A stretch of 64,000 nt of DNA, from positions 2,787 through 66,786 of the forward strand of contig WGFI01000121.1 in assembly GCA_015492295.1 (NCBI GenBank), given 5' to 3'. This document shows positions 1 to 64,000 of the stretch, piece by piece. The stretch's first letter is position 1, and each line of letters opens with the position of its first letter. The DNA is from a candidate division WOR-3 bacterium. GTDB taxonomy: Bacteria; Hydrothermota; Hydrothermia; LBFQ01. The notes below the pieces were generated by a model. It saw nothing but the letters and a program-made list of their open reading frames with translations, was not told the origin of the DNA and made no database searches. The translations under genes were made by a program, and so were the position numbers.

Positions 1-641
1 TCCACCCTCAAGATTATCTTTCCCAAGTTAAAACCCACATAGCCCGAATTGATTATCTTAATTTTTTCATCTTCTGTAAAATCTCCTTCGGGTCCTATAA
101 GTAATATAGCCCTTGATGATAGAGGGACATCATTTATGTTCATCTTTGATCCTATTATTCCGGCGAGTTTGGTTTCGTAGCTCTTATATTCTTCCAAAAC
201 CTCATCAATACTCATAGGTTCTCTTATGATAGGTATATCCGTTCTCCCACATTGCTTTACTGCTGACAGGATTATCCTTTCCCATCTATCCTTCTTTTCT
301 TTCGGTCTTCTAACCGTTCTTTTGCATATCATAGGTACCATCTCACTCACACCTATCTCAACGAGCTTCTCAATCAGATCGTCAAATCTACCCCCCTTGG
401 GAGGTGAGAAGGCGACGACGATATGACCAGGTGGTAGAAGTTTTGGGAGTTCCTCCAAGAGTTTTACCGTGGCACTATCCTTATGAACCTCCACTAAGAT
501 TCCCATATATTCCTTATATCCGTCAAAAACCCTGACCTTATCCCCTTTCCTAAGTCTAAGAACTCTATACATGTGATGAAATTCCTCCCCCGAAATTTCG
601 GCGAACTCATCACGAATCCTACCAAAAAACCTAGGAACCAT
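1..641 (-). CDS. rsmE: 16S rRNA (uracil1498-N3)-methyltransferase RsmE, 3' end beyond window start
   Basis: Manual reverse-strand translation from ATG at 641-639 gives MVPRFFGRIRDEF...LLIGPEGDFTEDE...GFNLGKIILRV. This matches the RsmE family signature (LLIGPEGGFS / LGxRILR). It is not in the ORF track because it has no stop within the window. Confidence 0.7.
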   Translation of the reverse strand, partial: MVPRFFGRIRDEFAEISGEEFHHMYRVLRLRKGDKVRVFDGYKEYMGILVEVHKDSATVKLLEELPKLLPPGHIVVAFSPPKGGRFDDLIEKLVEIGVSEMVPMICKRTVRRPKEKKDRWERIILSAVKQCGRTDIPIIREPMSIDEVLEEYKSYETKLAGIIGSKMNINDVPLSSRAILLIGPEGDFTEDEKIKIINSGYVGFNLGKIILRV

Positions 642-646
642 GCCTC

Positions 647-1057
647 CTACTCCCCCTCTTTATGAGCGAAATATCTATCCTGAATATAGGACATGAGTAT
701 CACGAGTATGAGGGTTAAGATGACCCTTTCAAGGGAAAAGTTTGATTTCCACAGGAAAAACCTCAGGAGTGTATCAATTATATAAAATCCAGAGGTCGTT
801 ATACCTACGAGAATCCAGCTAAAATACACCCTACGAAGGACTATTATACTAAGTGTAAAGAGTAAGGGTGAATACCACGGTAGGGTTGTAAATAAACCAT
901 CTCGCACTATACCTATGACTATAAAGAATGCCAAGGCGAAGGTTCTTCTTATACTTATAGAAAAAGGAAGCACAACAAAAGCGGGATCAAAGTATATCTT
1001 TACGGTCGCACTTAAAAGCGTTAGTATCCCTCCCAAAAAGATAATGAGGTAATTCAC
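647..1057 (-). CDS. small integral membrane protein, 4-5 predicted TM helices, function unknown
   Basis: ORF track. Hydrophobic segments throughout. Tightly packed between rsmE and the reductase gene. Confidence 0.4.
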   Translation of the reverse strand: MNYLIIFLGGILTLLSATVKIYFDPAFVVLPFSISIRRTFALAFFIVIGIVRDGLFTTLPWYSPLLFTLSIIVLRRVYFSWILVGITTSGFYIIDTLLRFFLWKSNFSLERVILTLILVILMSYIQDRYFAHKEGE

Positions 1058-2271
1058 TACCCAAATACAGCCCTTTTAAGATAGCTTACAAATTCCTGCC
1101 CTCCTTTTTTGGCAGCGAAGGTTAAAAGGGCTGGTGCGGACTTAAATATGAACTTCGCTATTTCCGTAGCGTTTATAGTTTCAAGATCCTTACCATGAAA
1201 GAGAGGCTTGAGTTGTTCAAATATATACTGAATATCCTCATCGCTTAGTCTTAGAAACACTTTCCTAACCTCATAAGCCAACTCATACTCCCTTCTATTT
1301 ATCCTCTTCCAGAATGTATCATGATATTCCTTTAACCTGCTCCTTGATAGGTTTCCTTCTTTTAATGCCTTGGCTCCCACCTCACCCGCTATCTTTCCGG
1401 AAAGAAGGGCAGCAGGTATCCCTCCACCCGATATAGGCTCGGCGAGTCTGGCGGCATCACCTACCACCATTATTCCATCACCATAGATCTCCATCTTATG
1501 CCCACCCACGGGAACCACGCTGCTTATCACACCCATTATCTTTGCACCTTTGAAATAGGTATTTACGAGGTTTTCAAGATAAGGCTTTGCGCCCACTTCT
1601 GGTGGAACCAGCGCCACCCCTACTCCCACATTCCCATAATGTCCCCCCTTAGGAAAATTCCAACCGTATCCTTTATAACAATAATCGTCGCCCGTGAAGA
1701 AGTCTATCCTCCCATCCTCAATGGAGGGATGAACCATAAAGTACTCCATAACATAATGGTAATCCTCCGGGTCCATATCCAACTTTAAACCGGCTTGTCT
1801 CCCAACCACCGAACCCGGACCATCAGCACCTATCACCAGCCTGCAATGCACGACCTCTTTCTTTCCTTTGTGAGAGAAATGTATCAGCCAACCATCATCT
1901 TTCCTTTCAAGTTTATTAAATGTGGCATTCGTGAGTATATCCGCCCCTGCCTCAACCGCTTTCTGGGCAACAAACCTGTCAAATATCCTTCTTTCAAGTA
2001 TGTATCCAACACCTTCTTTCTTAACCTCCATATAGTCTCCATTGGGGGCATAAAATCTGGCATAGTTTATGGTGGATGCTATAAATCTGGGATCGGGTTC
2101 AAAGAACTGACTTAGGGATTGATGGGATATACCTTCCGCACACTGAACCACTATTCCTATCTCAGGTTTCCTTTCAAGGAGAAGGACCTTTGCTCCCCCC
2201 TCCGCCAAACTCTTTGCGGCCATTGATCCGGCAGGCCCTGCGCCGACGACTACCGCATCGTATCTTTCCAT
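1057..2271 (-). CDS. geranylgeranyl reductase family FAD-dependent oxidoreductase
   Basis: N-terminal Rossmann FAD motif VVVGAGPAGSMAAKSLAEGGAKVLLLER. Overall similarity pattern to GGR/ChlP-type reductases. Confidence 0.8.
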   Translation of the reverse strand: MERYDAVVVGAGPAGSMAAKSLAEGGAKVLLLERKPEIGIVVQCAEGISHQSLSQFFEPDPRFIASTINYARFYAPNGDYMEVKKEGVGYILERRIFDRFVAQKAVEAGADILTNATFNKLERKDDGWLIHFSHKGKKEVVHCRLVIGADGPGSVVGRQAGLKLDMDPEDYHYVMEYFMVHPSIEDGRIDFFTGDDYCYKGYGWNFPKGGHYGNVGVGVALVPPEVGAKPYLENLVNTYFKGAKIMGVISSVVPVGGHKMEIYGDGIMVVGDAARLAEPISGGGIPAALLSGKIAGEVGAKALKEGNLSRSRLKEYHDTFWKRINRREYELAYEVRKVFLRLSDEDIQYIFEQLKPLFHGKDLETINATEIAKFIFKSAPALLTFAAKKGGQEFVSYLKRAVFG

Positions 2272-2308
2272 AACGGGTATTATATCGTAGAAAAATTTAT
2301 TAAATGAA

Positions 2309-3313
2309 TTATGATGAACATACCGATACTATTTCTTGAACTAGCAGTGAAACTTTCTCATCCATTGAAGGAAAAGTTAAGGAATTAACCAGACAGTTCC
2401 TTGATAATGTTTCCCTGAGAATAGGGTCGCTCACAAGTAAAGATACATGGCGAGAGAACTCCTCAATTGAGAAATTTTCAACAACGAAGCCATTCCAACC
2501 GTTTTTAACGATTTCTTCGGTTTTATGGGCTTTAAAACTGACAGGAGGAATACCGAGCGCCAATGAAGTTATCATATAAGTGGATTTGTTTCCGAAAAAA
2601 TACGGAAAGATCGTTATATCTATGGAACCATAAAAGTCCTCAAGGGACTCGGATATAAACACTTTGCCTTTGAACTTACTTATAAACCTATCAATATCCG
2701 AACTCTTTCCAATAGGATGTATGAGCAGCTTATACATTCCGTTCCCCGAGAGATATATATCCTCCAAGATATGAAAACCGAATTCTTCCGATGGATAACC
2801 CACATATCCGACATATATACCGTTTAGAGGAATACCCAACCTCTTTCTGGAATATATCTTATCGGGTTTTGATGGAAGCTGGGGAACATTGGGTGATATT
2901 ATGTAATTAACTCCATACTTATCCGCCAATGCATTCCCTCCCGAAGCATCATCGGATATTATATACAACTTCGCCCTTTCTTTGAAAACCGCATCTATAT
3001 TCCGAAATAATATCCACCTTTTCCAGAAAGGGAGCCTTCTCAAAGGGAACCTTTCAAGCACGCTTTCAACGAATATAACAAGCGTTTTATTCCTATATCT
3101 TCTGATAAATTTTACGGGTGCTTTGAAATCCACATAGATATTAACCATAATCACATCCGCATCTCTCGGAGATTCTACGATCTTAAAAAAGTTTGAAAGT
3201 TTATTCTTTAAAACCTTAGTTTCAGGTAGATCCCTAAAACCCCAGAAATACACCTTCACCTTGTCATTCCGGCTATAACGGATATGAGTGCCCCCAGAGT
3301 GACAATTCCACAA
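2309..3313 (-). CDS. glycosyltransferase family 1 (GT4-like)
   Basis: C-terminal GT-B motif GIPPVSFKAHKTEEIVKNGWNGFVVE. The true start is probably an internal GTG (VKVYFWGF, about 3259 or 3253), which avoids overlap with the upstream small ORF. Confidence 0.65.
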   Translation of the reverse strand: MWNCHSGGTHIRYSRNDKVKVYFWGFRDLPETKVLKNKLSNFFKIVESPRDADVIMVNIYVDFKAPVKFIRRYRNKTLVIFVESVLERFPLRRLPFWKRWILFRNIDAVFKERAKLYIISDDASGGNALADKYGVNYIISPNVPQLPSKPDKIYSRKRLGIPLNGIYVGYVGYPSEEFGFHILEDIYLSGNGMYKLLIHPIGKSSDIDRFISKFKGKVFISESLEDFYGSIDITIFPYFFGNKSTYMITSLALGIPPVSFKAHKTEEIVKNGWNGFVVENFSIEEFSRHVSLLVSDPILRETLSRNCLVNSLTFPSMDEKVSLLVQEIVSVCSS

Positions 3314-3648
3314 CCAAAACCTATGGATACAAATTCAAGCAGCCTTTCCTTCGTGTATTGCTTTTTTTCAAGGTAGAGTAAGATCAGGTCAGGTAGATTT
3401 TCGGGGGAATTATCGGGAAGCTTTATGGCAACGGGTGTTCTATAAAATATTTTATAACCCGATGGTGTCGTATATATCCATCGTTTGTTAAATATCAGGT
3501 ATTTGCCCGTTGAATCCTTTATGTACTGTAAATCGTAGAGCGCATCCTCCCCTCCCTCTTTGATTATTTTCTGAGCCATGCGTTCGGCAAATCTATTCCA
3601 ATACGCCGTATCGTTTGAAGTTTGAAATAAAAGTAGTATCGTTATCAT
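3256..3648 (-). CDS. small protein with C-terminal TM anchor; ORF-track start 3792 is probably too long
   Basis: ORF track 3256..3792. The N-terminal 48 aa look non-protein-like. An internal Met (MITILLLFQTSNDTA) gives a signal-like start. C-terminal hydrophobic segment GIVTLGALISVIAGM. Confidence 0.3.
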   Translation of the reverse strand: MITILLLFQTSNDTAYWNRFAERMAQKIIKEGGEDALYDLQYIKDSTGKYLIFNKRWIYTTPSGYKIFYRTPVAIKLPDNSPENLPDLILLYLEKKQYTKERLLEFVSIGFGCGIVTLGALISVIAGMTR

Positions 3649-3744
3649 TAAACGAGTATTATACGCTTGAAAATAAACAGGTGGGTGAAGAGCTGCGCGC
3701 TTAGCTTTAACACTTAGGAAATTAAACCGCCGTAGAATTAAAAG

Positions 3745-4041
3745 ATGAATTGGAGAAGAAGGAACAAAGACAATCCCCAGCAGGATCCTCAACGGATAAT
3801 GATAGAGATATTAAAGGAGATGAGAGACAGCCTGAACACGATAAGCAACAAGTTAGACACGATGAACACCAACCTGAGCAATAAGTTGGACACGGTGAGC
3901 AACAAGCTGGACAGGATGGGGGAGAAAATAACGAAGGAGATCAGAGAGATACCTAACAGAATGGTACAGGAGTTATACGGGAACCAAACGGTGAGGTGGG
4001 GGCCATTAGGTTATAAACCAGCCCAAATAAAGAATAGATGA
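3745..4041 (+). CDS. small coiled-coil protein with repeated SNKLDT motif
   Basis: ORF track. The motif NKLDT(M/V) recurs four times with 8-aa spacing (ISNKLDTM / LSNKLDTV / SNKLDRM). Sits in a gap between two minus-strand genes. Confidence 0.3.
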   Translation: MNWRRRNKDNPQQDPQRIMIEILKEMRDSLNTISNKLDTMNTNLSNKLDTVSNKLDRMGEKITKEIREIPNRMVQELYGNQTVRWGPLGYKPAQIKNR

Positions 4042-4088
4042 AGCATACACTAAATCAAGATAATGATATGAAGTTCGGAAAGTGGAAA

Positions 4089-5147
4089 TCAAAGTATATT
4101 CTTGATGAAATCGGATATCTCCTTAGCCGTTCTTTTCCAAGAGAACTTTTTCACCCTATCAAACCCCTTTTTTATATATCTCTCTCTGTCGTTTAAAACC
4201 TTGTTTATCGCTTGAATCCAGCTGTCAATATCATCGGGATCGGCGTACTCTATCGCATCGCCTCCCGATTCTTTAACCGCTTCCGTTCCAACCACTGGAA
4301 CCCCCGTCGCCATCGCCTCAAGTACAGGTATCCCGAAACCTTCGTACTTTGAAGGTACGGCTACCAGCAACGCTCCTGAATAAACCCCCGCCAAATCTTC
4401 TTGGGGTATATATCTGAATATTCTAACCCTATCTCTCAGGTTCAACCTCTCAACTTCGTTCATAATTCTACTCTCATAAGGTTCCCTGGTCCCGGTTATC
4501 ACGAGTTGCAGAGGTTCAAGGAAAGGCAAGGTCTTTATAACTATTTCCACATTCTTATGGATATACTGGGCACCCACAACGAGAATATAATCAAACAAAC
4601 CGTACCTTCGCTTTACCTGGAGGACCTTTTCCTTGGGTATGGGTTTAAATATATCCTCGTTGTATCCCTGATAGAATACCCTAACTTTGCTCTCATCCAA
4701 TTTGAAGAAATTAACTATATCCTCCTTTGACCTTTGAGATACGGTGAAGATATAATCAACCTTATTTATAAAAGGTTTGAGAAAATACCTAAAAAGATAG
4801 TTCTGCTCCTTATACCTCTCGGGAAATAGGATCGGTAAAATGTCATGAATGGTTATGATCTGTTTTCCAGCCCAAAAGAGAGATATGGAATGATATGTTC
4901 TATAAAGCAGACCTTTGCCCCTTAGGGTTTGCAGATAAAACATCCTCAATATCGCGGCCTTTTTGCCGTTTAAAGGGGCTAAAATCTTCGGTGCAAGTTT
5001 AAACTTTAAATCCTTCCTGAACAATTCTGGGGAATGCGTGATAACGGTAAAATCCAAATATTCCGAAAGATGTTTAACGAGATTGACCGTATATATTCCT
5101 ATACCCGTTGATTTTTCATCGGCCATTAAGGTATCTACGATCATCAT
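4089..5147 (-). CDS. glycosyltransferase family 1 (GT4)
   Basis: EGFGIPVLEAMATGVPVV nucleotide-sugar binding motif typical of GT4 retaining glycosyltransferases. Confidence 0.75.
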   Translation of the reverse strand: MMIVDTLMADEKSTGIGIYTVNLVKHLSEYLDFTVITHSPELFRKDLKFKLAPKILAPLNGKKAAILRMFYLQTLRGKGLLYRTYHSISLFWAGKQIITIHDILPILFPERYKEQNYLFRYFLKPFINKVDYIFTVSQRSKEDIVNFFKLDESKVRVFYQGYNEDIFKPIPKEKVLQVKRRYGLFDYILVVGAQYIHKNVEIVIKTLPFLEPLQLVITGTREPYESRIMNEVERLNLRDRVRIFRYIPQEDLAGVYSGALLVAVPSKYEGFGIPVLEAMATGVPVVGTEAVKESGGDAIEYADPDDIDSWIQAINKVLNDRERYIKKGFDRVKKFSWKRTAKEISDFIKNIL

Positions 5148-6235
5148 CCCTTGAAAAACTCTTTTATCTTACTTATAACGAATTCAACTTGCCATTCTTC
5201 CATCTCAGGATATATAGGAATGCTCAAAACCTCCTTACTTATTTTCTCAGCAACCGGAAACTCACCCTCCTTATAACCCAATTCTCTTAAAGGTTTTTGA
5301 AGATGTAAAGGTATGGGATAGTATATGGATACACCTATTCCGTTTTTTCTGAGATGCTCTGCGAGTTTATCCCTGGCATCCGTTCTTATCGTGTATTGAT
5401 GGTATATATGAAAGTTTCCTTCAAGCACATACGGAATCATTACAAAGTCTTTCAGTTCTTCATCGTAAATCTTTGCTATTTCGTTTCTTTTCCTGTTCCA
5501 TTCATCTATGTATCTGAGCTTCACCAATAGAAAAGCCGCTTGAATTTCATCCAATCTGCTGTTGTATCCGATGTTTTCATGCTTGTATTTTTCATTATAA
5601 GAGCCATGTACCCTTAAAGATTTAGCGTTCTTATAAACTTCCGGAATGTTCGTTGTTATCAGTCCCCCATCTCCAAGCGCCGAAAGATTCTTGGTGGGAT
5701 AGAAGCTGAACGCCCCTACATCTCCAAAGGAACCGGCTTTTATACCATTCCTCATAGCCCCGAAAGCTTGCGCCGCATCCTCAATAAGATGCACCCCCTC
5801 AAACTTCAACTTCTCAACCTCAGCCATCTGCCCAAAAAGATGCACGGCTATTATAGCCTTTATACCCTCACTCATTTTGGATTTAACATCCTCAACGGAT
5901 ATATTGAAAGTCCTTTCATCTATATCAACCAAAACAGGTTCAGCACCCACAAGCATTATAGATTCAACCGTTGCAAAGAATGAAAAGGTCGTAGTTATAA
6001 CCTTATCACCCCTGCCGATTCCTACGGATCTCAGACCTATTACAAGGGCATCTGTACCACTATTCACACCTACGCCGTACCTAACATTCAGGTACTCCGC
6101 CGCCTTCCTCTCAAACTCCTCAACATACCTACCCAAGATAAACCTACCGCTTGATAGTATATCCTCAAATACTCTAAAAATTTCGGTTCTTAGGTCTTTA
6201 TGCTGTTTCACTAAATCTATCTGGGGAACTATCAA
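5144..6235 (-). CDS. DegT/DnrJ/EryC1/StrS family PLP-dependent sugar aminotransferase
   Basis: Sequence IVPQIDLVKQHKDLRTEI...GRFILGRYVEEFERKAAEY...GVNSGTDAL matches the DegT family N-terminus. The ORF-track start (6265) overlaps tRNA-Thr. The start is more likely TTG at 6235 (M-IVPQIDL) or GTG at 6211. Confidence 0.8.
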   Translation of the reverse strand: MIVPQIDLVKQHKDLRTEIFRVFEDILSSGRFILGRYVEEFERKAAEYLNVRYGVGVNSGTDALVIGLRSVGIGRGDKVITTTFSFFATVESIMLVGAEPVLVDIDERTFNISVEDVKSKMSEGIKAIIAVHLFGQMAEVEKLKFEGVHLIEDAAQAFGAMRNGIKAGSFGDVGAFSFYPTKNLSALGDGGLITTNIPEVYKNAKSLRVHGSYNEKYKHENIGYNSRLDEIQAAFLLVKLRYIDEWNRKRNEIAKIYDEELKDFVMIPYVLEGNFHIYHQYTIRTDARDKLAEHLRKNGIGVSIYYPIPLHLQKPLRELGYKEGEFPVAEKISKEVLSIPIYPEMEEWQVEFVISKIKEFFKG

Positions 6236-6238
6236 AAA

Positions 6239-6311
6239 AGCCACCCGGGGGACTCGAACCCCCAACCTGCTGATTACAAATCAGCCGCTCTGCCAATTGA
6301 GCTAGGGTGGC
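6239..6311 (-). tRNA. tRNA-Thr (anticodon UGU)
   Basis: Reverse complement folds as a cloverleaf. Acceptor GCCACCC/GGGUGGC. Anticodon stem GCUGA/UCAGC with loop UUUGUAA gives anticodon UGU. T-arm GGUUCGAGUCC. 73 nt, no encoded CCA. Confidence 0.9.
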
Positions 6312-6339
6312 GAAGAAGATATTATAAAGTTGAAAGGTT

Positions 6340-7146
6340 CTAAGTGGCGAGTTTTACGATCGTTCTGAGAAGTTTAAAAGCCGTTATTATATTTTCCTCC
6401 GCAAACCTGACTCTCAGAGCATCTATCCTCTCCACATAAGGGCATATCTCAACCGTATCGGTCATCCTTACATCCTTAAATTCAACCGTAAATTCAAGCT
6501 TCTCAGGTATTTCAATAGGTCTCAATCCCTTTTTAAAGATTGAGTTGATTGAATTTTCGTAGTCTTTGAAAACCTCGTCGGGATGTCTGAGAAGCGCCGA
6601 ATTGAATGTTGTGCCCTTTTTCGTTATTACAAACTCCGTATTTGGAAACCTCGCTTCCTCTTGAATCTTCAATCTATGATCTCCGCTTATAAGAGCAACC
6701 GGAACACCGAAGTGTGATGCTATGAGGGCGTTTATGTATGCCTCCGAGCATAGATTTCCGTTTATCTCTATGCGGTTGATTACCCTTGAGCTATAAGTAT
6801 GCGCCAGATGTCCGTAGGTGGTGGAAGCTGCGGAATGGTATCCTATGAACATGCACATATCAAAGCCCTTATCAATACCCTCCATCATAGACAGGGGTTT
6901 GGGATACCCCGATATTAGATTTACGAAACCCGGAAGGTTCTCTATACGCAAGTTGTTCATATACCAGTGTGAATCGTTTATGACGATCTCTTTAACTCCA
7001 AAATCCTTTAAGATATTACATATGAAAGAGAGCTCCTTCTCCATTAGGGTTCTACTCCTCTCGTATCTGCCCGATGAAGGATCAACATCGTCATAGGAGG
7101 ATATGCCACATATACCTTCCATATCCGCCGAGATATAAACCCTCAT
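6340..7146 (-). CDS. dppA: D-aminopeptidase DppA (peptidase M55 family)
   Basis: N-terminus MRVYISADMEGICGISSYDD matches the M55 D-aminopeptidase signature (MKxYxSxDxEG). Confidence 0.75.
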   Translation of the reverse strand: MRVYISADMEGICGISSYDDVDPSSGRYERSRTLMEKELSFICNILKDFGVKEIVINDSHWYMNNLRIENLPGFVNLISGYPKPLSMMEGIDKGFDMCMFIGYHSAASTTYGHLAHTYSSRVINRIEINGNLCSEAYINALIASHFGVPVALISGDHRLKIQEEARFPNTEFVITKKGTTFNSALLRHPDEVFKDYENSINSIFKKGLRPIEIPEKLEFTVEFKDVRMTDTVEICPYVERIDALRVRFAEENIITAFKLLRTIVKLAT

Positions 7147-8411
7147 GGCTTTATAACATCAACGCCAACATAATCCCTGAGAACCTCTGGAATCACCACG
7201 CTTCCATCCCTCTGCTGGAAATTCTCTAAAATCGCTATGAACACCCTCGGGGTTGCCAAACCCGATCCGTTGAGCATATGGACATACTCTTTTTTACCAT
7301 TCTTCCTTCTGAGCTTTATATTAGCCCTTCTGGCCTGGAAATCCTCAACATTGGATACGGATGAGGCTTCCAACCACCTTCTAAGACCCGGAGCCCAAAC
7401 CTCAATATCGTAGGTCTTAGCGGCGGCAAAACCCATATCACCCGTACATAATAAAACCACCCTGTACGGTATCCCGAGAAGTTGCAGTATATTCTCGGCA
7501 TCCCTGAGCATCTTCTCGTGCTCCTCATAGGATTCCTCGGGTTTAGTGTATTTGAAAAGCTCCACCTTGTTAAACTGATGCACCCTTATTATACCCCTCA
7601 CATCCCTACCATAGGAACCAGCCTCTCTCCTAAAACAGGGGGTATAGGAAACATAATATAACGGAAGATTTTCCTCGGGTATCACCTGATTCCTATGGAG
7701 GTTTGCCAAGGAGGCTTCAGCCGTTGGTATCAGGTACATATCATCCCTTTCGGTGTGATACATCTCCTCCTCAAACTTGGGAAGATGACCTGAGGCGAAC
7801 AACGCTTCTGGCTTTACGAGTATAGGTGGAAAGATCTCGGTATAGCCGTTCTTCCTGTGAGTATCCAAGAAAAAGTTTATCAGTGCCCTTTCAAGCGTGG
7901 CTCCCAAGCCCTTGTAAGTCGCGAATCTTGAACCCGCCATCTTCGCCGCGGACTCAAAATCCAATATACCCAGAAGCTCCCCTATCTCCCAATGAGTTTT
8001 GGGTTCAAAATCAAATTCCCTTATCTCCCCCCATTCCCTAACAACGACATTGTCGTTTGAATCCTTGCCCACGGGCACACTCTCATGGGGTATGTTCGGT
8101 ACATAAGCCCACAGATCCCAAAACTTCTTATCCACTTCCTTCTCTTTGTATTTTATTTCCTCCAACTGCTCATCAATGCTTTTCGCCTCTTTAAGCAAAT
8201 CATCAATATCCTCACCTCGCTTTTTCCTATTTCCGATCTCCTGCGATATATGATTTTTCTTGGATCTCAACTCGTTCGCCTTGGTTATAAGCTCTCTGCG
8301 TTTTTGATCCAGAGCGGTTAGCTCAACGAGTATATCGGTGGAGTATCCCCTCTTTCTCAAAGCATCTTCAAGTATGGCCCTTTTCCCCCTTATATATTCC
8401 AAATCAAGCAT
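7143..8411 (-). CDS. serS: seryl-tRNA synthetase
   Basis: N-terminal coiled-coil tRNA-binding arm (MLDLEYIRGKRAILEDALRKRG). Class II aaRS catalytic core motifs. Length 422 aa. Confidence 0.9.
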   Translation of the reverse strand: MLDLEYIRGKRAILEDALRKRGYSTDILVELTALDQKRRELITKANELRSKKNHISQEIGNRKKRGEDIDDLLKEAKSIDEQLEEIKYKEKEVDKKFWDLWAYVPNIPHESVPVGKDSNDNVVVREWGEIREFDFEPKTHWEIGELLGILDFESAAKMAGSRFATYKGLGATLERALINFFLDTHRKNGYTEIFPPILVKPEALFASGHLPKFEEEMYHTERDDMYLIPTAEASLANLHRNQVIPEENLPLYYVSYTPCFRREAGSYGRDVRGIIRVHQFNKVELFKYTKPEESYEEHEKMLRDAENILQLLGIPYRVVLLCTGDMGFAAAKTYDIEVWAPGLRRWLEASSVSNVEDFQARRANIKLRRKNGKKEYVHMLNGSGLATPRVFIAILENFQQRDGSVVIPEVLRDYVGVDVIKP

Positions 8412-8422
8412 AGCCCGTAATT

Positions 8423-9454
8423 CTACACCTGAATTATTTGGAACCTGATAAGCAGCTCTCTGAACCTCATAAATACCTTCTCAGTTGAAAAATCTTTAAT
8501 CTTCTCCCTAAGATCCCAAGATTTACCCATCTTTATCGCCACTCTTATCTTCTCAATCATATCATCATAACCTTTGTAAAATAGAACCTCCGGAAATCTC
8601 TTCTGAAAATTCTCCCAAAATACGCTCACCACAGGCAAACCCATGGCGAAGTATTCCAGAACTTTATTGGGATAATCCATATTTGTTATAAGGGGTGAGA
8701 GTTTGAAAGGTATTATACCCACATCGCTGTGGTAAAGGTACCTGTGAATATGTTTATGCGGTCTCTTTCCTAAGATATAAACATTTTTTGGGATATTCGT
8801 GGGTATGTTCGTATATGGGCCTATGATGACGAAGGAACAACCTTTTAAGTTCTTAGCGGCAAATACGATTCCCTCCCAATCAAACCACCCATATACCGCT
8901 CCAACATATACGATCCTCGGTCTTGGTATATCTCTAATATCCTCAGGCTCAATGACATTCCGTACGGGAAAGAGTTTCAAGTCTATCGGATTGGGTAATA
9001 CAAAGAATTTGCTTTTATCTTTAACCTTACTCCCCAGAGTTGTATGCGCCGCTAGTATTATATCGCTTTTATCAATGAACTCCCTCTCCTCCTCCTGGAA
9101 GAACTCCGGAAGTCCGAAACCTTCAAGTAAATCGTTCATACGATATATTTTGAAACGGCTCTCCGTTCTATTCGCGAAGAAAAGCATATGACTTGAATCG
9201 CAGAGTAGGAGATCCCAGTGATGAAACAGCTTCCAATGATTTATAATATATGTTATATTCCAACAACTCCATTTATTCAGAAAAATCCTTTTTGGAAAGA
9301 TCCACGCGATATCTTTGGTAAATATATAATGCAAACCTTCCATAGTTTTATAACTAACATCAAATCCCAGCAACCTAATGAATCTACCAAATTTAAATAT
9401 ACCCACATCAAGAATACCATCATAACGATTTGGAGAATAGACGAGGGCCTTCAC
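8423..9454 (-). CDS. putative glycosyltransferase (GT-B fold, divergent)
   Basis: C-terminal NKVLEYFAMGLPVVS resembles the GT4 C-terminal motif. Embedded in the glycosyltransferase cluster. Confidence 0.45.
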   Translation of the reverse strand: MKALVYSPNRYDGILDVGIFKFGRFIRLLGFDVSYKTMEGLHYIFTKDIAWIFPKRIFLNKWSCWNITYIINHWKLFHHWDLLLCDSSHMLFFANRTESRFKIYRMNDLLEGFGLPEFFQEEEREFIDKSDIILAAHTTLGSKVKDKSKFFVLPNPIDLKLFPVRNVIEPEDIRDIPRPRIVYVGAVYGWFDWEGIVFAAKNLKGCSFVIIGPYTNIPTNIPKNVYILGKRPHKHIHRYLYHSDVGIIPFKLSPLITNMDYPNKVLEYFAMGLPVVSVFWENFQKRFPEVLFYKGYDDMIEKIRVAIKMGKSWDLREKIKDFSTEKVFMRFRELLIRFQIIQV

Positions 9455-10584
9455 AAAAATCCCCAGCTATATAGATAATTAAAAAATGTTTTCGCGGATG
9501 ATTTCCATGAGAACCTTTTAAAAAGTGAAGGGTATTTGGTAATTAAATTTCTTCTAAAATCATCATCCTCCAACCTGTTTAGTTTCTCTATGAGATCGTC
9601 GGTATCGTGTGGATCAACAAAGATAAAATATCCTTTATACAACTCCTTAAAAACTTCAATATCGGATACTATAACGGGTGCTCCGCATGCGGCGGCTTCC
9701 AATGGGGGTAAGCCAAAACCTTCCATAAGCGAAGGATAAACGAAGGCAAAACAATTGCTGTATAAAACCCTTAATGTTTTGTCATCAACATATCCAAGGA
9801 ATTTTACTCTATCCAGAACTTTCAATTCATTTGCTAAGGTTAAAAGCTCATTTTTGACCTTTGCAAAAGCGGTTCCCGCTGCTATGAAAACCTTATCTTT
9901 AACCTTCGTCAGGGCCTTGATTATAAGTCCTATATTTTTTCTCTTTATTATATCTCCAACATAAAGAATATATTCCCCCCTTGCTAGTCCTAGCTTATGA
10001 AGAACGCTCTCGTCATATATAGGTTTGTATATGTTGGTATCAATACCGAGATATACAACACCTATCCTATCTTCGGATAATTCATAGAATTCCATCATAT
10101 CCTTTTTAACAGCATTGGAATCCACAAAAACTTTGGCCCCTTTACCCAATATTATAGGCATTTGAAACCGATAGTAGTATCTTACTAGCAAGGGTGTTTT
10201 GAAGTCCTTAAACTTAAGATTTATTAAATCATAAACAAAAATCACTTGCTTTTCTCCGTATAACAGAGAACTCTCATAGGATGTTGAACATATATAGGTA
10301 TAACCTTTTAGGAGAAAGTTTTGCCAAAAAAATCTTCTTATATTAGCGCGGGTACCTAAGGAAGGAGCCAGGTTCAACGATATTTTCTTAAATTTTTCTT
10401 TATTTGCACCTTCTGGTATAACGGGTGATAGTATTTCATAATCTCCATCAAACAACGAAAACTCTCTTAACAAAAAATACGAAACCCTACCTATACCTCG
10501 TGGCCTGTTATCGAGAAATGGAGCCACTATACCCAATTTCAAGTTGCATATTCTAAGGTTGAAAGAAGTAAGACTATAATTCAT
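9451..10584 (-). CDS. glycosyltransferase family 1 (GT4)
   Basis: EGFGLPPLEAAACGAPVIVSD motif. Translationally coupled to the upstream GT. Confidence 0.75.
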   Translation of the reverse strand: MNYSLTSFNLRICNLKLGIVAPFLDNRPRGIGRVSYFLLREFSLFDGDYEILSPVIPEGANKEKFKKISLNLAPSLGTRANIRRFFWQNFLLKGYTYICSTSYESSLLYGEKQVIFVYDLINLKFKDFKTPLLVRYYYRFQMPIILGKGAKVFVDSNAVKKDMMEFYELSEDRIGVVYLGIDTNIYKPIYDESVLHKLGLARGEYILYVGDIIKRKNIGLIIKALTKVKDKVFIAAGTAFAKVKNELLTLANELKVLDRVKFLGYVDDKTLRVLYSNCFAFVYPSLMEGFGLPPLEAAACGAPVIVSDIEVFKELYKGYFIFVDPHDTDDLIEKLNRLEDDDFRRNLITKYPSLFKRFSWKSSAKTFFNYLYSWGFL

Positions 10585-10639
10585 AGTACTATCCTTTTAA
10601 GTATTTCTTGATAAATTGACAACCTTATAATATTTTACT

Positions 10640-12322
10640 ATGGTATGGTTTATTGTTGGCGATACCTTATTGCCCGCGTTTGAGGTTGAACCGATAGAGG
10701 TTATAGAGTACTATTCCAAGGATGATCCAATAAACGGTTTGAAAGTCTTAGGGGGAGACTTCATAAGGAGAGGACCAAAATTCGCATCCGATGTGTATTT
10801 TCACGGATTCAAATCCTCGCAGATGAGCATAGTTATTGATGGTGAAAGGTTTCCGCCTGCATGTCCAAATCGTATGGATGTTTCGTTGGTGAGGATAAAT
10901 CCCCTTGAAACCGATGAGATTATGGTAAATTCCACCCCAAATATTCAATCGGGTCTCGGAGGCGGTATATATGTTAAGAGGAGAACACCTTCACTCCGAA
11001 CCCTCATCTTAACCTACATAAAATTATCCGCCCTTTCGGAGAGATCCCTTGAATTCGCCGGAGCGTTTGAGAGGTCAAATTATGGTGTATATATCAGACA
11101 TTCTGTATCCAGTACATATCTCAACGGTGCAGGTAAGGATTTCCCAGAGCTCTACGGTTATAAGGATGATGTTAAGGAGCAGTACAAGACTTATGAATTC
11201 TCCTTTACGGGAAAGTATGGGGGTATCAAGTATCATACAGGCGTATGGTACTATAAGGATGTTCTTTTCCCTTATCTACGAATGGATGAAAGGGAGAATC
11301 TGGCGTTTTCCCTTTCAGCATCTATCAGCGGAAATAAAGTATATTTCAACTATACCAAACACAAAATGGATAACGCTCTCAGAAAATATTCAAGTTATAT
11401 GATGACGGATGCTGAGGGTATGAATTTGGGGCTTAGCGGGAGATTCTACGAGATATATTACCATAAATGGGATGCTTACAACTACATGGGATATATAAAA
11501 AGTCATATGATACCCGATATATCGCTACTCAGAGGCGTTTTGAGTTTTAAAAGAGAACTCATTAACCTGAACTTTAACATGCATTTCGGGGTGGAAACCT
11601 CCAAAAGAGGAAGTGAAAGTTGGTTCTCGGACGGTCTTAGGTTTTTCGTTCCATTCGGCGCAAGCGTATCCTACAAGAATGTAAGTATCTATACGCTATC
11701 CGAACCGCCCGATTTGAAGGAGTTATACATAGACCTCCCGAAATGGAAAGGGAATTATAGACTCAAACAACCTATGAATGCGGGTATATCCATTGATTTT
11801 ACAGGTTATCTCTTATCCCTGAACATCTTCGCCAACTATGTTTTAAACTATGTCAGAATGATCAGATATGATAATATCACCACCTACGATAATACAAATG
11901 CTTTCATAACGGGTTTATCGTTGAAGCTCACAGAAAGGTACTTTGACATAGTTGTAAATTACGATTACGCTCAGGATATTAAACATGATATTCCGCTTGC
12001 GGAAATACTGCCTTTGCGCATAACAGCGACTTTATACACGCCTTCCGTCCTCAACTTTCAGGGCTTTTTGAGGTTGAACTATGAGGATGCTCAGGTTAGG
12101 GTTGATACATCCTTAAATGAAATCCCTTCCGGATCCTGGAAGACGGTAGATTTAGGCTTAAAATTACCTTTGAAAAATATAACATTTGAAATAACGACCT
12201 TCAATCTTTTCAACACCGTATATTACCGTCATTTATCGTACATAAGGAATCCGTTTTCAAGGGGTGTTAAGGTTTATGAGCCCGGGAGAAGGGTGGAACT
12301 AACAGTTAAGGGTGGTTTCTGA
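10640..12322 (+). CDS. TonB-dependent-receptor-like outer-membrane beta-barrel protein, no recognisable signal peptide
   Basis: Plug-domain-like N-terminus (LKVLGGDFIRRGPKFASDVYFHGF...SIVIDGERF...NIQSGLGGGIYVKRR). C-terminus ends GGF (aromatic terminal residue typical of OMPs). No N-terminal hydrophobic leader. Confidence 0.5.
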   Translation: MVWFIVGDTLLPAFEVEPIEVIEYYSKDDPINGLKVLGGDFIRRGPKFASDVYFHGFKSSQMSIVIDGERFPPACPNRMDVSLVRINPLETDEIMVNSTPNIQSGLGGGIYVKRRTPSLRTLILTYIKLSALSERSLEFAGAFERSNYGVYIRHSVSSTYLNGAGKDFPELYGYKDDVKEQYKTYEFSFTGKYGGIKYHTGVWYYKDVLFPYLRMDERENLAFSLSASISGNKVYFNYTKHKMDNALRKYSSYMMTDAEGMNLGLSGRFYEIYYHKWDAYNYMGYIKSHMIPDISLLRGVLSFKRELINLNFNMHFGVETSKRGSESWFSDGLRFFVPFGASVSYKNVSIYTLSEPPDLKELYIDLPKWKGNYRLKQPMNAGISIDFTGYLLSLNIFANYVLNYVRMIRYDNITTYDNTNAFITGLSLKLTERYFDIVVNYDYAQDIKHDIPLAEILPLRITATLYTPSVLNFQGFLRLNYEDAQVRVDTSLNEIPSGSWKTVDLGLKLPLKNITFEITTFNLFNTVYYRHLSYIRNPFSRGVKVYEPGRRVELTVKGGF

Positions 12323-12438
12323 TGTAAGTATTGTGGGTTAAGTGGGCTAATTTAAACACTTAACTGTATAGCCTTTGATACAACCAGATATCCTAGGGTC
12401 ATCCCATTATAAACATCGCCCTGATAATACCTTCCGCG

Positions 12439-13569
12439 TTGGAAGAGAGCAAGCTGGTATTATCTCCTCTAATGGAAATATGCGACGATTATGAGTTAAA
12501 AGGTAATACGATTGTTTTCAATGTTAAAAATGAACTTCTAGTCCATATGATAAAGGACAGGTTCAGGAACGATATAACCAGACTTGAAAACAAAGGGATC
12601 AAGGTTGAGTTTAGATATCCAGCGAAGGAAATATATTATGAGAGTTTCAACAATTTCTTTTATGGTAAGGAAAACGAATTTACGGTTTTAGCTTTGAAGA
12701 GCCTTATAACCAACAGCGTATATTATAGGGTTGCCGTGCTATTTGGGGATTCCGGATTGGGTAAAACCCATCTTTTGAAGGCGTTGGCAAATGAATCGCT
12801 GAAGCTCAGTAAAAAACCTGTATATTTCTCGGCCCACAAGGTCTTTACGACACTTTTGGATTCTTACAGGCAGAGAAAAAAACCCGATTTTGATTTTCTC
12901 AAAGGTGCCGAGGTTATACTCATAGATGATTTGCATCTGGTATCCAATAGGTCCTTCGTATTGGATTTCATATCACGACTTATGGATAAGGTTGAAACCA
13001 CAAAGAAAGTTCTGATAATGGCTTCGCAGGGAAATATAAATTCCTTCTCCGGAAACAGATCCTTTAAAACCCGTCTTATGTCATCTTTACGGGTCTCCCT
13101 AAGTATTCCATCGGTAGGCGTTAGAAAGAGGATATTTATAAGCGCTTGCGACAGATTCGGCGTTAGTCCGAACATAAGCATAACGAACTATGTGTCGGAG
13201 AATATAACGAACCCTAGGGCCATAATCGGTGCCGCCACCCGATTTAAAGCTTACTACGATGTTTATGGTAAATATCCCGAAACCGACGAGTTTATGGAAA
13301 TTATTGAGGATCTGTGCGATGAGGAGAGTTTGGACATTTTTAAGGTCTTCGGTAAGGGGAAACCCGGCATATATGTCGCGGCGCTGTTTTTAAAGAAAAT
13401 GGGAAAATCTTCTAAGGAAATATCCGAGATGCTGGGTTGTTCAAGATCAAGCGTATATAATTACATAGAACGGGCAAAGGAGGTATTAAAGAAGGATAAA
13501 AATTTGGAAAGGAAGTTCAACGAGCTCGTTAAGGAATTTCAGTTTAGACGCTTCCCACCTTTACATTGA
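12439..13569 (+). CDS. divergent DnaA-like AAA+ ATPase with DnaA domain-IV-like HTH
   Basis: Walker A GDSGLGKTHLLKALANE. Walker B VILIDDLHLV. ASQ sensor. C-terminal EISEMLGCSRSSVYNYIERAKEV parallels DnaA domain IV (EIGxxFGGRDHTTVxHAxxKI). TTG start at 12439; an ATG alternative at 12472. Confidence 0.6.
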   Translation: MEESKLVLSPLMEICDDYELKGNTIVFNVKNELLVHMIKDRFRNDITRLENKGIKVEFRYPAKEIYYESFNNFFYGKENEFTVLALKSLITNSVYYRVAVLFGDSGLGKTHLLKALANESLKLSKKPVYFSAHKVFTTLLDSYRQRKKPDFDFLKGAEVILIDDLHLVSNRSFVLDFISRLMDKVETTKKVLIMASQGNINSFSGNRSFKTRLMSSLRVSLSIPSVGVRKRIFISACDRFGVSPNISITNYVSENITNPRAIIGAATRFKAYYDVYGKYPETDEFMEIIEDLCDEESLDIFKVFGKGKPGIYVAALFLKKMGKSSKEISEMLGCSRSSVYNYIERAKEVLKKDKNLERKFNELVKEFQFRRFPPLH

Positions 13570-14980
13570 CGAATACCGCTGGTGAGCTTCCATGTCCAGT
13601 GTGCATAGTTTGACCGGGCTCCCCCTTTCCACAATTAAGCAAACCCCAGAGCTTCCATTCCTCTTTTCCACCGACCGCAACCATGGAATTCCAAAACTCC
13701 GGAGTTATACCGTAATAAACGACATTCCGTAAGGGCTCAGCCAACTTCCCATTTCTTATTCTGTACGCCACTTCCGTGGCGAACTGGAAGTTCAACCTTC
13801 TTTGATCTATGGACCAAGATTTATTCCCATCAACGAAAACTCCATCCTTGATCTCTGAGATCAGATCATCCAAACTACCCTCTCCCGGTAAGAGATTTAT
13901 ATTGGTCATTCTTACCATAGGCATTCTGTTATAAGATGAGGCTCTCGCGGTTCCACCGCTCCTTTTCAAACCTATAGCCCAAGCGCTATCCCTTGAAGAT
14001 AGGTATCCGACCAATGTTCCCTCCTGTATCAGGGGTATCGTTTGCGCCTCAACGCCTTCATCATCCCAACCGAAGGTCCCAAGACCTCTCGGCGTTTTAG
14101 CATCGGCGACTATATTCATGAGTTTTGACCCGTATTTAAACTTACCGAGTTTGTCCAATGTGGCGAAACTCGTTCCAGCGTACGAAGCCTCATAACCTAT
14201 AACCCTATCCAGTTCCAAGGGATGACCTACGCTTTCGTGAATCTGCAAAGCCATCTGATGACTGCCGACCACCAAAGTCGTTTCCATTTCAGGTAATTTA
14301 TCGGCCTTCGCGAACATAATGGCTTCCTCCCTTATTCTCTCGGCGTTTCCAACGAAATCCATCTCATTTATTATCTCATAACCCCCTTGTAAGCTGTTTC
14401 CACCGTGCGGAGCCGGATAGGATCTCGTTTGTAGATTTCCATCGACGAAAGCCCAAGCGGTATAACCCCCTCCTACCTCGTATATGGTCTGTCTTATTCG
14501 CGTTCCCTCCGTATTTATGAATATCTTTTCCGTCTTGAAGAATATTAAATGTCCCTCCCTGAGTATTATACGAGAATCTTTTGAAAGGATCTCATCAACT
14601 TTCATAAGTAGGTTTATCTTCTCCTCAATGGGTATCTTGAAAGGATCCATTTCCATAGGCGTCTCATATACACCTTCATGCACGGGTTCCGAAAGGAAAT
14701 CCGCTGGTTTATTTATAACCCGATAAGAGCTTTCGGCGTATTTCTTGGCCTTTTCGGCGGTTCTAACAACATCGTCAATGAAGGTTGAGCTCGTGGATGC
14801 GAAACCTATGGCACCTTTCACAACGGCCCTTATGCCTATACCTTCAAGGGTATCCTCACCCAATCTTTCAACCTTTCCATTCTCAACATTCACACGCTGG
14901 ATCGTGGTTCTTACATATCTCGCTTCCCCATAATCTACTCCCTTTAATCTTTCAAGTGCAATATCAAGTATATTCTCCAT
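13544..14980 (-). CDS. tldD: TldD/PmbA family metalloprotease
   Basis: HESVGHPLE HExxxH motif. N-terminus MENILDIALERLKGVDYGEARYV typical of TldD. Confidence 0.8.
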   Translation of the reverse strand: MENILDIALERLKGVDYGEARYVRTTIQRVNVENGKVERLGEDTLEGIGIRAVVKGAIGFASTSSTFIDDVVRTAEKAKKYAESSYRVINKPADFLSEPVHEGVYETPMEMDPFKIPIEEKINLLMKVDEILSKDSRIILREGHLIFFKTEKIFINTEGTRIRQTIYEVGGGYTAWAFVDGNLQTRSYPAPHGGNSLQGGYEIINEMDFVGNAERIREEAIMFAKADKLPEMETTLVVGSHQMALQIHESVGHPLELDRVIGYEASYAGTSFATLDKLGKFKYGSKLMNIVADAKTPRGLGTFGWDDEGVEAQTIPLIQEGTLVGYLSSRDSAWAIGLKRSGGTARASSYNRMPMVRMTNINLLPGEGSLDDLISEIKDGVFVDGNKSWSIDQRRLNFQFATEVAYRIRNGKLAEPLRNVVYYGITPEFWNSMVAVGGKEEWKLWGLLNCGKGEPGQTMHTGHGSSPAVFVNVKVGSV

Positions 14981-15043
14981 GGTGCGGATATTTTAAAGAG
15001 GTTCAACTTGAAGCTTCTCTTTCATCCATAAAATACCTTCCCT

Positions 15044-17200
15044 ATGCTTTATCCCTTCTTTGAACTCTCATCCGTTGCGTTGGCATATAAGGGGAACTTT
15101 CTTTCAAATCCCGCATCCTTAGGGTATTCCAGCAAGGAACTCTCATTCATATACAACGATACATCGTACATTGGGGCCTTATCCCTTTGGAATCTGGGTT
15201 TCTACGGTGGAAAATTCGGCAAAGAGACATTTTACGGGATAGCGAGTGGAATAAATGTAAGCGATCTATTCCTTGGCTCAATATATGATGTAAGGAGTAG
15301 GAGTTATGGAATAGGGATGCTGTGGAGAGGGTACAGATTCTTGTCCGTAGGCCTTACGGTTAATCTATCAAAGGATAGCACCAAATATTCCGCGGGTATA
15401 GGTGTAAGACCGTTAAAGGAGTACATAACTCTGTATGCCGACGCTTTGGATATAACCAAGGAGAACTTTAAATGGAAGGCGGGCGCCTATATTCAACCGT
15501 TTCCTTATCTCGGAATAAGGGGAGAAATAAACAGCGATAAAACCATCTATGCGGGTTTGGAAATGGCTTACTCCAAGTTAAAGTTTGGTGCCTCTGCTGA
15601 CATAAACAAGCCCGAAAAACCCTCGTTCGGTATTATGATAACGGATAGAAGTATCACCCCAAAACTATCCATTCATGAATACTATTACTCTAAGAAGGTG
15701 TCCTCTTACACCGAGGATGGGAGGGTTGGACTTTTCGGGAAAGGAAAGAAGTTTTATGACTTTATAAGGGCATTGAAGGAGGCTTCCGAGAATCCCAGAG
15801 TGAAAACCATATTCCTGGACCTAACCAATTACGCCTTATCTTCCGCACAAGCGGATGAGGTTTTGGAAGTCCTTAAAGAAGCCAAGAAGAAGGGGAAGAA
15901 ACTGATATTCTATTCCGAGGGGTACAGCTTGGGATCCTATTACTTGGCATCCATAGGCGAGATATATATGGCTCCCGAAGGGGATTTGGCCCTTCTCGGT
16001 CCTTACGCCGAGGTGGAATTCTTTAAAGGTACATTGGATAAGCTTGGGATAAAGGTTCAGGTTTTCAGGGTGGGGAAGTACAAGTCCGCCGTTGAACCCC
16101 TGATCCAAGATACGCTTTCCGAAGCGAACAGGGAGCAGATAAGGAGGTTATTGACAACCACATGGGATGTATGGTTAAAGGAGGTTTCCAAGAATAGAAA
16201 TATACCCGTAGATTCCCTTGAGAAGATAATAAGGGAGTACGGTTATCTTTCAGGCGAGGAGGCGTTAAAGTTCGGACTGATTGATAGTTTATTGTACTAC
16301 GATCAGGTTAAGGATATGCTCAAAGGTAGAAAATACAAGGGTTCAGTTAAAGTTGATACCAGAGCCTGGAAGGATGACAAACCGAAGATAGCTTTGGTGA
16401 TAGCCGAGGGAGGGATAGTTGATGGCGAGAGTTCATTCAGCCCTATACCCATACTTGGAGGAAAGACGGTTGGAAGCGCGACGATAAGGAAGATATTTGA
16501 GGAGATACGAAAAGATAAGTCCATAAAAGGTGTGGTTTTAAGGGTAAATTCTCCCGGAGGTAGCGGCTTAGCGTCCGACATTATGGCCAGAGAGATAAAA
16601 CTGACGGATAGAAAGAAGCCCGTGGTGGTTTCAATGGGATCCGTTGCCGCATCGGGGGGTTATTACATTTCAGCTCCTGCGAGGAAGATCTTCGTTGATA
16701 AGAGGACAATAACGGGATCCATAGGGGTATTCGGATTGAAACCCGTTCTTGGAGGATTTTACTCAAAGATAGGCATAAGCAGGGAGGTGGTTAAGCTGTA
16801 TCCTCACTCTGACGCGTACTCACTTTGGAGGGAGATGGATTCAACCGAACTGAGAAGGGCTCAGGAGTTGGTTGATTATTTCTATTGGAGATTCGTGAAT
16901 CATGTCGCCAAGGGGAGGAAGTTGCCGAAGGATTCCGTGCATGCCATAGCGCAGGGTAGGGTATGGAGCGGAGTTGATGCGGTTAATATAGGATTGGCCG
17001 ATGAGTTCGGGGGTATTCTTGACGCGATTGAATATGTTAAGAAGGAGGCTAAGATCAAAGGGGATTACGAGATAGTGGTTTATCCGAAATCTAAGGGTAT
17101 CCTTGATAAGATAAAGGACATGATGAAACTGAGCAGATTTGAATTCTCGGGTGTAAAGGTTATGTACAGGTTGGAGTACGATATAAAAACCAACTTTTAG
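15044..17200 (+). CDS. sppA: signal peptide peptidase SppA (protease IV, 67K type) with ~230-aa N-terminal extension
   Basis: Two S49/ClpP-like domains (KTIFLDLTNYALSSAQ...; VLRVNSPGGSGLASD...SMGSVAASGGYYISAPA with catalytic Ser). Confidence 0.8.
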   Translation: MLYPFFELSSVALAYKGNFLSNPASLGYSSKELSFIYNDTSYIGALSLWNLGFYGGKFGKETFYGIASGINVSDLFLGSIYDVRSRSYGIGMLWRGYRFLSVGLTVNLSKDSTKYSAGIGVRPLKEYITLYADALDITKENFKWKAGAYIQPFPYLGIRGEINSDKTIYAGLEMAYSKLKFGASADINKPEKPSFGIMITDRSITPKLSIHEYYYSKKVSSYTEDGRVGLFGKGKKFYDFIRALKEASENPRVKTIFLDLTNYALSSAQADEVLEVLKEAKKKGKKLIFYSEGYSLGSYYLASIGEIYMAPEGDLALLGPYAEVEFFKGTLDKLGIKVQVFRVGKYKSAVEPLIQDTLSEANREQIRRLLTTTWDVWLKEVSKNRNIPVDSLEKIIREYGYLSGEEALKFGLIDSLLYYDQVKDMLKGRKYKGSVKVDTRAWKDDKPKIALVIAEGGIVDGESSFSPIPILGGKTVGSATIRKIFEEIRKDKSIKGVVLRVNSPGGSGLASDIMAREIKLTDRKKPVVVSMGSVAASGGYYISAPARKIFVDKRTITGSIGVFGLKPVLGGFYSKIGISREVVKLYPHSDAYSLWREMDSTELRRAQELVDYFYWRFVNHVAKGRKLPKDSVHAIAQGRVWSGVDAVNIGLADEFGGILDAIEYVKKEAKIKGDYEIVVYPKSKGILDKIKDMMKLSRFEFSGVKVMYRLEYDIKTNF

Positions 17201-17201
17201 T

Positions 17202-18062
17202 ATGAGAGATCTCAGATTTTCGGAGGAAAGGGTGGGTGATATTCGTATCTTAGGGGGACCTTACGCCTATGTTTATATAGTTGAAGATGTCTTGATAGAT
17301 ACGGGGACGGCCTATTGGGGACGCAAAATATCGGATTATATAAAAAAGGAGAATGTCCAGTTGAACCTGATTTTCCTAACGCACTCTCATTATGATCATG
17401 TCGGAGGTATCCCGTACCTGCTGAATATCGCAAACCCGGAAATATACGCTCATCCTAGGATGAGGAAGGTCCTATCAAGTGAAAGGGCTATCAAACTGAT
17501 AAACGAATTGAATTTAAAGGAGATGGAGCTTGTGGGCTTCAAAGATAGGTACGAATTTAGACCTTTTGATCTTAACGATGTTGAAGATGGATTAACCGTT
17601 GAATTGAAATCCCACAGAATAACCGCATATTACACGCCAGGACATACTAAGGATTCTATAACATATCTCATTGAACCTGAGATGATACTCATTCCAGGTG
17701 AGGCTACCGGTGTTCCCAATTATAAAAATACCTTCATACTACCTCAGTTTTTGAGCAGTTTGGATGATTATATAAAGAGTTTGCTTTTCATATCATCCTT
17801 GGAGTTTGAGGTCTTAGGGCTACCCCATGAGATGATAATAAGAGGTAGGGAAAACATAAAGGAGTATTTGAAGAATTCTTATGAAACCACGCTGTGGTAT
17901 GTTGAACTACTCAAAGAAACCATAAAGAAGTTTGAAGGAGATGTTGAAAGAGTTAAAGAAGAGATGATTGATAAGGTCTATAAGAAGTTTGAACTGAAAC
18001 AGCCCCTACACGCTTTCTTCGCGAATCTCCTCGCGCAAATAAACCTCCTCCAAAGGGAATGA
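17202..18062 (+). CDS. MBL-fold metallo-hydrolase
   Basis: LTHSHYDHVGG metallo-beta-lactamase motif. Confidence 0.75.
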   Translation: MRDLRFSEERVGDIRILGGPYAYVYIVEDVLIDTGTAYWGRKISDYIKKENVQLNLIFLTHSHYDHVGGIPYLLNIANPEIYAHPRMRKVLSSERAIKLINELNLKEMELVGFKDRYEFRPFDLNDVEDGLTVELKSHRITAYYTPGHTKDSITYLIEPEMILIPGEATGVPNYKNTFILPQFLSSLDDYIKSLLFISSLEFEVLGLPHEMIIRGRENIKEYLKNSYETTLWYVELLKETIKKFEGDVERVKEEMIDKVYKKFELKQPLHAFFANLLAQINLLQRE

Positions 18063-19027
18063 AGAAGGTTCTCATAACCGGCGCGAGTGGATTCATAGGT
18101 TCTCACACGGTTGAGAGTTGTTTGGAAGAAGGCTACGATGTTAGGGTATTTTTGAGGTATAACTCAACGGGATACATAGGGAACCTGAGGTTCCTTGATA
18201 AGGAGAAGCTCAAAAGCATAGAGATCTTTTGGGGTGATATCAGGGATTATACATCGGTTTTAAGAGCGACTAAGGGGGTTGATTATGTCATTCATTTGGC
18301 AGCCCAAATATCCGTCCCTTATTCCTTTCAGAATCCCATAGATTTCGCGATGAACAATGTTGTGGGTACGGCGAATATACTCAGAGCATCGTTGGAATGC
18401 GGAGTTTTAAAGTTCATACATGCCTCAACGAGCGAAATATTCGGAGGTTCAGATAAAAAGCTGGATGAGAGTTTTCCGAGATTGCCGAAATCCCCTTATG
18501 CCGCATCAAAGGTGGGTGCGGATGCGATGGTTAAAAGTTTTTATTTTACCTATGGCTTGAACACTTTGATAATAAGACCGTTTAACACCTTCGGTCCAAG
18601 ACAATCAATAAGGGCCCTAATACCCTGGATAATATATCAGGCCACGAACTCGGATACCATAAGACTTGGAAATATAACCCCCAAGAGGGATTTTACCTAT
18701 GTTAAAGATACGGTTAAGGCCTTCATTCTAGCTTTAAACAAGGATACGAGTGGGGGAGATGAGATAAACATAGGGAACGGTGTGAGTTTTTCGGTTGGTG
18801 AAATAGTTGAAATCGTCGGTAAGGTGCTTTCTAAGAAGCTGAGAATCGTTCAAGATCCCACGCTTTTAAGAAATGAGAGGGTTGAGGTGTATAACCTTAT
18901 AGCGGATAACAGCAAAGCCAAGCGTATCTTAGGATGGAAACCTACTTGGAGACTTGAAGATGGGATAATGAAAACCTACGAATATGTTAAGAACCTTCGC
19001 TATACTTTCCCAGGGGGTTGGGTGTGA
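18059..19027 (+). CDS. NAD-dependent epimerase/dehydratase (SDR, nucleotide-sugar modifying)
   Basis: MKKVLITGASGFIGSH Rossmann motif. YAASK catalytic motif. Confidence 0.8.
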   Translation: MKKVLITGASGFIGSHTVESCLEEGYDVRVFLRYNSTGYIGNLRFLDKEKLKSIEIFWGDIRDYTSVLRATKGVDYVIHLAAQISVPYSFQNPIDFAMNNVVGTANILRASLECGVLKFIHASTSEIFGGSDKKLDESFPRLPKSPYAASKVGADAMVKSFYFTYGLNTLIIRPFNTFGPRQSIRALIPWIIYQATNSDTIRLGNITPKRDFTYVKDTVKAFILALNKDTSGGDEINIGNGVSFSVGEIVEIVGKVLSKKLRIVQDPTLLRNERVEVYNLIADNSKAKRILGWKPTWRLEDGIMKTYEYVKNLRYTFPGGWV

Positions 19028-19033
19028 GGAATT

Positions 19034-20407
19034 CTACCTGAGTATGCGCTTGTATATTCTATTTCCCGACCTTATGAAGTACACCCCCGTAGGGAGATTC
19101 CTAAAATCACCCTTAACGAGAGATCCATCAACACGATATATTTTAATATCGGTGCGTCTGTCCTCTAAGGATAAGCTCTCGTCCGCAGAAGTGCTTATGG
19201 TTCTCGCGTAATAAACGGCTCCAGCATCATCCCCATAGTAGTCGTTAGCCCATATTGCGTATAGATTTCCCCCATCATATATAAACCCATTATAATCGTG
19301 CCCAGCCGGACTTTCATTGAAATAATAATCGTGATCGGAAACCCTTCCGGGCGGTGAGAATGTCGTCCCCCAGTTGGTTGAGTACGCCCACTTTGTTGTC
19401 CAAAAAGTCCCAACTTTTTCCTGCCACATAACATATATTGTTGAGGGTGAGGAGCTGGTTATCATAGGTAGCACTTGATCAGATGAAGTCTGGGCCACAT
19501 ACCTGTTATTCCAAGTTAAGCCCCCATCCGTTGAATACGCTACCCCAACATTACAATAGGAACCGTTGGGCTTTATAAATGCTACTGCTATATTGTTCCC
19601 TTGGGCGGTTATGTTATTATGTATTTTCGCTGGTCGGTTAAAGTTCGGGCAATAGGTTGATGATCCAGGTGAAAACGATACCACATCACCCAAGGATGTC
19701 CAAGTGGCCCCATTGTCCGTTGATTTTCTAACCCTTATCTTTATATAAGTTGGCCAACTGTTAAAGTTATTCTGGGAAAGATAGACCGTTGAGCCATCCT
19801 TCCAGAAGTACGCCACAGTTGAAACCACATCGGATAACCTTACGGTATTCCAAGTGGCACCTTCATCCGTACTTCTCGCTATGTTTATCTCATAGTTTCC
19901 ATACTTATCGGTCGTATATGCAACGAGTAAGTTTCCACCACCTAAGGCGATTATCCATGGTTTATCCTTGAAGTACATCCAACTATCATTAGGGGGAAGT
20001 ATGCTACATGTCCAATCGGTTACGGTATCAGGCCTTGATCCAATGTTCTTACAAAAGTAAACCTCTCCCGTGGGTGTATAAGGATTACAGTATATCATTC
20101 CAACAGCGTAAAACCTGTTCGGATTCGTTGGATCCGCGGCCACAGAAGGATCACCTATCCAGCAATTTATAGTGTCCGAAGGTGGTAGGTACCACACAAA
20201 TTTCCAAGTTGCCCCACCGTCTGAACTTATAGCAAAATCATTGGCTGAGAAAAAACTACTCCAATCCGTATCTATCCAATGAGCCGCTATCCACGACGAA
20301 GATTTTGCCAATGAAGCTTCCAGTTGATCCATGTTCGTTGTTATGTCCCAGTTTGATACCTTAATGTTGGTCCCAAAAGGTGGATCAACAATCAAAAATA
20401 TCAACAT
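19034..20407 (-). CDS. BNR/Asp-box repeat (sialidase-like) protein with T9SS C-terminal sorting domain
   Basis: Four Asp-box repeats (SSDGGATW, STDEGATW, STDNGATW, STDGGLTW). C-terminus GVYFIRSGNRIYKRILR resembles the T9SS CTD. No N-terminal signal peptide in this ORF. Confidence 0.65.
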   Translation of the reverse strand: MLIFLIVDPPFGTNIKVSNWDITTNMDQLEASLAKSSSWIAAHWIDTDWSSFFSANDFAISSDGGATWKFVWYLPPSDTINCWIGDPSVAADPTNPNRFYAVGMIYCNPYTPTGEVYFCKNIGSRPDTVTDWTCSILPPNDSWMYFKDKPWIIALGGGNLLVAYTTDKYGNYEINIARSTDEGATWNTVRLSDVVSTVAYFWKDGSTVYLSQNNFNSWPTYIKIRVRKSTDNGATWTSLGDVVSFSPGSSTYCPNFNRPAKIHNNITAQGNNIAVAFIKPNGSYCNVGVAYSTDGGLTWNNRYVAQTSSDQVLPMITSSSPSTIYVMWQEKVGTFWTTKWAYSTNWGTTFSPPGRVSDHDYYFNESPAGHDYNGFIYDGGNLYAIWANDYYGDDAGAVYYARTISTSADESLSLEDRRTDIKIYRVDGSLVKGDFRNLPTGVYFIRSGNRIYKRILR

Positions 20408-20419
20408 GGTAATACCTCC

Positions 20420-20941
20420 CTATTCTATATATGCGCCTGAAAAATCCATTTTCGCGCTCTCAGAAGAAGATATTACCAGTTTCATAGGCATTATAACATC
20501 GGGACGTGAAGGCATACCAAGACCAAATTCTAAGCCTTTGGAAAGGTCAAATTTCACTAATATCCAATCGTTATCCAGATTCACTTCCTTTGAAAGCATA
20601 CGGTATGCACCGTTATAAGTATAGTAAAGATTGATTCTTATTCTGCCGCTACCTCTTACCATAAGCCTCACCGTTTTTGAATCCTTGAAATCCCTACTCT
20701 CACCGAATAAGGTTGCGGATGCGGGATCGGATTGGGAACCGGAGAAATCTATCGCCGCAGGTTCTCCCCATCTCTTTCCTTTGAGAACGGGAGCCTTCGT
20801 TATGGTATTGAGAGTTGAATTGTATAATCTCCATTCCCCCGCCTTTTTGGAAGGTGCGGGGGTAATTGGAATACCTATCGCGGCACCTTTACCTATGGTG
20901 ATTAACCATAACATGATGCGAATATTATAAAGAGGATTCAT
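20420..20941 (-). CDS. secreted protein (signal peptide), in-frame with the downstream BNR gene across a single TAG
   Basis: An internal Met gives MNPLYNIRIMLWLITIGKGAAIGIP, which is signal-peptide-like. The TAG stop at 20422-20420 is followed in the same frame by GGIT then the Met of the BNR ORF. Confidence 0.4.
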   Translation of the reverse strand: MNPLYNIRIMLWLITIGKGAAIGIPITPAPSKKAGEWRLYNSTLNTITKAPVLKGKRWGEPAAIDFSGSQSDPASATLFGESRDFKDSKTVRLMVRGSGRIRINLYYTYNGAYRMLSKEVNLDNDWILVKFDLSKGLEFGLGMPSRPDVIMPMKLVISSSESAKMDFSGAYIE

Positions 20942-20978
20942 CACTGAAAACTTTTCAACTTTAAAATTCTCACCTGAG

Positions 20979-21866
20979 GTGGAAACTATGGAGATACGCA
21001 TAATGATACCTGAGGAAAAGGCTATGGAGTTTTTTGGTGTTTATGATGAGCATTTGAAGGAGCTTAAAAGGATGTATCCTTCGGTAAAGATCTCCGCCAG
21101 GGGTTCCGAGGTTAGGTTGAGGGGTTCGGAGAGCGATGTGAATATGGTTAAGGAGAGGATTCTGAGGATGCTGGAAGGCGAGGATACCGTTCCCGACATT
21201 GATGAGGATACCGACACCATAATAACATTCAAGAAAAAGATAAAACCCATAAGCGCGCATCAAAGGGAATATATAAGATCCATAGAGGAGAACGATGTTA
21301 TCTTTGCCATAGGACCCGCCGGTACGGGAAAAACCTTCTTAGCCGTCGCCATGGCTGTAAAGTATCTGCGAGAAGGTAAAGTTGAAAAGATAATCCTAAC
21401 CAGGCCCGCGGTTGAGGCGGGTGAGAGTCTCGGATACCTACCCGGAACATATGAAGAAAAGGTGTATCCATACCTTATACCCCTTTATGATGCCCTGTTT
21501 TCAATGGTACCTTATGATAAGGTTAGGAGGATGATGGATGCAAGGATAGTTGAGATCGCCCCCTTGGCATACATGAGAGGAAGAACCCTATCCGATGCGT
21601 TCATAATCCTTGACGAGGCGCAAAACACGAAGACCGTACAAATGAAGATGTTCCTGACGAGGATAGGACCGAGGTCAAAAGTGGTGATCACGGGAGATAT
21701 AACCCAAATAGACTTACCAAAGAACGAGAAATCCGGTTTAATTGAGGCTGTAAATATACTCAAAGATGTGAAGGGTATAGGCTTTGTATATTTTACTAAG
21801 GAAGATGTATCAAGGCACAGGATAGTCAAAAGGATCATAGAAGCATACGAAAAGCATGGATTGTGA
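20979..21866 (+). CDS. phoH: PhoH family ATPase (KH domain + PhoH)
   Basis: Walker A AIGPAGTGKTFLAVAMA. PhoH-like C-terminal domain. Confidence 0.85.
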   Translation: METMEIRIMIPEEKAMEFFGVYDEHLKELKRMYPSVKISARGSEVRLRGSESDVNMVKERILRMLEGEDTVPDIDEDTDTIITFKKKIKPISAHQREYIRSIEENDVIFAIGPAGTGKTFLAVAMAVKYLREGKVEKIILTRPAVEAGESLGYLPGTYEEKVYPYLIPLYDALFSMVPYDKVRRMMDARIVEIAPLAYMRGRTLSDAFIILDEAQNTKTVQMKMFLTRIGPRSKVVITGDITQIDLPKNEKSGLIEAVNILKDVKGIGFVYFTKEDVSRHRIVKRIIEAYEKHGL

Positions 21867-23746
21867 ATAAGATTCTAAGCGCCATAATCATTTCATTGGT
21901 GGTTGCACTATCCCCCATCTTTTATAAGGATTATCTCAATTACAAACCCGGCGATGTCATAAAAAAGACCATAATAGCCACACGAAGGATCGTAGTTGAA
22001 AAATCCCCCGAGAGGTTGAGGCAGGATTCTATGGACATAATCAACAACTCGCCCCCCGTATATATAAAGAGAGCCTTCATAGATTCGTTAAACCTCCTGA
22101 TAGATAGCCTATCGGAAAGGATACCCACTTTGGATATAACATCCCTTAGAAAAAGGGCTTTGGAACTCCTTCAAAGGGGGATAGTTGATGTTAAATATCC
22201 TGGACCCATACTCATATATCAAGATGGGAATTATGTACCGGCGTTTGGAGGGAGCTTTCCGTCAATAGGGGAAATATGCAAGAAGGATGATACTCTATGC
22301 CTGGTTCTTTTCCCAACCTTGATATACGATTCCACCTTAACCTACGAATATATAAACTCACGCTTGAAGTCTATAAGCAAGGTTGATTTCATAATAAATC
22401 CCGGTGAGGTGGTTGTATCAAAGGGAGAGATCGTCAATGATACCACACTCAGGATACTTGAAGCGTACAGAAAAACCAACTTAATGCCTAGGAGATGGGC
22501 GTTCTTGGGGCTCTGTATATTGATCTCCATATTCATCTTCATAGGATTCTATGTGAGGAGATGGGATGTACCTTCTTCCGCCTCCGTCTTCATATTTTCT
22601 GTGGTGTATTTATCCGAACTTGCAATGCATAAATTCTCCCCAGCCCCCATATATTTCACATTATCCCCCCTAATATCCTTAGCCGTATCATCCCTTGACA
22701 CGCCAACCATGGGCATAAGTTTGGCTTTACTCCTTGCCATAATCAGGGGGGCGAATTACGATTTTGGACTAACAATACCCCTTTACTTCGCATCCATGGC
22801 CATAACATCGTCAATGGGCATAAAGATCTTCAAAAGGAGGGTCCATACCCTGTATATCATCGTTATGACATTCATAAGCGGAATGGTTTCACTCCTCATC
22901 TCAATTCCCTTTATGCAAACGGAGGGTTATTCCCTAAGTAATCTGTTGGATATGGGTGTATGGTGCGGTGCATCCTCGTTTATATCAACGAGCTTGTATT
23001 TTATCGTCCTACCTTTGATAGAAAGAATATTCCATAGAACCACAGAATTTTCTCTGATTGAACTAACTTCCTTGGATCATCCTTTGCTTAAAGAGCTTTC
23101 AAATAAGGCCCCAGGAACCTTTGCCCATTCAATATCCGTGGGACACCTTGCAGAGGCAGCGGCGAGGGTTGTGGGTGCAAACCACATACTCGCGAAGGTC
23201 GGTGGATACTATCATGATATTGGTAAGATCTTCAACCCGGAATATTTCATAGAAAACCAGATTGACGAAAATCCCCACGATAACCTTGATCCCATAACGA
23301 GCGCAAAGATAATAATATCCCATGTAAAGAAAGGTGTTGAACTTGCGAGGAAGCACAATTTGCCCGAGGAGGTTGTAAATATAATAGCATCCCATCATGG
23401 AACCACCTTGCTGAAACCTTTCTACCTCCGCGCCAAATCCTCAAAATTACCCTATTCGGAGGAACAGTTTAGATATCCAGGACCGAAACCCAAAACACCC
23501 GAAGAGGGCATAGTTATGCTGGCGGATTCCGTTGAGGCGGCATCCAGAGGAGCATATACGGAAGAAGAGATAAGGGAGATGATTGATAGGGTGTTTAATG
23601 AGAAGATAAACGATGGACAACTTGATTGGGTACCATTATCGCGAGGGGATTTGCAGAAGGTGAAGGATGCGTTTATCCCTATCTTGCTCGCTTACAGACA
23701 TACTAGGCCAAAATATCCAAAGAAAATGGGAAAGGATGAAGGGTAA
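21863..23746 (+). CDS. 7TM receptor with intracellular HD hydrolase (HDIG, YqfF-like)
   Basis: Multiple TM helices followed by an HD domain (HSISVGHLAE...YYHDIGK). The phoH-yqfF gene order is classic. Confidence 0.8.
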   Translation: MNKILSAIIISLVVALSPIFYKDYLNYKPGDVIKKTIIATRRIVVEKSPERLRQDSMDIINNSPPVYIKRAFIDSLNLLIDSLSERIPTLDITSLRKRALELLQRGIVDVKYPGPILIYQDGNYVPAFGGSFPSIGEICKKDDTLCLVLFPTLIYDSTLTYEYINSRLKSISKVDFIINPGEVVVSKGEIVNDTTLRILEAYRKTNLMPRRWAFLGLCILISIFIFIGFYVRRWDVPSSASVFIFSVVYLSELAMHKFSPAPIYFTLSPLISLAVSSLDTPTMGISLALLLAIIRGANYDFGLTIPLYFASMAITSSMGIKIFKRRVHTLYIIVMTFISGMVSLLISIPFMQTEGYSLSNLLDMGVWCGASSFISTSLYFIVLPLIERIFHRTTEFSLIELTSLDHPLLKELSNKAPGTFAHSISVGHLAEAAARVVGANHILAKVGGYYHDIGKIFNPEYFIENQIDENPHDNLDPITSAKIIISHVKKGVELARKHNLPEEVVNIIASHHGTTLLKPFYLRAKSSKLPYSEEQFRYPGPKPKTPEEGIVMLADSVEAASRGAYTEEEIREMIDRVFNEKINDGQLDWVPLSRGDLQKVKDAFIPILLAYRHTRPKYPKKMGKDEG

Positions 23747-24791
23747 GGTCGTAGTTGGTCTCTCCGGAGGTGTTGATAGCTCCGTAGCGGCTTATATGCT
23801 CAAAGAGGAAGGGTATGAGGTTATAGGCGCGAGTGTGGTTTTATACAAGGAGAGTAAGAATCCTTATGCCTGTTGCAGCATAGGTTCCTTGCAGATGGCC
23901 AAGAGAGTTGCGATGTACTTGGGTATAGAGTTTTACGAGTTGGATTATTCGGATGGATTTAAGAGGGATGTGATCGGATATTTTATGAACGAATACGCGA
24001 GATGCCGAACACCCAACCCATGTCTCATATGTAACAGGGATTATAAGATTAAAGCGTTGTTTGATCTCGCCGATGAGATAGGCGCTGATTATGTCGCAAC
24101 TGGGCATTATATAAGGAAAGGCTTTTATAAGGGTGTGGAACTAATGATGAGGGGAAAGGATAGGAATAAGGATCAATCTTACTTTATGTTCAGGATACCT
24201 TCCGAGTGGATAAGAAGACTACTCTTTCCCGTTGGTAATATGAGCAAAGCGGAAGTTAGGAGTATAGCATTAAAGGTGAAATTGCCCACGGCCAAAAAAC
24301 CGGAGTCTCAGGATCTATGTTTCGTTGATGGGAATTACAGGGATTTCCTTCTTAGAATGGGTCTGAGGCCCAAGGAGGGAAGGTTTTTGTATAAGGGAAA
24401 GATCGTCGGAACGCATAAAGGGGCGTTCTTCTATACCATAGGTCAAAGGAAAGGTTTGAATGTTTCACTTGGTAAGAGGGTTTATGTCAAAGGGTTTAGA
24501 AACGGGGATATACTACTCGGTGATTTGGAGGAGATCATGTTGAAAGAGATTCTGGTTTCCAACATCAACTGGCATTACAGACCCGAAGGTGAAATTGATG
24601 CGTACGTTCAAATAAGGGCGGGATCAAAGGCGGAGAAGGCGAAAATAATGGAGTTTGAAGATAAAGTCTTAGTTAAATTCCATAAACCCGTATTCGCACC
24701 CACGCCGGGGCAAGGGGCCGCCTTTTACATAGACGATTTTCTCATAGGTGGAGGTACGATAGAATCCTCTCCTTATGATCATAAGGGATAA
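23736..24791 (+). CDS. mnmA: tRNA-specific 2-thiouridylase MnmA
   Basis: PP-loop VVVGLSGGVDSSVAAYML. The ATG at 23736 (MKGKVV) is preferred over the ORF-track start 23667. Confidence 0.85.
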   Translation: MKGKVVVGLSGGVDSSVAAYMLKEEGYEVIGASVVLYKESKNPYACCSIGSLQMAKRVAMYLGIEFYELDYSDGFKRDVIGYFMNEYARCRTPNPCLICNRDYKIKALFDLADEIGADYVATGHYIRKGFYKGVELMMRGKDRNKDQSYFMFRIPSEWIRRLLFPVGNMSKAEVRSIALKVKLPTAKKPESQDLCFVDGNYRDFLLRMGLRPKEGRFLYKGKIVGTHKGAFFYTIGQRKGLNVSLGKRVYVKGFRNGDILLGDLEEIMLKEILVSNINWHYRPEGEIDAYVQIRAGSKAEKAKIMEFEDKVLVKFHKPVFAPTPGQGAAFYIDDFLIGGGTIESSPYDHKG

Positions 24792-25623
24792 CCATACGGG
24801 GTTCCAGAGTTTTCATAAACCTGATCTGCCTCCTCGCCAAAATCTTGTCCGCCTTGTACTTTTTTCTTATGGCGGTTTCATAATCGTATTTTCCTTCAAG
24901 GAATTCCAAGGACTGCCTATACGCAACCACCTTCTTCCCCCATTCCTTAAAACACGGATAAATCTTTAAGATTTCCTTCGTTTCCTCTATCAAACCCTCC
25001 TCAAACATTACCCTCGCCCTATGTTCAAGTTTTCTATAAAGAACATCTCTCGGAATATCTATGAAAAGGTAGATAGGCTTAAACTTCGGCTTTCGCTTGA
25101 ATCTCCTCCAAAAGGATATGGGTTTTCCCGTCGCGAGGAGTATCTCCAAAGCCCTGCTTATTCTGTACTTATCGTTAGGGTGGATTTTCCTCGCGGTTTC
25201 AGGATCCTTCTCCTTCAATATATCATAACCCTTACCCTCATAAGATAAGACTTTGGCTTTCTCCTTAATATCTGGGGGTATCTCGGGTTGCTCAAAGAAC
25301 CCCTCAAACAGCGCTTTCAGATATAAAACGCTCGCCCCTTCAATGATGACCCTTTTCCCATCATTAACGAGATTCTCTATCTCTTTCTCCGCCATCTCCA
25401 TCCATTGATATGCCGAAAAACTCTCGCAAGGTTCAATTATATCCAGCAGTTTATAAAATTTCCTATCCTTTTTCGGGGGCTTGGCCGTACCTATGTCAAG
25501 GTATCTGTATATCTTACGACTGTCTGCGTTTATTATCACGAATCCGTACCCTTTCGCCAAAGATAACGCCAATTCCGTCTTACCGCTTCCCGTAGGTCCG
25601 ATTATTACGGGTATCTCAATCAA
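24742..25623 (-). CDS. miaA: tRNA dimethylallyltransferase MiaA
   Basis: P-loop IIGPTGSGKTELALSLA. IPT family. Confidence 0.85.
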   Translation of the reverse strand: MIEIPVIIGPTGSGKTELALSLAKGYGFVIINADSRKIYRYLDIGTAKPPKKDRKFYKLLDIIEPCESFSAYQWMEMAEKEIENLVNDGKRVIIEGASVLYLKALFEGFFEQPEIPPDIKEKAKVLSYEGKGYDILKEKDPETARKIHPNDKYRISRALEILLATGKPISFWRRFKRKPKFKPIYLFIDIPRDVLYRKLEHRARVMFEEGLIEETKEILKIYPCFKEWGKKVVAYRQSLEFLEGKYDYETAIRKKYKADKILARRQIRFMKTLEPRMVIPYDHKERILSYLHL

Positions 25624-26726
25624 AGCAGGGTTCTTGATATTACCATCCTCTGAATCTCACTTGTACCCTCGCCTATCTCCAACACCTTGGTATCCCTGAA
25701 CAACCTCTCCGCCTCACCCCACACTACGCCATCCGGTCCCAGTATATCCATCATTATATTCACCGATTTCATAGCATATTCCGAGGCAACTAGCTTGGCT
25801 ATGGAAGCCTCCTTTGTGAAGTTTTCCCCTTTATCTTTTTTCTCAGCCGCCTTAAATGTATATTCCTTAGAGACCTCGTACATCCACGCTAAATCGGCGA
25901 GGCGATATGTGAAATTCTCGTTATCAGTCAGTCCATTTTCCTTCACATACTCCGTGGATATTTCAAGCGCCCTCGCTATCGTCCCCATTCCCATGGCGGC
26001 TATGCCTATCCTTCCAGCATCCAATGAAGCGAGAGCATACTTAAAACCTTCCCCCCTTTTCCCTATGACCTTATCCTTAGGAACGAAGACATCATCAAAA
26101 ACTATCGTAGATGTAACGGATCCCCTCCACCCCAGCTTATACTCGTTTTTGAGCACGAGGAAACCTTTTGAATCGGTATCAACCAGAAAAGCCGTTATTC
26201 CTTTTTTCCCCTTTTCAGGATCCGTACTGGCCATGGTTATAACGAAGTTTGCAACGGAGGCGTTCGTTATAAAGACCTTCTGACCGTTGAGTTTGAATCC
26301 TCCATCCGTCTCCTCCGCTCTGGTTCTTAGATTTCCGGCATCCGATCCGCAACAGGGCTCCGTAAGGGCGAATGCCCCTATGTATTCTCCGCTTGACACC
26401 TTAGGAAGGTACTCCCTTTTTATATCCTCGGAGGCGAAGTTTATGAGAAATCCCGCTGAAAGTCCAGAAGTCACGGCAAAGGTCACGGCGGTTGATGGGC
26501 AAACCTTGGTGAGTTCCTCTATGAATATAACATAATGCTTGGTGGTCAAACCCAATCCTCCATACTTCTCTGGTATTATAACTCCCGCGAGTCCGGATTC
26601 AAATACTTTGCTGACGCTTTCCTTGGCGAATCTGTCCTCCCTATCAACGATCATGGAAAACTGCTTTATACTCTCCGCAACTTCCCTTACATACTCCCTA
26701 AATTCGTCAAGTTGAGCAGGTACCAT
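25620..26726 (-). CDS. acyl-CoA dehydrogenase
   Basis: AFALTEPCCGSDAGNLRTRAEE and GxGxxxLASLD-like ACAD motifs. The ATG at 26726 is preferred; the GTG at 26771 would leave only 3 bp to the divergent gene. Confidence 0.8.
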   Translation of the reverse strand: MVPAQLDEFREYVREVAESIKQFSMIVDREDRFAKESVSKVFESGLAGVIIPEKYGGLGLTTKHYVIFIEELTKVCPSTAVTFAVTSGLSAGFLINFASEDIKREYLPKVSSGEYIGAFALTEPCCGSDAGNLRTRAEETDGGFKLNGQKVFITNASVANFVITMASTDPEKGKKGITAFLVDTDSKGFLVLKNEYKLGWRGSVTSTIVFDDVFVPKDKVIGKRGEGFKYALASLDAGRIGIAAMGMGTIARALEISTEYVKENGLTDNENFTYRLADLAWMYEVSKEYTFKAAEKKDKGENFTKEASIAKLVASEYAMKSVNIMMDILGPDGVVWGEAERLFRDTKVLEIGEGTSEIQRMVISRTLL

Positions 26727-26774
26727 ACGGAGTATTTTACGGATGAAATATTTCCCCAGTAAAATATCCACCTT

Positions 26775-27953
26775 ATGGATTTACATCAGAATGTGGTTCC
26801 TACGCTGCCTCTGTTGGTTAAGAGGACGGTTGAGGAGATAGAGGAGGAGATTCTCTCCACCAATTTGAATGTGGGGGTTTTGATACCCGCCTTGTACAGC
26901 GACTTTTCCCAACCCGAAATGTTTAAAATTATGCAGTCTTTATCTGAAACCAAGGGGATAAGCAGGGTTTTTATAGTGTTGGATAGGGCGAGTTTGGAAG
27001 AGTTTAGGGAGGCTTTTAATAAGGTTGAAGAGATCTTGGGGGAGAAGGGCATAGTGATATGGAATGACAATCCAGCGTTAAAGGAGATAAGGCAGAATAT
27101 AGCGAGGGAATTCGTTTTGGGTCAGAGGGGTAAGGGTATGGCTGTCTGGATGGGCTTGGGTTATATAATAGGAAGAATGGATACACCCATACTTGTGATG
27201 CACGATGCGGATATAAAGACATATACGCCCTATATTCCTCTTCTCCTGGCCTACCCCATCGCTAAGTTGCAATACGCTTTTACGAAAGGATACTACGCGA
27301 GATTTGGAAACAGGTTGTTCGGTAGGGTTGTAAGATTGTTCTACTTCCCTATAATAAGGACACTTAAAATGGTCTTTGGTTCAAGCGAATTCCTTGAATT
27401 CTTGGGGGATTTCCGTTATCCTCTATCAGGGGAAATGGGAGGATATGTTAGCATATTCCGTAATATGAGGATACCCTCCGATTGGGGTATGGAGGTCAGC
27501 ATACTCTCGGAGACTTATAGGGTTTTAAAGGTTGAAAGTATAGCCCAAGTGCAGATAGCTGGTAGGTACGATCACAAACACAGAAGTAGGGATGATCTGA
27601 GGAAAATGGTAATTGATATATTCAAAACATTCTTGGTGGAACTGACTTCAAGGGGCGTAGTTTTCCCAAGCGGTATATACAAAACCTTGAAACATACATA
27701 CATAAATGTGGCAAAGGAATATGTGGAAACATATATGGCCGTAAGCATGATGAACGGTTTAAAGACGAACATACACAGGGAGTATAGATACATAGAGGTT
27801 TTTTCCGATTGTATAGAGCAGGCGATAATGGAGTTTGAGAATGAGAGCGCCCCTTCACCGAAGCTTCCCATATGGGATAGGGTTGAGGCCGCCCTTCCCG
27901 GCACCTTACTTCAAATAGTTGATGCAGTTGAGGAGAGTAAGAGGCTCATTTAA
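26775..27953 (+). CDS. GT81-family glucosyl-/mannosyl-3-phosphoglycerate synthase-like glycosyltransferase
   Basis: Collinear motif matches to GpgS as remembered: VLIPAL, GKGMAVW (cf. PGKGEALW), HDADI (cf. IDSDL), FTKGYYARF...GRV (cf. VKSFYRRPL...GRV), AQVQIAGRYDHKH (cf. AQVNLGxRxH). Not searched. Confidence 0.55.
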   Translation: MDLHQNVVPTLPLLVKRTVEEIEEEILSTNLNVGVLIPALYSDFSQPEMFKIMQSLSETKGISRVFIVLDRASLEEFREAFNKVEEILGEKGIVIWNDNPALKEIRQNIAREFVLGQRGKGMAVWMGLGYIIGRMDTPILVMHDADIKTYTPYIPLLLAYPIAKLQYAFTKGYYARFGNRLFGRVVRLFYFPIIRTLKMVFGSSEFLEFLGDFRYPLSGEMGGYVSIFRNMRIPSDWGMEVSILSETYRVLKVESIAQVQIAGRYDHKHRSRDDLRKMVIDIFKTFLVELTSRGVVFPSGIYKTLKHTYINVAKEYVETYMAVSMMNGLKTNIHREYRYIEVFSDCIEQAIMEFENESAPSPKLPIWDRVEAALPGTLLQIVDAVEESKRLI

Positions 27954-28048
27954 TTATAGCGTCAGGCAAGCTTTTCATAATCCCCTCTCAAAGGCAGAAA
28001 CGCCATCCACCCTCAACTATCACTGGATCACTTATAATCATTATATCA

Positions 28049-28474
28049 TCACCTCACCAAATACAACGGGCTTATCTCTATCTCGTATTCATAAGTCCCA
28101 AAAGTGTCAGCAAGGGGACCTATATTCAATATCAAGGGAACAAAACTTCTTCTCCAACAGGGTGGAGAGCCCCAATACTCCCATATCCATTTCGGAGGAT
28201 TAAAAACATCAAACTCTTTCCTTAAAGTGTCAAGGTTTATTCTTATCTCTAACCACGATGAGTTAAGAGTTTGGATAACAAAGAAACCCCTACAATACTT
28301 CTGATATACAACCAAACCACCTATATCATACCTCCCTTTTCCTCTGATATAAAACACGAGATACTTTCCCCAGTCAAGCAGATCAAGAGGATAGCCTTTA
28401 AGAGTTGAACCGAGAAGAGGCTTAAACTCCCTCGTCTTCCAGTCTCTCTTGTAATACTCCCACCTTCTTTGCAT
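28049..28474 (-). CDS. uncharacterised protein; possibly the 3' part of a frameshifted gene with ORF 28321..28635
   Basis: ORF track. An overlapping upstream ORF in another frame on the same strand. Confidence 0.3.
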   Translation of the reverse strand: MQRRWEYYKRDWKTREFKPLLGSTLKGYPLDLLDWGKYLVFYIRGKGRYDIGGLVVYQKYCRGFFVIQTLNSSWLEIRINLDTLRKEFDVFNPPKWIWEYWGSPPCWRRSFVPLILNIGPLADTFGTYEYEIEISPLYLVR

Positions 28475-28728
28475 TCACCCTTCGGTTTCGGTATATCCTC
28501 GCTTACAGGTAAGGTATCAAAGTTCTTTATGAACCAAGCACCATAATAGAACTCCACGACACCCCAAGACTTCACTATACTATCCGCCTGCCTACTCTCA
28601 TCAAGTTGAGAAAGAAAATACATAAGCATCAGCATAAAGATACATTATAAGGCTGAAACACCATCTTTGGAAACGAATTTATCGCTTACAATGAAAAGAA
28701 ATCGTTCATCCATATAATTCCAATAGGT

Positions 28729-29727
28729 ATGAACGTCATAATAGCATATTTTGGCATAAGCGATATGGTTTCGGGTAAGGATGATATAGGTATATTGACC
28801 GCCCCCTACGAGTATTATAGGGAGGTTCTTACGGGTGATTTCGTCTCATCGGCTGTGAGTTTCTGGACGGGAACGACACAAAACTTCACCGTATCGGGCA
28901 TACCCGGAGGTGCAAATGTTATTAAGGCGCTTCTATTCTGGGGATGCGAGTGTAATAATCCTTCCGATCTCGCAAATATAACTTTCAATGGAAGTCCTAT
29001 AACTGGTACCGTTATAGCAAACACATCAACCTTATGTTGGGGTACCAGCAGCTACTATGTTTATGCGGCCGATGTGACATCCTTCGTATCTGGCAACGGA
29101 ACATACACCATAAGCGTTCCTCAGGCCTTACCAACCACACCGGGTGCGGATGGAGCCACATTGTATGTGGTATATTGCGATGGGACTCTACCCAAGCGAA
29201 CGATAAGCGTATATGCTATGGCACAGTACCTCAATACTTCTTCATTCTCTTGGAATCAAACGGGTTTCACCGCTACGACCACCCCATCCGCGAAGGCATC
29301 TTTAACGGTGGGCGACCCTCAGGATGGGATTCCCAACGATGGATATTTCAATGGCAACTTTATAGGATACTTTGACGGAACCGTTCCGGGAAACCATTAT
29401 GGATTCTGGGAGGGCGATGTATCAACCTGGGTACCTCCATCCGCCACATCCATAAGTTGGACGCTTTATGCGCAGTGTTCAGGTCCATGCGATTGTATAT
29501 CTCCGAATGTCAGCGTCTTTTCCGTAACTTCTGTGGATTCATCTACGATCATAACCTGCTCCTTAGGTTATGATGATGGTCTGAATGTCAGCGAGAACGG
29601 AAGAATCGGAGATTTCGGCGAAGTCATATACGATATAAACGGCAGGAAAGTTGAATGGAACCAGATAACTCGTGGAGTGTATTTCATAATCTCAAATGGT
29701 AGGGCTAGGAAGCTCATAGTCAAGTAG
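28729..29727 (+). CDS. T9SS C-terminal-domain cargo protein, function unknown
   Basis: C-terminus GVYFIISNGRARKLIVK (T9SS CTD-like). Cys-rich, Ser/Thr/Gly-rich body. Confidence 0.5.
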   Translation: MNVIIAYFGISDMVSGKDDIGILTAPYEYYREVLTGDFVSSAVSFWTGTTQNFTVSGIPGGANVIKALLFWGCECNNPSDLANITFNGSPITGTVIANTSTLCWGTSSYYVYAADVTSFVSGNGTYTISVPQALPTTPGADGATLYVVYCDGTLPKRTISVYAMAQYLNTSSFSWNQTGFTATTTPSAKASLTVGDPQDGIPNDGYFNGNFIGYFDGTVPGNHYGFWEGDVSTWVPPSATSISWTLYAQCSGPCDCISPNVSVFSVTSVDSSTIITCSLGYDDGLNVSENGRIGDFGEVIYDINGRKVEWNQITRGVYFIISNGRARKLIVK

Positions 29728-29729
29728 AA

Positions 29730-30137
29730 CTATCTCATACGGTGTCTGTGCGGTTTTCTAGGTTTTAAGGATTTTAAGAGTTCGGCGAACTTTTCGGGAC
29801 CCAGGATATCGCGAATACGCAGTTGATAGTTGAAGATTGTGGATTTGAGTTCGGTTTCTAAGGACATGAGATTTTGGAAAGTTTTCTTTATATCTTTATC
29901 GCTCGCCCCTGATAGTATCATATCGTGAAGATTCAATCTTGTGGTTTTTATCTTCGCCTCCAAGTTGAATATTTCTTCGGCCGCTTTTAGCTTTAATTTC
30001 TTTATCTCCGTAGCCTTGTCCTTCTCTACCATGCCCTGAGCCTTATTGAAAAGCATAAGTAAATGTTTTGAGGGTGAAGCGCTGACAAACCCAGGAATGA
30101 ATGCAAGCAAGGATATAGTCATTAATGCCCTTTTCAT
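29730..30137 (-). CDS. periplasmic alpha-helical protein, Spy/CpxP-like (putative)
   Basis: Canonical signal peptide MKRALMTISLLAFIPGFVSA. ~110 aa helical, basic C-terminus. Confidence 0.4.
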   Translation of the reverse strand: MKRALMTISLLAFIPGFVSASPSKHLLMLFNKAQGMVEKDKATEIKKLKLKAAEEIFNLEAKIKTTRLNLHDMILSGASDKDIKKTFQNLMSLETELKSTIFNYQLRIRDILGPEKFAELLKSLKPRKPHRHRMR

Positions 30138-30195
30138 TTTTCACCTCCTTTCAATGTAATTAGATTCCCATCTGTTCCATCTTTATAATGAAAAG

Positions 30196-31026
30196 TTGAA
30201 AATCGTTGGTGTTGATATAGGTGGTAGCAGAAGTAGGTTCGTCTTATGGGACGGTAGCAAGGTTTTAAAAAAGGGTCATTTGAAATGGAAATATGGTGAT
30301 GGTTGGATAAAGTTGAGAGAATTGACGGAGGATTTAAGGGACAAATTGGATGCCGATAAAGTGTGCTATGCTATAAGGGGGGTTTGGAATGAGAAGGAAA
30401 AACGAAAAATGGAGAGGATTTTAAAAGGTAAGGTGATAAGTGATGTTGAAGGCGTGCTCTACGATGCCTTCGGGGAAAAGGATGGTATGGTTTTAATAGC
30501 GGGTACGGGATCAATATGCGTGGCGAGGAAGGGGGGCGAAATTTACAGATTTGGGGGATACGGATATCTATTTTCGGATTGGGGAAGCGCCTTTTGGATA
30601 GGAAGGATGGCGGTTGAATTGCTGTTGAGGAAGGAGAGTTTTTTAAGAATAGCGATATTCAATTCCGAAGATTTGGAGGATGTGCGAAATAAAATCAAGA
30701 GAATATTGACATTGAAGGATGAGGATAAAATCAGGAGGATTGCAAAGTTTTCAAGGGTTGTGATAAAATGCGCGGAACTTGGGGATCAGGATAGCATATA
30801 CATAGTTCTCTCGGCGATCAAGGAGCTTTTAAGTATGTGTATAAAAGTCAGGGAGGAGAGTGGTATAAGAGACTTGGCCGTACATGGAGGGCTTTTCAGG
30901 AATAATTACTTTAAAGAGAACTTTTCCAAGTATGCGAAGAGATACGGTTTCAACATTGTGGGTTATGGGTTTGACGGTGCTCGTGGTGTCGCCAAATTTA
31001 CTATGGCATCGGGTGGCCTTAGGTAG
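30196..31026 (+). CDS. BadF/BadG/BcrA/BcrD-type ATPase (N-acetylglucosamine kinase-like)
   Basis: ASKHA phosphate-1 motif MKIVGVDIGGSRSR. LIAGTGS motif. Confidence 0.55.
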   Translation: MKIVGVDIGGSRSRFVLWDGSKVLKKGHLKWKYGDGWIKLRELTEDLRDKLDADKVCYAIRGVWNEKEKRKMERILKGKVISDVEGVLYDAFGEKDGMVLIAGTGSICVARKGGEIYRFGGYGYLFSDWGSAFWIGRMAVELLLRKESFLRIAIFNSEDLEDVRNKIKRILTLKDEDKIRRIAKFSRVVIKCAELGDQDSIYIVLSAIKELLSMCIKVREESGIRDLAVHGGLFRNNYFKENFSKYAKRYGFNIVGYGFDGARGVAKFTMASGGLR

Positions 31027-31580
31027 AGAGGTACAAAACTCTCATCCAATTCCTCACCAAACCCTTTAAAGAATAAACTTATCAGATTTATAGCCCTTAT
31101 ATATCCGCTGAATTTAGCATAACCCTTTAAAGATACATCTTCCGGTTTGTATATTCCGAGAGGTAAATCATCCGTAGGGTAAGGTATCCCATCCTTCACT
31201 AAGAAACTCTGGGCGTATATTTCTCCTTTTCTCGCGTCAAGGAAGGATATGTATTTACCCGGAGGTAATCCAACCAACATGCTTTGCAAGGTGTTGAACC
31301 CGAATACGGGTATCCTCCTGTATAAGAGTATCGCTTTAACAAAGGATGCCGAGACTCTCAAAGATGTAAAAAATCCAGGTCCGATGTTTATCAAAATCGC
31401 ATCGGGTAATTTTTCCGGTATTTCCGAAACTTTTAACACACAGGTGTTTAGCATCTCAAGATGATTGAAAGGCCTGAGATGAAAGCAGGAGAATATCTTA
31501 CCTTCATTATAGTACGAGGATGATACCCACAGGTAGGATGTATCAATGCTCAAAACGGATTTAAACCGACTTCTATCCAT
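30963..31580 (-). CDS. tsaB: tRNA threonylcarbamoyladenosine biosynthesis protein TsaB (YeaZ)
   Basis: VLSIDTSYLWVSSS N-terminus. C-terminal LYLRPPDA typical of TsaB. Confidence 0.6.
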   Translation of the reverse strand: MDRSRFKSVLSIDTSYLWVSSSYYNEGKIFSCFHLRPFNHLEMLNTCVLKVSEIPEKLPDAILINIGPGFFTSLRVSASFVKAILLYRRIPVFGFNTLQSMLVGLPPGKYISFLDARKGEIYAQSFLVKDGIPYPTDDLPLGIYKPEDVSLKGYAKFSGYIRAINLISLFFKGFGEELDESFVPLYLRPPDAIVNLATPRAPSNP

Positions 31581-31912
31581 AACGGATTCCCCGATAGATC
31601 ATAGAACCCCCTGAGACCCACGAATATCCTCCTATATCTCATCCTTACACCATAATCCAAACCTGCGGAGTATTTATTGGTGCTTATAACCCTGTATCTA
31701 CCGGCGGAGATACCTACGAAGGTTTTCAATCTAAAACTCCTAATATCAGCACTGTACCTTAAACCCAGACTTCCAAAGGATAGATCATAATCCCCGAATC
31801 CTTGATAGAACCTAACATCCGTATAAAACACTTTGAACTCATAACCAAAACCTATCCCCGGGTAAAACTTTCCAAACAACCCTCCCAAACCCACGCTCAG
31901 ATATACGCTCAC
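31550..31912 (-). CDS. small beta-strand-rich protein ending in Phe (OMP-like), no signal peptide
   Basis: Alternating aromatic/Gly pattern. C-terminal F. Confidence 0.3.
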   Translation of the reverse strand: MSVYLSVGLGGLFGKFYPGIGFGYEFKVFYTDVRFYQGFGDYDLSFGSLGLRYSADIRSFRLKTFVGISAGRYRVISTNKYSAGLDYGVRMRYRRIFVGLRGFYDLSGNPLWIEVGLNPF

Positions 31913-32000
31913 TTCTTGCTCTTATGACGCATCTTCTTGCGACGTTTCTTGAGTTTATGCTTCTTTATTTTTTTCAGCTTCCTTTTCCTTCCGCACGGCA

Positions 32001-32267
32001 TTATCTCTTCCTCCTTTTTTCTTCCTCTATCATCCTTTGCCTTATAACATTTGACATCTTAAATTTTACACGGGGTATCTTCTCATTGGAGTTCCTTCTT
32101 TTTCTCTTCACAGGAACAAACACCCCGAAACCCCTAAATTCAACTCTCTCCTGTCTTATGAAGGCCTCTGCCAGTTCCTCCAAAATCACATCCACTATAA
32201 CGCTCAATTCCTGCTTGGTTAAACCCGTACGCTCCTTTACTCTATCAATCAATTCTGCCTTCGTCAT
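32001..32267 (-). CDS. hup: DNA-binding protein HU with basic C-terminal tail
   Basis: MTKAELIDRVKERTGLTKQE...RGFGVF; the HU/IHF fold signature. Confidence 0.85.
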   Translation of the reverse strand: MTKAELIDRVKERTGLTKQELSVIVDVILEELAEAFIRQERVEFRGFGVFVPVKRKRRNSNEKIPRVKFKMSNVIRQRMIEEEKRRKR

Positions 32268-32297
32268 TGCAATGGGAATTATAAGGTTGAAAAATTT

Positions 32298-33143
32298 CTA
32301 CCATACGCTTTCTACGAATATGGTAATATCCGATATGGTTATAGCATCAGGTTTCACTTTGGGATATACCAGTATGGCCCTGTTGGATTCTAAGACCTTA
32401 GCGTATGTAAATGCTTGATATATGTCTCCCCTTCTAACCTCAGGCTTGTACTTTGCATCAAGTGGAACATTCCCTTCAACTATGAAATCGGGTTTAATCA
32501 TACCATATCCCTTAAATCTCTCACCGTTATAAATCTTCCCAACGAACTCCTCAAACAGCAAGGGAGTATTAACCACAAACCCTTGATTCCCGTATCCGAA
32601 TATGCCTGATATTATCAGATAGGCGAGTTGCCATATCTTTCGGTTTTCCGTATCATAAAACATCTTTCTGCGAAGAAAACCTTCGTTCGGAATCTTGTAA
32701 ATCGGAACATCAAATCCTAAGATCCGAAGAACATAGTTGAGATACAGTATATCCTCGGATTTTTCTAAGACATTTTTCTTCGCCGGAATCTCAAACATCT
32801 TGTGGATTTTGTACTTGTGAAGCAGGATCTTCCCTATTCCCCTCTTGTTCAGAATTTGTATATATCCTTTCTCCTTTGAGGAGAATCTCTCATAAAGCGA
32901 GAGAAATTCCTTCTTTATACTTTCAAACACCCCTATCGCTCCACCTTTCCCAGGCACTTTATAAAGCCTATCTATCATCTCGTATATCACTTCCCATCCC
33001 CACCTGGGTCTAACATCGTAGTCGTATATCTTCCCCGCCCCCCGTATAATGTAGTATTTTCCGAAACGAACAAATGCCCATTTTAAATGCTCGGGAGGTT
33101 TTGAGTGTAGCTTTACCGGTGAGAACTCTCTTACGATTTTCAA
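32298..33143 (-). CDS. McrC-like PD-(D/E)xK nuclease family protein (orphan)
   Basis: IKPDFIVEGNVPLDAKYK (D...D-A-K-Y-K) followed by DIYQAFTYAKVL, parallel to the McrC C-terminal catalytic region. No McrB-like GTPase adjacent. Confidence 0.4.
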   Translation of the reverse strand: MKIVREFSPVKLHSKPPEHLKWAFVRFGKYYIIRGAGKIYDYDVRPRWGWEVIYEMIDRLYKVPGKGGAIGVFESIKKEFLSLYERFSSKEKGYIQILNKRGIGKILLHKYKIHKMFEIPAKKNVLEKSEDILYLNYVLRILGFDVPIYKIPNEGFLRRKMFYDTENRKIWQLAYLIISGIFGYGNQGFVVNTPLLFEEFVGKIYNGERFKGYGMIKPDFIVEGNVPLDAKYKPEVRRGDIYQAFTYAKVLESNRAILVYPKVKPDAITISDITIFVESVW

Positions 33144-33226
33144 TCTATCTGACTATAACGCTTGTGGAATATCCACGGATTCCTTGGGATTGAGCCGTGA
33201 AGTATAATACACTCACTGTTCATATC

Positions 33227-36200
33227 TCACCTCCTTATAAATTTATAAACCTTTTTTCCAAGTTTGAGCATATAAACCCCCCTCGGAATACCTTTCAAAT
33301 CCACCTTTACATATCCTTCACCCTTTACACTCATAACTTTCCTTCCCGTTGGGGAATATATGCTCCCAGCTATGCGTCCTTCTTTGAAAATTTCAATGTA
33401 GTTCCTCCCGAAAACCACCTTACTCATCTCCACTTTACGATTCTCCATCACGGATACGAGTATAGGTTCATCGGGTAAGGAATCTACGGGGGAATTCGTG
33501 GCCCACCTGTTATAAAATGGCATCCCCCATTTCACGCTACCTCCGAAATTCCTCCAAGAGTAAAGTTTATTCGCCTCCGTAGGTGCGAATATGTATATGT
33601 ATCCATCATAATTGACGAGGCTCGGCGTTGAATATACGGTGTTGATTCTGAATCTGTTGTGGTCCGAGAGATCAATTGGGAATCCGTAAAGGTCCTTTCT
33701 AAGGTAAGAGTAAGCGTGCAGATAGCTTCTCGCATCCGATATTACAACTTCATCCTTGCCATCCCCGTTTATATCTCCCGTAGTCGCCATCCTACCCCTT
33801 AAAGTGGCATCTTCGGAGAATGTGTCTATAAGAACAAACTGGGAATCAATTCTATAAACCTTCACATAGGGGAATGTTTGATGATAAAAGGCTATGTCAT
33901 CGTTTCCATCGCCATCAAAGTCCAAAGGTAGGCATACACTTAGAGGATTATAAGCCGAGGAATCCACCATAATTATCGTTCCCGATGGGGATATTATGGA
34001 ATTCCTATGCCCGCATGTTATGATTTCAGGGGTACTATCACCGATAAAATCCCATACGAATAACCACCTTGAAGTCCTAACATATATAGGGAATCCCGAC
34101 AATTCGTTCAGGTTTTGATCAAAGATATGGAGGGAATCTCCGAGTTTTACAACTATCTCCCAATTCCCATCACCATCAAAGTCGTAGGTCGCGGGAGGCG
34201 AGATGAAACTCGTATCCGAGAAATCGGCCAACCTGTACTTAACCAGCATTCCGGATGGATTGTAAAGGAATATGCTGCCTTTACGACTTATCACCAGAAT
34301 GTTTAAATTTGATGATGACTTAGTTATGGCGAGGTACAAAGGATAAGGGGTTGAATCGGCATAAGAGGGGAAGTAAGGGTAGGGGACACTCCAAAGTACG
34401 GCACCATCTGAGCTTCGCAGGGCGTGGAGGTAGAATGTGGTTGCGACTATCACTTCAAGTTTTCCATCGGAATTTATATCTGCGACGACAGGATGCGTTT
34501 CAATCCAACTTCCGAGATCCGTCCTCCATATTTCCGAACCGTCAAGCTTTAATGCGTATATCCTATTAAAAGCCGAAGCCGTTATCATCTCAGGTTCCGC
34601 CGTGTTGGTTAGAAGTTGGGCGAATATCGGCCCTGAGGTCTTGGGATATTTGGGAACACTGCTGAAACGGATATATTCAATATCCTTAACGAACCACAAA
34701 CTTGGATTTGGAGATTCAACCGTTGAGAAAACCGTATCACCTTCTATTCCATCCTGAACAACGACCACGGAAAAGTTCTTGGGTGAAAAATCATCGGTTA
34801 GGTATGTGTAATTGGATCCCGTCAATGTATCGTAATTCACGGGTTGCCCATTCACAAAGACCCTCCACGAATACTTTCTACCCGTGATACCCGTATATCC
34901 CCATCTTAGGGTTATACCTCCGTTCAGGGGCTCAGAAGAGTACCAGTCTATTGAGACGGTGGGGGTATCTATCCTTATTCTATATGTACCGAAGAACTTC
35001 GGACCCGCGTACAGGTTAAACCTTATCCACCCACCGTAAGGGAAACTCCCTCGCAGATAATAAACCAAGGTATGATTCGTGAATTCGCCTGGGGCGAGCT
35101 TTGTTATGGTATTACCATACAATGGGGTCAATCCGCTGCTATCAATCACGATCCTCACATCAAATGCCGTATCGCTTCCCGAGTTTGAAACCTCAAACAT
35201 GAGCAAAAGCGTATCGGAATAGTACCTCCATTTTGCCGAATGAAACACGAGTCTCGGACCACCGATCCATACATACGCCGAATCCGTATAACCACCGGCG
35301 TATATCCTTATCTTGGTGAATTTATTCCCATCCGAGAACGGTGATCTTACCACGGTCCAATCAAATCTTACGGAACTTCCAGGTGGTATATTCGCTCCGC
35401 TGGGTAGGGTTATGGGCATCAGATCGGGGGATGTTAGTATGGGAGATACGAAGATGCCTGCTGATCCTATGTTCTTTATCCAGACATGCAAGGTCGCGGT
35501 GTCGTTCGTTGATGTTAAGGTCGCCGAATCTATCTTCAAGGCGTAGTTTGAAAATCCAGCTTTTAAGCTTCCGGTATATATTAGAGAATTTGGATGCCAA
35601 GCGGTCCAATACAGCGTATCGGATCTCTTCACCCTCAAAGTCAGTGTTCCGCTTAGATTGGTGAAACCATATCCTACGACTTCCCTGTCATCCCTCAAAG
35701 AGATCTTAACGAAGGGTTTGGGTGAGAGTGTGGTTGAATCAAGGACGGTAAAGGTTATAAGGGAATCATTTACGGTATAGGATACCATAAGCTTCTGACG
35801 AGCATCGTTATATACCCTAAGCAGGGGATCCCCTACGATATGGTAAGATAGGAGAAGATACCTATAAAGTGTTGAGTATTGCGATACATAGGAATAGGCG
35901 AATTTTCCATAATTCACTATCAATCCTATGTATGGGAAACCGTTGAAACTATTTAAGGAATCGTATATCACCGACCATATACTTGATACGGAGAGTCCAA
36001 AATCCGCCTTGGTTACCCCTACGGATGCCACAGCCTTACCCCTCTTTACGAATTCAAGCCCCAAGGAGTTGGAAAAAGGATCGTTTATAAAGCAACCAAC
36101 CCAACCTACTATGAATTTCGTATTTCCTGTGTTGAGTTCTTCCGTTCTTCTGTAATCAAACGCATCGTATGCGCTCAAAGAATTCCTCGTCATTATTATC

Positions 36201-37471
36201 TTATGGTTTGAATGTCCTATCGCGAATGTCATTATGGGTCTGAAGGAGTTTAAAGTATCCCTAACCGCCGCCGATGGATGCTCACAGATTATCCTTTTCT
36301 GAGACGAGGGTATCCGCGTTAGTTTGTTCATTAAATCCATAGCGAGAAGACAACCATCCGCGCTATCGGGATCCGTGCTATCCCCCCAAAGATTTGAGCC
36401 TATGAAAGCGAATTTGGGCACTGAGAAATCGTTGGAAGTCTCATAGTTTATAACCATCTGTATGTAATTCTGAACCTCTGACGGGCTGTTAAACGGTAAT
36501 CTTCCCACCATTATATCCGGAACCAGATCCGCATAGATGTCTTCCTCGCTACCATCCCATTCATCGTCATTTAGGTTCCAATCCCCATCAAGGGCAGAAT
36601 AATAGTAGTCCGTTAAGAGAAAGTTCCTGAACCAATTTCCATAAATATCGCTTATCGTATCGGTGAAAAGCATCACATTGGTCCTCAAAGGTGGTATGTA
36701 TTGGGCATCCGCGCCTATCAGTAGAGCGGATATTCCCCAATTCTCGTAAGCATACCTCAGAAAGTTCCTAATCTTTTCGGGTATTGAGTTCCCATTGAAG
36801 TTTGAGATCACCCATTCAACCGTGAATATCTCCGTTTTTATTCCCATTGAATTCCTGAAATCGGCCAAAGGTTTCCAGGCATCTTTTAAAGCATCCGTCG
36901 TAAGTATTATATAATCCACCCTATCTTGGGGAACGAAGCTCATAGTCTGATATTCGCGGATTCCGAGAAAGTCAAATGTACCTCTCCATATATCCGGATT
37001 TGAGTACGAGGGTTTTGAAAATCGGTAGGAAAAAGGTTTCTTTATAACATCAAATTCCACCCTCTTGTTGAGAAACACCCTTCCATTCTTGATCTGCAAG
37101 GCGCTTATGATCACAAACGCCACATTATGACCCCTGAAAAACCCCTGATTGCCCACAAATACTATATTCTCCGGATACACATCGGGCAGATGGGTTTTAA
37201 CCTTTCTATCAACGGGCATAGCATAGGTTATATTGTAGTTTATAGGCTCCTGTTCTACGAGCCTCACCCTAATACCTTCAACCCTTTCAGTGGAACTCAG
37301 GTTTATAACGAAAACTTTAAAAGGTATCTCCGGATACCCAGGATAGGTTGAAAATCTCGGCAAATTATCTATGTCTTTAAAACTAACGGAATAACCTATA
37401 AGCCACAACATAATACTGAAATTATAAGGCTGTATCACAAGCACAATAGCAAATTTTAGAGTAATACCCAT
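33227..37471 (-). CDS. gingipain-like (peptidase C25 family) protein with FG-GAP repeats and T9SS C-terminal domain
   Basis: ISALLIGADAQYIPP resembles the C25 core motif (YLLLVGD..IP). At least four FG-GAP/integrin-alpha-like Ca-binding repeats (DINSDGKLEVIV, DFDGDGNWEIVV, DFDGDGNDDIAFY, DINGDGKDEVVISD). C-terminus GVYMLKLGKKVYKFIRR is T9SS CTD-like. Confidence 0.6.
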   Translation of the reverse strand: MGITLKFAIVLVIQPYNFSIMLWLIGYSVSFKDIDNLPRFSTYPGYPEIPFKVFVINLSSTERVEGIRVRLVEQEPINYNITYAMPVDRKVKTHLPDVYPENIVFVGNQGFFRGHNVAFVIISALQIKNGRVFLNKRVEFDVIKKPFSYRFSKPSYSNPDIWRGTFDFLGIREYQTMSFVPQDRVDYIILTTDALKDAWKPLADFRNSMGIKTEIFTVEWVISNFNGNSIPEKIRNFLRYAYENWGISALLIGADAQYIPPLRTNVMLFTDTISDIYGNWFRNFLLTDYYYSALDGDWNLNDDEWDGSEEDIYADLVPDIMVGRLPFNSPSEVQNYIQMVINYETSNDFSVPKFAFIGSNLWGDSTDPDSADGCLLAMDLMNKLTRIPSSQKRIICEHPSAAVRDTLNSFRPIMTFAIGHSNHKIIMTRNSLSAYDAFDYRRTEELNTGNTKFIVGWVGCFINDPFSNSLGLEFVKRGKAVASVGVTKADFGLSVSSIWSVIYDSLNSFNGFPYIGLIVNYGKFAYSYVSQYSTLYRYLLLSYHIVGDPLLRVYNDARQKLMVSYTVNDSLITFTVLDSTTLSPKPFVKISLRDDREVVGYGFTNLSGTLTLRVKRSDTLYWTAWHPNSLIYTGSLKAGFSNYALKIDSATLTSTNDTATLHVWIKNIGSAGIFVSPILTSPDLMPITLPSGANIPPGSSVRFDWTVVRSPFSDGNKFTKIRIYAGGYTDSAYVWIGGPRLVFHSAKWRYYSDTLLLMFEVSNSGSDTAFDVRIVIDSSGLTPLYGNTITKLAPGEFTNHTLVYYLRGSFPYGGWIRFNLYAGPKFFGTYRIRIDTPTVSIDWYSSEPLNGGITLRWGYTGITGRKYSWRVFVNGQPVNYDTLTGSNYTYLTDDFSPKNFSVVVVQDGIEGDTVFSTVESPNPSLWFVKDIEYIRFSSVPKYPKTSGPIFAQLLTNTAEPEMITASAFNRIYALKLDGSEIWRTDLGSWIETHPVVADINSDGKLEVIVATTFYLHALRSSDGAVLWSVPYPYFPSYADSTPYPLYLAITKSSSNLNILVISRKGSIFLYNPSGMLVKYRLADFSDTSFISPPATYDFDGDGNWEIVVKLGDSLHIFDQNLNELSGFPIYVRTSRWLFVWDFIGDSTPEIITCGHRNSIISPSGTIIMVDSSAYNPLSVCLPLDFDGDGNDDIAFYHQTFPYVKVYRIDSQFVLIDTFSEDATLRGRMATTGDINGDGKDEVVISDARSYLHAYSYLRKDLYGFPIDLSDHNRFRINTVYSTPSLVNYDGYIYIFAPTEANKLYSWRNFGGSVKWGMPFYNRWATNSPVDSLPDEPILVSVMENRKVEMSKVVFGRNYIEIFKEGRIAGSIYSPTGRKVMSVKGEGYVKVDLKGIPRGVYMLKLGKKVYKFIRR

Positions 37472-37494
37472 TCAACTGTAAAATAACCGGAATA

Positions 37495-38502
37495 GTGGTG
37501 AATCGTCAAAAGTTCAGTGGTGCGGTTGTATACAGAAGGAAGATCTTTGGGGATCCTGTGATAACCGTATATTACTTGCGGGGGGAGCCGATATATGCGG
37601 AGAGTTTTTTAGTAAAAAGACGGTGGTGGGAAGGTTTGCTATCAGAGGAGGAGGCTGAGAACCAATTGTTCGGTGATATATTTGGGTATGCTTCTAAGGT
37701 ATATAGGGATTCGTATGCTGAGCATCTTAGGAAATATGCCAAAGAAATAATTTCTATCGCCGAGGAGATTATAAAAGATTTTGGTTGGGAACTTGATATT
37801 GAAAAGATTGAGTATTCGGCGGAGGATATATCCTCTATGTTTCATATAAGCCTCGCGGAAAAGCAGGTTATAAACGAGAATGAATCCAAGGAGCGGAAAA
37901 TCGTATCCAACCTCAATGCCCTTGGTTTTTTAACTCTGTACATATCCAGCGAAGATGGTAGATGGAACGATTATGGTTTTTCTAAAACCCTTGGATTTAT
38001 GAAGAGAACGGTGGATGAGATTATGCAGAAAATGAGAGAAACAAACGGTTCCTTTGCTCTTGTATTGCCTTTGTACATAATAGCACATCTGGATACGGAG
38101 GAAAGAAAGGTATGGATCGCGACCAAGGACATTTATAAATTGGCTTTCGCTTTAAACTATCTGAAACCTGCCGAAAATATCTCAGAAAATTTGTTAAAAC
38201 AAATAACATTTCACTGTTGCAAATTTGTTATTTGGAAAACACATGGAGATACCTTTTCTTTATTTGATGGGACAAAGACCCAAATGCTTAACCTCACGGA
38301 TATTATGGAAAAAGTGGATAAATATCTGAAAGACTACGATCGCATTTTAAGAGAAGCCCAATCCCGTATGCCTTCCAATGTGCCTCCGAAGATGAAAGAG
38401 ATGTTACTTCATAAAATGGTAATAAAAAATCCTGATATACGGGATTTCGCGGAGGAATTTGCCTCCCATTTCAGCATAACACTTGACTATGAAAAAAGTT
38501 AA
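37495..38502 (+). CDS. uncharacterised protein, first gene of three-gene operon
   Basis: ORF track. No recognisable motifs. Overlaps the next gene by 20 nt, suggesting translational coupling. Confidence 0.4.
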   Translation: MVNRQKFSGAVVYRRKIFGDPVITVYYLRGEPIYAESFLVKRRWWEGLLSEEEAENQLFGDIFGYASKVYRDSYAEHLRKYAKEIISIAEEIIKDFGWELDIEKIEYSAEDISSMFHISLAEKQVINENESKERKIVSNLNALGFLTLYISSEDGRWNDYGFSKTLGFMKRTVDEIMQKMRETNGSFALVLPLYIIAHLDTEERKVWIATKDIYKLAFALNYLKPAENISENLLKQITFHCCKFVIWKTHGDTFSLFDGTKTQMLNLTDIMEKVDKYLKDYDRILREAQSRMPSNVPPKMKEMLLHKMVIKNPDIRDFAEEFASHFSITLDYEKS

Positions 38503-39748
38503 TTTTAATAGCAGCTTGGATTTTGTGGTTTATGACCCCCTTACGGGTAGAATGTTGGTTGAAGGGATTCCCGTCACTTACCATTGCAATGTGTTTAACC
38601 ACTTTTTTGCGGAAGGTATAAAACTTGCACTTGGTGAGGGGAAAGGTAAGGAAATCATATATCGTTCCTCGGAAATAGCCCATTACCGCCTGTTTCGTAG
38701 AATAAAGGAAAGATACGGATTGAGCGATAAGGAAATCTATACCTTTGGTATGAATTACTTCAAAAGTAGAGGACTGGGCGTTCTTAATGTGGAGGGACGT
38801 GATAAGATATACCTTCTCGCATCCACACATGCCCATACATATTTGAAAGTTTTGAGGTCGTTTTCCAGCGTTCCTATATGTGATGTTGAAAGGGGTTTTG
38901 TGGCCGGTCTTCTTGAGGCTGCACTTGATGTTGAACCGGGAACCATACATGTTGAGGAAACATCGTGCATAGGAAGTGGGGATCCGATATGCAAGATGGA
39001 GGTGCGTATAACCCATGATCGTATAGATACTCCCAATCCCGATTACAGTAAGGTGGTATTTTATCCCGTTGATGGAGCCGAGAAGAGGAAAAATACTATG
39101 GAGAAAATAATGCCTCTGATTCCTGAGCCCGATGACTCCGGTATAATAGCGATAGATTCCGCATTCACAGATATAAAGAAGGTATGGATATCGCAACTTC
39201 CCGGAGAGTACTACGCCTACGCAAACATGAAGGTTGCCGATATATCCGATCCCGAAACGGCGCGCTATACATTAACCTTGGCCGGATTCAACTGCGTTCT
39301 CTTTACATATGTATCAATAGCCCGTAGTCCCATAGGGAACATATTACTTGAGGACGCTGAATCCCAGAAAGATTATTTTGTAAAGCTGGCTGAAATAGGG
39401 AATTATCTGGGTTTTGGCATTTTCAAAGTTGAGGATGTTCATGAGAATGAAGGATGTGAATGCGATATAAGATTGTATAACTTCTATGAAAACAGCTATC
39501 TTGTAGCCCTGAATAGGGAAACGGTATCCTATTTCCTTTTGGGAGCCACACTCGCCCAATCTCTTGCCACTTATTTCTATCGGTATTACGAAAGGGATTC
39601 TCTGGGTCCTGTTAAAAAGATCTTTGAGGAGTTTGATAAAGCGTACGAGAGTATGGATGTAGATATGTCCTTTGATTCTTTGAAGAATGAGCAAAGGGTG
39701 ATTCTAAGTCTCCCCGTTCAAAAGGAAAGACCCCCATCATCCTTATAA
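38483..39748 (+). CDS. uncharacterised protein with V4R-like segment
   Basis: HAHTYLKVL...VERGFVAGLLEAALDV...ETSCIGSGDPICKMEV resembles the V4R/Bet3-like domain signature (GxLEG...ExxCxxxGDxxCxF). Confidence 0.4.
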   Translation: MTMKKVNFNSSLDFVVYDPLTGRMLVEGIPVTYHCNVFNHFFAEGIKLALGEGKGKEIIYRSSEIAHYRLFRRIKERYGLSDKEIYTFGMNYFKSRGLGVLNVEGRDKIYLLASTHAHTYLKVLRSFSSVPICDVERGFVAGLLEAALDVEPGTIHVEETSCIGSGDPICKMEVRITHDRIDTPNPDYSKVVFYPVDGAEKRKNTMEKIMPLIPEPDDSGIIAIDSAFTDIKKVWISQLPGEYYAYANMKVADISDPETARYTLTLAGFNCVLFTYVSIARSPIGNILLEDAESQKDYFVKLAEIGNYLGFGIFKVEDVHENEGCECDIRLYNFYENSYLVALNRETVSYFLLGATLAQSLATYFYRYYERDSLGPVKKIFEEFDKAYESMDVDMSFDSLKNEQRVILSLPVQKERPPSSL

Positions 39749-39755
39749 TACCCTA

Positions 39756-41378
39756 ATGCTCTTCATAGACAGTTTGATGTATCTTGCGGGATTTACAAAT
39801 AGAGATCTCGGTTTTAAGAAAGATCTGTCCTATGAAACCGAATTAAAACCATCGGTGATTATAAATCTTTTAAATAACCCTCTGCGTGCGTTTCACTTCG
39901 TTGATTCTCTATCCAAGGAGTACAGAGAGTTTTCCTATGTGAAAGTCCTGAATCTCGTTTGGTGGGAAAAGTTTAGAAAGATAAAAGTATCAAACCGTAT
40001 GACCTACAAGGATAGCGTAATAGGGCATTTTATTGATGTCCTGCACTGCTACAATTACTTTAAAGATAGGGCATTCTCAAGGTTAAAACCTGAATTCATC
40101 AGTAAAGTTAAAACACCACTTAAAAAGTTATGGGATACGGTTGAAACTTCCGATACGCTTACGAAGGATGAGTATATGAAGTTGGCGAGAACCGTCTTAT
40201 GGAACCATCTTATGAATTCCCTTCTATGCCTCTTGAATGTTGATACATCAAAGGTTCCGAGATTAGAGGATACCGCAACTTACATATACAAAACTTTATA
40301 CGGTGATATAGCAATAGGTGGCGTAGGGAACGATATATATAAAGGGAATTTCGTTGCTATCTTGGATTTTGGTGGCGATGATGTTTATTATGTTGATAGC
40401 GAGGTTCTGATAGTTGATCTTTCCGGAGATGATGTTTATTATGGGAATGTTGGTTCGGGTTTCTTTGGCTCTTCCGCACTTTTTGACTTCAAAGGTGATG
40501 ATAAGTATATGTGCGGCGATATGTCATGCGCAAGCGGTATAATGGGATTCGGTTTCATATACGATGGTGAAGGGAACGACATCTATTACGGTGGTTATCA
40601 TTCCATCGGTGCAGGAACCTTCGGGGGAGGATTCTTGATAGACATGTCAGGCGATGATATATACAAGAGTGTTATTTACGGTCAGGGATTTGCTGGAACC
40701 TATGGCGTGGGTCTTCTTTTGGACGGATCCGGGAATGATGTATATACCATAGGATACGGACCTATACATGAGCCTCTGTATAAAACTCAACGGGAGGGTC
40801 TTGGTCAAGGGTTCAGCATAGGAATGAGGGAGGATTTTGGAGGAGGAATAGGAATACTTATGGATTTTAAAGGGAACGATGTCTATAACGCTGGAACCTA
40901 TGCCCAGGGTGTATCTTACTGGTATTCTTTGGGTATTCTGTACGATGGTGAAGGGGACGATAGATATATATGTACTCAATATTGTCAGGGCGCCGGAATC
41001 CATATATCCGTTGGGTTGCTTATGGATATATCGGGGGATGATATGTATTTTGCATTGAACGGCCCTTCCATAGGTGCGGCGCATGATCTCTCCGTGGGTT
41101 TCCTATACGATTCTCTTGGAAATGATTTCCATTACACCTATGGGGGATTAGGTATGGGATTAACGAATTCAACGGGTATTTTCGTGGATGTTTATGGAGA
41201 TGATAAGTACTATGTTATGCAATGTGATATATCCTTGGGTGGTGCCAATATTAAAAGGGAAATGGGTGGTATAGGTATGTTTGTTGATGCCCATGGGAAG
41301 GATGTTTATGGGTGTGATGTTAAAAATGGTGAAAGGTGGGTGAGGAGGATGTGGGGTATTGGATGGGATGGTGAGTAA
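39756..41378 (+). CDS. tandem-repeat protein with 12 copies of a ~26-aa G(D/N)DxY repeat; predicted beta-solenoid, possibly Ca-binding
   Basis: Repeats FGGDDVYY, LSGDDVYY, FKGDDKYM, GEGNDIYY, MSGDDIYK, GSGNDVYT, FKGNDVYN, GEGDDRYI, ISGDDMYF, SLGNDFHY, VYGDDKYY, AHGKDVYG at regular spacing. ~190-aa helical N-terminal domain. No signal peptide. Confidence 0.5.
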   Translation: MLFIDSLMYLAGFTNRDLGFKKDLSYETELKPSVIINLLNNPLRAFHFVDSLSKEYREFSYVKVLNLVWWEKFRKIKVSNRMTYKDSVIGHFIDVLHCYNYFKDRAFSRLKPEFISKVKTPLKKLWDTVETSDTLTKDEYMKLARTVLWNHLMNSLLCLLNVDTSKVPRLEDTATYIYKTLYGDIAIGGVGNDIYKGNFVAILDFGGDDVYYVDSEVLIVDLSGDDVYYGNVGSGFFGSSALFDFKGDDKYMCGDMSCASGIMGFGFIYDGEGNDIYYGGYHSIGAGTFGGGFLIDMSGDDIYKSVIYGQGFAGTYGVGLLLDGSGNDVYTIGYGPIHEPLYKTQREGLGQGFSIGMREDFGGGIGILMDFKGNDVYNAGTYAQGVSYWYSLGILYDGEGDDRYICTQYCQGAGIHISVGLLMDISGDDMYFALNGPSIGAAHDLSVGFLYDSLGNDFHYTYGGLGMGLTNSTGIFVDVYGDDKYYVMQCDISLGGANIKREMGGIGMFVDAHGKDVYGCDVKNGERWVRRMWGIGWDGE

Positions 41379-41446
41379 TTAAATCTTTTATTTCTGATAG
41401 ATGGGAGCTTTACAAGAAGTTTTTCGGCTTTATGATATTAAGATAA

Positions 41447-41544
41447 GGCGCTGGCAGGCCGTCTAATGTCTGCCCTACCCGTGGGTCGCGGGGAAGTTAA
41501 GCCCGTGGAGTGGGCTTTGCCCACGATGAAGCGGGAAGCCCCTC
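41447..41544. repeat. copy A of conserved noncoding element, with 25-nt GC-rich insertion relative to copy B
   Basis: TCTGCCCTACC at 41469-79. Hairpin GTGGGC-TTT-GCCCAC at 41511-25. GATGAAGC, 12 nt, then ATG of ORF 41545. Confidence 0.4.
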
Positions 41545-41841
41545 ATGAGGAGAAGGCCACAAGGCAGGGAATATATACCTCTTGATCCTTCGCAGCAGGA
41601 TAAGTCGTTAAATCAAATAGCTGAAATAACGATCAAAAAAATCTCATCACTCCAAGATTCGGAAGATTTGAGAAAATCCACTTTTGATGAGGAGAAAAAT
41701 ATTGATGAATCTTTAAACGAGATAGCTGAAACTTTAAAAGATTTGAACTCAAAAGAGGAAGAATTAAGAAAATGTGTGATGATTGGATTTATAATCCTCC
41801 TGCTGGTGTTGTTGCTGTTGTTTATACTATACCATCGTTGA
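41545..41841 (+). CDS. small tail-anchored coiled-coil membrane protein
   Basis: Start ATGAGGAGAAGG lies immediately after conserved element A. C-terminal TM IGFIILLLVLLLLFILY. Confidence 0.35.
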   Translation: MRRRPQGREYIPLDPSQQDKSLNQIAEITIKKISSLQDSEDLRKSTFDEEKNIDESLNEIAETLKDLNSKEEELRKCVMIGFIILLLVLLLLFILYHR

Positions 41842-41873
41842 AAGTGTGCAGTATTATCAATCCCATAACAAGG

Positions 41874-42065
41874 ATGAAAGCGTTGAATGGCCTTAATATC
41901 TTTGCAGTTCCAAAAAGGCATAAAGAACTGATTGACAAAATTCAAAACCCAGACCTAAAAATCATAGCTTATATCCTCCTTTATCAAAACGAAAAACTTG
42001 ACGATATAAGCAAAGATATTGCGGAGATAAAGGATTTAATGGAGAGCGAGGTATGGAATAGGTGA
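41874..42065 (+). CDS. small uncharacterised ORF; the same frame continues protein-like past two stops to 42233
   Basis: ORF track 41772..42065 with an internal Met at 41874. See findings. Confidence 0.2.
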   Translation: MKALNGLNIFAVPKRHKELIDKIQNPDLKIIAYILLYQNEKLDDISKDIAEIKDLMESEVWNR

Positions 42066-42258
42066 GGCCGAAGAACATAAAGAAAATACGCCGATGCAGT
42101 TTATATTTATGAGGATAAAGGCGAGTTAGTCGCCCGTATATCTATAAAAGAGGCGGGTTATGATGTTAATAGGTTTGAGTGGATTTTATCCGTTCCTGGA
42201 GATAAAGGCGGTATTGTTGAGGAAAGGGGTTAATGTAATCCTGCCTTATTGGATTATT

Positions 42259-45200
42259 TTATTCTGACAGTCTTAGATTTATGAGTTTATGCGTAGGATC
42301 AAGCATCACCTTTTCAGGTTTGAAAGTCAAAGGAATTATGAGTTTTCCGAAGCTCTCTCTTATCCTTATTCTCCTCAACTCCTTAACCTTTCCGTCCTTA
42401 TAGAAACCGATCTCAACAACATCGTTGGGTTTCAATTCGTACCTATTACCTACGCTATCATACCGAAACTTCCTAAACTCATACTCTATAAAGGCTTTCC
42501 CGTTTTCCCACCGAAACTTTTTCACACCAAAATCGTAAATGATTATGTCCTCGTACCAACCTTTTATCTGTTCCAAAAGGGTATCAGGGACTATTTCGTA
42601 GAGCATGCTGAGGAAATCCTTTGATGATGGGTAAGGTGAATGTTTATAAGAGTACTTATTCACAAACTCCCTTAGAAGACTATCAAACCTTTCCTTTCCA
42701 ATATAATCGGCGGTTGAATAATTTATCAATCCACCCTTGTTGTAGTGTATATAGGCCTGACCCTCGCTGAGATACAGTGGGGTTTCCTTGTATGTTTCCA
42801 TCTTTCTCCCTTTTAAATACCTGTCTATCTCATGTTTGAGGAACTTTGATGCATCACCGTATATATTTTCCATGACCCTTATACCCGTATATTCGGCGAA
42901 GGATTCGGAGAGGAAATGTATTCCCTTTGAGAATCTTGATATTACCTGATGAGCCCACCATTGATGCCCGACCTCATGGGATGTTACGAAAGTGGCGTAA
43001 TCTATATCCCCTTCTTTTACCTTCGCGAGGAAGCCTATATCCTCCGAAAAGGGTATAAGGGTTGCGAGGGATTGTGCAAATCTTCCAAATCTCGGAAATT
43101 CAACTATACGGAGGGTCTTGTGAGGATACGGTGAAAATCTTTCGGAAAATTTCAAACTCTCCTTCATACCTTTCAGTATTCTCTTTACATTGAAATCATG
43201 GGAAGGAAGGTAATAAATGTACAATTTCACATCGCCATAATTATCGGATACTACGGAGTATTTGCCACTTACAAAGGCGTATATGTGGAGTATCGGTTTC
43301 AAGCTCTTGTATTTAAAGAACCTCCTATTCCCCTCCTCCCAACTTCCGACCAACTCGCCTGGTGCCAAAGCAACCTGATTCGCGGATGTGGATACTACGG
43401 CCTCAAAATTCACCCAATCGGCATCGTTGATCATGGTTATATTTGAGATTCTCGGATCGTCAATATCGGGATATGCATCCTTTGGAGGTAGGCCATACTT
43501 TTTTCTCAAATTCCTGTTTTTAATCTCCCTATCCCGCATATACCCAAAAATGGGATAATTCCCCGACAGAAATGTGCCGTTTTCAAAAACCCCACACCTC
43601 GTATCAAAACCGTCAATTATACCCTTGGGTTCGCACGATATTTTAAACTCCACATAGAATCTATCCCCCGGTTTCAAAGGCTTCACAAATTCGTATATTA
43701 CAACACCCAACTCCTTATCCTTATGAATCTCTTTAACAGGTACGCTAAACCTTATAAATTCAAGTTTTTTATGAGTTTCGCTTTTGGCAGGTATATTCAC
43801 GAACAATCTACTTATGGCACGCGAGATTTTATTTTCTACCCAGAACTTTCCATAGGTATATACGCTTCTCCTCTTGGGATATATATCAACTCTCAGAAAG
43901 ACATCCGTTATCTTTGGCAGGGGCATATATTCGTACTTTGAGTAAAGCTTCTCATATTTTACCCTCATTCTTCTACTTTCCTCCCTTGATAGGAAACGAT
44001 TGAACACATAATGGTTATACCAAAGATATATCCCACTTACTACGAACACTACGAACGAAAGGGCCAAAACGGCCCCGTTTTTAATATTGATGGAGGAAAG
44101 CATCTTTTTGAGTCTCCCTTTAAAACCCGTAAAGTTTTCGGTGTATAAAAGGAAAGCCAAAGTTATGAATATCAAAGATAATCCTCCCCAATATACTCTG
44201 TACGCCAATAAAGTCTTTATGAAATGCCCATAACCGAAAAAGTCCGAATACTCTATGAGGGGATAAAAAGGGAATCGTATTATACTGTATTGGAATATCT
44301 TCGTTTCCAAGTTTGAAATGAACAGAATTCCTAAGAGGTATCCCATAAATAGCATATGCCCTACGAATTTATTCCTTACTATGGAATGAATCAGCAGGGA
44401 TAATGTTGAGAGATACACGATGGTTAAATAAGGTTCCAGCATAAGCCTTTTGATGTACAGGAATATCTCAAACCTGTAATATCCATTTATCGCTTGATAT
44501 ACGACTCCGCATATAATATACACAAAAATCAGAATACCTAAGAAAATCAGCATTCCTATGAACCTACCTAAGAGCAGGTATGGGAACATGGGTGAGGTGC
44601 CCAACATCTCAGAGGTTAGATTATCTTTATCCCTGTTTATGATCTCTCCCGCAATCAGGGTGGTCAGAATCATATAGAACAGAAGAACATTTCCTTGAAT
44701 AACACTTGTAAGTAAAGAGGTCGTGGGATATACGGGTGTATCATAAATGATATTTACACCGTAGAGGTTAGGTATGAGAACGATTATGGAAACAAGGATT
44801 ATACCGAGTATCGCGTAGGATCTCCTCAAATATTTTATCTCAAATAGGGCGGTGTGGATGATGAATTTTAAGATGTTAAAGGAGGGGACATACTTTGGTT
44901 TTTCAAGATAAACCTTAATTTCCTCTTGTACGAGTTTCCTGCCTTTCTCCTCCTTCTCTTTTAAGTTAAAAAACCTATAAGATACGAACAGGATGACAAT
45001 ACCAACGAGAAGCCATAGGATTCTATTGAATGTTATAGACATAGACCAAGGAATACTTTGCGTGTTCAGCTGGGCAGATGTCCAGTATTTTATAGTTTCG
45101 CTGAATGCGGAAAATCCGAAAGGATCAAGATATATTGATAGTTTCTCAAGTTTTAATATACCCATAAGCGTTGATGAAACTATCCATAAGGCGAAGAATA

Positions 45201-45747
45201 ATACACCTCCGAGGTAGGCTATGAACTCCTTTCTGGTTGCGGCGGTGATGCCGAAGAACAAGGATGAGAACAGAAATGTGTTTGGTATTCCGAACTGTAA
45301 TATTGGATTCAGATAGTGATAAAGGTTCATAGGACCGAGTTTTTCCTTATCCACCCAAGGAGCAAAATTGCCAAGAATCTGGCCAATAAGTATGAAAATG
45401 AGTATGGCTAATGAGATTACAAAGCTTCCTACGAGTCTCCCGAAGAAGTATTCGCTTTTCCTTATAGGAGATGTGAATATAAACTCGTAGGTCTTGTCCC
45501 TTATATCCCTATAAGCGGAGTTGGATGCAACATACGAGATTATGAATATGCCGAACATATAGGATACGAGGAAGGAGAAGGTTATCATATAGGGAGAGTT
45601 TTTTAAGATGTTAGTTTCCGAAGCTCCAAGTCTTATAAAGTCGGAAGTTATGAGTAAGAAACCCATAAGAGACAGTATAAAACTTAGAAAATAAAACGCC
45701 CTCGTTTTCAGCCAAAATTTTACCTCAAACAGTATGATACCCAACAT
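42259..45747 (-). CDS. fused ABC-2 family permease / M1 family aminopeptidase
   Basis: ~12 TM helices in the N-terminal 650 aa. C-terminal gluzincin motif VTSHEVGHQWWAH plus downstream E (LSESFAEY), giving HExxH-x18-E of the M1 family. Confidence 0.7.
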   Translation of the reverse strand: MLGIILFEVKFWLKTRAFYFLSFILSLMGFLLITSDFIRLGASETNILKNSPYMITFSFLVSYMFGIFIISYVASNSAYRDIRDKTYEFIFTSPIRKSEYFFGRLVGSFVISLAILIFILIGQILGNFAPWVDKEKLGPMNLYHYLNPILQFGIPNTFLFSSLFFGITAATRKEFIAYLGGVLFFALWIVSSTLMGILKLEKLSIYLDPFGFSAFSETIKYWTSAQLNTQSIPWSMSITFNRILWLLVGIVILFVSYRFFNLKEKEEKGRKLVQEEIKVYLEKPKYVPSFNILKFIIHTALFEIKYLRRSYAILGIILVSIIVLIPNLYGVNIIYDTPVYPTTSLLTSVIQGNVLLFYMILTTLIAGEIINRDKDNLTSEMLGTSPMFPYLLLGRFIGMLIFLGILIFVYIICGVVYQAINGYYRFEIFLYIKRLMLEPYLTIVYLSTLSLLIHSIVRNKFVGHMLFMGYLLGILFISNLETKIFQYSIIRFPFYPLIEYSDFFGYGHFIKTLLAYRVYWGGLSLIFITLAFLLYTENFTGFKGRLKKMLSSINIKNGAVLALSFVVFVVSGIYLWYNHYVFNRFLSREESRRMRVKYEKLYSKYEYMPLPKITDVFLRVDIYPKRRSVYTYGKFWVENKISRAISRLFVNIPAKSETHKKLEFIRFSVPVKEIHKDKELGVVIYEFVKPLKPGDRFYVEFKISCEPKGIIDGFDTRCGVFENGTFLSGNYPIFGYMRDREIKNRNLRKKYGLPPKDAYPDIDDPRISNITMINDADWVNFEAVVSTSANQVALAPGELVGSWEEGNRRFFKYKSLKPILHIYAFVSGKYSVVSDNYGDVKLYIYYLPSHDFNVKRILKGMKESLKFSERFSPYPHKTLRIVEFPRFGRFAQSLATLIPFSEDIGFLAKVKEGDIDYATFVTSHEVGHQWWAHQVISRFSKGIHFLSESFAEYTGIRVMENIYGDASKFLKHEIDRYLKGRKMETYKETPLYLSEGQAYIHYNKGGLINYSTADYIGKERFDSLLREFVNKYSYKHSPYPSSKDFLSMLYEIVPDTLLEQIKGWYEDIIIYDFGVKKFRWENGKAFIEYEFRKFRYDSVGNRYELKPNDVVEIGFYKDGKVKELRRIRIRESFGKLIIPLTFKPEKVMLDPTHKLINLRLSE

Positions 45748-46597
45748 GGTAAAAGTACGCCTCTTCTAAGGAGGGGGCAACTGGCTCCCAGGAATCGCGT
45801 AAAGGTTTATCGCTATACACCGATACGAACATCCTACCTCCTTTTAAATGAACATTAAGGATCCGATAATTCTCTTTTATAGTTTCAATCTCCTCCTTTG
45901 ATATTTCTCTGCGAAATACCTTCCCTTTAAGCGAGGATATTATTTCATCCGGTTTTCCCCTAACTATGATTCTCCCATCTTTTATTATCGCCATATCATC
46001 GCACAGCTCTTCAACATCACCCACTATATGGGTTGATAGTATAACCAACCTATTCTCACCCAGTTCGGATAGAAGATTTAAGAATCTCCTCCTTTCCGCC
46101 GGATCCAATCCTGCCGTTGGTTCATCCACTATTAAAACCTCCGGATTCCCAAGAAGCGCAACCGCTATTCCAAACCTCTGCTTCATCCCTCCCGAAAATT
46201 CCCCGAGTTTCCTTTTTCTATCCTTATAAAGATTTACCCTATCCAAGAGATAATCAACCAATCTTTTTCTCTCTTTTGATGAGGTGAAACCTTTCAAGTA
46301 AGCGAAATGTTCAAGCATTTCATAGGCCGATACATTCTTATAAACCCCAAACTCCTGAGGCAAATATCCGAGAACCCTCTTAAACCTTTCAGGTTCTTTA
46401 AGAATATTTATATCCTTCCATATAACCTCTCCCTTATCAGGTTCAAGTAAGGTCGCTATTATCCGCATTAATGTTGTTTTTCCTGCACCGTTTGGCCCTA
46501 AGAGGCCGAACATACCATAGGAGATTTCAAGGTTTATATTCTCCAAAGCTCTGATACCTCCCGGATATGTCTTTGAAAGACCTTTTACGATCAGCAT
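45725..46597 (-). CDS. ABC transporter ATP-binding protein
   Basis: Walker A GLLGPNGAGKTT. Signature LSGGMKQR. Walker B LIVDEPT. Overlaps the permease start (translational coupling). Confidence 0.85.
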   Translation of the reverse strand: MLIVKGLSKTYPGGIRALENINLEISYGMFGLLGPNGAGKTTLMRIIATLLEPDKGEVIWKDINILKEPERFKRVLGYLPQEFGVYKNVSAYEMLEHFAYLKGFTSSKERKRLVDYLLDRVNLYKDRKRKLGEFSGGMKQRFGIAVALLGNPEVLIVDEPTAGLDPAERRRFLNLLSELGENRLVILSTHIVGDVEELCDDMAIIKDGRIIVRGKPDEIISSLKGKVFRREISKEEIETIKENYRILNVHLKGGRMFVSVYSDKPLRDSWEPVAPSLEEAYFYHVGYHTV

Positions 46598-46669
46598 AAT
46601 GGGATATTCTAAGGGGGAGGTTTTTCAGCTTCCTACAAAGATTTCACCCTTATAATACCTTCTTCATCT

Positions 46670-46742
46670 GGGGCGGTAGCTCAGTTGGGAGAGCGCCTGA
46701 ATGGCATTCAGGAGGTCGGGGGTTCGAATCCCCTCCGCTCCA
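46670..46742 (+). tRNA. tRNA-Ala (anticodon GGC)
   Basis: GGGGCGG acceptor with G3-U70 wobble pair (Ala identity element). Anticodon stem CCUGA/UCAGG, loop AUGGCAU gives GGC. T-arm GGUUCGAAUCC. 73 nt, no encoded CCA. Confidence 0.9.
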
Positions 46743-47019
46743 TTTACAGAAAGCCCTGCATAATAGACTTTGAGCGAAACTGGGTAAAAATTCAAGAGAT
46801 TGGAGAGTGGTTTAGGGTTTTAAGACTTAAACAAATAGATACTATCTGCCATCAATGGAAGCAGGAGAGCTGTTATCAGCCAACTTTAACGACGGTAGGG
46901 AAGTTTGACCAAAAAGACTTCAAAAATTTTGGCAAGGAAATACATTAAGCGGGGTTATTTGGGAAAAAGTGTGGATTTAGGCGAAGTATTGAGCTTGGTC
47001 AAAGAGTTTTTGAGTGTCC

Positions 47020-47092
47020 GATTGAAGTCTGCCCTACCGTAAAGTGGGCTCTGCCCAAGATGAAGCCCTTTATCAAAGATGAGGGGAGGAGG
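47020..47092. repeat. copy B of conserved noncoding element (TCTGCCCTACC ... AGTGGGCTYTGCCCAMGATGAAGC - N12 - ATGAGGRGARGG)
   Basis: Direct comparison with copy A at 41447..41544. Identical 11-mer, 24-mer (2 mismatches) and 12-nt spacing to an ATGAGG start. Confidence 0.4.
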
Positions 47093-48472
47093 TCACCTAC
47101 GAATCCCTTTTATCACCTTTCCATCACCAATTTTGAGATATATACCTCTCAAAGATTCTTTCCTCCTTCTTCCTGAAATATCATATATACCTTTACCATT
47201 TGGAGTGGAGGTGTAAAGTGTTTCTGAAAAAGAAAGGGCATGGATGGGTATGATGGAGAGATATATGTCAAGATGGGAGGTTGTATCACGCAGATCACCC
47301 CAAACGACATATATAGAAGTGTCTCCTATGGCGCAGGAAAGGAAATCGTTTCCGGATAGTGTCAAGAGGGTGTCGTACTCGGATGGAGAACCGGAAACGA
47401 GAAAATTTTCACTGAAAGTGTATCCACCATCATAAGATATACTTCCATATATCTCAAAAGGCACCTCTCCACCCATCCCTCCATTTCTCCTATCCCTCCA
47501 AAAAAATGCGACTATGGAATCCTTGGAGCAACCCCACAGCATATCCTGATAAACCCCATTTCCCACAGGATCATCGTTAAGTCTAAACGGAAGACTCCAT
47601 GTCGTTCCCCCATCCGTACTCCTTTGAGCTACGGCATCCGGATCCCCAAAACTGGCATCTATACGCGTGATAAGTAGAATACCCGAGTTTGGTACATACA
47701 CAAGGGGACTTCCCTTTTTTAGGTTAGAATCCGATACGCTTGCCGAGCTTAAATCTATAACCGTACGATAGGAAAAAGTGGCTCCCCCATCATTACTGAC
47801 GGCCAGCATGTGCCTTGGCAGTGGATAAAAGGAAGGATTATAAGAGAAATACCCTACGAAGACGGTGGAATCTCCGGATAATGCTATCTGTCCCATAGAA
47901 CGCACATAAGCGGGGTAATTGGTTGTATCTCCGATTTCCTGTAAAGGGCTCCACGACGATCCCCCATCATGGGAGTACTTGATATAGAGATGATAAGGGG
48001 GTGTCGCTCCCATAACTTTGGTTTCTAAGGTGGTGATGTATATGCTTGATCCTGATACTACTATCCACGGGCGATCTATCGGGTAATCCGGTGCTTCATC
48101 GTATCTGATTATGATTCGGGGTGAAGACCAAGTCATTCCACCGTCATTTGATACCGATAGAACGACAAAGCCAGAATCATTAGAAAAATCAATATAAACA
48201 AGGTAAAGCGTGCCATCCTCGGAAAACGCCAAAGCTGGATCGGCGGATTTAAATCCGCTAACTATATGGGGCATGGGATATATGGGGGACCATGTTCTAC
48301 CTCCATCTAAGGAGTACCTCACAGCTATGACCGATGTACCGAAGGCTGCCCGTATCCACGCCACAACTACATTGTTTGGATTCGTAGGATTCACTGCCAC
48401 CACCGGCTCACCATCAAAAGCCGGCGAATTGGATAGGTTGATCTCATAAAAAGAAAAAAGTATTCCGATCAT
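47093..48472 (-). CDS. BNR/Asp-box repeat (sialidase-like) protein with T9SS C-terminal sorting domain
   Basis: Asp-boxes SLDGGRTW, SNDGGMTW, SHDGGSSW, SNDGGATF, STDGGTTW. C-terminus GIYLKIGDGKVIKGIRR. Paralog of 19034..20407. Confidence 0.65.
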   Translation of the reverse strand: MIGILFSFYEINLSNSPAFDGEPVVAVNPTNPNNVVVAWIRAAFGTSVIAVRYSLDGGRTWSPIYPMPHIVSGFKSADPALAFSEDGTLYLVYIDFSNDSGFVVLSVSNDGGMTWSSPRIIIRYDEAPDYPIDRPWIVVSGSSIYITTLETKVMGATPPYHLYIKYSHDGGSSWSPLQEIGDTTNYPAYVRSMGQIALSGDSTVFVGYFSYNPSFYPLPRHMLAVSNDGGATFSYRTVIDLSSASVSDSNLKKGSPLVYVPNSGILLITRIDASFGDPDAVAQRSTDGGTTWSLPFRLNDDPVGNGVYQDMLWGCSKDSIVAFFWRDRRNGGMGGEVPFEIYGSISYDGGYTFSENFLVSGSPSEYDTLLTLSGNDFLSCAIGDTSIYVVWGDLRDTTSHLDIYLSIIPIHALSFSETLYTSTPNGKGIYDISGRRRKESLRGIYLKIGDGKVIKGIRR

Positions 48473-48538
48473 ATACTATTAGATTTGGAAAGGTTCCCCC
48501 TTGCTTCACATCCTTTTCCGCTTTAAAATATTCATATC

Positions 48539-48991
48539 ATGTTGATTCTACTTTTAACTCAGGTAAAAGTTGATATTGTGGATGTTATCGGAAATTTTCT
48601 CATACTCGGTAAGAAGGAAACTTCCTCCTATGTCATTATGAGCATAGGTGAGAGTGAGGCATTCTCAATAAGGATAGCCTTGGACAATGTAAAGTTTGAG
48701 AGGCCATTGTCCCATGATCTTATGAAAAACATCCTGGATATATCGGGTTTCAGACCTATAAAGGTGGTAATATACGATGTAAAAAACGGTGCATATTTGG
48801 CGAAGATACATCTTGAAAAGGGTTTTTGGATATTCAAGCAGAAGGTTGTACTTGATAGCAGGCCATCGGATGCGGTTGCGATAGCCCTGAGATACAATAT
48901 ACCGATATATGTTATGCCCCACCTGTTTATAAATCCCCTTGAAATACAACCCGATACCATAAAAATACCGAAAGGAGGGATAGAAGGTTGA
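48539..48991 (+). CDS. bifunctional nuclease family protein (DUF151)
   Basis: PLSHDLMKNIL and DSRPSDAVAIALRYNIPIYV match DUF151 conserved blocks. Confidence 0.6.
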   Translation: MLILLLTQVKVDIVDVIGNFLILGKKETSSYVIMSIGESEAFSIRIALDNVKFERPLSHDLMKNILDISGFRPIKVVIYDVKNGAYLAKIHLEKGFWIFKQKVVLDSRPSDAVAIALRYNIPIYVMPHLFINPLEIQPDTIKIPKGGIEG

Positions 48992-49821
48992 TGAATTTTG
49001 AAAGGGAATTCATAAATCATCTCGTATCTTCGGGAAAAAGTGATAACACGGTAAAATCTTATATGTACGATTTGGATTATCTTAAAAGATTCGCCGAGTA
49101 TATGGGCAAATCTCCATTGAGTCTCTCAAAGGAAGATATGAGATATTTTATACCTTTCTTGCAGAACAATTCCCTAAGTCCAAAAAGCATTGAAAGGATA
49201 ACCTCCGCTATTAGGAAGTATTACGGTTTTCTTGTAAAGAGGGGTTATGTACATTCCGACCCAACCAAAGGGATTCAGAGGATCAAAAAACCCAAAAGGG
49301 TTCCGAGAGTGGTTGAGAAGGAAAAGATATTTAAGATCCTTAAAGAATGGAAACCCAACAACGATGAGGAAACTCTGGCAAAAGATTTGATATTGGTTAT
49401 TTATTCTACGGGTATGAGGATAAGCGAGATTCTGAATTTAAAGGGTGAGGATATAAACTTTGAGGAAAGGAGTATATATATAAAGGGCAAAGGTGGTAAG
49501 CACAGGAAAGTACCTTTCAACGATATAACCTATACTATACTGAAAAGGAGATTTAAGGATGAGAGAACCAGAATATTTAACATCAGCAGATTTAAAGCTT
49601 ACAGGCTGATAAAAGAGGCATTTGAAAAATATGCGGGTTTAAGCGGCGTCCATCCGCATATACTCAGACATTCGTTTGCCACACATTTACTTGAAAACGG
49701 TGCCGATATAAAAACCGTTCAGCAGCTTTTAGGGCATTCCTCCCTATCATCAACGGAGATTTATACGCGGGTATCTTTGAGGCATATAAGGAAGATATAC
49801 GATGAGGTATGGGAAGGATAA
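48988..49821 (+). CDS. xerD: tyrosine site-specific recombinase, XerC/XerD family
   Basis: C-terminal HPHILRHSFATHLLENGADIKTVQQLLGHSSLSSTEIYTRV (R..H..R..Y catalytic box II). SAM-like N-terminal domain. Confidence 0.8.
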   Translation: MMNFEREFINHLVSSGKSDNTVKSYMYDLDYLKRFAEYMGKSPLSLSKEDMRYFIPFLQNNSLSPKSIERITSAIRKYYGFLVKRGYVHSDPTKGIQRIKKPKRVPRVVEKEKIFKILKEWKPNNDEETLAKDLILVIYSTGMRISEILNLKGEDINFEERSIYIKGKGGKHRKVPFNDITYTILKRRFKDERTRIFNISRFKAYRLIKEAFEKYAGLSGVHPHILRHSFATHLLENGADIKTVQQLLGHSSLSSTEIYTRVSLRHIRKIYDEVWEG

Positions 49822-49862
49822 AATCAACAGACAAAAATTTTCACCCTTATAATATCCGCACG

Positions 49863-50462
49863 ATGGCAAAGGCTAAGAGAAAGATGTCGGCATCCACCAT
49901 AAGATTGCAAGAGTTTAGTGTGGTAGGTGGCCTTGGAAAGAAAGGCTACGATATAGATGAAGTCAGGGATTTCTTAAATCAAGTGGCGAGATATGTGGAT
50001 GAACTTGAAAAGAAGTTAGAATCCTCCGCTGGACAGACCTCTCAGGATACGACATTACTTGAAGCCCAGATAGAGCAGCTTACCGAGGAGAATGAGAATT
50101 TGAAGAAGGAGATTGAAAGGTTGAAGAAGGAAAACGCCGAACTTAAAAGTAAGGGAGGGAGTGGTCCCAAGTGGGAGGATATTCCTAAGGAGCTTCTGGC
50201 AAATGAGGTTATAATGGCAGCCAAGAGAGCGGGAGATAGTTTAATAGAGGAAAAGAAACGGGAAGCGGAAAAGATTCTTGAAAATGCTAAGAAAGAGCTT
50301 CAGGAGATAAATTTCCAGTTGGCAAAGGCTAAGGAGGAGCTGAAAAGCGTTGAGAATCAGAAGAGTCAGATACTTTCAAAACTCGATGAGGTGAAGAGAC
50401 AGGTTAAAAATGAAATCCTTACGCTTGCTAAAAAGGTGGAGGATTTCGCCAATAAGTTATAA
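49863..50462 (+). CDS. DivIVA domain protein
   Basis: GYDIDEVRDFLNQVARYVDELE matches the DivIVA N-terminal domain. Long coiled coil. The start is uncertain (ORF track 49809; Met codons at 49863 and 49884). Confidence 0.6.
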   Translation: MAKAKRKMSASTIRLQEFSVVGGLGKKGYDIDEVRDFLNQVARYVDELEKKLESSAGQTSQDTTLLEAQIEQLTEENENLKKEIERLKKENAELKSKGGSGPKWEDIPKELLANEVIMAAKRAGDSLIEEKKREAEKILENAKKELQEINFQLAKAKEELKSVENQKSQILSKLDEVKRQVKNEILTLAKKVEDFANKL

Positions 50463-50464
50463 GA

Positions 50465-52195
50465 ATGCTAAGAATAAAGGTTTTTATAGGTGAGAGGGAG
50501 AAGATTATAACGATAAACAAGTTTCCTTTCGTAATAGGGGGTTCCGTAAAGAGCGATTTATTCGTTATAGGCCTTCCTCCTGAATATGCCGTCATAGATA
50601 AGAAAGGGGATGCTTTCGTATTAAAGGCATCGGGTCATGGTATTTCCACCCAAAATTACAAGGATATAAAGGAGATAGAACTCGCTCCTGGGATGGAATT
50701 GAATATCGCGGGAAAAATGAGAATAGAGATCTTAGAGGCTCCTCAACCCACGACCACAAGCCAACCTACCCAATTTCTTGAAGCGGAGGAACCACCATAC
50801 TTCAAAATCATAAGCGGACCGGGTGCGGGAGGAGTTATAGAGATATTCTCCTCGGGGATTCTTGGACGAGAGGAAGGTGTAGAATACAAGGTTGAGGATC
50901 CCCACACTTCCAGGAAACATCTCGTGATACATTTCTTGGGGGACATAGTAGAGGTTGAAAATCTGAGTCAAACCAATCCCACATTGTTGAATGGAAAGGT
51001 TATAAAGGAGCGCGTTAGACTGAAATCGGGGGATATACTCAAAGTCGGTAGGATGACTTTACTCTTCGTGAATCCTGCCGAGAAACCGGAAACCGAACTT
51101 ATGGCTAAGCAGGCGCCCACAAAGTGGATATTCGCAGCCGTCGGTATTATATTCCTCGTTATATTAGGAACATCCGCATTTTTATACATAAATCAACGCA
51201 AGGGGGAGGCCAGGAGTTCGTTGAGTTTGGCAATATCAACCTTTACAGCTGCCGAAAACGAATCCGATCCGACGAAGGTTTATAAAAATTATATGTTAGC
51301 CGTGCAGTACGCGCAAAAGGCTTTGAGTCTTGACGGATCATTAACCCAAGCGAAGGATTATATTAGAAAGGCTGACAGCTTATCAAAGGCTTGGAAGGAG
51401 GTATCTGAGGCCCAGAATCTCGCCAAAGAAGGAAAGATTGAAGAGGCTATGGAAAAACTTGATAAAGTAAGACCGATACTCGGGGATAGATTGCTCTTCA
51501 ACGAGATATACGCACCTTTGGCGAACAGATTGTCCGCTATTCAAAATGTTGAAATGGCCAAGGCGCTCATTCAGAAAGGGGATTATAAACGGGCTCTGGT
51601 ATTCATAGAGTCCGCCCTTGAAAGTGATCCCGAGAACGAAGAATTATTGGCCTTAAAGGCCACCGTGGAGAAGTTTTCAAAGTTAAAAAGACCCGTAAAG
51701 GTTGAGGTTATAAAGAAGGCTTTTGCCAAGAGCGTTAAACAAATAAAGGAAAGCAAACCTAAGAAAACTAAGAAAACCGCACAAAAAACCAAAGGGGGCG
51801 GTATGCCTAAAACCACATCAATAAAGCTCTCGAAGGGACCCTCACTCTCAACGGAAACCAATATAAAACTTCCCAAGATAGACATCTCACTTGATCAACC
51901 CAAGGCGACCATAAGCTTGAATACGGGAACCATAGATAAGAGAACGCGTATGATACAGGCGTATAAGAATGGTGATCTGACAACAACATTGAGACTTGCG
52001 ACCGAAATATTGTCCGAGAATCCAAAGGATTACACCGCCAAGAGGTACCAACAGCTCGCCCAACTTGAAAGGAAAGCTAAGGCTTATGAAAGGGCGGGAG
52101 ATAAGCAGAGCGCCTTAAAGGTTTGGCAAATGGTTTTAAGATACGATAAGAATAATCCGAGGGCTTTGAAGGCCATATCAAGGTTAAAAATGTAA
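50465..52195 (+). CDS. FHA domain membrane protein with C-terminal TPR-like repeats
   Basis: FHA core GREEGVEYKVEDPHTSRKHLVI...NLSQTNPTLLNGKVI. Single TM WIFAAVGIIFLVILGTSAFLYI. TPR-like helical repeats. Lys-rich linker. Confidence 0.6.
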   Translation: MLRIKVFIGEREKIITINKFPFVIGGSVKSDLFVIGLPPEYAVIDKKGDAFVLKASGHGISTQNYKDIKEIELAPGMELNIAGKMRIEILEAPQPTTTSQPTQFLEAEEPPYFKIISGPGAGGVIEIFSSGILGREEGVEYKVEDPHTSRKHLVIHFLGDIVEVENLSQTNPTLLNGKVIKERVRLKSGDILKVGRMTLLFVNPAEKPETELMAKQAPTKWIFAAVGIIFLVILGTSAFLYINQRKGEARSSLSLAISTFTAAENESDPTKVYKNYMLAVQYAQKALSLDGSLTQAKDYIRKADSLSKAWKEVSEAQNLAKEGKIEEAMEKLDKVRPILGDRLLFNEIYAPLANRLSAIQNVEMAKALIQKGDYKRALVFIESALESDPENEELLALKATVEKFSKLKRPVKVEVIKKAFAKSVKQIKESKPKKTKKTAQKTKGGGMPKTTSIKLSKGPSLSTETNIKLPKIDISLDQPKATISLNTGTIDKRTRMIQAYKNGDLTTTLRLATEILSENPKDYTAKRYQQLAQLERKAKAYERAGDKQSALKVWQMVLRYDKNNPRALKAISRLKM

Positions 52196-52209
52196 AAAGG
52201 AGGTTAGGT

Positions 52210-52497
52210 ATGGATGCAGTGATCAAGATCAAGGGTTTTCAAATACCTGTAAAGAAGGGTCAAAAAGTCGTTATACCTTATACGAGTATGAAGGAAGGGG
52301 AATACATTGAAGCCGATGTTATAATGTCGGTGAAGGAAGGAAAGGTTTCGTTTGAGGGAGGAAAGGCCAAGTTAAAGGTTGTAGGGGAAAAGGAGGAAAA
52401 GGTCCTCGTCTTCAAGATGAAAAGGAAAAAGAATTACAGGCGTTTGTATAACCATATACAAAAATATACGGTGGCATTGGTAGAGGAAATTGGTTGA
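52210..52497 (+). CDS. rplU: 50S ribosomal protein L21
   Basis: MDAVIKIKGFQIPVKKGQ...VLVFKMKRKKNYRRLYNHIQKYTVALVEEI parallels bL21 (MYAVIKTGGKQ...FKYKRRKHYRRKQGHRQ.YT.L.I..I). No L27 gene follows. Confidence 0.7.
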   Translation: MDAVIKIKGFQIPVKKGQKVVIPYTSMKEGEYIEADVIMSVKEGKVSFEGGKAKLKVVGEKEEKVLVFKMKRKKNYRRLYNHIQKYTVALVEEIG

Positions 52498-53032
52498 GCA
52501 CTTAAAGGGCCTGCCACCTGAAATAGCCGTATTCATTATATCCGCTTTGCCAGTATTTGAGCTTAGGGGCGCAATACCCATAGGAGTTATATACTACAAT
52601 CTACCTTTGTGGAAAGTTTTCCTCATATCCTTGACAGGCAATCTTCTACCCGTACCTTTTCTTTTGTTGCTTCTCAGGCCCATATCAACCTTAACATCCC
52701 GCTGGTGGCTAACCAAAAAATTCTTTGATTTTCTGTATAATAGGGCTCGTAGGAAGGGGGTTTCTATAAAGAGATTGAAGATCCTGGGTCTGTACCTTTT
52801 CGTTGCGATACCGATACCTGGTACGGGAGCTTGGATGGGTTCGGTTATAGCGGAGGTTTTAAATATGGATTTCAAAAGCTCCTTTCTCGCCATATCCCTT
52901 GGGGTTATAACGGCGGGTATAGTCCTAACTTTCGTTTCATCCTTCGGAATAATGGCAGTTATCGTATTTTTCGGCATAATTTTATTCTTCTCTTATATAA
53001 TATCCAGAAATGAGGGAACTTCTAACCAATAA
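52490..53032 (+). CDS. small membrane protein, putative small multidrug export family (PF06695-like)
   Basis: ELRGAIPIG motif and 4 TM helices. Confidence 0.4.
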   Translation: MVEHLKGLPPEIAVFIISALPVFELRGAIPIGVIYYNLPLWKVFLISLTGNLLPVPFLLLLLRPISTLTSRWWLTKKFFDFLYNRARRKGVSIKRLKILGLYLFVAIPIPGTGAWMGSVIAEVLNMDFKSSFLAISLGVITAGIVLTFVSSFGIMAVIVFFGIILFFSYIISRNEGTSNQ

Positions 53033-53450
53033 ATACCTTTGGGGTCCCCTGCTTATCGCGGTTCTAACGCAATTTATAAAATTCTTGGTTTTCCTTATCA
53101 AAAACAGGGAGATAAATGTTAAAAAGTTGATAGATATGGGGGGATTTCCCTCCTCTCATTCCGCATCCGTTTCCGCTTTGAGTATAATGGTGGGACTTTC
53201 GGAAGGTTTCAACAGCGTTCTGTTTGGCGTCGTTGCCTTTTTCAGCTTGATAGTCATGTACGATGCGGCGGGAGTTAGAAAGGCGGCGGGCGAACAAGCG
53301 AAAATCCTCAATATAATACTTGATGAGATGTTTCATGGACATCCCATATCGGAGGTCAGATTGAAGGAGCTTCTCGGTCATACACCGTTGGAAGTTCTGA
53401 GCGGAGCGATCTTAGGTGGTCTTTTAGGTTGGCTTCTTTGGAAAATATGA
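53010..53450 (+). CDS. divergent PAP2 family membrane protein (DUF212)
   Basis: GGFPSSHSA ... YDAAGVRKAAGEQAKILN matches the PF02681 signature. Confidence 0.65.
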   Translation: MRELLTNKYLWGPLLIAVLTQFIKFLVFLIKNREINVKKLIDMGGFPSSHSASVSALSIMVGLSEGFNSVLFGVVAFFSLIVMYDAAGVRKAAGEQAKILNIILDEMFHGHPISEVRLKELLGHTPLEVLSGAILGGLLGWLLWKI

Positions 53451-54748
53451 TAAGAAGAGCTTTGTTCTTCCTAGGGCCCATTGCATTCACTTTATCCTTA
53501 TTTTTGCCTATGGATAAAGGGGCATCGGTTGTGGTAGGGACGATATTATGGATGGGTATATGGTGGATAGGTGAGGTGGTTCCCTTGGCAATAACCGCCC
53601 TTTTACCCCTAGTAATAGCGCCTGTGTTCGGCATATCACCGGCAAAGGAAATTTCATTGAATTATGCTAAATCTCCCGTATTTCTATTTCTCGGTGGATT
53701 TATTCTGGCCAAATCATTGGAAAAGTATAACATTCATAAGTTCTTAGCGTATCACATAATAAAGGTCTTCGGAAAATCAAGCTTAGGGGTTTTTCTGGGA
53801 ATATCTTTGGCATCCTATCTCTTATCAATGTGGATAAGCAACACATCAACTACGCTAATTATGATTCCTTTGATATTGTCCCTTCAAGCGGGAGGACTTT
53901 TAAAAGCCTTGGCATTCGCTTCGGCATATTCGGCGAGCATAGGTGGCATGGCGACGCTCGTTGGAACACCACCCAACATAATATATGCCGGTATAACCAA
54001 TGTAAATTTTACACAGTGGATAAAATTCGGACTACCTTACTCCTTAACCCTTGAAATTTTGTTCGTAATTCTTTCTATTATGTTCTTTAAACTCGGATTC
54101 TCAAAGGTTGATATAAAGGTGGAAGAGGTGAAAATGAGTTCGGACGGTATCAAGGTTTTGGTCATCTTCCTTTTAACCGCATTAGCTTGGATAACCCTTC
54201 CATTTATACTGAAATCTTTTGGCATAAAAGGTATAAACGATTCAACGGTGGCCATAATCTCAGCCATTACCCTTTTCGTATTCGGTTTGATCAACTGGAA
54301 CGACATAGCCAACATTCCTTGGGATGCTTTACTTCTCTTCGGAGGAGGATTTGCCCTTAGCGATATGATAGTCAAAGGTAATCTCTCAGAAATTTTGATG
54401 AGTCACCTAAAAGTCTTCTCGGGTTATCCGGTGATATTTTTCGTCGCAATGTGGAGTTTGTTCGTATTGATATTAACGGAGTTCGCATCCAACACCTCCA
54501 TATCCGCGATGACATTACCTCTCGCTTACAGTTTCGCCCAAGGAATAGGAATGGATGCATTGGCATTAGCAGCAGTCGTTGCAATATCCGCATCCGGAGC
54601 CTTTATGCTTCCAGTGGCAACACCGCCTAACATGCTGGTTTATTCTTTCAAACTCATAACTTTAAAGGATATGCTTAAAATCGGTGTAATTATGAACATA
54701 ATAGCCTTAATCCTTAATATCCTGATAACCTATAACTTCGCACCTTAG
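53429..54748 (+). CDS. DASS/SLC13 family anion (di/tricarboxylate or sulfate) transporter
   Basis: ~12 TM. SNTSTTLIMIPL and ASNTSISAM hairpin motifs typical of DASS permeases. Confidence 0.6.
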   Translation: MASLENMIRRALFFLGPIAFTLSLFLPMDKGASVVVGTILWMGIWWIGEVVPLAITALLPLVIAPVFGISPAKEISLNYAKSPVFLFLGGFILAKSLEKYNIHKFLAYHIIKVFGKSSLGVFLGISLASYLLSMWISNTSTTLIMIPLILSLQAGGLLKALAFASAYSASIGGMATLVGTPPNIIYAGITNVNFTQWIKFGLPYSLTLEILFVILSIMFFKLGFSKVDIKVEEVKMSSDGIKVLVIFLLTALAWITLPFILKSFGIKGINDSTVAIISAITLFVFGLINWNDIANIPWDALLLFGGGFALSDMIVKGNLSEILMSHLKVFSGYPVIFFVAMWSLFVLILTEFASNTSISAMTLPLAYSFAQGIGMDALALAAVVAISASGAFMLPVATPPNMLVYSFKLITLKDMLKIGVIMNIIALILNILITYNFAP

Positions 54749-54878
54749 TTGTAAAAGCAACAAAAAGATAATAGTTTGTAGGTGGAGGCAAACCTAAGCA
54801 AAGGAGGTATCATATCACTCTATCAGCATAATACCGATTTTGCCCATCTTACATTGAGAATATGAAGTCTTTAAGAAA

Positions 54879-54895
54879 TTGCAAATCATTTGCAA
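54879..54895. promoter_or_regulatory. perfect 8-1-8 AT-rich palindrome TTGCAAAT-C-ATTTGCAA; candidate Fur-family metalloregulator operator upstream of the iron permease
   Basis: Read directly from the sequence. The architecture resembles 7-1-7 Fur/Zur/PerR boxes. 58 bp upstream of ATG 54953. Confidence 0.35.
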
Positions 54896-54952
54896 AAACA
54901 TCTTTTCATTGGAAATTTTGCATCTAAAAAATTGACTGAACAGGTCAGGATT

Positions 54953-56905
54953 ATGGTATGGATAATAACACAAATAACCGTTGAGCGTGCAGTTAGCGTT
55001 TTGGATTATATATTACAGGATTACGGTGATATAGTTGTGGGCGGTGAAATCAAGGATGAATATGAGTGGAAGGAGATCAACGACTTCGCCTTGCAGCTGA
55101 AAAAGTCAGGTTATACATTCGCTGATACGCTCATTCAACTTATGAACGCGAAGGTGCCCCCTGATTCACTGAAAAAGTATGTGGAAAGGGTCAAGAGCAG
55201 ATTGTTAAAGAATGTATCGGCCAAACCTCCCGTTCCTGATCTATTAAAGGGTAAGGTGCTTTATGAAAGATACTGCGCCTCCTGTCATGGAAAGGATGGC
55301 AAGTCCGATACGGAAATAGCGGCGACGCTTGATCCAAAACCGAGAGTTCTTTGGAGGAACGATGAACTGAGTATCCTTAGGGTGTTCAATGCTATAACCT
55401 ATGGGATTGAAGGCACATCCATGCCTCCGTTCCCGAACATTCCAGAAGACGAAAGATGGCATATAGCATTCTATGTATTATCCTTGGGAAGGGAAGCATC
55501 CAAGGACAAGGATATATTCCCTCTGAGCATAAACGATATAACGACTTTAACCGATAAAGACTTGGCGAGAAAACTTAAAGATATGGGTATAGATGATCCT
55601 AAGAAATACATAAACGCTTTGAGAACATCGCCTCAGGATTACTTCTCCCAAAAACCCAAGGATAGGCTTATAAAACTTTTAAATTTAACATCGCTTCTGA
55701 TTAAGAAAGGAAGGTTTGAGGATGCGAGCAAAACCCTCTTTGACGCTTACTTTGAAGGATTTGAACCTCTGGAAGGAGTTTTACCTCGTAATAAAGTCGT
55801 AGAGATAGAAAGGAAATTTTCCGAGGCTCGTAAGTATTTGGAAATCAGATCCCAAAAGGCGTACGATGAGGTCCTATCTTTGAAAAATAGCATATTATCA
55901 ATTGATGAATTCAATCCGATGTTTGCCCTAATAGGAGCGATCGGTATAATATTTCGGGAGGGTCTGGAAGTGGTTCTTATAATAGCGGCCATATTGGCGG
56001 TTATGACATCCTTGGGTTATCGTAAGGAAAGGATATACGTCCATTTGGGTTGGATTTCTGCTCTGATTTCAGGAGTAGCATTATGGATACTGGCGCAAAC
56101 CGCAATAAGGATTTCGGGCATAAGTAGGGAGTTAATAGAAGGTTTCTCCGCCTTCCTTGCGGCCGTTGTACTTTTCCATGTGGGGCACTGGATGTTAGCG
56201 TATTCCGATGCTCAAAAGTGGAAGGAATACATTAAAAAATCCGTAAGTAAAAGTTTAAGTAAAGCCAGCATGTTGGGGCTGTTTGGATTGTCCTTCATAG
56301 CGGCATTTCGCGAGGTCCTTGAAACTATACTGTTTTATCAAGCCTTATACTTCCAAATCTCCAACGCTACTCTACTCTTAGCGGGAGTGCTGATTGGTAT
56401 AGTATCACTTTTGGCGATAGTGTGGTTAATATTCTTTTTGAGAAAGAGGTTGCCTATATCCTCATTTTTTACGATAAGCGGGGGATTGCTTCTGGGTCTA
56501 TGTTTTACCTTAACAGGCAAGGGTATAAGGGCTTTCCAAGAAGCGGGTATATTACCTTCAACGAATATACCTTGGATGTTTTCGGTTGATATACTGGGTA
56601 TATATCCGTACGCCGAAACTCTTATGGCGCAATTCTTAATATTTGCAGGCACACTGGCCGTATTCGTTGTTAAGTTATATCAGGAAAATGTCAGACGAAA
56701 GGAGATCCTCCTCAAAATCTTTGAGCTTGAAAAAGATATAAAGGATATAACCTCATCCGTTGAAAATGTTAGATGTACGATAGGAAATTGCATACTTGAA
56801 ACCCAGATAGACAAGGTGAAGGAGAATTTAAAAGATATGGAAAGGGTTTTAAAATATGTTGAGAGCAAACTTATGAACTTTGAGGAGGTTTTCCAGAAAA
56901 AATAA
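54953..56905 (+). CDS. cytochrome c - FTR1 family iron permease fusion
   Basis: Class I c-type haem motif YERYCASCHGKDGKSD...MPPF. Two RExxE motifs in TM helices (REGLEVV, REVLETILFY) diagnostic of FTR1. C-terminal coiled coil. The ORF track starts at TTG 54890; ATG 54953 is preferred. Confidence 0.6.
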   Translation: MVWIITQITVERAVSVLDYILQDYGDIVVGGEIKDEYEWKEINDFALQLKKSGYTFADTLIQLMNAKVPPDSLKKYVERVKSRLLKNVSAKPPVPDLLKGKVLYERYCASCHGKDGKSDTEIAATLDPKPRVLWRNDELSILRVFNAITYGIEGTSMPPFPNIPEDERWHIAFYVLSLGREASKDKDIFPLSINDITTLTDKDLARKLKDMGIDDPKKYINALRTSPQDYFSQKPKDRLIKLLNLTSLLIKKGRFEDASKTLFDAYFEGFEPLEGVLPRNKVVEIERKFSEARKYLEIRSQKAYDEVLSLKNSILSIDEFNPMFALIGAIGIIFREGLEVVLIIAAILAVMTSLGYRKERIYVHLGWISALISGVALWILAQTAIRISGISRELIEGFSAFLAAVVLFHVGHWMLAYSDAQKWKEYIKKSVSKSLSKASMLGLFGLSFIAAFREVLETILFYQALYFQISNATLLLAGVLIGIVSLLAIVWLIFFLRKRLPISSFFTISGGLLLGLCFTLTGKGIRAFQEAGILPSTNIPWMFSVDILGIYPYAETLMAQFLIFAGTLAVFVVKLYQENVRRKEILLKIFELEKDIKDITSSVENVRCTIGNCILETQIDKVKENLKDMERVLKYVESKLMNFEEVFQKK

Positions 56906-56907
56906 CA

Positions 56908-58158
56908 TCACCTTGCGAACTTCCTTAAAATCCAGAATAGGATTATGAATATTCCCGAGGTTATGAGGTTTATATTCAAGGCTACCTCAAACCCCACCTT
57001 CTTAGCGAGTATATCGTTCCATATTCCCATAAGTATAACGGTTAATGTGAATACCAAGGCATTCACCATATCCTTTAATATGACAACTCTACCTATGTAT
57101 TCCGATGTTGAAAATTTCTGAAATATGCTTTCTATGGAGATAAAACCCATGGATGTAAAGATTCCCCCGATCGCGAACAATGGAGATAGTAATAATATGT
57201 TCGTTGTTAGCGCGATCGCGAACAATGTGGATCCTAATACCAACACAGAATTCCACAGAATTTCATATTCTCTTCCCTTTAATACCCTACCGGAGATGTA
57301 AGCCCCAATGAACAAACCCAAACCGTATATTCCTCCGACTATACCGAGCTGTGCGGTTCCCGAATGCCCGATCTTCTGCAATTTCACTATGCCCAATATG
57401 TAGGTTATCGCGCCTACGAAGGAGATCAAAGCAGCGGCCACTAAGGAATAAAACAGGATTCTCCTCTTATTGACGAAGTCTATGGCCTCGCGCAAAGAAT
57501 GAAAATAGCTTATCTTAGGTTTTACCTCTGAGGAAGGCTTAATGTACTCACCTTCACCGGATATAAATATAATCAACACAGCCGATGCTAAAAATGTAAA
57601 ACTATCAAGAATCAAACCTATCTCCCAACCTTCAAGTCCATATCCTTTCCACAAGGCCCTTTCCGATACCAAACCACCGAGAAGTATACCCGATCCCGTC
57701 GCTATCCTTCCCCAGAAATTCAGCATACTGTTTATTATCGGTATGCGCTCCCGTGTTCTGGCTATATGCACCACAACACCGTTTTTCGCCGAATTGAAAA
57801 GTACCGTGAAGGTGAAGATCATAAAAACCAGAAGATATACGGCTTTGAAATCCTGAAAGATTTTAAATGTGGGTATGAGTATAAGGACCAGTAAGGCTCT
57901 CATAACATCCGCAACTATCATGACGAACTTACGGTTGAATCTATCGGTTATCGCTCCCGCTATGGGGCCAAATAGGACCACAGGTATCACAGTCCAAAAA
58001 GCCAAAAACGAATATTCCGAGGAGCCCATGGCGTGTATTCCCAATAAACCCAAAACCGCCATATTGTTTATTCTATCTCCGAGCTGCGATATCGCCTGGG
58101 AAAATGTCAAAAAGAAAACATTCCTATCCTTTAAAAGTTTAACTTCCTGAATGGGCAA
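56908..58158 (-). CDS. MFS transporter
   Basis: 12 TM. GPIAGAITDRFNRK motif (MFS loop 2-3 signature G-x-x-x-D-R-x-G-R-K). Confidence 0.65.
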   Translation of the reverse strand: MPIQEVKLLKDRNVFFLTFSQAISQLGDRINNMAVLGLLGIHAMGSSEYSFLAFWTVIPVVLFGPIAGAITDRFNRKFVMIVADVMRALLVLILIPTFKIFQDFKAVYLLVFMIFTFTVLFNSAKNGVVVHIARTRERIPIINSMLNFWGRIATGSGILLGGLVSERALWKGYGLEGWEIGLILDSFTFLASAVLIIFISGEGEYIKPSSEVKPKISYFHSLREAIDFVNKRRILFYSLVAAALISFVGAITYILGIVKLQKIGHSGTAQLGIVGGIYGLGLFIGAYISGRVLKGREYEILWNSVLVLGSTLFAIALTTNILLLSPLFAIGGIFTSMGFISIESIFQKFSTSEYIGRVVILKDMVNALVFTLTVILMGIWNDILAKKVGFEVALNINLITSGIFIILFWILRKFAR

Positions 58159-58159
58159 C

Positions 58160-59005
58160 TTACAGTTTTACGGTTTTCATATTTAGGGTCAGAACTGGAA
58201 CACGCGAAGTGGAGATCACGCCTTCGGCAACGCTGCCAAATATGGCTTTACTTATACCGCTCCTTCCATGACTCGCTATGAGTATCAAATCATAGTTGTG
58301 CTCGGCAAAATCGGCGATGACCCCCACATAGTCCAAACTGGGGGAATAAACTATATCCACCTTGGATCTGGCACCCGGATACTTCGGCATTTCCTTCTCA
58401 ATCATCTTGATATACTCCTCCTTCTCCTTTGGATCAAGGAAGAAATCCACGAGGATAACATGGTACAGCGTTATATCTCCCCAAGAGGAGATCTTCGGTA
58501 GATATTTCAGCAGATACTCCGTTGCCGGCGATAGATCAACGGGAACGAGAATTCTTTTGAGCCTTATATGGGGAAAACGTACGGTCATAACCGGTATCGG
58601 GCTTGAATGCAGTAGGGATTTAGCGAAGGAACCCATGAGAAAACCTTTGAATCCAGAGATGCCTCTTGTACCGACCACTATGAAATCCGCTTTAAAGTTA
58701 TTCGCTTCCTTTATGGTTTCCGAAACGGGATCACCTACGCTCAACTTGGATGAGACTTTCAGCCCCTCGGATTTTATCATATCTTCCCATTTTTCAAGCA
58801 TCTCCTCGGCCTTTGATTTTGATTTCTCCCAAGCGGATACCATACCGGCGAATTGGGAAACCAACGGACCATATACACCCGTTATGTCCGGGAAAACATG
58901 CAAAAGCAATATATCAAGTTCCTCCTTGCGGTTTATGGCTTTAAGGAAATGCATGGCGCACTTGCTGTTATCCGAAAAATCAGTCGCATATACGACCCTT
59001 TTCAT
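58160..59005 (-). CDS. universal stress protein (tandem UspA domains)
   Basis: Two USP domains (MKRVVYATDFSDNSKCAM...; RILVPVDLS...), each with a C-terminal GxxG..S ATP-binding-like motif. Confidence 0.7.
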   Translation of the reverse strand: MKRVVYATDFSDNSKCAMHFLKAINRKEELDILLLHVFPDITGVYGPLVSQFAGMVSAWEKSKSKAEEMLEKWEDMIKSEGLKVSSKLSVGDPVSETIKEANNFKADFIVVGTRGISGFKGFLMGSFAKSLLHSSPIPVMTVRFPHIRLKRILVPVDLSPATEYLLKYLPKISSWGDITLYHVILVDFFLDPKEKEEYIKMIEKEMPKYPGARSKVDIVYSPSLDYVGVIADFAEHNYDLILIASHGRSGISKAIFGSVAEGVISTSRVPVLTLNMKTVKL

Positions 59006-59583
59006 TTCTCCTCCTTCAATTCAATTAGCTTCTGCTTCACACTGTCAAGTTCGGATATGAGCCTATCTATTTCGCTGAATGCCTGCTGTTTTATTCTATC
59101 CGCCGTAGCCTTGGCTATCTTTAAAACCTCCGATGGCGATTCCTGAGATGGTCTCTTTTTGAGCTCTTCGTTCTCTCTGAGAACCTCGTTGAACTTGTTG
59201 TTCAGCTCTATATACTCGTTTTTCAAAGCGTTGTACTCGCGTGTGAGTTTTTCCAAGGCTTCCTTGTAATTTTTAATCTCATCCGATGATGATTTCTGTT
59301 TCTCGCATTCTTCAAGTTTCTTACGAAGGAGTTCGTTTTCCTGTTTAAGAAGCTCTATTTCGTCCTGTTTCTTTTCAAGTTCCCCCTTGAGTTCATCAAC
59401 TTCAAGTAAATCAAGTTTAAGCTGGGCGAGTTGAGCCTCTAACTCATTTTTTTCCTTTATAAGCTCCTCCATTTCCCGCGCAACCTCATCAAGGAATTCC
59501 AGAACCTGATTCTTATTAAACCCACCAAAGAGAACCCCTTTGAATTCGGGGTTTCTTATTTCATTAGGTTTTATCTTAGGCAT
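59002..59583 (-). CDS. DivIVA-domain coiled-coil protein (second copy in window)
   Basis: IRNPEFKGVLFGGFNKNQVLEFLDEVAREMEEL matches the DivIVA N-terminal domain. Remainder is coiled coil. Confidence 0.6.
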   Translation of the reverse strand: MPKIKPNEIRNPEFKGVLFGGFNKNQVLEFLDEVAREMEELIKEKNELEAQLAQLKLDLLEVDELKGELEKKQDEIELLKQENELLRKKLEECEKQKSSSDEIKNYKEALEKLTREYNALKNEYIELNNKFNEVLRENEELKKRPSQESPSEVLKIAKATADRIKQQAFSEIDRLISELDSVKQKLIELKEEK

Positions 59584-59586
59584 GCT

Positions 59587-61137
<1,551 letters not shown>

Positions 61138-61141
<4 letters not shown>

Positions 61142-61530
61142 AACACCTCCGGAGCCAACGAAACTATCCTCGTAAAACCTTTATCCCTTAACTCCCTCGC
61201 TACTGGACCAAAGACCCTCGTACCCTTGGGCTCCCCAAGTTGGTTTATAAGGACCACGGCGTTGTCCCCGAATCGTATATATGAACCATCTCTCCTTCTT
61301 ATCTCTTTTTTCGTCCTGACTATCACGGCCCTATGCACCTCACCCTTCTTCACGGGAGAGTTGGGTATAGCCTTCTTTATACTCACGACCACAACATCCC
61401 CAACCGTAGCTGCGACCCTTCCACCCTTCTTCCCACTTCCCTTTAAAACTTTTATTATCAAAGCCTCCTTTGCGCCGGTGTTATCCGCAACATTGACATA
61501 GGAAAGTTCAGGAAGATTCTTCATGGCCAA
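61138..61530 (-). CDS. rplN: 50S ribosomal protein L14
   Basis: VADNTGAKE...[11 protein letters not shown]...[11 protein letters not shown] is the classic uL14 sequence. Confidence 0.9.
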
Positions 61531-61807
61531 TGACCTCCCTTTCTATTTCCTCCAATACGGGCGCCTTCTTAATAATTCTAACCAATCTCCATCTCTTCAA
61601 CTTTGAAAGTGGTCTGGTCTCCATAACTTCAACGAAATCCCCAACCTTGCTCTCGTTGTTTTCGTCATGGACATATATCTTTTTACGCTTTTTTATGTAT
61701 TTATGGTATTTTGGATGCTCAACTATGCGATACACCATAACAACCCGCGTTTTGTTCATCTTATCGCTCACGACCACGCCTCTTAAAACCTTCCTCCTAC
61801 CCCTCAT
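61508..61807 (-). CDS. rpsQ: 30S ribosomal protein S17
   Basis: [16 protein letters not shown]...[17 protein letters not shown] matches uS17. Confidence 0.85.
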
Positions 61808-62010
61808 AGTTTCACTCCCTTTTCCCTTAACACCGTAAGGACACGGGCGATTTCTCTGCGGTAGTATCTGACCAGATTTTTATCCTCAAGCTGTCCCAAT
61901 CTTCTTCTGAATCTCGCATCCCTAAGTTGCGCCCTTAGAACCTTTAATCTCGCCATAAGATCTTCAACACTCATACTCCTTAACTCACGGGCCTTCGTAG
62001 GTTTCATCAT
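61804..62010 (-). CDS. rpmC: 50S ribosomal protein L29
   Basis: [21 protein letters not shown] matches uL29. Gene order. Confidence 0.85.
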
Positions 62011-62423
62011 GTAACCTCCCCGAGTTTTACTATCTTTGTCCTAACGGGAAGCTTTGATGCTGCTATTCTCAGAGCCTCAACGGCATCCTCCTCGCTGACC
62101 CCTGTTACCTCAAAGAGCATCGTTCCCGGTTTAACGAAAGCGTACCATCCTTCAACATCGCCCTTACCACCTCCCATTCTAACCTCCGCCGGTTTTTTAG
62201 TGTAAGGCCTATGAGGAAATATTCTGATCCAGAATTTGGCCTTTTTCCCTATCTCCCTAACTATGGCTACACGCGCAGCTTCAAGTTGATTTGAGAAGAT
62301 TCTTCCATATTCCAAACTCTTTAATCCGTACTCCCCGAATTCAAGCTTGTTCCCACGGGTCGCTATACCTTTAAGTTTTGGCCTATGTTGTTTCCTCCAT
62401 TTAACCTTCCTAGGTTGCATCAT
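62007..62423 (-). CDS. rplP: 50S ribosomal protein L16
   Basis: [21 protein letters not shown]...RMGGGKG matches uL16. Confidence 0.9.
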
Positions 62424-63085
62424 AGCATCTCCTCCTGCTTTCCTCTTAATATATCACCCTTGTATATCCAAACCTTTACCCCTATGGTACCCCATTTGGT
62501 AAAAGCCGTACTATAACCGTAATCTATGTTGGCCCGTAGGGTTTGCAGGGGTACCCTGCCCTTGATATACCATTCCTTTCGCGCTATTTCAGCCCCACCT
62601 ATCCTCCCTTTAACCTGCACCCTTATACCTTTCGCTCCGAGTCTCATTGCTGCGAAAACCGCCCTTTTCATCAACCTCCTGTGATAAACCCTCTGCTCTA
62701 TTCTCCTCGCTATGTTATAAGCGACGAGTTGGGCATCAAGCTCGGGTTGCTGGATTTCCCTATACTCAACTGCTATATCTTTACCGAACTCCTCCTTTAG
62801 GGATCTTTTTAGGGATTCTATATTCTGACCACCCCTTCCTATTATGACTCCTGGACGAGCGGTATATATTATGGCGGTTATGGTATCACCTATCCTCTGG
62901 ATAACTATGCGGGATATCTGCGGATCGTTGGGGGAGTTTTTATAAAAATTGACTATGAAGTTTCTGATACGATAATCTTCAAGGAGGTTTCTGACATACT
63001 CCTTCTTAGTTTCAGCGTACCATATAGACTGCCAGGGCTTGAAATACCCGGTTCTAAGACCAATAGGATGCGCCTTCTGACCCAT
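62420..63085 (-). CDS. rpsC: 30S ribosomal protein S3
   Basis: MGQKAHPIGLRTG...KH domain matches uS3. Confidence 0.9.
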   Translation of the reverse strand: MGQKAHPIGLRTGYFKPWQSIWYAETKKEYVRNLLEDYRIRNFIVNFYKNSPNDPQISRIVIQRIGDTITAIIYTARPGVIIGRGGQNIESLKRSLKEEFGKDIAVEYREIQQPELDAQLVAYNIARRIEQRVYHRRLMKRAVFAAMRLGAKGIRVQVKGRIGGAEIARKEWYIKGRVPLQTLRANIDYGYSTAFTKWGTIGVKVWIYKGDILRGKQEEML

Positions 63086-63086
63086 C

Positions 63087-63497
63087 TTACTTTACCTCCT
63101 TCATTACAAATACCGTTATATGCGATGTTCTCCTGCGGAATATCCCGTTTCCACCGAATCGTGCGGGTTTAACGGCTGGCTTAGGTATCTTCCACATCGG
63201 GCCTCTATCCACCTTAACTATTCCTATCTTTAAGCTGGGGTAGAGTTCATCAACGCTCTTTTCAGGTTCAAATTTGTCCCTGTAAGATGCGACGGCCGCC
63301 CTCAGCACCTTCCTCATTATGCGCGCGCCTTTCTTGTTGGTGAATCTTAGGATATAATCCGCCTCCTGAACATTCATACCCCTTATGAGATCCGCTATAA
63401 GTTTCATTTTCTTAGGGGATATCCTGGCCCTTCTCAAAACCGCAAAACCACCGAGTTTTTTGAGATCCTTTATTGGCATTCTACCCAAGTCCTTCAT
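63087..63497 (-). CDS. rplV: 50S ribosomal protein L22
   Basis: [23 protein letters not shown] matches uL22. Confidence 0.85.
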
Positions 63498-63778
63498 CTC
63501 TTACCCACCTTCTTCCCCTCTTTATCCTTATGCCCTCCAAACCTGCGCGTCGGTGCGAATTCCCCGAGTCTGTGTCCCACCATATCCTGGGTTATATAGA
63601 CAGGTATGAATTTCTTTCCATTATGCACCATGAAGGTTAAACCTATCATCTCCGGAGTTATCATGGAAGCACGGGACCATGTCTTTATCGGTGTTTTATC
63701 ACCCGTTTCAAGAGCCTTTTTGACCTTTTTCATCAGCTTCGGATCCACATAAGGCCCTTTCTTCAAACTCCTTCCCAT
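63494..63778 (-). CDS. rpsS: 30S ribosomal protein S19
   Basis: [12 protein letters not shown]...[30 protein letters not shown] matches uS19. Confidence 0.9.
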
Positions 63779-63782
63779 AACC

Positions 63783-64000
63783 TCACTCCTTTGATCCGTA
63801 CCCTATCCTTCTCCTTTTAACTATGAACGCGGATGAAGGTTTCCTGGGATTCCTCGTTTTCTTACCCTTTGCTATCTTACCCCACGGCGTCTTAGGTATC
63901 TTACCTTTCGTCCTTCCCTCACCACCACCATGAGGATGATCAACGGGATTCATGGCGGTTCCCCTGACGGAAGGCCTCCATCCCAACCATCTCTTCCTTC
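63783..64000 (-). CDS. rplB: 50S ribosomal protein L2, C-terminal part (5' end beyond window)
   Basis: [14 protein letters not shown]...GKKTR is the uL2 C-terminal signature. The minus-strand ORF runs to the window edge; the ORF track shows only the Met-initiated tail from 63986. Confidence 0.85.

What the first reader, a model, noticed from the sequence alone, without database searches (positions are those of the whole stretch)
41447..41544. Two copies of a conserved noncoding element 5.5 kb apart, each ending at an ATGAGG(R)GA(R)GG start codon
Copy A (41447-41544) and copy B (47020-47092) share the following blocks, which I read directly.
- The 11-mer TCTGCCCTACC.
- A 24-mer AGTGGGCT(T/C)TGCCCA(C/A)GATGAAGC containing a GC hairpin (GTGGGC-TTT-GCCCAC in A; TGGGC-TCT-GCCCA in B).
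- Exactly 12 non-conserved nucleotides, then ATGAGGAGAAGG (A) or ATGAGGGGAGGAGG (B).
Copy A carries an extra 25-nt GC-rich insertion (CGTGGGTCGCGGGGAAGTTAAGCCCGTGG) that can form alternative pairings (CGTGGGC with GCCCACG). In A the ATG is the start of the small tail-anchored ORF 41545-41841. In B the ATG opens a ~50-codon ORF antisense to the 3' end of the BNR gene, 340 bp downstream of tRNA-Ala. Conserved primary sequence plus a preserved hairpin with loop variation, and fixed spacing to a purine-rich start, suggest a structured RNA leader, a protein-binding site overlapping translation initiation, or a small repetitive/mobile unit. It matches no element I can name from memory.
Basis: seen in the sequence. 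Interest (0 to 1): 0.65.

Follow-up and report, generated by a model that had tools for sequence, protein, structure and literature searches.

The report
Two decayed TnpB transposon guide-RNA remnants
The two "conserved noncoding elements" are worn-down right ends of two insertion sequences of the IS200/IS605 family, the part that in intact copies encodes the scaffold of the guide RNA used by the TnpB nuclease. The finding is real but ordinary genomic debris, not a new regulatory leader.

Summary
The repeat is real. Both blocks occur exactly twice in 64 kb, against 0 expected by chance.

It is not a leader. In related genomes the same sequence, extended to about 125 nt, forms the 3' end of a 424-436 aa tnpB gene. 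There it runs to a sharp boundary, ...GGAGGAGGTCAC, after which the flanks are unrelated. That layout is what a TnpB guide-RNA (omegaRNA) scaffold overlapping an IS200/IS605 right end looks like.

- **Copy A (41440-41560)** is a 5'-truncated relic, 92-94% identical to intact copies. It keeps a RAGATH-18-type k-turn hairpin, but its guide-proximal hairpin has collapsed.
- **Copy B** is the end of a 349-nt, multiply deleted tnpB pseudogene (46748-47096). It inserted at a TTAC one base after tRNA-Ala and on the stop codon of the BNR gene.
- **"ATGAGG"** is the 3' arm of the terminal hairpin (GATGAGGGG). The equal 12-nt spacing comes from two different deletions.
- **The 98-aa ORF** has no homologue.
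- **No intact tnpB** lies in the window.
- **Rfam hits** are only sub-threshold: RAGATH-18 at 33 bits (cut-off 44.9) and HgcC at 31.6 bits (cut-off 50, on homologues only).

Verdict: decayed members of a known kind. Low interest.

The parts
41440..41560 (+). Relic A: a 5'-truncated remnant of the last ~120 nt of a tnpB-only IS200/IS605-family element. This is the 3' module of the TnpB omegaRNA scaffold, which is also the tnpB C-terminal coding region and the right end.
   Evidence: blastn gives 92.5% identity to L075 IS positions 1391-1497, 94% to L013, and 91-92% to L067 and L027. tblastn matches TnpB residues 389-424 at 83-86%. The CM scores 95.8 bits. Nothing upstream is IS-like.
41453..41474 (+). 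First hairpin of the 3' module: GGCAGGC, loop CGTCTAAT, GTCTGCC.
   Evidence: Read from the sequence. The same position is a hairpin of different sequence in subfamily 2 (GGAG..CTCC and GGAT..ATCC).
41502..41535 (+). k-turn hairpin: CCCGT / GGA / GTGGGC-TTT-GCCCAC / GATGAA / GCGGG.
   Evidence: Rfam RAGATH-18 match of 33 bits, E=1.4e-4, below the gathering score of 44.9. The key positions -1b:-1n C:G, 3b:3n A:G and 4b:4n G:U equal those of the solved RAGATH-18 k-turn (PMC8191799). The segment alone folds with z=-2.98.
41539..41560 (+). Collapsed terminal hairpin and mutated right-end terminus: CCCCTCAT|GAGG-AGAAGGCCAC against the consensus CCCCTCATCTCTGATGAGGGGAGGAGGTCAC. The ATG at 41545 lies inside it.
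   Evidence: The CM alignment shows a 6-nt loop deletion, a 2-nt deletion and two substitutions. See also the alignment.
46744..46747 (+). TTAC, the probable insertion target and TAM of relic B. It starts one base after the cmscan-called end of tRNA-Ala (46742), or directly after ARAGORN's end (46743).
   Evidence: TTAC directly precedes the left end in independent insertions of subfamilies 1 and 2 and of mini elements. tRNA coordinates are.
46748..47096 (+). Relic B: a multiply deleted IS. It holds a left-end fragment, tnpB pseudogene pieces and an omegaRNA/right-end remnant. About 349 nt are left of roughly 1.4-1.5 kb.
   Evidence: Colinear blastn pieces map L075 IS 635-723, 935-969, 1257-1312 and 1454-1520 to window 46749-46837, 46907-46940, 46966-47021 and 47037-47096. 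tblastn pieces fall in different frames. The left-end words TTTACAGAAA and AGAAAGCCCTGC match with p~0-0.01 in 300 shuffles.
47027..47096 (+). It holds the 3' arm of the first hairpin, the small hairpin TGGGC-TCT-GCCCA, GATGAAGC, an intact terminal hairpin (47066-47086) and the right-end terminus AGGAGGTCAC (47087-47096). The second helix and the k-turn partners are deleted or mutated.
   Evidence: CM alignment at 21.9 bits. See also the alignments.
47093..47095 (-). Stop codon TGA of the BNR gene, supplied by the right-end terminus (GGTCAC read on the other strand).
   Evidence: Removing 46748-47096 restores AGG TAA from the TTAC target. BNR homologues end at the same residue (...KVIRR).

Best explanation
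Both copies are decayed remnants of two separate insertions of a tnpB-only (IS1341-type) insertion sequence of the IS200/IS605 family. The shared blocks are the 3' module of the element's omegaRNA, the guide-RNA scaffold of the TnpB nuclease. In intact copies this module overlaps the last ~36 codons of tnpB and the transposon's right end.

**How an intact element works.**
- Shown here: the anatomy. TTAC is followed by a left end with a subterminal hairpin, then tnpB, then a right end with a similar hairpin ending in TCAC.
- Inferred by analogy with ISDra2 and ISFba1 TnpB: the RNA is transcribed through the right end. The scaffold binds TnpB. The ~16-20 nt of flanking sequence then act as the guide that directs cleavage of TTAC-adjacent matching DNA, which helps the element persist.

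**State of the window copies.**
- Copy A kept only the last ~120 nt, and its guide-proximal hairpin has collapsed.
- Copy B kept both ends but lost about three quarters of its interior, including the k-turn.
- No intact tnpB lies within 64 kb.

They are therefore most likely inert fossils. The "ATGAGG start" is the 3' arm of the terminal hairpin.
For: **Homologues carry the element at the end of tnpB.**
- In L067, L075/L082, L078, L027, L083, L087, L097, L107, L112, L113, L115 and L122 the same element sits at the 3' end of a tnpB ORF.
- The ORFs match Pfam OrfB_IS605 and Cas12f1-like_TNB.
- They match NCBIfam guided_TnpB at 146 bits against a cut-off of 100.
- The best solved relative is ISDra2 TnpB, E=6e-21.

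**The boundaries are those of a transposon.**
- Homology stops at ...GG(A/T)(G/A)(G/T)TCAC and the flanks are unrelated.
- The left ends start after TTAC and carry a hairpin resembling the right-end hairpin.

**The window copies map onto the IS.**
- Copy A matches the last 107 nt of the IS at 92-94% identity.
- Copy B shows four colinear IS pieces.
- The CM finds only these two sites in the window.

**RNA structure.**
- The terminal hairpin has compensatory changes at 2 pairs in 12 cells. 99% of cells are paired, against 50-57% when partners are slid.
- Sub-threshold Rfam similarity points to two families already tied to tnpB. These are RAGATH-18 (PMC11061315) and HgcC (PMC4615843).

**Insertion-site reconstruction.** It restores the BNR stop codon.
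Against: - No transcript data exist for any copy.
- The guide-RNA function of this particular family is inferred from homology, not shown.
- Copy A is still 92-94% identical to intact copies and has a sigma70-like TTTACA-16-TATGAT just upstream. Residual expression, or use in trans, is therefore not excluded.
- The rest of this genome could not be searched for an intact tnpB.
- No orthologous empty site was found. BNR homologues in relatives have different neighbours.
- The TnpBs of this subfamily have Q in place of the RuvC-II glutamate, so even intact copies may not be standard nucleases.
Confidence: 0.9

Rival explanations
1. Copy A is a still-functional orphan guide RNA, or an sRNA derived from it. 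It would be transcribed from its own promoter and used in trans by a TnpB encoded elsewhere in the genome, or it would be bound by a k-turn-binding protein.
For: - Copy A is 92-94% identical to intact copies over 107 nt and scores 95.8 bits against the CM.
- Its k-turn hairpin is intact.
- A sigma70-like promoter at 41409-41436 ends 3 nt before the element.
- tnpB-less mini elements that keep the RNA modules are common in this family (L013, L080, L086, L110, L114, L125).
- The contig of GCA_027016755.1 breaks inside relic B, which hints at further copies in that genome.
Against: - The terminal hairpin and the GGGGAGGAGGTCAC terminus are the most conserved and covarying parts of the family. In copy A they are collapsed and mutated.
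- Copy A lacks the 5' module that the mini elements retain.
- It has no left end.
- The promoter count is no higher than in shuffled sequence.
- No tnpB lies in the window.
Confidence: 0.06
2. The element is a cis-acting structured leader or protein-binding site that controls initiation at a conserved purine-rich ATGAGG start of small ORFs.
For: - Both copies end at ATGAGG with equal 12-nt spacing.
- A gene caller called ORF 41545-41841 in one assembly.
- A promoter-like site lies upstream of copy A.
Against: - In about 20 homologous loci the element follows or overlaps tnpB, and the downstream sequence is unrelated.
- The ATG is the 3' arm of a covarying hairpin.
- The two 12-nt spacers are non-homologous products of different deletions.
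- The 98-aa ORF has no homologue and no family hit.
- The ORF after copy B is antisense to a conserved BNR gene.
- No good Shine-Dalgarno sequence precedes 41545 (sequence).
Confidence: 0.02
3. The two copies are direct repeats (att-like sites) bounding a 5.5-kb mobile island next to tRNA-Ala, or the ends of a composite transposon.
For: - The copies have the same orientation and lie 5.5 kb apart, with a tRNA gene at one end.
- A tyrosine recombinase gene lies at 48988-49821.
Against: - Each copy is explained on its own as an IS right end. Relic B has its own TTAC and left-end fragment on the inner side.
- The interval encodes an ABC transporter, an M1 peptidase fusion and the tRNA, with no recombinase.
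- The recombinase lies outside the repeats and looks XerC/D-like.
- The repeats do not overlap the tRNA.
Confidence: 0.02

Closest known systems
TnpB omegaRNA (reRNA) encoded at the tnpB 3' end and right end of IS200/IS605 elements (ISDra2; PMC8612924, PMC10097598)
   Same: - Homologues show the same layout. The scaffold overlaps the 3' end of tnpB and runs to a sharp right-end boundary followed by variable flank.
- The TnpB has a RuvC fold and a zinc finger.
- Left and right ends have subterminal hairpins.
- The target is a TTAC-type tetranucleotide, as in IS608 (from knowledge of IS608).
   Different: - The scaffold shows no detectable sequence similarity to the ISDra2 omegaRNA.
- The TnpB is only distantly related (E=6e-21) and has Q at the RuvC-II glutamate position.
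- The window copies are truncated or deleted and have no tnpB.
HgcC RNA family (Rfam RF00062) and the sotRNAs of IS1341-type tnpB genes (PMC4615843)
   Same: - Both are GC-rich structured RNAs in an AT-rich thermophile genome. Copy A has 62% GC against 42% for the window.
- Both have a terminal hairpin followed by GGGGAGGAGGTCA(C/G).
- Both have a GAG[hairpin]CGATGA motif.
- Both sit at the 3' end of tnpB or in tnpB-less PATE-like derivatives.
   Different: - Homologues reach only 31.6 and 27.9 bits against a gathering score of 50.
- The window copies give no HgcC hit at E<=10.
- HgcC was described in methanogens and Thermococcales (from memory), whereas these homologues come from Aquificota-type MAGs.
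RAGATH-18 RNA (Rfam RF03064), the core of the IS607 TnpB reRNA (PMC11061315)
   Same: - The k-turn has the same key positions (C:G, A:G, G:U) and nearly the same flanking sequence: CCnGUGGAGUG...CACGAUGAAGCnGGAA.
- Both are part of a TnpB guide-RNA scaffold.
   Different: - The score is 33 bits against a gathering score of 44.9, with 39 of 71 model positions absent.
- Here the motif lies inside the tnpB coding region. The IS607 reRNA is separate from the ORF.
- The TnpB scores higher with the IS200/IS605 model than with the IS607 model (103 vs 55 bits).
- The ends are IS605-like hairpins.
PATEs / MITE-like derivatives of IS200/IS605 (fused left and right ends; PMC4615843)
   Same: Family members L013, L114, L125, L080 and L086 are tnpB-less elements with TTAC, a left end and a right end. 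Relic B likewise keeps both ends with the interior deleted.
   Different: - Relic B has ragged multiple deletions and 72-91% identity across its four pieces, so it looks like decay rather than a propagating mini element.
- Relic A has no left end at all.

Membership tests
IS200/IS605-family tnpB element (omegaRNA / right end) | The element lies at, and overlaps, the 3' end of a tnpB gene encoding a RuvC and zinc-finger protein. | tested here: met
   - Met in homologues: L067, L075, L078, L027, L083, L087, L097, L107, L112, L113, L115 and L122.
- In the window, copy B follows tnpB pseudogene pieces.
- Copy A still "encodes" TnpB residues 389-424 at 83-86% identity.
IS200/IS605-family tnpB element (omegaRNA / right end) | There is a sharp right-end boundary with unrelated flanks (the guide position) in independent insertions. 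| tested here: met
   Homology ends at ...TCAC in about 25 loci with different flanks. The window copies end at 41560 and 47096.
IS200/IS605-family tnpB element (omegaRNA / right end) | Left and right ends carry subterminal hairpins, and the element inserts 3' of a conserved tetranucleotide. | tested here: met
   - TTAC precedes the left end in subfamilies 1 and 2 and in mini elements.
- The left-end hairpin GCCCCCCATC..GATGGGGGG resembles the right-end hairpin GCCCCTCATC..GATGAGGGG.
- Relic B has TTAC at 46744-46747 and left-end words.
- Relic A has no left end.
IS200/IS605-family tnpB element (omegaRNA / right end) | The RNA is transcribed, bound by TnpB and guides DNA cleavage. | not testable with these tools
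   No expression or biochemical data exist. The function is inferred from ISDra2 and ISFba1 (PMC8612924, PMC11061315).
RAGATH-18 (RF03064) | The score reaches Rfam's gathering threshold over the full model. | tested here: not met
   Copy A and L082 score 33.0 bits against 44.9, with the 39 central model positions deleted. Copy B gives no hit. Subfamily 3, which has a long insert, gives no hit either.
RAGATH-18 (RF03064) | A k-turn with -1b:-1n C:G, tandem G:A/A:G pairs, 3b:3n A:G and 4b:4n G:U. | tested here: met
   Copy A has C41524:G41510, G41528:A41509, A41529:G41508, A41530:G41507 and G41531:U41506, matching Table 1 of PMC8191799. In copy B the motif is destroyed (GGA changed to AAA, and the outer stem lost).
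RAGATH-18 (RF03064) | Association with an IS607-type TnpB, with the RNA separate from the ORF. | tested here: not met
   NCBIfam IS200_TnpB scores 103 bits against 55 bits for IS607_TnpB. The motif lies inside the tnpB ORF. No tnpA gene lies between the left end and tnpB, and the ends are hairpins.
HgcC (RF00062) | The score reaches Rfam's gathering threshold. | tested here: not met
   L086 scores 31.6 bits and L078 scores 27.9 bits, against 50. The window copies give no hit at E<=10.
cis-regulatory leader / riboswitch | A conserved position upstream of homologous genes. | tested here: not met
   Downstream genes differ in every locus. The window ORF 41545-41841 has no homologue.

The most novel reading that the evidence does not exclude
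Copy A has been exapted rather than merely left behind. In this reading it is a promoter-proximal, k-turn-bearing RNA made from a dead transposon end. It would serve either as an orphan guide or decoy for a TnpB encoded elsewhere, or as the 5' leader and start codon of a new lineage-specific 98-aa tail-anchored protein. A wider corollary is that the RAGATH-18-type k-turn module is an ancient core shared by IS607 reRNAs, archaeal HgcC RNAs and this IS605-type, ORF-embedded omegaRNA.
Probability: 0.07. Interest if true: 0.4.

Novelty: new member of a known kind. Interest (0 to 1): 0.15.

Why it matters
The practical value is for annotation. A GC-rich, well-folding, repeated "noncoding element" in an AT-rich thermophile genome can be recognised as a TnpB guide-RNA or right-end fossil, even where no tnpB gene survives and no Rfam family reaches threshold.

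The family recovered around it has some wider interest:
- It has three subfamilies in hot-environment MAGs and metagenomes.
- It has many tnpB-less mini elements.
- It has a k-turn of the RAGATH-18 type inside the tnpB coding region.
- Its TnpBs have a rearranged RuvC-II motif.

This modestly extends the catalogue of omegaRNA scaffolds. It also hints that the RAGATH-18, HgcC and IS605-type scaffolds share a core module.

For the window itself nothing new in kind is present. The two copies mark two old insertions. One landed exactly between a tRNA gene and the stop codon of a convergent gene without damaging either.

Tried and rejected
1. **Rfam at gathering thresholds** found only the two tRNAs.
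2. **Whole-region folding** of either strand was no better than shuffled sequence (z between -0.98 and +1.21). Only the 44-nt k-turn hairpin of copy A stands out (z=-2.98).
3. **The genome-collection scan** with GTGGGCNNNGCCCANGATGAAGC returned 76 loci. Of these, 72 are coding-sequence coincidences in GC-rich genomes, mostly one conserved ...GTGGGCGAAGCCCATGATGAAGCC... gene. Only L013, L027, L067 and L075 are real.
4. **The metagenome scan** also returned about 20 unrelated GC-rich hits. One recurrent GC-rich group (L091, L100, L118, L123, L126) is not next to a tnpB and was dropped.
5. **A left end upstream of copy A** was looked for and not found (p~0.04-0.97).
6. **An orthologous empty site** was sought through BNR-gene homologues. 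Synteny is not conserved and no tRNA lies nearby, so the insertion is supported only by reconstruction.
7. **Two alternative folds** of the duplicated CCCGTGGA/GCGGGGAAG segments were compared. One has two separate stem-loops and the other a three-way junction. Covariation cannot separate them: 99.0% against 99.2% of cells paired, with one extra compensatory pair for the junction.
8. **Membership of RAGATH-18 or HgcC** was rejected on score.
9. **The att-site or island reading** was rejected on gene content and on each copy having its own IS anatomy.

Full report
**1. The observation**

The two copies exist as described.
- GTCTGCCCTACC occurs exactly at 41468 and 47027.
- The 24-mer AGTGGGCTYTGCCCAMGATGAAGC occurs only at 41509 and 47043. 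With three mismatches allowed, 100 shuffles gave no match.
- The hairpins, the 12-nt gaps and the ATGAGG strings can be read directly from the sequence.

**2. First lead**

Rfam at gathering thresholds sees only two tRNAs. In E-value mode, copy A (41502-41537) matches RAGATH-18 at 33 bits. The gathering score is 44.9, E=1.4e-4, and the 39 central model positions are deleted. What matches is a hairpin with a GGA / GAUGAA internal loop. Copy B gives nothing.

RAGATH-18 is the core of the guide RNA of IS607 TnpB nucleases (PMC11061315). Its internal loop is a crystallographically confirmed k-turn with -1b:-1n C:G, 3b:3n A:G and 4b:4n G:U (PMC8191799). Copy A has exactly these positions.

None of the ORFs flanking either copy is a TnpB.

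**3. Homologues elsewhere**

Two collection scans were run.
- A scan of 185,579 species genomes with the hairpin-plus-GATGAAGC pattern gave 76 loci. Four are true homologues: L013, L027, L067 and L075. They have low GC, and two of them (L067, L075) are labelled Aquificales or Aquificota MAGs.
- A metagenome scan with CGATGAAGCGGGAAGCCCC added about 25 more loci in three subfamilies.

These reveal the full element, about 125 nt:

AAGGCGCTGGCAGACCGCCTAATGTCTGCCCTACCCGTGGACCGCGGGGAAGTAACGCCCGTGGAGTGGGCTTTGCCCACGATGAAGCGGGAAGCCCCTCATCTCTGATGAGGGGAGGAGGTCAC

After this sequence every locus differs.

**4. What the homologues are**

In L067, L075/L082, L078, L027, L083, L087, L097, L107, L112, L113, L115 and L122 the element is the 3' end of a 414-436 aa ORF. 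The evidence that this ORF is tnpB is as follows.
- It matches Pfam OrfB_IS605 and Cas12f1-like_TNB.
- It matches NCBIfam guided_TnpB at 146 bits against a cut-off of 100. The IS200_TnpB model scores higher than the IS607_TnpB model.
- Its best solved relative is ISDra2 TnpB (8H1J, E=6e-21).

The ORF reads through the element as ...ALADRLMSALPVDCGEVTPVEWALPTMKREAPHL*, and its stop codon lies in the loop of the terminal hairpin.

Upstream, homology between independent insertions begins right after TTAC. The left end has a hairpin (GCCCCCCATC-tgt-GATGGGGGG) like the one at the right end, and no tnpA lies between the left end and tnpB.

This is the anatomy of a tnpB-only (IS1341-type) member of the IS200/IS605 family, whose omegaRNA scaffold overlaps the tnpB 3' end.

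Two further points fit this reading.
- Rfam's HgcC family was earlier linked to the 3' ends of IS1341-type tnpB genes (PMC4615843). It gives sub-threshold hits on homologues: 31.6 and 27.9 bits against 50. The hits align the terminal hairpin and GGGGAGGAGGTCA.
- Several loci (L013, L114, L125, L080, L086, L110) are tnpB-less mini elements. Five of them (all but L110) show TTAC and a left end. All keep the RNA modules and the right end, so they resemble PATEs.

**5. RNA structure**

An 18-sequence alignment (A2) gives a consensus with three elements.
- A small stem-loop.
- The k-turn stem-loop.
- A terminal hairpin.

In the counts, 99% of cells are paired, against 50-57% when partners are slid. 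Twelve cells carry compensatory changes, all in the terminal hairpin.

The segments CCCGTGGA and GCGGG(G)AAG each occur twice. A three-way-junction fold therefore fits equally well and gains one compensatory pair from L110. This was left undecided.

**6. The window copies mapped on the IS**

*No other copies.* A covariance model (R1) run without filters finds only the two copies. Copy A at 41439-41560 scores 95.8 bits and copy B at 46998-47096 scores 21.9 bits.

*Copy A.*
- It matches the last 107 nt of the IS at 92-94% identity.
- Nothing upstream is IS-like, and there is no left end.
- Its terminal hairpin has lost its loop, and the terminus reads GAGGAGAAGGCCAC.

*Copy B.*
- It is the tail of four colinear IS pieces at 46749-46837, 46907-46940, 46966-47021 and 47037-47096. 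The protein matches fall in different frames.
- It is preceded by TTAC (46744-46747) and by left-end words.
- It begins one base after tRNA-Ala.
- It has lost the second helix and the k-turn partners. It keeps the terminal hairpin and AGGAGGTCAC.

*The insertion site of relic B.*
- The BNR gene on the other strand stops at TGA inside the right-end terminus.
- Deleting 46748-47096 would give AGG TAA from the TTAC target.
- Homologues end at the same residue.
- The element therefore inserted exactly at the stop codon and changed only TAA to TGA.

**7.

- The "insertion" in A is a deletion in B.
- The ATG is the hairpin's 3' arm (GATGAGGGG).
- The equal 12-nt spacing comes from two different deletions.
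- ORF 41545-41841 has no homologue in 5.8 billion proteins and no family hit.
- The ORF after copy B is antisense to the conserved BNR gene.

**8. Mechanism**

*Shown:* the IS anatomy, homology and structure conservation.

*Inferred from characterised TnpB systems (PMC8612924, PMC11061315):* in intact copies the RNA binds TnpB and uses the flank as guide next to a TTAC TAM.

*For the window:* both copies are most likely inert. No tnpB lies in the window, essential parts are missing and the decay is ragged.

A residual role for copy A cannot be excluded. It has high identity, an intact k-turn, and a TTTACA-16-TATGAT site at 41409-41436. That site is not above shuffle expectation.

**9. Verdict**

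This is a real repeat with an ordinary cause: two fossils of a known kind of mobile element. The omegaRNA family behind them is not captured by current Rfam thresholds. Interest is low.

Noticed in passing
L067 969-2279(-), L075 364-1638(-), and tnpB ORFs in L078, L087, L097, L107, L112, L113: The TnpBs of subfamilies 1 and 2 have Q where subfamily 3 (L094, L095) has the RuvC-II catalytic glutamate (FIAVQRDDIKGW against VICLEDLDVKDM). An invariant D lies two residues later. This looks like one of the "RuvC-II rearranged" TnpB clades of PMC10691335.
   Followed up: partly
L013, L114, L125, L080, L086, L110 (element coordinates): These are tnpB-less mini elements that keep the omegaRNA modules and the right end. 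All but L110 also show TTAC and a left end. L013 also has a TGATATAAT promoter-like box and a 5' RNA module that lies about 270 nt upstream in full-length copies. This suggests the intervening coding sequence is dispensable for the RNA.
   Followed up: partly
window 47093-47095 (-) and 46744-46747: The IS relic supplies the BNR gene's stop codon (TGA). The reconstructed empty site gives TAA from the TTAC target at the same codon. tRNA-Ala and the BNR gene were therefore originally only about 1-4 nt apart, tail to tail.
   Followed up: yes
L114 9045-9121 and about 9130 onward: Another mini element of this family is inserted at a TTAC 9 nt downstream of a tRNA-Arg gene. This parallels relic B next to tRNA-Ala. 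It may be chance, or a preference for sites just after tRNA genes.
   Followed up: no
L067 213-4048: The intact IS in this Aquificales MAG sits between cas6 and a cas8b/TM1802 gene of a CRISPR-Cas locus.
   Followed up: no
window 46936: Contig JALUSD010000176.1 of GCA_027016755.1 equals window 46936-51377, so it ends inside relic B. An assembly break there hints that related IS copies exist elsewhere in that genome.
   Followed up: partly
window 39756-41378 (+): This 540-aa ORF has internal repeats (YDGEGND and GDDVYYG-like; families D1 and D4) and no Pfam or NCBIfam hit.
   Followed up: no
window 47096-48472 (-) and its homologues: The closest named homologue of the BNR protein (68% identity) is from a candidate division WOR-3 MAG. 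The best IS matches are in Aquificota-labelled MAGs. The host may therefore be WOR-3-like, and the IS family may be shared among thermophiles.
   Followed up: no
L094, L101, L111, L124, L095: Subfamily 3 of the RNA carries a ~60-nt structured insert inside the k-turn hairpin and ends in GGGGTAGTTCAC. CUACCC(C) upstream is complementary to GGGGUAG at the end. L110 shows the same complementarity, so this is a possible pseudoknot. It was not tested.
   Followed up: no
window 42259-45747 (-): This 1162-aa ORF combines ABC-2 type permease domains with a C-terminal M1 peptidase domain. It lies next to an ABC ATPase gene at 45725-46597.
   Followed up: no
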